Positions 1 through 23,907 of a stretch of 23,907 bases of DNA are shown here, in pieces (positions within the stretch are counted from its first letter, which is position 1; each line of letters opens with the position of its first letter). Both the position numbers and the translations under genes were made by a program. Below the pieces are notes generated by a model. The model made no database searches and was not told the DNA's origin. It saw nothing but the letters and a program-made list of their open reading frames with translations. This DNA is from Candidatus Thorarchaeota archaeon (GTDB lineage: Archaea; Asgardarchaeota; Thorarchaeia; Thorarchaeales; Thorarchaeaceae): assembly GCA_003345555.1 (NCBI GenBank), contig PRDJ01000076.1, positions 1-23,907 of the forward strand, written 5' to 3'.

Positions 1-2
1 TT

Positions 3-518
3 GATATTGACACGTTCTTGAAGACCGTGAACTTGGTAAGGCCTTCCAAGATACGAACCCAAGCGGATGAGGTCACGTATTCCTTGCATGTCATAATCCG
101 TTTCGAAATCGAAAGAGCCCTCTTCGGGGGCAAAGTCAAGGTCTCTGAGCTGCCACACCTCTGGAACGAGAAGTATGATGAATACCTAGGAGTCGAAATA
201 GAGAACGACTCGGAAGGCGTTATGCAGGATACCCACTGGGCCAGCGGCTACTATGGATACTTCCCTTCGTATGCTCTTGGTAATGTCTACGACGGGATGT
301 TTCTGGAGAAGCTCAACAAGTCCTTCCCCACTTGGAGACAGTCCCTGACAGGAGGAAAGCTTGAACCTATACTGAGCTGGTTGAGAGACAATGTCCATTC
401 GAAGGCTTCACTCTATGACCCCCGTGACTTAGCTCAGCGAGTGACCGGAATGAAGCTGACTGCCAAACCGTTCCTAGACTACGCGGAGAAGAAGTACTCG
501 CAGCTCTTCGCCCAATGA
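3..518 (+). CDS. Carboxypeptidase, peptidase family M32 (carboxypeptidase Taq-like), 3' part; 5' end lies outside the window
   Basis: Frame is open from the window edge (DIDTFLKTVNL...). Contains M32 C-terminal signatures IRTQADEVTYSLHVIIRFEIE and GVMQDTHWASGYYGYFPSYALG. TGA stop at 516-518. Confidence 0.9.
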   Translation, partial: DIDTFLKTVNLVRPSKIRTQADEVTYSLHVIIRFEIERALFGGKVKVSELPHLWNEKYDEYLGVEIENDSEGVMQDTHWASGYYGYFPSYALGNVYDGMFLEKLNKSFPTWRQSLTGGKLEPILSWLRDNVHSKASLYDPRDLAQRVTGMKLTAKPFLDYAEKKYSQLFAQ

Positions 519-612
519 AGGTAGTTGTTTGTATTCTTGCTGGAGACAACGCCAAATCCGATAACGCGCGGAAGTGAGCCTAGTCCGAGGTAAGACTGCT
601 GTCTATTTCGAC

Positions 613-1194
613 TCATAGGACGCCCTCCACCCGAAGCCTGACGATTGGGTTCGACCCGAAGACTCTGGCGGCAATCCAGTGGAGAGGGCGCGCTGCACCT
701 TCTCCCGTCTTGAAATCAACGCCGATGATTCTCACAAATCTAGGGCTGAACATCTGTCTGGCCGGGCGAAGCTCGTCGCGGGCATTGTGACCCGACGAGT
801 CAAAGACAAGGACTGCAGGTTTGATACCAGCTCCATAGGAATCGAATACCTGAATGAATCGGGCCAGGTCTCTTAGCGAATCTATGCGACTTATGTCTCC
901 GACCATGATGACCCCCGCATATCTTTCAAAGTACTCCCGGGGTGGGATGATGTCATACAGCTCCCACACCCAAGGACCATGTATTTCCAGATTCAGCTCA
1001 GCTGTCACCGCACCTGTCCCGACATCGACTGACAGATGGGCTACCCATTCATCTCTGGGCAAGCCGGACACGCTGTTCTCTGATTGCTTGTTCTTGCCAG
1101 AGACGATTCTGCCCTCCGTGGAAAGAATACAGTAGCGAAAGCAAGAATCCGGTTCTCCAACCACTACAACGCGGAAGCGTGCGGCGGATGTCAC
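613..1194 (-). CDS. Degenerate Ras/Rab-fold small GTPase-like protein (putative pseudo-GTPase)
   Basis: Size (193 aa) and segment order match a small G domain: FRVVVVGEPDSCFR (G1 region without GK[ST]), AELNLEIHGPW (beta3/G3 without DxxG), YFERYAGVIMVGDISRIDSLRDL (RabF4/F5-like), PAVLVFDSS (G4 without NKxD), VDFKTGEG (G5-like, cf. SAKTGEG). Confidence 0.6.
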   Translation of the reverse strand: MTSAARFRVVVVGEPDSCFRYCILSTEGRIVSGKNKQSENSVSGLPRDEWVAHLSVDVGTGAVTAELNLEIHGPWVWELYDIIPPREYFERYAGVIMVGDISRIDSLRDLARFIQVFDSYGAGIKPAVLVFDSSGHNARDELRPARQMFSPRFVRIIGVDFKTGEGAARPLHWIAARVFGSNPIVRLRVEGVL

Positions 1195-1242
1195 AGAAAC
1201 TGAGTCCCCTCTTGTTCTTCACGCCCGGTGAATGGCTTATCT

Positions 1243-1686
1243 CTAGGGGAACATTGCCAAAACGATCCCGACCGCATCTTCAACCAAATGGGAACAGACC
1301 TCTTGGAAGACACCTTTCTTCTCGGCCTCCGCCCGTGCCTGAGCATCACCAACATCGAACCCTATCAGTTCCCTGCAGATCGTTGTGCCTCTCTTCTCTC
1401 GGAATTCTTTGAGAAAACGAGCAGTGAGTTCGTATGTCAGCTTCTTGTGTTCGCGCACATCAGACGTTCTCTGCGCCGCTAGTACACCAATCGCCATAAT
1501 GGCCCCGCTGACGGCCCCACAAGTCTGGCCCTCATGTCCGATACCTCCGCCAAAACCCGCGGCAAGGTAGGGAGCCTCCTTGAAATAGCGTTTCTTCTTT
1601 TCGAGCAAGGCACTCAATACCGACTGGGCGCAATTGTAGCTCGTATTGAAGTACTCCCTGGCCTTCGTCTTTGCTTGTTCCGGCAT
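1243..1686 (-). CDS. C_GCAxxG_C_C family putative redox-active protein
   Basis: Four-Cys pattern YNCAQSV ... GFGGGIG...TCGAVSGA ... TICRELIG ... VCSHLVEDA. Start moved to the ATG at 1686 (MPEQAK) rather than the track's 1725. Confidence 0.85.
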   Translation of the reverse strand: MPEQAKTKAREYFNTSYNCAQSVLSALLEKKKRYFKEAPYLAAGFGGGIGHEGQTCGAVSGAIMAIGVLAAQRTSDVREHKKLTYELTARFLKEFREKRGTTICRELIGFDVGDAQARAEAEKKGVFQEVCSHLVEDAVGIVLAMFP

Positions 1687-1748
1687 ATCAAACACGACCG
1701 TAGTATAAGTGCTGAATAGCATCACGCTTGATACATATCAGTCTTCTC

Positions 1749-1793
1749 AAAAAAAGAAAAGCTCCTCGAATTCGACCGGACAGACGCAGTCCG
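1749..1793 (-). terminator. Probable intrinsic terminator (5-bp hairpin plus oligo-T tract) after the 1794-2291 gene
   Basis: On the minus strand, the hairpin CGGAC-N7-GTCCG (1777-1793) follows the stop codon directly, and TTTTCTTTTTTT lies at 1760-1749. Confidence 0.5.
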
Positions 1794-2291
1794 CTATTTC
1801 TCTGGGATCTCACTCGATTCCGCAGCCATTTCGGACCATTTGGCGGCAAGTTGATCTCGTCGTGGTTTGTAGACTTGCTCGAAGAACTTGGCCTGAGAAA
1901 GGAGAAGCTCACGGTCGAAGTTCTCCATCAGCTCAAGGGCTTCAGTCCATGCCTTGTCATAGCTTCGGCCGAACCGTGATGATATTCGTCCCTTGAATTC
2001 CTCTTCGGTTTGCACCTTGCCCCCAAAAGTGAAAACCAAAGGTTCAGATTCCGCTTTGTAGGCTTTCTCATCACCCAAATGGAACTCTTCAGGCATCTCA
2101 GCTGCTGCCTCCATTCTCTTGGGCCGGACAGCAGATTTGAGGGGCGCAGTCGACTTGAAGCCCCGCTTAGCCGCAGCGTAGAAAATCGCACGGTTCAAGC
2201 CCCAACTTCTTGCCGCTTTGTCGTCTAGACCCAGAGCATGTGCTCGGGCTGCTTGAAGCATAGCCATGACCTGAAATCTGCCAACACTCAT
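1794..2291 (-). CDS. Conserved archaeal hypothetical protein
   Basis: N-terminal block VGRFQVMAMLQAARAHALGL...SWGLNRAIFYAAAKRGF resembles an uncharacterised archaeal family I recall. ATG at 2291 (MSVGRF) is preferred over the track's 2315. Confidence 0.7.
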   Translation of the reverse strand: MSVGRFQVMAMLQAARAHALGLDDKAARSWGLNRAIFYAAAKRGFKSTAPLKSAVRPKRMEAAAEMPEEFHLGDEKAYKAESEPLVFTFGGKVQTEEEFKGRISSRFGRSYDKAWTEALELMENFDRELLLSQAKFFEQVYKPRRDQLAAKWSEMAAESSEIPEK

Positions 2292-2393
2292 TTGCGAGGA
2301 AGTCCTCCTGAACACTCACAAAGAGCACAACATAGTGCCTGTGACTCGGTCCCTTCCATACATCGCTGAGCCTTTTGAGTCTTAGCGGAGGAT

Positions 2394-2407
2394 TCCTCAT
2401 ATGAGGA
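2394..2407. promoter_or_regulatory. Perfect 14-bp palindrome TCCTCATATGAGGA (operator or terminator hairpin)
   Basis: Exact dyad 10 nt downstream of the pmbA stop and about 100 nt upstream of the next minus-strand gene. Confidence 0.35.
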
Positions 2408-2416
2408 GTTTCATAA

Positions 2417-3811
2417 TTAACCTACGACAGAGAAACCATCAAAGAGCAGGCTTGGGCACCGAGGGCCGTAGGGACTCAGCTTCACATCATTTCCAATGCC
2501 TGCCAAGTTCTTGAGACCTTCATAGAACTGACCGGCAACGGACACGGGTTGGAGCGGATGCTTTACGGCTCCTCCTTCGATAAGATAAGCCGATTTTGCG
2601 ACTACCGAGAACTGGCCTGTACTGGGATCGCTGTGAAAAACGCCAATCGGTGGGTCGGTTATCAGAACTGCTCTGCCATCAACTGAAGAGACTAGCTCAT
2701 CTAGCGTCTTGGAACCCGGAGCGACAGCGAGGCCCTTGGTAAAGACTGTAATTGACGATTCATAGGGAGTCACTTCTCCGAATACAGGTGCCCCTCGTGA
2801 GCAATTCCCAGTAGACTCGACACCAAATGCTCGACCATAGTAGCTGTTGAACAGAAACATCTTCAGTGTGCCTGAGTCTACGATTATGTTCTTCTGTTGA
2901 GGTAAGCCTTCGGCATCCACACTTTCTGTCCCGAGCCCGTCAACCCTCTGTCCATCATCCTCTAGATTGAAGCCTTCACTGGCAACCGAATCCCCAATCC
3001 GGTCACATAATGGGGAAGTCTTCTCGACGACGGCACGCCCAAGAACACCCTGACCAATGCCAATCAGAACGTAGGATGCAGCAGCTTCCTGCTTCCACAA
3101 GGTTGGCATAACGGCAGTTGAGTCGAGCTTCTTGGCCCCATGTTGCTTGATAGCATCCTTTGCAGCCTCCTCTCCTAGACCTTCTGTTGTGAACAAGCGG
3201 TCGCAGGCGGCATCATACTTGCTGGCGGTCTTCCGTTCCTCGCCTTCGATTGACATTACGTCGACACCACAGACATTGCGTCCGGATCTAGATGCCCTCT
3301 GAAGGCCACGTGTGTTACCCACTGCGAATGCGCCCCACGAGGCACTGCACTGCGTCCCCACAACCTTAACCCTGGAGTCCACCTGACGAGCCTCGTCAAT
3401 CATCTTCTGACCGTGATGGAGAAGATCTTCGACCCCTATCGACAGGATTTCCTTCGAGAACTTGCATTCGCGTCCCGGTTTTTTCGCTTCGCAGAAGCCC
3501 TCAAATTTGTCGTCTTCGGCCGTCACTCCATTAACGACTGACAGTGCTTCTTTCACACTGACCTTGATTCTTTCGGCACTAACTCCGCTCGCGCATGCGA
3601 AACCTATTCGCTTTCCTTTCGCAGCTCTGACAGCGTTGCCTGCGACAATACCATCCTTTGCTGTGACCACTCCTTGGTCGATTTCGGCACGGGCAACATT
3701 GCGATAGTAAAGGTAAACCTCGTATTCTGCCGACTTGTCCAATCTAGTCGCAAACTTCAGGCCTGTATCCAGAACAGATAGCAGCTCATCCTTAACATCT
3801 TCGTACTCCAT
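2417..3811 (-). CDS. pmbA: TldE/PmbA family protein (non-catalytic subunit of the TldDE metalloprotease)
   Basis: 464 aa with PmbA features: GNAVRAAKGKRIGFA, GNTRG, FNLEDDG...DAEGLP...IVDSGTLKMFL, STGNCSRG, GQFSV, VSVAGQFYEGLKNL. No HExxxH. Lies 16 nt downstream of tldD. Confidence 0.9.
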   Translation of the reverse strand: MEYEDVKDELLSVLDTGLKFATRLDKSAEYEVYLYYRNVARAEIDQGVVTAKDGIVAGNAVRAAKGKRIGFACASGVSAERIKVSVKEALSVVNGVTAEDDKFEGFCEAKKPGRECKFSKEILSIGVEDLLHHGQKMIDEARQVDSRVKVVGTQCSASWGAFAVGNTRGLQRASRSGRNVCGVDVMSIEGEERKTASKYDAACDRLFTTEGLGEEAAKDAIKQHGAKKLDSTAVMPTLWKQEAAASYVLIGIGQGVLGRAVVEKTSPLCDRIGDSVASEGFNLEDDGQRVDGLGTESVDAEGLPQQKNIIVDSGTLKMFLFNSYYGRAFGVESTGNCSRGAPVFGEVTPYESSITVFTKGLAVAPGSKTLDELVSSVDGRAVLITDPPIGVFHSDPSTGQFSVVAKSAYLIEGGAVKHPLQPVSVAGQFYEGLKNLAGIGNDVKLSPYGPRCPSLLFDGFSVVG

Positions 3812-3827
3812 TCGAAACGCCTCCCGC

Positions 3828-5252
3828 TCATGCTTGACCTCCGAAAGTCACACCATCGACGATAAGTTTGGGTCCGCCCAGACCCACAGGCAAAGGAAAC
3901 TGATCGGCTTTCCCACAACCGCCAAAATAGCCAGACGTAATCTCGAAGTCTTTGGTTGCCCCTTCAATGTGAGAAAGGAGGTCTAGTATGTTGCCGGAGA
4001 GAGCCACTTCCCTCAAAGGATACTTGATCTCGCCTCCTTCGACCCAGTATCCTCTGATTGCTATGAATAGAAAGCTTCCATCCCCTTCAACCTGACCACC
4101 CTCTGACTGTATTGCATATACCCCGGTTCCCAACTTCTCTAATGCCTCCTCCTCTGTCAGATCGCCCGGAAGGAAGTATGTGTTGGTCATCCTCACAATC
4201 GGTGGAAAGAGGAAACTCACTGCCCTAGAATTACCAGTTAACCTCTGACCCAGCTTTTGAGCAGTCCCCCTGTTGTGAAGATAGTGAGTGAGAACACCTT
4301 TGTCCAGCACTGTGGTGAGACCCGTCCTGACGCCCTGATCATCAAACGGCAACCACAACCCGCCATAAGTCTTGATATCAGGGGTTCCGGCATCGACTAT
4401 GCATGCGGCGTCGCTACCGAGACGAGTTCCAATCTTGTCTGTCAGTGGGGAAGCGCCAGTTACCACGAAATCTGCTTCACTCAGATGACCAAACGACTCA
4501 TGTGCCAAGACACCGACTAGCCTGTTTTCAACCAGCGCTCGGAACTTACCTCCGGGACAAGCCTCTGCTTTGAGTTGTTCCTTAGCTCGGCTACCAGCTT
4601 CTTGTCCCATTTCGTCAGGGGTTTTGCCTTTCTTCCCGTAATGCTCGAGACCCACGGACCCACCGTAACCCTCTGCGCCCACTACCAGTGCGCCAGCGTC
4701 AGTCTTTGATGTAACAATGCACCTGAGGTCTGTGACAAGAAAGTCCCAGTCAATCTCGGACCCGTCACTATTCGCAAGGACCTTCTTACCGTACAGCTCT
4801 CCGTATAGACCTCGAACATTCCTGATGTTCGCCCCATGCTCTCTTGCCGCCTGGACCATTCTGTTGACCAAGTCTGTCTTGAAAGTCAGGTCTCGCTGAC
4901 TCGGGTGAACAGCAGGGCGAAGTGTGTCAGAGGGACGACTCTTTACGGCTTTGGCTTTCGCGAATGGAAGCTTGAGCTTCGCGGACGGAACTGAGGCTCG
5001 GGCCATCCTGAAGGCCTTCAGAGTTGCGGCGCGAATGTCCTTCAGAGTGATGCCTGACGAGAATGAATAGCCCGAGACACCTTCGATGTAGCATGTCACT
5101 CCTATTCCCGTACGCGACTTGACTTGGATGTCCTTCCATGTGTCATCGGAACGGTCCAACGTTCGTAACGTAAGGTCATCATAGCGGGCTTCCACAAAGT
5201 TCGCCCCAAGCTTCTCTCCATAGTCGATGCATTTCTGAAGCGTGTCCAACAT
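3828..5252 (-). CDS. tldD: TldD family metalloprotease
   Basis: Zn-binding LAHESFGHLSEAD, FDDQGV, TGNSRA, PIVRMTNTYFLPGD and the C-terminal GGCGK cysteine ligand. ATG at 5252. Confidence 0.92.
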   Translation of the reverse strand: MLDTLQKCIDYGEKLGANFVEARYDDLTLRTLDRSDDTWKDIQVKSRTGIGVTCYIEGVSGYSFSSGITLKDIRAATLKAFRMARASVPSAKLKLPFAKAKAVKSRPSDTLRPAVHPSQRDLTFKTDLVNRMVQAAREHGANIRNVRGLYGELYGKKVLANSDGSEIDWDFLVTDLRCIVTSKTDAGALVVGAEGYGGSVGLEHYGKKGKTPDEMGQEAGSRAKEQLKAEACPGGKFRALVENRLVGVLAHESFGHLSEADFVVTGASPLTDKIGTRLGSDAACIVDAGTPDIKTYGGLWLPFDDQGVRTGLTTVLDKGVLTHYLHNRGTAQKLGQRLTGNSRAVSFLFPPIVRMTNTYFLPGDLTEEEALEKLGTGVYAIQSEGGQVEGDGSFLFIAIRGYWVEGGEIKYPLREVALSGNILDLLSHIEGATKDFEITSGYFGGCGKADQFPLPVGLGGPKLIVDGVTFGGQA

Positions 5253-5726
5253 CAAGATGCGCTCCCTGTGTTGTGCAAACAGACTGACCGGTCAATGAAA
5301 CAAGGACGGTCTCAAAGCTTGTTGCTAAACACTCCTCCATTTTAACATAATCATTCAAGAAGGGCCCTCGACTCAGGATGTAGGGGAAGTACTCTGGACA
5401 CCAAACCAACTTCGACACTTCACCCAATCGTGGTATTCTCTTCTATCACTTTCCTGAACTGTTGTTGGACTACGTTCTCACAATTCCATTCAGAGAGATG
5501 CTAGGACTCCATATCTTACACGTCACTACACTGTATGCCGCTGTTTTCGGCATAGTAGGTGTGTCCTTCAGAATGAACAGGACCATGGACATCATAGTGA
5601 CAGGATCTTTGTAAATCTCCTTTGCGTGTCTGCTCTACATGTATTTGGGTCATACCCCCACATAGGAAAGAGACTCACAATGGCATGAGACTAATCCCCG
5701 CCAATTCCACTCTAGAGGATTATGGA

Positions 5727-5734
5727 TTTATATA
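5727..5734 (+). promoter_or_regulatory. Putative TATA box (TTTATATA)
   Basis: Archaeal TATA consensus inside a 740-bp apparent intergenic gap, about 30 nt upstream of the cryptic ORF at 5766. Confidence 0.35.
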
Positions 5735-5765
5735 GCAGTTGTAGAATTAAAGGAGGATTGAGGCC

Positions 5766-6002
5766 ACGAAAATTCCCGTCGACTCGCCCGCTGGAAATCT
5801 GAGTGGATCCATAGAAGTCTTCGCCAATCTCGGTTCTGCGTTTGTTCCCCGATTCACTGACCGGAATTCCAACTGTATAATTGTCGACTAGGATATGTTC
5901 GTGCTGCCACGAGTTGAGAGATTCTCGAAAACATTCGCCAAGGGAGATTGGACACTTCCAGAAGACACCGAAGTAATCGTGCGAGGTAATCCACATGGTT
6001 GA
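5766..6002 (+). pseudogene. Cryptic ~78-codon ORF with ACG at the putative start and one in-frame TAG (5889-5891); pseudogene, recoded gene or chance ORF
   Basis: AGGAGG at 5751-5756, 9 nt spacer, then ACG AAA ATT CCC...: (M)KIPVDSPAGNLSGSIEVFANLGSAFVPRFTDRNSNCIIVD*DMFVLPRVERFSKTFAKGDWTLPEDTEVIVRGNPHG*. Ends with an 8-nt ATGGTTGA overlap onto the next gene. No family recognised. Confidence 0.25.
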
Positions 6003-6204
6003 AAGCAAGAAGAAGAAAGTGAAAGCCAAGCCCAAGACTAAGGCCAAGTCTAAGGCCAAGACTGCAACTAAAGCCAAGACCAAGACTAGGGCCAAGTCTA
6101 AGGCCAAGACTGCAACTAAGGCCAAGACCAAGGCCAAGACTACGACTAAAGCCAAGACTAAGACCAAGGCTAAGACAAAGGCCAAGACCAAAGCTAAGAA
6201 GTGA
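5995..6204 (+). CDS. Small, extremely basic Lys/Ala/Thr-rich protein (histone H1 C-terminal tail / Hc2-like), putative nucleic-acid-condensing protein
   Basis: 69 aa: 31 Lys, 1 Arg, 14 Ala, 15 Thr, a single acidic residue. GAGGT SD upstream. Synonymous variation between repeat units (ACT/ACC/ACA/ACG, AAA/AAG, GCC/GCT/GCA) indicates protein-level selection. Confidence 0.7.
   Translation: MVESKKKKVKAKPKTKAKSKAKTATKAKTKTRAKSKAKTATKAKTKAKTTTKAKTKTKAKTKAKTKAKK
6040..6135 (+). repeat. Two tandem 48-bp (16-codon) units plus shorter AAGGCCAAGAC-type repeats within the Lys-rich gene
   Basis: KAKSKAKTATKAKTKT (6040-6087) and RAKSKAKTATKAKTKA (6088-6135) are near-identical at the DNA level. Confidence 0.85.
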
Positions 6205-6227
6205 ATTCTTCGTGTGTGTATCGCCGA

Positions 6228-6296
6228 GAGAGAGATATCCATAGCCAAGGCCAAGGAATGCCTTGCTTGTTCCAATCAAATCATGGATTCTCTCTC
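6228..6296 (+). other. Predicted RNA stem-loop 3' of the Lys-rich gene
   Basis: 6228-6242 pairs with 6283-6296 (14 bp with one bulged T), enclosing an inner hairpin CAAGG-AATG-CCTTG (6252-6265). Confidence 0.4.
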
Positions 6297-6475
6297 AGAG
6301 GCTCAATGACACGAACAGTGCCCCCGGGTTCGAGGCCACGGCTTCACGCCAAGCGATGTCTCCAATTCCGGCACTGACATAACGCGGCCGCACCTCCGAG
6401 AGGGAATTCTTACTTGAGGAGAGCATAAAAGGAACGTTGTCACATCGCTAACTGAACGAGTCAGATGGAATCCCG

Positions 6476-6883
6476 ATGGTCGGTAAGATCTATGTAATCA
6501 GCTGCAATCAAGACTTAGTCAAAATGGGTGTGGACCGAGTCAGAACGGCTGTCAATGGTTTAGAGGAAACGCCCATCTCACTCGACTGGTCGAATGCACG
6601 GTTGGTGCCAGTAATCGCCAATGAGAGAGTAGCATATCAAGCAGGAGAAACGAAGATTACAGGTATCAAGCCGATATCGGTCCCGGCTTACCACATGGTT
6701 GTCCAGTCGTTCTATGGCTCCAATGGCATGGGACACCTCTTCTGCATAGGTGCACCTGAGTTCAAACCATTTTATGAAGGACGAGTCGCCAGCGTCGCAA
6801 TGTTCCAGTCAAGAATCAAGTCATCGGTCTTAATCGGAGACCTCCTTGGTCAAGTCATCGTGGTACCCGGGAAGAAGAGATGA
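6476..6883 (+). CDS. DUF22-like archaeal beta-rich protein
   Basis: Pattern VIANERV...GETKITGIKPISVP...GHLFCIG...FYEGRV...AMF...IGDLLGQV resembles archaeal DUF22 domains (recognised from memory, not searched). Confidence 0.5.
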   Translation: MVGKIYVISCNQDLVKMGVDRVRTAVNGLEETPISLDWSNARLVPVIANERVAYQAGETKITGIKPISVPAYHMVVQSFYGSNGMGHLFCIGAPEFKPFYEGRVASVAMFQSRIKSSVLIGDLLGQVIVVPGKKR

Positions 6884-6924
6884 GGCCTCCATCCCCGGTA
6901 GTCCAGCGGCGATGGTTGAGCCCG

Positions 6925-7224
6925 TTAGAGGGAAATCATTCTGTCATACCCGTCCATGATTAGGTCGACCATCTCAGAGTAGCTAACTAGGTCAACACCC
7001 GGAATGAGTCGATCACTGATGCCCCGTTCCATGACATGTATACGAGATACGTGGACAGGAACACCTAGTTTCTGAATGCCTTTAGAGACAGGGTTGCCCT
7101 TGTCGGCTTGGAATACTCCATCCTGTACTAGGAGAAGCCCAGTTTCTATCCGCTGCTTCTTCAGCCCCTCAACGATTTCGTTTAGACTTGAGCAATCACC
7201 CGACAGCCAGATGAGTACCTTCGT
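6925..7224 (-). CDS. dsrH: DsrH/TusB family sulfur-relay protein; not in the ORF track, apparent ACG start
   Basis: My translation: (M)KVLIWLSGDCSSLNEIVEGLKKQRIETGLLLVQDGVFQADKGNPVSKGIQKLGVPVHVSRIHVMERGISDRLIPGVDLVSYSEMVDLIMDGYDRMISL*, 99 aa, TAA at 6927-6925. Has the DsrH hallmarks LLLxQDGV and ERGI...L...V..VSY.EMVDLI. Third gene after dsrE-dsrF. No in-frame ATG/GTG/TTG before codon ~65. Confidence 0.85.
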   Translation of the reverse strand, partial: TKVLIWLSGDCSSLNEIVEGLKKQRIETGLLLVQDGVFQADKGNPVSKGIQKLGVPVHVSRIHVMERGISDRLIPGVDLVSYSEMVDLIMDGYDRMISL

Positions 7225-7239
7225 TGTTTTCTCCTCCTT

Positions 7240-7590
7240 TCAGAAAGTCAGAACAACCTCGTTCTCACTCAGCAACGCACCTATACCTTCAGCGTCCACT
7301 AAGTCCACTCCCTCTAAGATATCCTCGCGCGTGATACTTCTCTCATCCATAGACCTCTTGCTTGCACATATGCGGCCCCCGAAACCCTTGTACGTTGACT
7401 TGAACATCCGAATGGGTTTGTCATCCATCGTTTTCATCAGTGAATAAACCCCGTCACCCAAGAAAAGAAGTGTAGGTTGATGATCCATTCCATACATACC
7501 CACGGCCGCTCGCCAGCCCTCAAAACTCGTAATCTTGCCAAAGGGCTTGCTTCGCACTACTATCAGCACCTTTCGTTCTTTGAATTGCAC
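7240..7590 (-). CDS. dsrF: DsrF/TusC family protein
   Basis: VLIVVRSKPFG...EGWRAA...LLFLGDGVYSL...SMDERSI...DLV...LLSENEVVLTF. GTG start 8 nt after AGGAGG. Confidence 0.85.
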   Translation of the reverse strand: MQFKERKVLIVVRSKPFGKITSFEGWRAAVGMYGMDHQPTLLFLGDGVYSLMKTMDDKPIRMFKSTYKGFGGRICASKRSMDERSITREDILEGVDLVDAEGIGALLSENEVVLTF

Positions 7591-7602
7591 GTCATCGTCC
7601 TC

Positions 7603-7968
7603 CTAGATCGTGAACGTGACAAACCTGTCACACTGACCGACAATCTCTCCGAACTCGGTAAGACCAGACACGGTCACCCCTTGGACAAAGTCACTGCCAT
7701 CCTGAGCGAACCCTCGGGCTGAAGTGCAGAGACCACAGGCTTGGAACTCTACGCCTGCGTCGGCGAGCTCTTGGAACATCTGATTCATTGGTCGCTCAGG
7801 GTCCGGATCCTGATTGAGCTTAGCGTTATTTACCCCATCTATGAATAGAAAGACCTTTACCTTGTGCCCCTTGAAAATAGCGGCCTTTGCAAGCTCGTAC
7901 AGAGTACGGCTGTTCTCAAAAGTGTAGGGTCCTGTTTCAAGTAAGAAGCCAAGGATTCTGCTTTCCAC
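7603..7968 (-). CDS. dsrE: DsrE/TusD family sulfurtransferase
   Basis: GPYTFEN...AKAAIFKGHKVKVFLFIDGVNNA...VEFQACGLCTSARG, including the conserved persulfide-carrying Cys region. First gene of a three-gene operon. Confidence 0.88.
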   Translation of the reverse strand: MESRILGFLLETGPYTFENSRTLYELAKAAIFKGHKVKVFLFIDGVNNAKLNQDPDPERPMNQMFQELADAGVEFQACGLCTSARGFAQDGSDFVQGVTVSGLTEFGEIVGQCDRFVTFTI

Positions 7969-8084
7969 GTCAAATCGACCTCTTTGACGGTGGTTGCCCC
8001 TTCCTCTCAGTTAAAAACCAATCCAAAACCAAAAGAGCATGATAATGTCATTGTTTTTGCACCCCCGGGGCGGGATTCCGGTAA

Positions 8085-9155
8085 ATGACCAAGACAATCA
8101 TATCATACCACACGAAAGACGGCGCGGCGCGGCAGGCTGAATTTGAAGAAAATACCACATCCTTCGATTTGAGCCGACTGGGGGCCATGGACATTGATCT
8201 AGGCCCAATATCCGAGACCGCCAATCTAGAGGAACTTCTGCTAGCCTCGAACAAGCTGAAGACCGTCAGTCTGACACCCTTGGCCAACTGCTCCAGCCTC
8301 CAAGTGCTTAGTCTTCTGAAGAACCGTCTGCAGGATCTCAGTCTCAAGGGGCTTGAGGGTTGTACCGCACTTAGGGAACTCAATCTTGGCGGCAATGAAC
8401 TCAAGAGGATTGACTTGGGTCCACTTGGAAAGTGCATGAGTCTTGAACGACTTAGATTGTTCGGCAACCAGATTGAGAAACTAGACCTGAAGCCATTGTC
8501 GAAATGCACGAACCTTCAGTACCTAGAACTCGAAACAAATCACCTAGAGAAAATCGACTTGGGCCCACTACGAGAGTGTCGCAACCTCGTACAATTGAAC
8601 TTGATGTACAATTCACTCACCGAGATTAACCTCGGACCGCTGAAGGCTTGCAGCAGACTGAAGTTCCTCTATGTGCAGCACAATGCCTTGAGCACTCTGG
8701 ACCTGAGCCCGTTGGAGAGCTGCAAGGATCTTACTATTCTCAGACTTGGAAACAATGACATCAAGTCAATAGATTTGGACCCGATGTCCAAATGCTTAGG
8801 TCTCAGACGACTTGAACTCGCAATGAACAATCTCCAGTCGCTCGATCTCACCCCGCTTTCGAACTGTACGGAACTCAGAGGACTGGACATAGCAGGGAAC
8901 CTACTGACATCGATAGATCTGTCACCTCTATCTGAATGCGAAGCTCTTGAGGAACTCTATCTCTTCTCTGACCATCCTCACGAGAATCAGTTTGCTGAAC
9001 TGGACCTGACACCTCTCTTCTCATGCAAGAACCTTGAAGACATAGGTTTGCCTGAAACAGTAGACTTGACGGCCGAATCATCGGTGAAAGGGCGAAAGGA
9101 TATTCCTTCGGCTCTCAGAGAACTTATTGACGAAGAAAGAATCAGCTGGGTCTGA
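8085..9155 (+). CDS. Leucine-rich repeat protein (11 x 24-aa repeats, consensus LxxLxLxxNxLxxIDLxPLxxCxx)
   Basis: Ten regular 24-aa repeats from residue 48, an 11th with a 5-aa insertion (SDHPHEN), and short caps. No signal peptide or TM segment seen. Confidence 0.92.
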   Translation: MTKTIISYHTKDGAARQAEFEENTTSFDLSRLGAMDIDLGPISETANLEELLLASNKLKTVSLTPLANCSSLQVLSLLKNRLQDLSLKGLEGCTALRELNLGGNELKRIDLGPLGKCMSLERLRLFGNQIEKLDLKPLSKCTNLQYLELETNHLEKIDLGPLRECRNLVQLNLMYNSLTEINLGPLKACSRLKFLYVQHNALSTLDLSPLESCKDLTILRLGNNDIKSIDLDPMSKCLGLRRLELAMNNLQSLDLTPLSNCTELRGLDIAGNLLTSIDLSPLSECEALEELYLFSDHPHENQFAELDLTPLFSCKNLEDIGLPETVDLTAESSVKGRKDIPSALRELIDEERISWV

Positions 9156-9385
9156 CACAAATACATGCGCATAGTGTTTCTGCAAGAGCTGACTTCTTCG
9201 CTGTCTTGTCAATGGTACTAAAGAGCGCGTCTTGGGAATGCAAGCACTTTCAGTCTCATTCGGCGCCCTTTCAAGGCACAACACAGAGTTTCGATTGTTT
9301 TGTCCGTCAATGATATATATGACAATAATACCGCAGACGATATCGGCGCTTAAATGCCCTAGTATGCAATGAATAGCTGATGTGA

Positions 9386-9613
9386 ATGTCGACCATTGAT
9401 CTTCGTGTGAAAGAGCTGAGGAGACTTGCTGCGCTATACGAAGAGTATCTTAATTCGCCTCTAGGCAAAGGGGTACTCGACAGACTGCGAGAGGGTGAGT
9501 CTTACGTGATGAAGACTCAAGATGATGTTATTCAATTCACAAAGACACAGGGCAAAGCCGTTGTTCAGGTCATGAAGGGCGGCCCACAGAAAGCTACGAC
9601 CGTGACTCGCTAG
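9386..9613 (+). CDS. Small hypothetical protein (75 aa)
   Basis: ATG start, protein-like composition (helix followed by beta strands), and it fills an otherwise empty gap. 20-nt convergent overlap with the methyltransferase. Confidence 0.55.
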   Translation: MSTIDLRVKELRRLAALYEEYLNSPLGKGVLDRLREGESYVMKTQDDVIQFTKTQGKAVVQVMKGGPQKATTVTR

Positions 9614-10412
9614 GGACTGCCTTCTCGGCTAAGAAGAGAAGGTAGGTCGCACGGTGGTTCGCAGGGCCGTGCCATCGTATCAATGATTCTGCCCGAGCCA
9701 TCAGTCTTTGTTTTAGACCGAAGTGCATAGTATTCGACTGAACGTAAGAAGGTCGTACCAAATAGAACACTCCTCCGACCTTCGTCAGACTGAGACCTGA
9801 CTCACTCAGCGCAGCTTCGACCTCATCCCGAGTGTAGAATCGGGTCCATACGGCCCTTCCCACTTCTTTCATCTCAATCTTCTTCCACGGGGCCCTTGCA
9901 GAGCGGGCGTCTCCCTGCATTCCTTGAATGCCCATTCTGCTGGCAAGAGAAATGAAAAGTCGACAGCGGGCAGAGAGAACATGGCCGACCCCCTGTATTG
10001 CCGCTCTCAGGTCTCTGACATGATTGAATGCGCCGAAAGCTGAGTATGCAAAATCGAAGGCCCCCGACAGAGGAGGCAATTCCTCTATGTTGGCAACAAG
10101 GAACTGGGTTCGCGATTGGACGTTGGCTTCTGCGGCCTTGCGTCTCGCAATCGCTACCATCTCAGGTGATATGTCAACACCTACCACGTCGTTGCCCCGA
10201 TTCGCAAGCTTGACTGCTAGTGACCCTGTGCCGCACCCCAGATCGAGCAATCTCATTTGCCTCCCTCTCGTGCACCTGTCGATGATTGACCACTCTATCT
10301 GTTTCATGTACTCGATGCTAGGGTTTCTGTACTTCAGGTCATAGATAGGAGCTAGGCTATCATAGAACTGCACAAGGTTTTTGCCAAGTGTATCCTTTGA
10401 TGGCTCTGTCAA
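9594..10412 (-). CDS. Class I SAM-dependent methyltransferase
   Basis: Motif I RLLDLGCGTGSLA, VVGVDISPEMVAIA, FLVANIEELP...FDFAYSAFGAFNH. TTG start with a GGAG upstream. Confidence 0.9.
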   Translation of the reverse strand: MTEPSKDTLGKNLVQFYDSLAPIYDLKYRNPSIEYMKQIEWSIIDRCTRGRQMRLLDLGCGTGSLAVKLANRGNDVVGVDISPEMVAIARRKAAEANVQSRTQFLVANIEELPPLSGAFDFAYSAFGAFNHVRDLRAAIQGVGHVLSARCRLFISLASRMGIQGMQGDARSARAPWKKIEMKEVGRAVWTRFYTRDEVEAALSESGLSLTKVGGVFYLVRPSYVQSNTMHFGLKQRLMARAESLIRWHGPANHRATYLLFLAEKAVPSESRS

Positions 10413-10511
10413 CCTACCCTTCTCCTCGCTGCCTCTTGTCTTCCTGCATTCTGACCTATCAAAGTGGATATATGTCTGAGCGCAATTAAGCTAACGACAG
10501 GGTCGAAGCGT

Positions 10512-11165
10512 ATGGTCGTGGAGATTGATGAGCCGACAAGGCAGCAGCTGCTGCATATCCTAGGCGGGCTTGATCAGGAGGTGACTATTCACTTATTCAC
10601 CGAGGGCACAGAATGCCTGTTCTGCAACGATACAAGCGACCTCGTGAACAAAGTATCTGCGCTCTCAGAGAAAATCAGGGTTGTTCCTCATCAGGGCCCT
10701 CAGAAGAAAGGAAAGAACCCCTTCGGTGTTCAGCGCACTCCCGCGATAGTGATGCATGGCGCGAAGGAATACAAGGTGAAGTTCTATGGAATTCCTGTCG
10801 GCCACGAATTCGGTGCCTTCGTTACAGGCATCGTGGACGTCTCAACCGGTGCGAGTGCACTCGCGCCAGATATCGCTGAGGACATCAAAGCCATTGCCAA
10901 GCCTATCAATGTCAAGGTGTTCACAACCCCCCAATGCCCGTATTGTCCCCAGATGGTCAGGCTCACTTGGCAGGCAGCGATTCTCAACCCTCTCATAGAA
11001 GGGGAGGTCTACGAGTCTCTCGAGTTTCAGGACCTTGTGACGCGCTATGAGGTGTTCGGGACTCCAAAAACCGTAATCAACGAGAAGTTCGTATTGGAAG
11101 GATTGGCCCCGCCCGGGATGTTCGTAGATAAGCTGTATGAAGCGATCGGGGGAAGCACCGCGTGA
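10512..11165 (+). CDS. Protein disulfide oxidoreductase (PDO; two thioredoxin folds, AhpF N-terminal-domain-like)
   Basis: Two CxxC motifs (ECLFCN, QCPYCP), RTPAI, FYGIPVGHEFGAF, V.GTPKTVIN. Start moved to the ATG at 10512. Confidence 0.9.
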   Translation: MVVEIDEPTRQQLLHILGGLDQEVTIHLFTEGTECLFCNDTSDLVNKVSALSEKIRVVPHQGPQKKGKNPFGVQRTPAIVMHGAKEYKVKFYGIPVGHEFGAFVTGIVDVSTGASALAPDIAEDIKAIAKPINVKVFTTPQCPYCPQMVRLTWQAAILNPLIEGEVYESLEFQDLVTRYEVFGTPKTVINEKFVLEGLAPPGMFVDKLYEAIGGSTA

Positions 11166-11181
11166 TTGCAGACAGCGGATT

Positions 11182-11210
11182 GAGCTCGACTTAAGCTGCG
11201 TCGAAAGCTC
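11182..11210. terminator. Hairpin between convergent PDO and trxB genes (possible bidirectional terminator)
   Basis: GAGC-TCGAC / loop TTAAGCTGC / GTCGA-(AA bulge)-GCTC. Confidence 0.3.
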
Positions 11211-11229
11211 CCCTGACGCGTCCTACAAT

Positions 11230-12168
11230 TCACTCTGACTGCTGACAAGTGAAGACAAATCCATGTTCGCTTATGAAACGGTACGCTTGGTATGCGGCAT
11301 GGACACCCTCAGACACTCCCGTTATTGCCTGCTTGAACTCTGTGTCCGTGACGTCGCCTGCGGCGAAGACGCCTGATACGTTAGTATAACTTGAGCGGTC
11401 GATTATGATCTCACCCTTTGGGTTCAGCGCAACCCCCAGCTTCTTTGCCAAGTCCGAAACGGGAATCCCGCCAATCGATATGAAGACACCCTGGACGCTG
11501 AGCGTGTTGTTTCCTTCGAAAGGCTTGTCTAACTTGACAGAGTTGACGCTTTGATCTCCCTGTATCGCCGTCACGTTAGTGCCAGTGATAACCTGAATCT
11601 TGGGCTCCTTCTCGACACGGACACCATTGATTGGTTCAGGTCTTATTCTCTCGCCGCGGTAAATCATGTAAATCTTCTTGCAGTATCGGGCTAGGAGAAG
11701 AGCTTCTTTCGCTGCGCTGTCACTACCTCCTATCACGGCTACCACTCTGTCTTTGAACAAAGGGGCGTCACACAGGGCACAATATGATACGCCCTTGTTC
11801 CTGAACTCGGAGTGACCCGGGACCTCAAGTTCTTTTTCTTTCATACCAGTTGCAATGAGAATTGACTTGGCCAAGAATGTCTTGTTCCCGGTGACGACGT
11901 AAAACAACCCCTCTTTGTTCCTGAATAGGTCTTCAACCTTCGCTGATTCGGTGTCCACGGGATACCCCAAGGCATGTGTCTTCAGCTTCTCGGCGAGGTC
12001 CTTTCCGGTTAGCTGGGCAAACCCGGGATAATTCGCCACATCATCTGTTAGTGTAATCTTTCCCCCGTCTGTCTCACCGATTACAATGCATGACATGTTC
12101 AATCGAGCCGCGTACATCGCAGCCGCGTACCCTGTCACGCCAGCCCCTATCACCGCAAAGTCATACAC
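11230..12168 (-). CDS. trxB: Thioredoxin-disulfide reductase (low-molecular-weight, NAD(P)H type)
   Basis: FAD motif VIGAGVTG, NYPGF, active site GVSYCALCDAP, pyridine-nucleotide motif VAVIGGSDSA followed by IYRG, and GVFAAGDVT...QAITG. GTG start overlaps the upstream TAG (TAGTG). Confidence 0.93.
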   Translation of the reverse strand: MYDFAVIGAGVTGYAAAMYAARLNMSCIVIGETDGGKITLTDDVANYPGFAQLTGKDLAEKLKTHALGYPVDTESAKVEDLFRNKEGLFYVVTGNKTFLAKSILIATGMKEKELEVPGHSEFRNKGVSYCALCDAPLFKDRVVAVIGGSDSAAKEALLLARYCKKIYMIYRGERIRPEPINGVRVEKEPKIQVITGTNVTAIQGDQSVNSVKLDKPFEGNNTLSVQGVFISIGGIPVSDLAKKLGVALNPKGEIIIDRSSYTNVSGVFAAGDVTDTEFKQAITGVSEGVHAAYQAYRFISEHGFVFTCQQSE

Positions 12169-12416
12169 TATTGTTTCCCTCCGAGCCTTCTCTCCAGTCT
12201 TCGCTGTATTCGGGCATCAAAACCGACAAAGACCTCGCCATCTATGACAGCAACCGGCACAGCTCTCTGTCTGCTTACCGCAATCAGTTCCGCAAAGAGG
12301 TCCGGACTGGTCAGGACGCATTTTTCTTCAATGGCGACTCCCTTATCAAGAAAGAACTTCCTCATCTTCTTCGAATGAGGGCATTCAGGCGCCGTGTAGA
12401 TGACTGCTTTGGCCAT
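12168..12416 (-). CDS. Glutaredoxin/NrdH-like redoxin with monothiol CPHS motif
   Basis: AVIYTAPECPHSKKMRKFF...RAVPVAVIDGEVFVGFD. ATG at 12416 with GGAG upstream. Translationally coupled to trxB. Confidence 0.85.
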   Translation of the reverse strand: MAKAVIYTAPECPHSKKMRKFFLDKGVAIEEKCVLTSPDLFAELIAVSRQRAVPVAVIDGEVFVGFDARIQRRLERRLGGKQ

Positions 12417-12589
12417 GTTGCCACACTCCATGTGAAAAGGCACGATTGGACAGAAAGATGATGTCTTGCCGGCCACGGGTAAGCAGAGTCAAATATAGCT
12501 TGTGCAACAAACTTTTAGGTCGCTAGATGGGTAAACATCTTAAGTCCGACCAGCACCGAATAGCACAGCCAACCCCTGGAGGAGCAGAG

Positions 12590-13066
12590 ATGGACAAGAC
12601 ACAAACCTTGGCTTTCATCACGAAGGCAATCGATATGGAAAACAAGATCGTGGCCATTGTTGAGCAGAATACATCAAAACTAGGTCACGTCTTTGTGAAA
12701 GACCTGCTGCTCGCTATCTCACAAGATTCGAAGAAACATGCTGCACTCTTGAGATCATTACAGGAAGCAGTCAAGGGTCCGACACCATTCATTACACAAC
12801 GAGAGCGTGATGCCATTGCGAAGGGCATCGAAGAACACATCAAACTCGAAGCAAAGGCAATTGAGACCTATGCGGAATTAGCAGACAAGAGCGACAATCA
12901 ACAGGTAAAGATTATCGCCCAAGTGATCAGAGAAGACGAGCTCAGACACCATGCCTTGCTCAAGGAACTGCACAAGACCGTGATTGAACCTGAGACACTC
13001 ACTGAAGACATAATCTACGAACTCATCTGGAAAGATGCTCCTTGGCACGGGACACCCGGTGGGTGA
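12590..13066 (+). CDS. Ferritin-like (rubrerythrin-type four-helix bundle) protein
   Basis: Internal duplication E17...DSKKH / E87...DELRHH. GGAGG SD before the ATG at 12590. C-terminal PWHGTPGG. Confidence 0.8.
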   Translation: MDKTQTLAFITKAIDMENKIVAIVEQNTSKLGHVFVKDLLLAISQDSKKHAALLRSLQEAVKGPTPFITQRERDAIAKGIEEHIKLEAKAIETYAELADKSDNQQVKIIAQVIREDELRHHALLKELHKTVIEPETLTEDIIYELIWKDAPWHGTPGG

Positions 13067-13180
13067 GCATAGACCATCCACGAATTGTGCGGCTCTGTCC
13101 CTATCTGAGGATATTGCCTACGGTGTGTCTCCGCAGGCATGGCACAAGCATCCATAGCGGGGCTACGCACTGTCGACCTA

Positions 13181-13200
13181 TCGACGGAATCGTCCGTTGA
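13181..13200. terminator. Hairpin between convergent ferritin-like and GTPase genes
   Basis: TCGACGGA-ATCG-TCCGTTGA, an 8-bp stem with one G-U pair. Confidence 0.3.
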
Positions 13201-13241
13201 CGATTAGCCAGGCGTTTTGTGTCCGGGTAGTCCGAAGCTAA

Positions 13242-13790
13242 CTATGCTGTTCCAGAGACGGAGTCAACTATCTCTCTGAAATGCAAATCGAGCTGCTGCA
13301 TCCCGATGCCAGTCTTTGCAGATACGAGGGCTGAATACGTTCCGAACTTTGAGCAGAATTCACCCATCTCACGCTCAATCTCATGAAGAGAACCGGGTGT
13401 CAAGTCGATTTTGTTGCCGACAAGGATGAACCGTTTGCCGTCCCCCTTTGCCAAATTGAACGGTCCGTATTTCTCTGCCGTAGGCACCCAGTAACGATAC
13501 AGGTTCTCAAGGCTGGACATCCGCGTAACGTCGAAGAAGAACAGGCCAATCTTTGCGCCCCTTATCATGCCCTTCAACGTCTCGATGAAGCGCTCTTGGC
13601 CACCAAAGTCCCAAATGCTGAGAACGCATTCCCCTCTGTTAGGCGTTCTGATTTTCACAGTATCAAATGAGGCACCCACTGTCGTTCTTAGTAGCGAAGG
13701 ATCTGGAAAGGTCCCCCGCGTCCATCTGGACGTAAACGAAGTCTTGCCAACTTCGGTATCACCCAAAACGACGACCTTGATAATGCCCAT
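13242..13790 (-). CDS. Rab/Roc-like small GTPase with intact G1-G5 motifs
   Basis: G1 GDTEVGKTS, G2 TTVGASF, G3 WDFGGQERF, G4 VGNKID, G5 SAKTG. No C-terminal cysteine/CAAX motif. Confidence 0.93.
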   Translation of the reverse strand: MGIIKVVVLGDTEVGKTSFTSRWTRGTFPDPSLLRTTVGASFDTVKIRTPNRGECVLSIWDFGGQERFIETLKGMIRGAKIGLFFFDVTRMSSLENLYRYWVPTAEKYGPFNLAKGDGKRFILVGNKIDLTPGSLHEIEREMGEFCSKFGTYSALVSAKTGIGMQQLDLHFREIVDSVSGTA

Positions 13791-13792
13791 CG

Positions 13793-15181
13793 CTACTTCC
13801 TCGTTCGTCCGTCAATATGATTCGATTGCGCCTTCCCGAATACAACGAACCCCCTCGGACTGCTAGCAATCAACAGTAATCCGGCTCCAATCATGAGGGG
13901 CACAAGCAGAAGCAGAGGTATTCTGTTGGCAAACATGGCGACTATTCCTATTGCGAGAGATGCAAACATGAATGACTCGAATCTTGCTCCAGCTTTTCCT
14001 GAACCGGTGCGATACAACTGAATGGCCACGCGAGAAAGCCCCAGAAAGCCGAGAAGAATCAGAATCATGACAGGGACGTAGAGCGGGTCTAGGACGTATC
14101 TACCATTTTCGACAAAGGGATGACCAAGAGTCAGCAGAATCGTGCAAAACCCAAATGCAATATCCCTAGAAGCATTCCGTATCTGCTCTGAGACGTTCGC
14201 TGAGACCGCGGCCATCAGGAAAGCGCATACTCCCGAGACCCCGAAGATCCAGTCAATGTACAAAATGGATGGGTCCCAGACATCATACCCGATGATGCCA
14301 GAATAGGCTATGGCGAAGTTGTTCGAGTGCGTTATTGCCAGTAAGGCAACAAATACGAGCGTATAACTGATGTAAGTAGGGGTCTTTGCTCTCGTTGATT
14401 GTGCTTGATCAATGAAGAATTCCATCGGCAGCACTGTGCATCCACCCGCAAAGGCTGCGACAGTAGCGAATGCCCAGATATCCACGTCGCCTCCGATGTA
14501 GGCTGGGAGTGCCAAGCTTATGCCAACAGTAAGTGCAAGTAAGACGATGGACAGAGTAATGATTCTTCTCCAGGGCCTCAAAAACGATCCGAGAATTGCA
14601 GCAGTGAGAACCGCAGGTGCAGCCACCAACACGAAGTACTGAGGCAACAGCGTAGGAACCTGGATTGCGACGGAGACGGCTGCGATGAGGGCCAACAGGA
14701 TTAGCGCCATAATTGATACAGTGAATGCTGAAGGTGACACCTTCATGAGATAGAGGCCCGCAGTGACAGCACAGACCAGAAAAGAAGCTAGGACTGCCAC
14801 TGTCAACGGCTGCTCAATGACACCGGATGTCAGGAAGGTATAGACTGTGTTCACGGCAACAACAGCGATACCCAGAAAGATCACTGCCGAAAGCGTCCAG
14901 AATCTCCTGTCAGAGGATACTATCAAGCTCATCTGAGCAATAAGCAGGAGTCCGAACAAGACAGCTATCCATATCGGAGCAAGGAATGTCTCAATCACAC
15001 TTTGAATCTCTAGAACACCCATAACTAGACTAGCTATGAGGAAAATCAAGAGTGCCCGCACAGTCTGTGAAGAGACCTTTCGGTAAGTACTTCTAAGTCT
15101 GAGAGTATAGACACCTGCTGCCAAGAACACTTCTAGGCTTGATATGACGACAGCTACGTACAGAGACAGGGTGAAATCCAT
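13793..15181 (-). CDS. Polytopic integral membrane protein of unknown function (~14-15 TM segments)
   Basis: 462 aa of almost continuous hydrophobic segments with short loops. AGGAGG SD. Its stop lies 2 nt before the GTPase ATG. Confidence 0.85.
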   Translation of the reverse strand: MDFTLSLYVAVVISSLEVFLAAGVYTLRLRSTYRKVSSQTVRALLIFLIASLVMGVLEIQSVIETFLAPIWIAVLFGLLLIAQMSLIVSSDRRFWTLSAVIFLGIAVVAVNTVYTFLTSGVIEQPLTVAVLASFLVCAVTAGLYLMKVSPSAFTVSIMALILLALIAAVSVAIQVPTLLPQYFVLVAAPAVLTAAILGSFLRPWRRIITLSIVLLALTVGISLALPAYIGGDVDIWAFATVAAFAGGCTVLPMEFFIDQAQSTRAKTPTYISYTLVFVALLAITHSNNFAIAYSGIIGYDVWDPSILYIDWIFGVSGVCAFLMAAVSANVSEQIRNASRDIAFGFCTILLTLGHPFVENGRYVLDPLYVPVMILILLGFLGLSRVAIQLYRTGSGKAGARFESFMFASLAIGIVAMFANRIPLLLLVPLMIGAGLLLIASSPRGFVVFGKAQSNHIDGRTRK

Positions 15182-15198
15182 CGACTCGATTCCTCCTT

Positions 15199-15555
15199 CT
15201 ATCTCCAGAGGTCTCCGATTTCCTTCCCTCTTGCTTTGACAGTCTTCTCGATTCTAGATCTTAGCTCCTCACGCGAGCCGCTCGAACTTGTGAGCACAGC
15301 CTTTAGAGCTTCGCCCGTCTCGGTCTCCGTATCCCCTTCACAAATGATAATCCGCCCGTCCACGGTACAGTAGCCAATGACACCTTTGTCAGACTTCATG
15401 AACCTAGGCACCTTGATGGGCGCGTCTCGCATGCCAGATCTTTCAAGTGCTGCAGAAACGAGCTGCACAATCCCCGTCAATAGCGCAATCCTCTCTTCTT
15501 CTACCTGCTCATGCGGATAAAGAACCGTGGAACTCATGTCGGCAAGTTTCACCAA
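15199..15555 (-). CDS. Longin/roadblock-like small alpha/beta protein
   Basis: Pattern of short strands, helix ALLTGIVQLVSAAL, three strands (PRFMKSD, VIGYCTVD, IIICEGD) and two C-terminal helices fits the longin topology. The start is uncertain (TTG at 15555, or upstream). Confidence 0.5.
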   Translation of the reverse strand: MVKLADMSSTVLYPHEQVEEERIALLTGIVQLVSAALERSGMRDAPIKVPRFMKSDKGVIGYCTVDGRIIICEGDTETETGEALKAVLTSSSGSREELRSRIEKTVKARGKEIGDLWR

Positions 15556-15569
15556 CGCGACCAGACGTA

Positions 15570-15866
15570 CTACCGTTCTTCTCCACCCCCGAAGGCACCA
15601 CGAACCCAGTCGATTTCACGTTGTCTGCCTTTTCTCGGCTTGTCGAACTTGCCCGCCTCGACTGCTACTACCACATCTCGAATTCCGAGCGTACCGTTCT
15701 TTATGTACAGTGTTACAAGTAGTTCGTGGCCATTGTCACACTGGGTCAGGAGAGTTGGCGATCGCCCTTTGTCAACAATGCTTTTCTTGATCGACTCGAC
15801 TTCGTCATCCTTCAGAGTCATGGAAGCGGCAGAAGAGCATTCAGGACACGAAAGCATGAGCTGCAT
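15570..15866 (-). CDS. Small zinc-ribbon-like protein (CxxC...CxxxH)
   Basis: LSCPECS and TQCDNGHELLV give a C3H ligand set. First gene of the operon, 14 nt before the next ORF. Confidence 0.65.
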   Translation of the reverse strand: MQLMLSCPECSSAASMTLKDDEVESIKKSIVDKGRSPTLLTQCDNGHELLVTLYIKNGTLGIRDVVVAVEAGKFDKPRKGRQREIDWVRGAFGGGEER

Positions 15867-16063
15867 AGGAGGGACCTCTGTTCACGCACTCGTTTCTTCA
15901 AGAGCCGGCTCCGGCCTTACTCCCACCTCGAGTGCACACCGTATTTAACGAAATCTGGTGCCAATCGTATGAGACCGTCTGCAGTGTTCATACGGAAGAC
16001 TGATCGAAACTCACATGAGCTGAACCATGATAATCGGGGACGCCATGTGTCTATGAGAATACT

Positions 16064-16074
16064 TATGTAACATA
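16064..16074. promoter_or_regulatory. Palindromic site TATGT-A-ACATA in the AT-rich iorA promoter region
   Basis: 11-bp dyad 56 nt upstream of the iorA ATG, flanked by TATGA (16052) and TCATA (16079). Confidence 0.3.
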
Positions 16075-16129
16075 TTATTCATAATGCGCCGAGTCATCTG
16101 ACTCTACGAGACCGGGGACTGAATGGATC

Positions 16130-18067
16130 ATGACCGTCGAAGATGTCACAAGGACTGATAGCGGTAGGGCGTTAATGCTTGCCAACGAGGCAGTAGTTCG
16201 AGCAGCCCTAGAAGCTGATGTGAAGGTAGTAGCCTGCTATCCGGGCAGCCCGACTTCTGAGATACTGGATACTTTCAGCGAGGTTCTTCCGCATTTCGGC
16301 GACTACAGGATGCAGATAGCAGCAAACGAGAAAGTGGCTCTCGAGACCGTTGCCGGGGCATCGATGGCGGGCTTGAGATCTTTGACATCGATGAAGAGCG
16401 TCGGCATGAATGTAGCCAGCGACGCGCTTTTCAGTATTGCTTACACAGGAGTGAACGCAGGGTGTGTCTGCATAGTTGCAGATGATCCACACGCGCACTC
16501 GTCTCAATCCGAACAGGACGGCCGTCATTTCGCAGAGCCATCGTACACGCCAATGATCGAACCGTCAACGGCGCAAGAATCCTATGAGATGACAAAATGG
16601 GCCTTTGAAATATCGAGCAAGTACAAGACCATAGTCATGATAAGAACGACTACGAGAGTCAACCATCAACGAGGCTTGGTCAAGCTCGGCGACCTGAAGC
16701 GCACGCCTTTCAAGAAGAACAAATGGTCAGAGGTCAAAGGCCAATACTTCACTGTTGGCGCGATAGCAAGAGAACTAAAGGCGAAGCTCCTCAAGAAGAT
16801 TGATGACATAAGACCAGAGTTCGAGCAATCGAAGTTCAACATACTCGAAGAAGGACAAGGCAGAATTGGAGTCATCACCGGAGGAGTTTCCTATCTTCAT
16901 AGTAAGGAAGCCATGAGGAACCTCGGTGTCAGTCTGCCCACTCTGAAGATAGGGACTGTCTATCCCCTTCCTGAGAAGAAAATAGCGGCTTTTCTCAAGC
17001 GGCTCGACACAGTAATCGTGGTGGAAGAACTGACTCCGTATCTCGAACTGCGAGTGACCGCCATTGCCAAGGATGCGAACCCGAAGATACGGATCATTGG
17101 GAAGCGCAGTGGAGACTTCAGCGAGATGCTCGAGTACAATGTGCCCATCGTTGAGAAGGCTCTCGCCAAGTTTCTCAAGAAGCCTTTGAGCCTTGATTAT
17201 GATGCGGTCACAAAGCGTGCAGACCAACTGAAGTCAATCCTGCTCGAGCGCAATCCCATCTTCTGTCCAGGCTGTCCACATAGAGGGACACTCTGGGCAA
17301 TCAGGCAGGCGCTATCACGCCTCCGGATTCGAGATAAGATAGTGTACAACAACGACATTGGCTGCTATTCGATGGCTATGCTTGCTCCGAACAACTTCAG
17401 TGACTCGATGTTGTCTATGGGATCTTCTGTTGGGCTTTCCGCGGGCATGGAGATGGCACTGGATGACAAAGTCATAGCAATGGTCGGCGACTCGACTCTC
17501 TACCATGCGGCTCTGCCCGGGATTGTGAACCTGATCCATCACAATGCCAATGTGACACTATTCGTACTCGACAATAGCATTACCGCAATGACAGGTCAGC
17601 AATACAATCCCAATAGCCCCTTGGACGCTGGAGAGCAGCCGGCAAGGAAGATAATCATGGAAAAGATGTTTGAGGCTCTCGGGTCCGACAGCATAACGGT
17701 AATCGACCCTTACCACACTCGCGACTGTGTGAAGCCAATCATGGATGCTCTGCAGGCTAAGGGGTTCTCTGTTGTCATATCGCGACGCGAATGTGCGCTC
17801 TATGGGGATCATCTTCGAAGAGAAAGCGAAGTGCCAATAGTCCGAAGCGTGAACGACAAGACCACTTGCCGCAGCATATACAACTGTGTAAAGGAATTCT
17901 ACTGCCCTGCAATCACAGTTGACGAATCAGATTCCAAGATGCGTATTCAGACTGACCTCTGCGACGGCTGTTTGGAGTGCCGCCAAGTATGTCCAACCAG
18001 TGCTCCTGCGCACGTTGATGGAACAACCGAAGGGCCGGCACATATGAGCAGTGGAACTCCGGGGTGA
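16130..18067 (+). CDS. iorA: Indolepyruvate:ferredoxin oxidoreductase alpha subunit
   Basis: ANEAVVRAALE, YPGSPTSEI, NEKVALE, SMKSVGMNVASD, DDPHAHSSQSEQD, FCPGCPHR, DIGCYS, TPP motif GDSTLYH...LDNSITAMTGQQ, and a C-terminal ferredoxin domain (CDGCLECRQVCP). Confidence 0.95.
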   Translation: MTVEDVTRTDSGRALMLANEAVVRAALEADVKVVACYPGSPTSEILDTFSEVLPHFGDYRMQIAANEKVALETVAGASMAGLRSLTSMKSVGMNVASDALFSIAYTGVNAGCVCIVADDPHAHSSQSEQDGRHFAEPSYTPMIEPSTAQESYEMTKWAFEISSKYKTIVMIRTTTRVNHQRGLVKLGDLKRTPFKKNKWSEVKGQYFTVGAIARELKAKLLKKIDDIRPEFEQSKFNILEEGQGRIGVITGGVSYLHSKEAMRNLGVSLPTLKIGTVYPLPEKKIAAFLKRLDTVIVVEELTPYLELRVTAIAKDANPKIRIIGKRSGDFSEMLEYNVPIVEKALAKFLKKPLSLDYDAVTKRADQLKSILLERNPIFCPGCPHRGTLWAIRQALSRLRIRDKIVYNNDIGCYSMAMLAPNNFSDSMLSMGSSVGLSAGMEMALDDKVIAMVGDSTLYHAALPGIVNLIHHNANVTLFVLDNSITAMTGQQYNPNSPLDAGEQPARKIIMEKMFEALGSDSITVIDPYHTRDCVKPIMDALQAKGFSVVISRRECALYGDHLRRESEVPIVRSVNDKTTCRSIYNCVKEFYCPAITVDESDSKMRIQTDLCDGCLECRQVCPTSAPAHVDGTTEGPAHMSSGTPG

Positions 18068-18071
18068 TAGA

Positions 18072-18695
18072 ATGAAGGACACTTATGATATCATGTTCTG
18101 CGGCGTTGGTGGCCAAGGACTCATGCTTCTGTCTGCAATCTTAGGCAAAGCGGCAGTCGACTCGGGTCTGGAAGTGATGACGGGCGAGCAACATGGCCTG
18201 TCACAACGACACGGCTCCATCTATGTCCATTTTAGAGTTGGCAAGCCAATCTCTCCACTTATTCCATATGGCAAGGCTGACCTCGTAATTGCCATGGAGG
18301 CAACAGAGGCCCTAAGATACGTTGAGTACCTGAGGGATGACGGAGTTGTCATAATGAGCAAGAGGATAATGCCCCCACCTTCGGAGACTGGAGCAGTAGC
18401 CCTAGACAAAGAGAAGAAGAGAAAGTACGTCACAGTCGACCAAATCGTCGAGAGGCTTAATGCAGTGACGCACAAGATAGTTGCCCTGGATTCTCTTGAG
18501 CTTGCAACGAAAGCCGGAAATCCCCTTACGGAAAACTCAGTGCTAGTCGGAGCGGCTTGCGCTTGTCCGGACTTCCCTATTCCCACCGAAGCCGTCAGAA
18601 AAGCCCTGCTCTCATTAGTGCCAAGGAAGACCGTCGAAGCAAACTCGGCCGCGTTCGATCTCGGTCGACAAGCCGGCGGTACGTGTCTGGGGTGA
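18072..18695 (+). CDS. iorB: Indolepyruvate:ferredoxin oxidoreductase beta subunit
   Basis: CGVGGQGLML, EQHGLSQRHGS, SPLIPYGKAD, EALRY, NSVLVGA, N..AFDLG. ATG at 18072 with a GGGGTGA SD. Confidence 0.93.
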   Translation: MKDTYDIMFCGVGGQGLMLLSAILGKAAVDSGLEVMTGEQHGLSQRHGSIYVHFRVGKPISPLIPYGKADLVIAMEATEALRYVEYLRDDGVVIMSKRIMPPPSETGAVALDKEKKRKYVTVDQIVERLNAVTHKIVALDSLELATKAGNPLTENSVLVGAACACPDFPIPTEAVRKALLSLVPRKTVEANSAAFDLGRQAGGTCLG

Positions 18696-18796
18696 AGGAG
18701 CCCTATCTCAAGTTTCGCTGGTGCCAACACCTACTTGATGAACCAGTCGAATAGAGATATTAGAAAGGGTTTGCACGGTCCATCTGAGGAAAATCG

Positions 18797-19810
18797 TTGA
18801 GCGTTCCTAGGCTCTGTGACACTATCGTAATAGGCGGAGGCCCCGCTGGCTGCTCGGCAGCACTTCATCTCGCATATCATAAACGATCTGTCCTAGTTCT
18901 TGACAGAGGAACCAGCCCCATGTGTTTTCATACTAACTCTATCATGAACTTCGCCGCAGGACCCACCTACTTCGAGGGGCGAACTCTGCTGCGTCAGCTC
19001 CAAGGGCTTGCCCAGTCAGCAGGGGCAGTCTTCAAGGCGGCCAACGTTGCTGAAGTGAGCGGACGGTACCCCGAGTTCAAGCTCAGAACAGAAAAGAGCT
19101 ATAGAACGAATGACGAATCTGAGTATAGGTGCAAGACCCTGATATTCGCCACCGGCACAGCCCGCAAACATCCTCTAGTGGACGGCAAATGGAGACTGTG
19201 GCTACCCGTAGCTGACGTTGGCAACGCGGCCTTCTACTGCCCGGACTGTGAAGCGCCGTTGTGTCGCGACAAAGATGTGCTTGTTGTTAACGCAGGCTCG
19301 GTTGGCAGCGCCCTGCATGTCGCAAACGCGGTCAGCAGATTTGCCAAGAGAGTAAGAATCCTCATGACAGAGGATGCGTACGTTCCCTTCGAGGAGCAGG
19401 ACCAGAGCAAACTCAATGCCGCTCCTTTCGAGTGGATTCACGGCAAGATAAGGTCTGTCGAGTTCCCGAGACCTGGCAGGGTACAGTCTTTGACTCTCAC
19501 CAATGGTGAGAAAATCAAAACAGAGGTCTTCCTCGTTGCCCACGTGGCAAGAGCAAGGTCTGAACTTGCACAGAGCATCGGCATTCAAGTTGACGAAAAG
19601 GGAAACATCATTACAGATCACAGAGGCAAGACCAACATCGAAGGAGTTTGGGCTGCAGGAGACGTAAGACCAATTACTCAGCAAGTGGCCATGGCAGTAG
19701 GCACAGGGAATTACGCCGCTTTGATGATTGACCAGTTCCTTGGTAACGATTACGAAAGCGAACAAACGTTCGATCACCCCGAATGCAGAGGCCTCTTGCA
19801 TCCAGACTAA
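18797..19810 (+). CDS. TrxR-like FAD-dependent disulfide oxidoreductase with degenerate NAD(P)H-binding site
   Basis: IVIGGGPAGCSAA, IFATG, active site FYCPDCEA, TNIEGVWAAGDV...QQVAMAVGTG. The second dinucleotide motif reads VLVVNAGSVGSA and ILMTED. Confidence 0.85.
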   Translation: MSVPRLCDTIVIGGGPAGCSAALHLAYHKRSVLVLDRGTSPMCFHTNSIMNFAAGPTYFEGRTLLRQLQGLAQSAGAVFKAANVAEVSGRYPEFKLRTEKSYRTNDESEYRCKTLIFATGTARKHPLVDGKWRLWLPVADVGNAAFYCPDCEAPLCRDKDVLVVNAGSVGSALHVANAVSRFAKRVRILMTEDAYVPFEEQDQSKLNAAPFEWIHGKIRSVEFPRPGRVQSLTLTNGEKIKTEVFLVAHVARARSELAQSIGIQVDEKGNIITDHRGKTNIEGVWAAGDVRPITQQVAMAVGTGNYAALMIDQFLGNDYESEQTFDHPECRGLLHPD

Positions 19811-19910
19811 ACGCCTATAGCCCGAATGGCAGTTTGCGTCGTAGCTTGGTGCATAGGTTTTTAAGGTAGTTTACTATTGTTAACCCATCGCATAGAAAGG
19901 AGCAGAGAGA

Positions 19911-20399
19911 ATGGCAACAACTGAGAGTCGAAAGATATCGGACCTGCTCAAGCAGCAAATATCAGTTGAGACACAAACCCTTGACACAGTCAAGCAGGAA
20001 GAAGATAGTGCCGCGGAGGCCGCGGTCAAGCTCGTGCTCATGGACGTTAGAATGGATACAGCGAAGCACGCCGAGTTCCTGCGAGGAATTGTTGATATGT
20101 TGGAAGAGATGCCGTGTGACCAATGGAGTGCGAAGGTGCAGCGTTACGTGGACCGAGTCAAGCTGCAAAGGAAGCTGAAGGAAATCGTAGCTCAAGAAGA
20201 CACCATGACCGACCTTGTATCCAAGGCCCTGAAGCTCACGAAAGATCCGATTGCACAGCTTCTGTTGACCCACCTCAAGGAAGACGAACAGAAACATAGC
20301 AGGAACCTGAATGAGATTGCTCGCCTTATTCAGATGTCGCCGCTTCAAAGCAAGAAAGGACAGAAGGGAACGGACATCGTTTGCGCAACAGATGAGTAG
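19911..20399 (+). CDS. Second ferritin-like four-helix-bundle protein
   Basis: E20...DTAKH / E96...DEQKH duplication. GGAG SD, with a TTTTTAAG TATA-like box at 19858-19865. Confidence 0.75.
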   Translation: MATTESRKISDLLKQQISVETQTLDTVKQEEDSAAEAAVKLVLMDVRMDTAKHAEFLRGIVDMLEEMPCDQWSAKVQRYVDRVKLQRKLKEIVAQEDTMTDLVSKALKLTKDPIAQLLLTHLKEDEQKHSRNLNEIARLIQMSPLQSKKGQKGTDIVCATDE

Positions 20400-20499
20400 T
20401 GCAAAGACAGATGCATTTTGAGGAGACTTGGAATCTGTGACCTAATGGCGGGGTACCTAAGGTACACTTGCCTACAATAATGATTACGAGGTGCGAAAT

Positions 20500-20976
20500 G
20501 TGCCAACACTAAGTGACGTTCGGACTGACTGCGCTTCCTGTACTCAGTATATCGAGAACATGAAGCCTTCATACAGAGGGGGTTTCAAAAGGCTGGCTCA
20601 AGAATACAAGTTGGACAAGAAAGTCTTAGAAAAGCTCAGACCTTACGCAAAGGACTACATCCTTGTGGCTCTGTTTGCCGACTGGTGCAGCGATGCGGCG
20701 AAAGCAGTGCCCGTCCTCTCTTTGCTCGAGAAAGAAATCGGTATAGAGATTAGGGCTCTTGGAGGCATGGAGAAGCCGCCGTATGGTTCACCGAAGTTCT
20801 GGGCAGTGCCGCCAAGTCCGAAAGAGGTAGACGTCTTCGGTATTACTAGCAGTCCCACGATAATCGTGTTCAAGAAGACTGGGGAAGAGGTTGGACGAAT
20901 AAAGACGAAGCCAAAAATGACCCCAACAGTTGAAGCTGAAATCCTGAAGATAATCGAAGACAGTCGGAAAGTCTAG
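20500..20976 (+). CDS. Thioredoxin-fold protein (Thioredoxin_9-like) with WCSDA active site
   Basis: LFADWCSDAAKAVPVL...SSPTIIVF...GEEVGRI. GAGGTG SD 6 nt before the GTG at 20500. Extra N-terminal CASC. Confidence 0.8.
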   Translation: MPTLSDVRTDCASCTQYIENMKPSYRGGFKRLAQEYKLDKKVLEKLRPYAKDYILVALFADWCSDAAKAVPVLSLLEKEIGIEIRALGGMEKPPYGSPKFWAVPPSPKEVDVFGITSSPTIIVFKKTGEEVGRIKTKPKMTPTVEAEILKIIEDSRKV

Positions 20977-21102
20977 GGTATCGGCGGGACAAAGGCATCT
21001 CCATCGACCGATAGGCCTGAAGACATTGTCATCATACCTGTCATTATTCCATTGGTTGATTCAAGACAGGTAATGGATCTAGTAATGAAATCCTCAAGCG
21101 TC

Positions 21103-21609
21103 CTATCTGTTTTTCCTAATTAGGCTTCTATCTGCGAGGCTCTGGCTATTCCGCAGTTGAAGTAGATGCTGGTATTGCCAGTCTCTCTCTCTTGCTATTG
21201 CAGCATCGGCATCAGAGGAGTTGGTGGCTCTATGAATAGCCTGTAAGGCATAATTCGCAGCACCAATAGAATGAGTGCGAACATGTGCAGTTGCCACCGC
21301 TTGACCTGCGGCACGGGCGGCAGAGCGAGCCGCATTATCTTGTCCTACCTCACGAGCAGCCGCATGAGCATCAAGTGCAGCTTTGCGCACGTCTGCCATC
21401 TTGAATATCCCAGTATGTATCCATTTTCGGAGTGCTTCAATGGCTTTCCGGGGGCGGTGGTCTTCTGGATATTTCTCTTCGAAGTATGGCATGACACGCT
21501 CGACACAATCAACCGCCCAGACGGCTAACGTCCTAGGGTCAGTTTTTCTCACAAGGTCTACAATTGACTCGTCTTTGTGTGTAACTGAGAATCCTGTTTT
21601 TTCTCCCGT
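21103..21609 (-). CDS. Imm5-like putative immunity protein; start at GTG 21552 (track) or ACG 21609 (proposed)
   Basis: LAVWAVDCVERV...YPEDHRPRKAIEA...W...AHAAAR...AARAAGQAVATAH...HSIGAANYA matches a widespread family. The frame is open a further 23 codons upstream of 21552. Confidence 0.7.
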   Translation of the reverse strand, partial: TGEKTGFSVTHKDESIVDLVRKTDPRTLAVWAVDCVERVMPYFEEKYPEDHRPRKAIEALRKWIHTGIFKMADVRKAALDAHAAAREVGQDNAARSAARAAGQAVATAHVRTHSIGAANYALQAIHRATNSSDADAAIARERDWQYQHLLQLRNSQSLADRSLIRKNR

Positions 21610-21798
21610 ATTCTCGCCTCTTTACAGGTGGTTTTTCTCCACTTTTTCTGGATCCTCTCTCCCACTCATGACGATTCGCAATTGCCCGTGCCCCGGACTC
21701 CAGAACCGTAGGGATTTGGGCTTCATTTGATGTGCTTGAACTCGTAAGACAGATTGTCCATCCGTCTAGTACTTAAAGACTGACGCGGACTGTAATCT

Positions 21799-22806
21799 GT
21801 GGCATTGTGCACCTCAACCATCGACTGGCTCCTCCAACCTGAGAACCCATCGGTTCGTTATCGTACTCTCATAGATCTCCAAGGGCTTGTACCCGGCGAT
21901 TCAGAAGTCGAAGCAGCAAGACAGGCCGTTCAACAGAGCCAACCGGTGGCTGAGATTCTCAAACGCCAGTTGCCGGACGGCTCTTGGCGCGGAGCTCGGG
22001 GAGACCTTTGGGAAGAGAAAGGAACCGTGTTCTCGCTGTTGTTGTTGGGTGAGATGGGTCTGCAAGCTGGAGAAGCCACAGAAAGAGCTCTAGACTTCCT
22101 GCACGAACACTATCAGCTGCCAACGGGAAGGATAAAATACAGACCTGCCGATAGCCGGCAACGAGGACAGGACACCTCCACCTGGCTGTGGTGCATGACA
22201 GCCGTCGCTCTTCGGGCGGCCCTACTTCTCGGCCATGCGGATCATCCTCTGGCGCAGGCGGCTATAAACTTCCTCGAAGAAACCCACGAAGACAAAGGAG
22301 GATGGCATTGCTCTGTATATTCCGCCAACCCCATGAAGGTTCGTCCGCCGAACTGCTACATGGGTGGGATAAAGGCGCTGAGTGCTTTCTCGGCTATTCC
22401 ACCAAGTAGGAGGTCGAAGAAGCTTCGGGCAATCATCGATCAGGAGGTGGAGACTTGCCTCGACAATCATGTCTGTTTCTATCGCGTCAATCCCAAAGGG
22501 GAACCTGCGATCAAGCGTGCTTGGCTCAAGTTCGCTTTCCCCAGATACTGGAGAAGCGATGCCCTAGAGGCAACCGACGTTCTAACAAGCCTAGGAGTAA
22601 GCGATGAGCGCATGCATGAAGCTTATGACCTTGTTCGGACCAAGCAGCAGCCCGACGGATGTTGGCTTCTCGACTTCTCCGAGACCAAACGAGCCTGGGT
22701 ACAGATTGAAGAAGAAGGAGCGCCGAGCAAGTGGATAAGCTTGCGGGCCCTACGCGTTCTGAACAGTGAAGAAAAAGGAAGAACTCATCGTTCTGACACC
22801 CAGTAG
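21799..22806 (+). CDS. Prenyltransferase/squalene-cyclase (alpha/alpha)6-barrel superfamily protein of unknown function
   Basis: QW-like repeats RQLPDGSW, EDKGGW and KQQPDGCW. Also WLLQPENPSVRYRTL, NCYMG, FAFPRYWRSDALE and PSKWISLRALRVL. Confidence 0.75.
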   Translation: MALCTSTIDWLLQPENPSVRYRTLIDLQGLVPGDSEVEAARQAVQQSQPVAEILKRQLPDGSWRGARGDLWEEKGTVFSLLLLGEMGLQAGEATERALDFLHEHYQLPTGRIKYRPADSRQRGQDTSTWLWCMTAVALRAALLLGHADHPLAQAAINFLEETHEDKGGWHCSVYSANPMKVRPPNCYMGGIKALSAFSAIPPSRRSKKLRAIIDQEVETCLDNHVCFYRVNPKGEPAIKRAWLKFAFPRYWRSDALEATDVLTSLGVSDERMHEAYDLVRTKQQPDGCWLLDFSETKRAWVQIEEEGAPSKWISLRALRVLNSEEKGRTHRSDTQ

Positions 22807-23732
22807 CTGTCTGGCTTTCCGTCTGCCGTTTGCCCGGAGCCGCCTACTGGATACAACACAGCTTCTTTCAACAAGAACCGACCAGATTCTGTGTCTCTTA
22901 CGCCTGTGTACACGAGACCTTCGAAGTCATGGGCAAGGTGGAACACCAGCGGCCATCTGGACTCCCTGCCGAGAAGCGTCAGTATCTGTGCGATTGTCTC
23001 CCTCAGCTTAATGCTTTCAGTACATACAAGATGATCCAAGCCCCTTCTGTTAAAGAGGATTCTTCTTTCTTGACACATCAGACCCAATATGGGCAGTGCG
23101 CAATATAGCAACATCAACACGGCAATAAGAAATGAAAGGCCTGAGAAAGAAAAGACCAGAGAAAGAAGGGCCGAGAGGACAACAACTGATACAAAGGCTG
23201 CAAAGACTGTGCCGGCCATGCGACCGGAGTGCAGTAGCCTCTTCCATTGCTCAATCTCACTGCAAGGCCACTCGACCTTGTCACCCAGTTTGATGGCCAG
23301 TTGGAGTGCGGCGTCTATCTGCTCCTTTCTTTCCTGCAGAAGATTAGTACGTGACTCTCCCCATGTAACAGCTGATTCCAAATGATCCAGAGCTGCGCAA
23401 TGCAGGTCGAAGAAAGACACACCCCGACTGATCGTCTTTCGTCCTAGTCCTAGGCAGCTGAACTTCCTCACGAGACGTTGGTGCTTTATAGTACCGGCCA
23501 AGGCAATCACGATGTAGGAAGTCATTAGCAGCAGGCCATACGCAGTCAACTGTGCAAACAAAAGCACAATCAGTCCAAGCATTGAGAACAGCAACCCAAA
23601 CAGAATGGGCAGCATTATGTCTCGACCCTCCTCGTATACCGGGCGTTTGCCGTCGGCAAGTCTTCTGTCGAACTCCTCAAAGCTATCGTTCACGAGCTGA
23701 CAACTGCCCCCAACATTGTCACTGCCATGCAT
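22785..23732 (-). CDS. Hypothetical membrane protein with two TM hairpins
   Basis: Hydrophobic pairs ILFGLLFSMLGLIVLLFA/YGLLLMTSYIVIALAG and VFAAFVSVVVLSALLSLVF/FLIAVLMLLYCALPILG, separated by a soluble domain. 22-nt convergent overlap. Confidence 0.65.
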   Translation of the reverse strand: MHGSDNVGGSCQLVNDSFEEFDRRLADGKRPVYEEGRDIMLPILFGLLFSMLGLIVLLFAQLTAYGLLLMTSYIVIALAGTIKHQRLVRKFSCLGLGRKTISRGVSFFDLHCAALDHLESAVTWGESRTNLLQERKEQIDAALQLAIKLGDKVEWPCSEIEQWKRLLHSGRMAGTVFAAFVSVVVLSALLSLVFSFSGLSFLIAVLMLLYCALPILGLMCQERRILFNRRGLDHLVCTESIKLRETIAQILTLLGRESRWPLVFHLAHDFEGLVYTGVRDTESGRFLLKEAVLYPVGGSGQTADGKPDSYWVSER

Positions 23733-23907
23733 ATGAGAGAAGAGGCATATAAGCTAAGCTTGCGAGACTTGTCCACACCAGGCTTTCTGAATTCCCTAAC
23801 GCGTTCCCTCGACGGCACAGACCGGTTTTGTCTGCTGATACTGGCTTCGGAGCTGGCGCTGGTGCAGAGTGCGAATTCCTAAGGGAAAAAGGTGTGGAAG
23901 AATCTGC

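Follow-up and report, generated by a model that had tools for sequence, protein, structure and literature searches.

The third gene of a dsrE-dsrF-dsrH cluster in a Thorarchaeota genome raises the question of how its translation begins, since its reading frame opens behind a strong Shine-Dalgarno (SD) sequence with ACG, a codon absent from the start codons of NCBI table 11. The window analyzed here is the whole of the 23.9-kb contig C76 of the metagenome-assembled genome (MAG) G000 (2.28 Mb, 93% complete), in which the cluster is laid out as follows.

7603..7968, minus strand: dsrE/tusD-like gene, 121 aa, GTG start as listed.
7240..7590, minus strand: dsrF/tusC-like gene, 116 aa, GTG start at 7590, TGA stop at 7242-7240.
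7233..7238, minus strand: Shine-Dalgarno AGGAGG of dsrH, 1 nt past the dsrF stop and 8 nt before ACG.
7222..7224, minus strand: ACG, the inferred dsrH start codon, aligned with ATG/GTG/TTG/CTG in 70 other loci.
6925..7224, minus strand: dsrH/tusB-like CDS, 99 aa plus TAA (6927-6925).

An earlier note on this DNA described a full-length DsrH-like frame following dsrF in the same reading frame and apparently initiated at ACG, and every element of that description is correct to the base. The dsrF gene ends in TTC TGA, with the in-frame TGA sitting five codons upstream of the dsrH ACG. When read on the minus strand, AGGAGG (7238-7233) does lie 8 nt before ACG 7224, separated from it by the spacer AGAAAACA (7232-7225), and this spacing is identical to that of dsrF, where AGGAGG (7604-7599) precedes GTG 7590 by 8 nt; genome-wide, the GGAGG-to-start spacing of G000 has its peak at 7-8 nt. 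No ATG, GTG or TTG is found in frame from the dsrF TGA to codon 65 of the dsrH frame, as the note had put it: the sole canonical in-frame start is ATG 7032, 64 codons past the ACG, which would yield a product of just 35 aa. In the public annotation, the dsrH product (P0002) is a 95-aa protein begun at ATC 7212.

The two upstream genes are recognizable members of their families. The dsrE-like product matches Pfam DsrE (PF02635) at 2.4e-26 and TIGR03012 at 4.1e-16, the latter under its cut-off, and contains an ACGLC cysteine motif; the dsrF-like product matches Pfam DsrE/DsrF at 4.4e-10 and TIGR03010 at 5.3e-12, again under the cut-off of that model. The gene order dsrE-dsrF-dsrH is also found in relatives. 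The operon is flanked on one side by a DUF22 gene (window 6476-6883, plus strand), which is kept beside dsrH on the contigs of relatives, and on the other by a gene for a 356-aa leucine-rich-repeat protein (window 8085-9155, plus strand). Farther along, a 69-aa ORF (window 5995-6204, plus strand) encodes a Lys/Ala/Thr low-complexity repeat (KAKTKAK...) and has long Leu/Ala-rich ORFs antisense to it.

Read from the ACG, dsrH has the properties of a real and full-length gene. The 99-aa product matches Pfam DsrH (PF04077) at 1.4e-10, scoring 41.7 bits where the cut-off is 24.4, while it reaches 44.4 bits with the NCBIfam equivalog-domain model TIGR03011, under the cut-off of 49.2; the protein is therefore a member of the DsrH/TusB family but not a certified TusB equivalog. 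The first 40 codons from the ACG have a dicodon coding score of 0.35, which is typical for genuine genes of G000; these average 0.44, against -0.99 off frame. A profile built from 13 orthologues found the PDB chains of TusB (2d1p_C, 1.4e-9) and DsrH (2hy5_C, 2.8e-7), and residue 19 of the query falls on residue 19 of 2hy5_C, so that the N-terminal length counted from the ACG equals that of the solved DsrH. In an AF2 model with a pLDDT of 96, strand beta1 comprises residues 2-7 (KVLIWL), directly after the ACG codon, in agreement with the proposal of the note that MKVLIWL forms a natural N-terminal strand; over its full length, the model was matched by Foldseek to 2hy5_C (E 3.3e-7, TM 0.77) and 2d1p_C (TM 0.82/0.85). 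All 17 residues that are invariant in the orthologue alignment are present. On these grounds we consider it probable, if not assured, that the minus-strand frame 7224..6925 functions as a dsrH/tusB-like gene and makes up the third cistron in a dsrE-dsrF-dsrH sulfur-relay operon. DsrEFH and TusBCD are heterohexamers, and Cys11 of DsrH, which is nearly invariant among orthologues, together with the ACGLC motif of DsrE, would be compatible with persulfide sulfur relay in an alpha2-beta2-gamma2 complex.

The position of the start was examined by comparison of 71 dsrH loci, drawn from 65 Thorarchaeota-family species genomes and from metagenome and ENA/Logan contigs. The orthologue N-termini, M/V/L-K-x-L-I-W-L-S, align gap-free, and the column occupied by ACG in G000 holds ATG in 39 loci (38, plus one shifted by one codon), GTG in 17, TTG in 13 (12, plus one shifted by one codon) and CTG in one (the ENA contig L024), while ACG is found in G000 alone. 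An SD-like motif precedes dsrH in 68 of the 71 loci, most often at 8 nt. The four nearest relatives (76-80% amino acid identity) have GTG, ATG, ATG and CTG, and the dsrH start codon is thus evolutionarily labile. Since only one of 71 loci has ACG, it represents a T-to-C change of an ATG that is private to G000; for the same reason, selection is not demonstrably keeping the ACG. The suggestion that ACG tunes the E:F:H stoichiometry finds no support in this alignment, as orthologues swap ATG, GTG, TTG and CTG at the position and G000 alone has ACG. The CTG-started orthologue (L024:339-620, contig k141_2527670, 76% identity) has a public dsrH call of 93 aa that starts at a downstream TTG and is truncated like that of G000. 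A metagenome scan for close relatives returned only three loci, none of them from G000's own species.

This alignment also bears on the location of the start within the frame. Initiation could in principle occur at another nearby non-canonical codon, ATC 7212, AAG 7221 or CTG 7206; the database protein P0002 begins at the ATC, and NCBI table 11 admits both ATC and CTG as starts, which in E. coli give 1-2% of the activity of AUG (10.1101/063800). However, 20 nt separate the ATC from the SD instead of the 7-8 nt at which spacing peaks in the genome, use of this codon would cost half of strand beta1 in the AF2 model, and the starts of the orthologues fall exactly on the ACG column, making a start at any of these three codons decidedly improbable. 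Very little credence is likewise given to read-through of the dsrF UGA, by which the note had envisaged a DsrF-KEEKTT-DsrH fusion. The dsrF stop is indeed in frame with dsrH in G000, 15 nt upstream, but the distance between dsrF stop and dsrH start ranges from 10 to 16 nt over the 71 loci (16 nt in the nearest relative) and preserves the frame in just 15 of them, under the third expected at random, and TGA is the commonest stop of G000 long ORFs (530 of 1182). On this comparison, the in-frame dsrF stop is an accident of G000, and a fusion would not be a conserved arrangement.

A different concern is that the change at the start was a private and recent mutation that silenced, or nearly silenced, dsrH, whose frame would be intact merely for want of time to decay. 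The uniqueness of the ACG among the 71 loci fits this account, a recent loss of the dsrH start would look identical, E. coli initiates very poorly at ACG (10.1101/063800), and G000, at 2.28 Mb, is smaller than most of its relatives (~3 Mb). Arguing against it, the invariant residues are all retained, in its identity to the nearest relative (78-80%) DsrH sits at the genome median (80%), and dsrE and dsrF, whose products would act together with DsrH in a heterohexamer, are intact. Further evidence on this point, as well as on the possibility of a sequencing error, comes from the occurrence of ACG at the starts of other genes.

Such genes were sought with a dicodon model trained on G000, which was used to find coding-like segments that precede the first canonical start and overlap no other gene. 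The dsrH gene ranks fifth of 98 in this screen, and several further orphan segments display an SD followed by ACG at the expected start of the protein. In all, ACG is observed at the homology-defined starts of about ten other genes in G000 and two sister species, among them the following.

C6:26334: FAD-linked oxidase, AGGAGG-8nt-ACG in G000; relatives have TTG, ATG, GTG, ATG.
C39:51756: DHDPS-Fae fusion, GGAGG-ACG, 6 nt past the stop of the upstream gene; 15 relatives have ATG or GTG.
C52:22793: IscU-like protein, ACG in G000 and G002; ATG in G003.
C66:1927: GNAT, ACG in G000 and G003; ATG in four others.
Window 21103..21609, minus strand: Imm5-like protein, 168 aa, ACG with GAGG 7 nt upstream; G003 has ATG.
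C22:27475: 252-aa protein, ACG right after an in-frame TAG in G000; relatives have ATG.

Conversely, at C3:309242 it is the sister species G003 that has AGGAGG-8nt-ACG, and G000 has ATG there. In the IscU-like protein, position 1 of the Pfam NifU_N profile falls on the ACG residue, and the Imm5-like protein, the second ACG candidate on C76, matches Pfam Imm5_like at 2.3e-43. For a few of the ACG starts a possible canonical alternative exists, 6-19 codons downstream or 8 codons upstream: the Imm5-like gene has a canonical codon 19 codons downstream that is a possible alternative start, and the GNAT case is weakened by an in-frame GTG in G003, 8 codons upstream and lacking an SD. Three candidates were discarded. 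The Gfo/Idh/MocA gene is not an ACG start at C77:20108, as relatives have TTG one codon upstream and the G000 start is the CTG at C77:20105, and PCNA (C50:34136) and a Leu-rich ORF (C41:67677) proved to be false candidates. Translational coupling was also dismissed as a requirement, as merely 4 of 10 ACG sites are located within 25 nt of the stop of an upstream coding ORF.

Other non-canonical codons were encountered at candidate starts. A PPAT-like cytidylyltransferase (G000 C41:16210, plus strand; L090-L094) has no canonical start in six genomes, the aligned codons being ACG, GCG, TCG, TCG, CTG and CTG, each two codons past an in-frame stop that belongs to an upstream ORF lying in the same frame; with GCG and TCG two bases removed from ATG, reinitiation, read-through or a later start have to be considered for this gene. 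Candidate CTG starts of G000 were noted at C77:20105, C36:110090, C36:67738, C50:14546, C10:60953 and C66:17586, including those of a Gfo/Idh/MocA oxidoreductase, an ABC ATPase and an ArsR-like regulator, and the first three sites were compared with orthologues. An ATC start candidate was observed in an archaeal DnaG-like primase gene (C18:11739). Among GGAGG-led starts of G000 long ORFs, ~51% are ATG, 28% TTG and 22% GTG.

To place these cases against a background, 1.5 Mb of the sister species G003 was compared with G000 (1,248 ORF pairs, median identity 80%). A start column was defined by an SD-like motif 5-10 nt upstream in both genomes, by ATG, GTG or TTG in at least one of them and by a location within 40 codons of the upstream stop, and a non-canonical column was counted if no canonical alternative occurred between the upstream stop and 8 codons downstream. 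These SD-anchored columns took the place of a comparison anchored on the ends of BLAST HSPs, which classified 336 of the 1248 pairs and was noisy. In 266 columns, both genomes are canonical, and 10 are non-canonical on one side without an alternative. Six of these ten hold ACG, of which five belong to G000 and one, C3:309242, to G003; the rest are AGA, ATA, GCG and TGG, one each. Inside genes, ACG makes up 1.6% of the non-canonical partners of ATG, GTG and TTG, and its excess at starts is significant (P=3e-9; 1e-7 without dsrH), also when measured against the partners of ATG only, where ACG accounts for 6.2% (P=4.5e-5; 4.6e-4 without dsrH). Internal ATG codons are replaced by ATA (2.6%), CTG (2.1%), ATC (1.8%), ATT (1.3%) and ACG (1.0%), and unlike these internal replacements, the start columns are almost devoid of ATA, CTG, ATC and ATT. 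A simpler census of GGAGG followed after 5-10 nt by a given codon was less telling: without coding filters ACG (10) is within noise, and with filters ACG (3) is just ahead of the other non-canonical codons (at most 2), which is weak evidence alone.

The genome-wide count of SD-ACG against other codons for which the note had called thus reveals an excess at SD-anchored columns. The note had taken a private mutation to be indicated by close orthologues with ATG in a genome showing no such excess; the close orthologues do have ATG, GTG or CTG, as this account expects, whereas the excess is present. As four-fold sites between the two genomes are near saturation, a frequency of ~2% ACG at starts means both that ACG is tolerated far above other codons and that it is selected against relative to ATG, GTG and TTG. 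ACG starts are nearly all species-specific, which fits a codon that is weak, mildly deleterious and tolerated, not one that is preferred. The same data speak against the silencing of dsrH: the same change is seen in the IscU-like, FAD-oxidase, DHDPS-Fae and other genes, which are unlikely all to be dying, and ACG is enriched at starts above every other non-canonical codon. We therefore regard silencing as unlikely, though it deserves to be taken seriously.

The comparison likewise addresses whether the ACG is an error of sequencing, assembly or consensus, or a minority allele in the MAG, in an organism that has ATG. The observation does consist of a one-base difference in a metagenome-assembled genome of which no second assembly of the species is on record, the protein cluster having one member on one contig. 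Substitutions between T and C relative to the sister genome are symmetric, however, both genome-wide (T>C 5399 and C>T 5588 at four-fold sites, G000/G003) and at internal ATG codons (ATG-to-ACG 1.03% and 1.07% in the two directions), so that no T-to-C artefact is apparent in G000. Several more starts of G000 are ACG, and independently assembled relatives have ACG starts of their own (GNAT and C3:309242 in G003, IscU in G002). An error is accordingly rated as improbable.

A further instance of non-canonical initiation, in a gene connected with start selection itself, was recognized at the following location.

G000 C57:100298-100510, minus strand: aIF1/SUI1 gene, CTG start.

In G000, G001 and G003, AGGAG lies 8-9 nt before this CTG, and every canonical start comes only after the codons for the zinc knuckle ICPNCG; G001 additionally has an in-frame stop two codons ahead of the CTG. 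Comparison of G000 with 31 family loci (L185-L188, L242-L271) revealed no ATG at the aIF1 start position in any of the 32: about 19 have GTG and some 11-13 have CTG without a canonical alternative, often with a stop just upstream. Judged from these alignments, near-cognate initiation is used by the essential gene aIF1 in this family. The homologous eukaryotic factor eIF1 rejects near-cognate starts (PMC6412873, PMC7531240), and the weak start of aIF1 is a candidate for autoregulation of stringency, by analogy with the poor context of eIF1 and the AUU of infC. The tolerance of ACG may be causally linked to aIF1. Among the 29 tRNAs that Rfam detects in G000, an incomplete set, none is initiator-like with a CGU anticodon; tRNA-Thr(CGU) and the sole tRNA-Met(CAU) detected have G1-C72 and belong to the ordinary elongator class. 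Rfam did not recover the initiator tRNA from the G000 assembly, and pattern searches for it yielded no tRNA-like sequence.

These starts also help in weighing C-to-U editing of the mRNA, which would restore AUG. Editing of ACG to AUG creates starts in plant organelles, and a recurrence of ACG specifically would fit such a process. To our knowledge, no C-to-U editing of mRNA is known in archaea. An SD at initiation distance is common to the ACG sites, which points instead to the ribosome, and the recurrent CTG starts, as in aIF1, are not explained by C-to-U conversion at the second base, leaving editing as barely credible.

The observations at dsrH and beyond, namely its anatomy, the homology of its start position, the recurrence of ACG with its statistics and the intact fold, lead us to favor, with somewhat better than even confidence, genuine SD-directed initiation at the dsrH ACG, tolerated as a weak start. 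Among the alternatives offered by the note, it is the best supported, given the homologous position, the optimal SD and a recurrence above the background spectrum, while the stoichiometric role attached to it has found no support. We propose a model whereby an ancestral ATG of dsrH became ACG through a T-to-C transition and translation would still begin at this codon. The strong AGGAGG behind the dsrF stop would set the small subunit, or the terminating ribosome, with ACG in the P site, and initiator Met-tRNA would read the codon despite the mismatch at the middle base, giving a Met-Lys-Val-Leu-Ile-Trp N-terminus; the predicted N-terminal peptide is (M)KVLIWLSGDCSSLNEIVEGLK. Initiation by ribosomes at the ACG itself, Met as the first residue and the efficiency of the process are inferred; compared with ATG, ACG would probably be the weaker start, and one that the lineage tolerates. 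The dsrH ACG most likely exemplifies a tolerance of near-cognate codons that extends across the lineage, rather than a device for setting DsrEFH stoichiometry.

A broader reading, which we advance tentatively and hold at somewhat less than even odds, is that ACG, together with CUG, serves as a lineage-wide weak start in Thorarchaeota, read by initiator Met-tRNA on mRNAs with an SD, with stringency kept low through a stringency-sensing aIF1 that is itself started by CUG or GUG. If so, the family would possess an archaeal counterpart of eIF1 autoregulation, and eukaryote-style near-cognate initiation would be older than eukaryotes. Should ACG initiate in Asgard archaea, the nearest archaeal kin of eukaryotes, the weak-start aIF1 would be a candidate stringency sensor, making the evolution of start fidelity directly testable, and start selection in these archaea would resemble the eukaryotic near-cognate set (ACG, CUG) rather than that of bacteria (AUU, AUC, AUA). 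There are practical consequences as well. On the same condition, such starts fall outside what standard gene callers and NCBI table 11 can represent, and as a result genes are truncated or missed and metabolic reconstructions from MAGs under-call; dsrH provides an example, being annotated as 95 aa from ATC or else lost as a 35-aa stub. Weak starts within operons could also set subunit ratios, although there is no sign of this for DsrEFH.

We found no published description of ACG starts in archaea, and a 2020 review of archaeal initiation gives AUG, GUG and UUG alone as starts (PMC7531240). In ribosome profiling of H. volcanii, ~30% of putative alternative starts were near-cognate and were left aside (PMC7261190). 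When all 64 codons were assayed in E. coli, ACG fell into the class with 0.1-1% of AUG, below AUA, AUC, AUU and CUG, and ACG starts gave mostly Met and some Thr at the N-terminus (10.1101/063800).

The operon itself has its closest known counterparts in A. vinosum DsrEFH (2HY5) and E. coli TusBCD (2D1P), with which G000 shares the E-F-H order of the three genes and the DsrE-like alpha/beta fold of the third subunit (DsrH of 2HY5 and TusB of 2D1P, TM 0.77-0.85 over the full length), whereas sequence identity is only 21-26% and NCBIfam equivalog scores are under the cut-offs. As for the start, in eukaryotes and viruses ACG and CUG are read by Met-tRNAi, with eIF1 setting the stringency and autoregulating through the poor context of its own start. 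The codons recurring in Thorarchaeota are the same two; archaeal aIF1, aIF1A and aIF2 are eukaryote-type factors, and the aIF1 start is weak, GTG or CTG, in all 32 family loci. The two differ in how the start would be located, by an SD at 7-9 nt in polycistronic mRNA in Thorarchaeota, as deduced from sequence, and by scanning and Kozak context in eukaryotes. Bacterial rare starts (AUU of infC; AUA, AUC, CUG) are SD-directed and one base off AUG, as proposed for Thorarchaeota, and the AUU of infC, a weak start on a fidelity factor, parallels the CTG of Thorarchaeota aIF1. In contrast to E. coli, where ACG ranks below AUA, AUC, AUU and CUG, the starts of G000 and G003 show ACG most often among non-canonical codons, and ATA, ATC and ATT are nearly absent.

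Follow-up and report, generated by a model that had tools for sequence, protein, structure and literature searches.

A conserved four-gene unit of Thorarchaeota may couple a receptor-like membrane protein to a small-GTPase switch

Introduction

In Asgard archaea, small GTPases number in the dozens, and so do longin or roadblock proteins. To our knowledge, how these GTPases are paired with regulators, and where the pairs act, is mostly not known. In the cultured strain MK-D1 the GTPase genes are generally not located in operons with such regulators, which makes the matching hard (Tran et al. 2024, PMC10933270). The Thorarchaeota DNA analysed here (the window, 23,907 nt in its whole length) harbors four adjacent genes, for a zinc-ribbon protein, a longin-fold protein, a polytopic membrane protein and a Rab-like GTPase, and it raises the question of whether these four belong to one system. 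A preliminary description of the window had proposed that they form an undescribed system, and in the literature searched we likewise found no description of this four-gene cassette.

Our best reading is that a receptor-like membrane protein is coupled to a dedicated small-GTPase switch, and we give an even chance to the statement that all four genes make up one dedicated, membrane-associated small-GTPase switch. The module pairs one GTPase clade with longin, zinc-ribbon and membrane proteins that are conserved, duplicated and diversified together, and it offers a candidate switch, regulator and membrane partner for testing in the archaea most closely related to eukaryotes. The proteins are small, and their expression and reconstitution should be feasible.

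Organization of the locus

According to the open-reading-frame list of the window, four co-directional reading frames occupy the minus strand between positions 13242 and 15866. They are listed below in the direction of transcription, preceded by one candidate promoter element.

15942..15948, minus strand: TTAAATA, a candidate TATA-like box of archaeal type lying about 76 nt ahead of the zinc-ribbon ATG, proposed from the letters only
15570..15866, minus strand: gene 1, zinc-ribbon protein, 98 aa
15199..15576, minus strand: gene 2, longin-fold protein, 125 aa if the start is the ACG at 15576-15574; the called reading frame 15199-15555, starting with TTG, gives 118 aa
13793..15181, minus strand: gene 3, membrane protein, 462 aa, 15 TM helices
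13242..13790, minus strand: gene 4, Rab/Ras-like small GTPase, 182 aa

The TATA-like candidate sits in a 263-nt divergent intergenic region shared with iorA.

Shine-Dalgarno (SD)-like sequences can be read before all four genes, in agreement with the preliminary description: GAGGT 7 nt before the ATG of the zinc-ribbon gene, GGTGGAG at 15587-15581, 4 nt before the ACG of the longin gene, AAGGAGGA at 15198-15191, 9 nt before the ATG of the membrane gene, and GAGGAAG at 13802-13796, 5 nt before the ATG of the GTPase gene and within the 3' end of gene 3. The intergenic gaps amount to 14, 17 and 2 nt, as had been described, when the called starts are used. The first of these values is nevertheless likely to change, as the start of the 118-aa gene is most likely the ACG at 15576-15574, which yields 125 aa, and not the TTG at 15555. 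At the very position of this ACG, ten other genera carry ATG or GTG, followed by a conserved VVRLVA strand. A locus from the same genus also keeps the ACG, with three synonymous and no non-synonymous changes over the seven codons concerned, and has an in-frame TGA three codons upstream of it. Given the ACG start, the 14-nt gap would really be a 7-nt overlap with the zinc-ribbon gene. Together with the 17- and 2-nt gaps and an SD-like motif for each gene, this arrangement indicates coupled translation of the four genes.

Conservation of the gene unit

The order zinc ribbon, longin, membrane protein (sometimes with a second TM gene) and GTPase was found in 12/12 loci and then in 17/17 loci of a wider set, the latter from 16 genomes of one Thorarchaeota-type family that cover at least 11 genera. 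Conservation of the gene order, which had been put forward as a test of the proposal, is thus borne out, and the unit is moreover duplicated, and re-ordered in paralogous modules. The whole module is tandemly duplicated in three loci (L014, L015 and L024), the membrane gene often has a tandem paralogue, and a second module copy is present in the source genome on contig C36. Paralogous modules keep the parts and may permute their order, as in the arrangement GTPase, zinc ribbon, "mid" protein and TM protein of loci L064 and L076; an adjacent GTPase is absent from about 7 of 17 paralogous loci. Modules that are diverged or re-ordered were also found in MAGs that bear the names Odinarchaeia, Atabeyarchaeum and Promethearchaeota.

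Between the two module types, the membrane proteins are homologous, with an hhalign probability of 96.7%. Between the longin family and the "mid" proteins found in modules of the second type, hhalign gave no significant match (probability 0.3%), so that the case for their homology is made only by position, size, a Trp motif that both have at the C terminus, and HMMER links to Odinarchaeia-type members with E-values of 7.5e-4 and 2e-3. In many loci the flanking genes, for TrxR, glutaredoxin, a rubrerythrin-like protein and IorAB, are syntenic too, so that simple vertical inheritance accounts for part of the conserved order. The four genes exist as described, are tightly coupled, and their unit is conserved.

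The Rab-like GTPase

The product of gene 4 matches Pfam Ras with 87.4 bits (cut-off 21.6, E 1e-24) and Roc with E 1e-20, and its Gtr1_RagA match lies below the cut-off of that family. Its closest solved relatives are Ypt7, Rab28 and the Thorarchaeota Rab 7EZB (E 2e-17 to 3e-16), and also Rab22/31. The G1 motif GDTEVGKT, the switch-I threonines TT36-37, G3 WDFGGQ65, G4 NKID and G5 SAK are invariant in 19 GTPase orthologues, which confirms the intact G1-G5 motifs and the catalytic glutamine (Gln65) reported earlier. The segments VGASF, LSIW, RFIE, MIRGA and FFFDVT are like RabF motifs and are not equal to them. The chain ends in SVSGTA and carries no prenylation motif, as had also been recognized, and a C-terminal cysteine occurs in 0/19 orthologues; the protein is on this account Rab-like and not a canonical Rab.

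A GTPase tree places 30/30 module GTPases on one side of a 96/91 branch, away from the other small GTPases of the source genome. Ten of the 11 other GTPases of the comparison fall apart from the module clade, and the eleventh (NB_L070a) adjoins a module. The module GTPases are a clade of their own that has co-diversified with the module.

The longin-fold protein

The predicted structure agrees with the earlier reading of the 118-aa protein as longin-like. The AF2 model (pLDDT 68, made from an N-terminally truncated form) has short N-terminal strands followed by H19-40, E51-55, E58-65, E68-74, H77-89 and H95-117, and thereby displays the longin topology b1-b2-a1-b3-b4-b5-a2-a3, which lacks an N-terminal helix and has two helices at the C terminus. 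The best 50 VIA matches of this model are all longin or roadblock domains, many of them from Rab, Rag or Arf GEF or GAP complexes, and the best ones are Rab-GEF subunits, namely DENND1A, TRAPP, Mon1-Ccz1 and BLOC-3; an Atlas search agrees with the longin fold. In the VIA comparison, longin matches span 100-117 residues, whereas roadblock matches cover residues 1-93 only. A roadblock/LC7 identity of the MglB type was rejected, as its topology a1-b1-b2-a2-b3-b4-b5 with an N-terminal helix is not that of the model.

Pfam and NCBIfam gave no match for gene 2 and the PDB sequence and profile searches no significant one, and thus no membership of a longin or roadblock family by sequence, and a profile search of 1.84 billion proteins returned only its own family. 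Two profile matches (P0117 and P0119) were discarded as low-complexity repeats. For the models of gene 2 and gene 3 alike, no PDB row from Foldseek reached E <= 0.001, and matches to Swiss-Prot models were weak. Fused forms of the longin protein were sought among proteins of 229-2000 aa and none turned up, which counts as weak evidence.

The zinc-ribbon protein

The putative zinc ligands of gene 1 follow the pattern CPxC...Cx3H (C7, C10, C43 and H47). The protein belongs to the Pfam domain Zn_ribbon_Brz (PF23454; 30.3 bits, cut-off 27.9), yet it does not reach the NCBIfam Brz equivalog (22.2 bits against a cut-off of 100), and orthology to Brz is not supported by that comparison. In alignments that include the paralogous modules, the four ligands, which were compared across 18 diverse members, and R63 are invariant, and GRSPT and RD motifs are invariant inside the subfamily. 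An acidic/basic linker is followed at the C terminus by a conserved (E)IDWxxxAFGG motif, whose aromatic core D-W-x3-F is kept in all module types and looks, from its sequence, like a protein-docking peptide. The ESM Atlas model of the protein resembles CPXCG zinc ribbons, and PDB sequence and profile searches gave nothing significant. Weak matches of the zinc-ribbon profile in family f9 were set aside, as they are the N-terminal parts of proteins of about 285 aa whose surroundings contain no module (L074).

The membrane protein

A hydropathy scan of gene 3 reveals about 15 TM helices, the number given in the preliminary description, with the N terminus outside, the C terminus inside and the positive-inside rule obeyed. 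In the structural model (pLDDT 90.7), a seven-helix bundle of TM1-7 (residues 1-206) is followed by a linker helix, TM8, and a second seven-helix bundle of TM9-15 (residues ~229-461), with the linker restoring the N-out orientation for the second bundle. The predicted topology is that of 7TM receptors, an up-down bundle with its N terminus out and its C terminus in. When each half was searched apart, the best 50 VIA matches were all GPCRs or other seven-helix membrane proteins, and the halves are similar, too, to 7TM input modules from bacterial signalling enzymes. An internal sequence repeat between the N and C halves was not found by hhalign (probability 6.5%).

That the protein had been called unclassified is justified by the sequence searches, since Pfam and NCBIfam assigned no family, transporter families included, to any of 32 members, and PDB sequence and profile searches gave no significant match. 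The top Foldseek row in the PDB is LYCHOS/GPR155, a transporter-GPCR fusion, and it is not significant (E 0.098, TM 0.25); MATE and MFS rows reach TM 0.13-0.16, and no transporter fold is found among the best 50 VIA matches. In the AFDB clusters one Thorarchaeota homologue is auto-named DUF2339, a label that we rejected as it is unconfirmed by Pfam in any of the 32 members, and the other rows are tandem-GPCR models with TM values of about 0.3.

Conserved residues cluster on the second bundle, where H285, D303, W311, R361 and N419 lie on the outer face; those of the cytoplasmic loops are P203-W204-R205, Q259, G393-F404 and S440-P442, and few conserved charged residues are located inside the helices. 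A DRR sequence after TM3 was considered as a GPCR DRY motif and dropped, as it is not conserved. The earlier proposal had named a sensor, a transporter-like transceptor or an anchor; the two receptor-like bundles of the model favor the sensor and disfavor the transporter-like alternative.

Predicted association of the soluble proteins

Co-folding of the zinc-ribbon protein, the longin protein and the GTPase, with the GTPase scored, gave an ipSAE of 0.34 (runs 0.34, 0.32 and 0.36), a signal so weak that, by the calibration, it is oftener wrong than right unless the prior is high. The mark used was reached by 58/80 solved complexes and 2/110 mismatches, and scores of at most 0.60 with the mark reached were given by only 7 of the 80 solved complexes and by both mismatches. 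The best control scored 0.00, including a control in which the longin chain was replaced, at least 54% of the contacts are shared between runs, and the partner pLDDT is at least 74. The longin-GTPase interaction that had been predicted thus receives a signal that depends on the longin chain, though at a low score, and the models weakly suggest that the longin/zinc-ribbon pair may bind the GTPase. Of the three outcomes named in advance as speaking against the proposal, namely a gene order that is not conserved, a 118-aa protein without a longin or roadblock identity, and no interaction or effect on the GTPase, none was seen. The physical assembly of the module is proposed.

Relationship to known systems

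In MglB, Ragulator, TRAPP, Mon1-Ccz1, DENN, FLCN-FNIP and GATOR1, the platform that binds the GTPase is made of longin or roadblock domains. As in MglA-MglB, a bacterial Ras-like GTPase with its roadblock GAP, and with archaeal or Asgard roadblock proteins such as Thor-RB (7F8M), a small GTPase stands here beside a small alpha/beta platform of the longin/roadblock superfamily, and both MglB and Thor-RB are among the structural matches of gene 2. The module differs from MglA-MglB in that its platform has longin topology, its GTPase is Rab/Ras-like with a normal DxxGQ rather than MglA-like, and two more dedicated partners, the zinc ribbon and the 15-TM protein, are present. No sequence relationship exists to DENN, the TRAPP core (Bet5/Trs23/sedlin), Mon1-Ccz1, BLOC-3, FLCN-FNIP, GATOR1 (Nprl2/3) or C9orf72-SMCR8, and in contrast to these eukaryotic regulators, which are multi-domain or multi-subunit, the module protein is one small domain whose partner would be a zinc ribbon and not a second longin.

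In SLC38A9-Ragulator-Rag and LYCHOS/GPR155-GATOR1, a polytopic membrane protein controls a small GTPase through longin/roadblock proteins, and LYCHOS carries a GPCR-like bundle. The comparison with SLC38A9-Ragulator-Rag that had been drawn for this locus holds as an analogy and not as homology, given the insignificant LYCHOS row, and the module GTPase is Rab-like, not Rag-like. Each half of the gene 3 model superposes on 7TMR-DISM, HisKA_7TM, the 7TM N-termini of GGDEF/HD-GYP proteins and the GPCR fold. Like such sensors and GPCRs, the protein is predicted to be N-out and C-in, with its output on the cytoplasmic side, but it has two bundles per chain plus an extra helix, no fused enzymatic output domain and no sequence family match, and its output is presumed to be a small GTPase, encoded by a gene of its own, with a longin adaptor.

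Gene 1 resembles Brz (PF23454) of Halobacterium salinarum, a small zinc-finger protein that is reported to be needed to transcribe bop, the gene of a 7TM protein, and to be encoded just upstream of it in the same orientation (PMC2253796). Both are small Cys/His zinc ribbons, and both are encoded directly upstream of a 7TM-type membrane protein gene (PMC2253796). Gene 1 differs from Brz in not being an equivalog, in its extra beta-hairpin, linker and C-terminal DW..F motif, and in its organism and gene context.

Proposed mechanism

In our best reading, the 462-aa protein would reside in the membrane as two receptor-like seven-helix bundles that are held in the same orientation by the linker helix. 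On the cytoplasmic side, the longin protein would serve as a docking and regulatory platform for the Rab-like GTPase, probably with the zinc-ribbon protein, whose gene always precedes the longin gene, as its partner. Having no lipid anchor, the GTPase would depend on protein partners to reach the membrane. The membrane protein's state (a ligand, a lipid or the state of the membrane) may then be passed on through the longin/zinc-ribbon platform to the nucleotide state or location of the GTPase, which in its GTP-bound form would act on effectors encoded elsewhere. GEF-like recruitment is favored over a GAP function as the presumed direction of regulation. All contacts within the module, those of the membrane protein with the soluble parts included, are likewise presumed, as are the signal sensed and the output.

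It can further be speculated, as a fairly unlikely extension, that this is an archaeal receptor-to-G-protein system, in which a double 7TM receptor detects a signal from outside or from the membrane and acts through a longin/zinc-ribbon adaptor as a signal-controlled exchange platform for a dedicated Rab-like GTPase, and that across Asgard lineages such a system has diversified to give each genome several paralogous pairs of receptor and switch. We know of 7TM receptor-to-GTPase coupling via a longin platform so far only from eukaryotes (GPCR-G-alpha; LYCHOS or SLC38A9 with GATOR1/Ragulator and Rag). If the membrane protein is truly a 7TM-type sensor, receptor-coupled small-GTPase signalling on a longin platform would have existed in archaeal relatives of eukaryotes.

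Alternative explanations

The same parts could serve membrane identity without sensing, with the 15-TM protein as a mere tether and the longin/zinc-ribbon pair as a GEF in the manner of TRAPP or Mon1-Ccz1, so that a membrane region is marked for effectors. The GTPase without a C-terminal Cys, the Rab-GEF subunits as best matches of the longin fold and the conservation of the unit are all compatible with this; however, a 462-aa, 15-helix protein is costly for a tether, its outward polar residues H285, D303, W311 and R361 are conserved, it has frequent tandem paralogues within a diversified superfamily, and both halves are like 7TM input modules of signalling proteins, for which reasons we rate the passive anchor as having a low, if real, chance. 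Quite improbable in our view is a transporter or transceptor that moves a substrate and whose transport the GTPase, together with the longin pair, gates or reports, as with SLC38A9. The size and polytopic nature of the protein and the LYCHOS/GPR155 row would fit such a role, but that row is insignificant, the best 50 VIA matches contain no transporter fold, the MATE and MFS values are low, no transporter family was assigned by Pfam or NCBIfam in 32 members, and conserved charged residues within helices are few.

A further possibility concerns gene 1 only and is compatible with the receptor-switch model for the other three proteins: the zinc ribbon may act on the operon as a transcription regulator like Brz instead of being part of the complex. 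We regard this as unlikely. It would account for the Pfam match above the curated cut-off and has a precedent in Halobacterium, where Brz, encoded just upstream, is reported to be needed for bop transcription (PMC2253796), yet the equivalog score falls far short (22 bits vs 100), a DNA-binding domain cannot be recognised in the protein, the 7-nt overlap probably couples its gene to the longin gene in translation, and the conserved C-terminal D-W-x3-F looks like a docking peptide. Very hard to credit is the idea of four genes that have stayed neighbours on the chromosome for a long time and share no function. Although the flanking redox and IorAB genes are syntenic as well, the unit is duplicated whole, diverged versions in other Asgard classes lie in different contexts and in permuted order, the GTPases co-diversify with the module, and the coding regions overlap or almost abut.

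Organization of the module and start of gene 2

The four genes of the module were called on the minus strand of the window as follows:

15570-15866 (-), gene 1, zinc ribbon protein, 98 aa
15199-15555 (-), gene 2, longin-like protein, 118 aa as called from TTG
13793-15181 (-), gene 3, membrane protein, 462 aa
13242-13790 (-), gene 4, GTPase, 182 aa
~76 nt upstream of the first module ATG, that of the zinc ribbon gene (-), candidate TATA-like box TTAAATA, from sequence reading

In the window annotation, the divergent iorA/iorB genes lie upstream of the module, and a convergent rubrerythrin-like gene lies downstream of it, followed by genes for glutaredoxin and thioredoxin reductase; given these neighbors the four genes represent a self-contained candidate for a single transcription unit. 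A purine-rich, SD-like motif precedes each of the four starts, as stated in the preliminary description, and the gaps of 14, 17 and 2 nt reported there hold for the called starts; the first of them, however, becomes a 7-nt overlap with the zinc ribbon gene if gene 2 begins at an upstream ACG.

The longin-like protein begins with M-V-V-R-L-V-A in ten other genera, and the equivalent of this N terminus is encoded in frame just 5' of the called TTG in the window, with ACG at the start position, which is occupied by ATG in eight loci of the other genera and by GTG in two. A genome of the same genus likewise has ACG at this position (L002/L013). Over the seven codons from the ACG to the called start, all three differences between this genome and the window are synonymous, and the relative has an in-frame TGA three codons upstream of the ACG. 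Given the ATG or GTG elsewhere, the exclusively synonymous changes and the upstream TGA, gene 2 most likely starts at ACG 15576-15574 (-), with a predicted product of 125 aa, which is the modal length of the family. An SD-like GGTGGAG is located 4 nt upstream of the ACG, and comparison with the same-genus genome indicates purifying selection on the seven codons after it.

Conservation and paralogous modules

Searches with the gene 3 protein found matches in 16 of the 24 genomes searched within the family and in none of 16 genomes outside it (same order or phylum); the homologues carry the source name 'Candidatus Thorarchaeota'. The order zinc ribbon, longin, membrane protein and GTPase, for which a synteny check had been proposed, was retained in 12 of 12 loci and then in 17 of 17 wider loci, about ten of which have a second tandem membrane paralogue, and three loci carry a tandem duplication of all four genes as one unit. 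Since the flanks are often syntenic too, gene order alone overstates the case for a functional unit. Many genera of the family have the same neighbors in place, with thioredoxin reductase, glutaredoxin and rubrerythrin-like (158-179 aa) genes on one side of the module (11230-13066 in the window) and IorA/IorB and a second TrxR-like gene on the other (16130-19810), which places the module in a stable chromosomal region rather than in a mobile island. The same four-gene arrangement also occurs in a different genomic context, with a distant longin relative (P0120, E 7.5e-4), on a metagenomic contig named Odinarchaeia.

Weak matches to the zinc ribbon profile led to paralogous modules, which contain a zinc ribbon, a protein of ~135-147 aa in the longin position (mid protein), a 450-520-aa protein with 13-15 transmembrane helices and often a GTPase, whose gene comes first in some of them (L064, L076). 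Members of the same family have them, as do genomes named Atabeyarchaeum deiterrae and Promethearchaeota, and one lies on contig C36 of this genome. A profile-profile comparison shows homology between the membrane proteins of both module types (probability 96.7%, E 4.5e-10, 373 columns). The paralogous module of this genome (locus L069, contig C36, ~55658-59075 (+)) comprises a zinc ribbon with an in-frame TGA in its profile match, a 139-aa mid protein, a 492-aa protein with 12 transmembrane helices and a GTPase, followed by a further 96-aa ORF and a 132-aa copy of the mid protein.

In a maximum likelihood tree, rooted at the midpoint with a small outgroup sampling, a branch with 96/91 support separates all 30 module GTPases, along with one encoded 1 kb away from a module, from the remaining ten GTPases, which were sampled from this genome and the module neighborhoods. 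This separation marks the GTPase as a dedicated, co-diversifying member of the module; support for the window subfamily is 100/99.

Predicted structure and function of the proteins

Gene 4 matches Ras (87 bits) and also Roc in Pfam, and by its sequence the product is a bona fide small GTPase, with Ypt7, Rab28 and the Thorarchaeota Rab 7EZB as its closest relatives in a PDB sequence search. The intact G1-G5 motifs and catalytic glutamine noted earlier are, together with the switch-I threonines, invariant across 19 aligned orthologues, none of which has a C-terminal cysteine, in agreement with the reported lack of a prenylation site. In the P-loop (GDTEVGKT), Ras Gly13 is invariably replaced by Glu throughout the subfamily, and Gly12 by Thr, Ser or Glu.

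For gene 2, no sequence family was found in Pfam, NCBIfam or a PDB profile search, and a profile search of 1.84 billion representatives yielded 16 proteins only. Its AF2 model (pLDDT 68) is ordered strand-strand-helix-three strands-two helices. The proposed longin-like nature is borne out in an exhaustive structural comparison with 48,161 PDB chains, as the best 50 matches are all longin or roadblock domains, among them Sec22, BLOC-3, FLCN/FNIP and Mon1-Ccz1; longin matches cover 100-117 residues and roadblock matches the first ~93 only. An ESM Atlas search gave TM scores of 0.64 for TRAPP Sybindin/Sedlin, 0.65 for adaptor sigma and 0.51 for Roadblock. Foldseek E-values are all weak. We accept a longin fold at the level of the model, with no assignment to a particular longin family by homology. 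A search for fused forms found none, which is weak evidence.

No sequence family was found for any of the 32 gene 3 members. Hydropathy gives 15 helices, in line with the approximately 15 previously described, N-out and C-in, with a consistent positive-inside pattern, and the AF2 model is confident (pLDDT 90.7, pTM 0.88). The best 50 matches of the exhaustive PDB comparison are all seven-helix membrane proteins, including adhesion, class A, B and C GPCRs, designed GPCR-like folds, microbial rhodopsins and OST-alpha. In Atlas searches with our own AF2 model and with the Atlas model, each half adjoins GPCRs and the 7TM input modules of bacterial GGDEF, MCP/7TMR-DISM, HD-GYP and histidine-kinase proteins. 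From these matches of each half, the predicted architecture is 7TM, one linker helix, 7TM, with the linker placing both bundles N-out and C-in. Conservation is greater in the second bundle, in outward-facing polar residues and several cytoplasmic loop motifs, and the C-terminal tail is variable. The membrane gene is single-copy in the window's genus and forms two diverged tandem copies (~30% identity) in most other genera (L016, L018, L019, L021, L022, L024-L027), which suggests hetero-oligomeric receptors in these relatives.

Comparison with known systems

The combination of a small GTPase with a longin or roadblock platform is a well-known principle, from MglA-MglB to Rag-Ragulator. Unlike these systems, the module has a single-domain longin protein without a sequence family, an obligatory zinc ribbon partner, a predicted double-7TM membrane protein of a new superfamily and a dedicated Rab-like GTPase clade, and this composition has multiplied into paralogous modules across several Asgard lineages. 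Literature searches found no published description of the four-gene cassette. As noted by Tran et al. (2024, PMC10933270), GTPase genes of MK-D1 do not as a rule share operons with longin/roadblock-type regulators.

Proposed mechanism

In the mechanism we propose, the membrane protein would supply the membrane site and, judged by its fold relatives, probably the input, and the longin protein, probably together with the zinc ribbon protein of the overlapping gene, would dock the unlipidated GTPase and set its nucleotide state. By analogy with TRAPP, Mon1-Ccz1, DENN and Ragulator we favor a GEF-like and recruiting platform, with a GAP role as in MglB, FLCN or GATOR1 as the alternative. Effectors are not encoded in the module. 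Co-folding from alignments of the zinc ribbon protein, the longin protein in its 125-aa form and the GTPase, the last being the scored chain, gave 0.34 (three runs of 0.34, 0.32 and 0.36) versus 0.00 in all three controls, one of which had the longin chain replaced. At least 54% of contacts were common to the runs, with a partner pLDDT of at least 74. The verdict was 'weak support'. In the calibration, 58 of 80 solved complexes reached the mark, as did 2 of 110 mismatches; at scores up to 0.60, only 7 of these complexes did so, together with both mismatches. As fold and operon provide a strong prior, the modeling is a small push in favor of GTPase binding.

The main rival readings assign other roles to the membrane and zinc ribbon proteins. 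That the membrane protein is a passive anchor, providing the site with no input, is rather unlikely, and a transporter or transceptor is improbable, the best structural matches being the seven-helix proteins. A Brz-like transcriptional role of the zinc ribbon protein appears distinctly doubtful.

The product of gene 1 is a CCCH zinc ribbon, which scores 30.3 bits against Pfam Zn_ribbon_Brz (cut-off 27.9) but in the NCBIfam comparison falls far short of the Brz equivalog cut-off. The domain family takes its name from Brz of Halobacterium, whose gene lies directly upstream of bop, encoding a 7TM protein, in the same orientation (PMC2253796); here, a Brz-type ribbon gene heads an operon with a predicted double-7TM protein gene. 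The parallel may be fortuitous, or it may hint at a working link between Brz-type ribbons and 7TM proteins. Proteins of ~285 aa in f9, another large Asgard family (283-291 aa; e.g., L074, 4368-5213 (-)) carry an N-terminal ribbon weakly matching the zinc ribbon profile (E ~1e-5 to 1e-8), with no module around them at these loci, and may represent either a fusion of this ribbon or an unrelated use of it.

Beyond the ribbon, GRSPT and RD are invariant in the subfamily alignment of gene 1, the charged linker varies, and the C-terminal peptide IDWxxxAFGG is conserved; the four zinc ligands, the Arg and the C-terminal aromatic motif are kept in all paralogous forms. The C terminus of the zinc ribbon proteins of all module types (15570-15866; L014-L029, L061-L068) has a conserved aromatic peptide, D/K-W-x3-F/L, and the longin and mid proteins end in a Trp-containing helix too (EIGDLWR, DWGKTVF, NLWG). 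Both of these C-terminal elements might serve for docking, either to the membrane protein or to one another.
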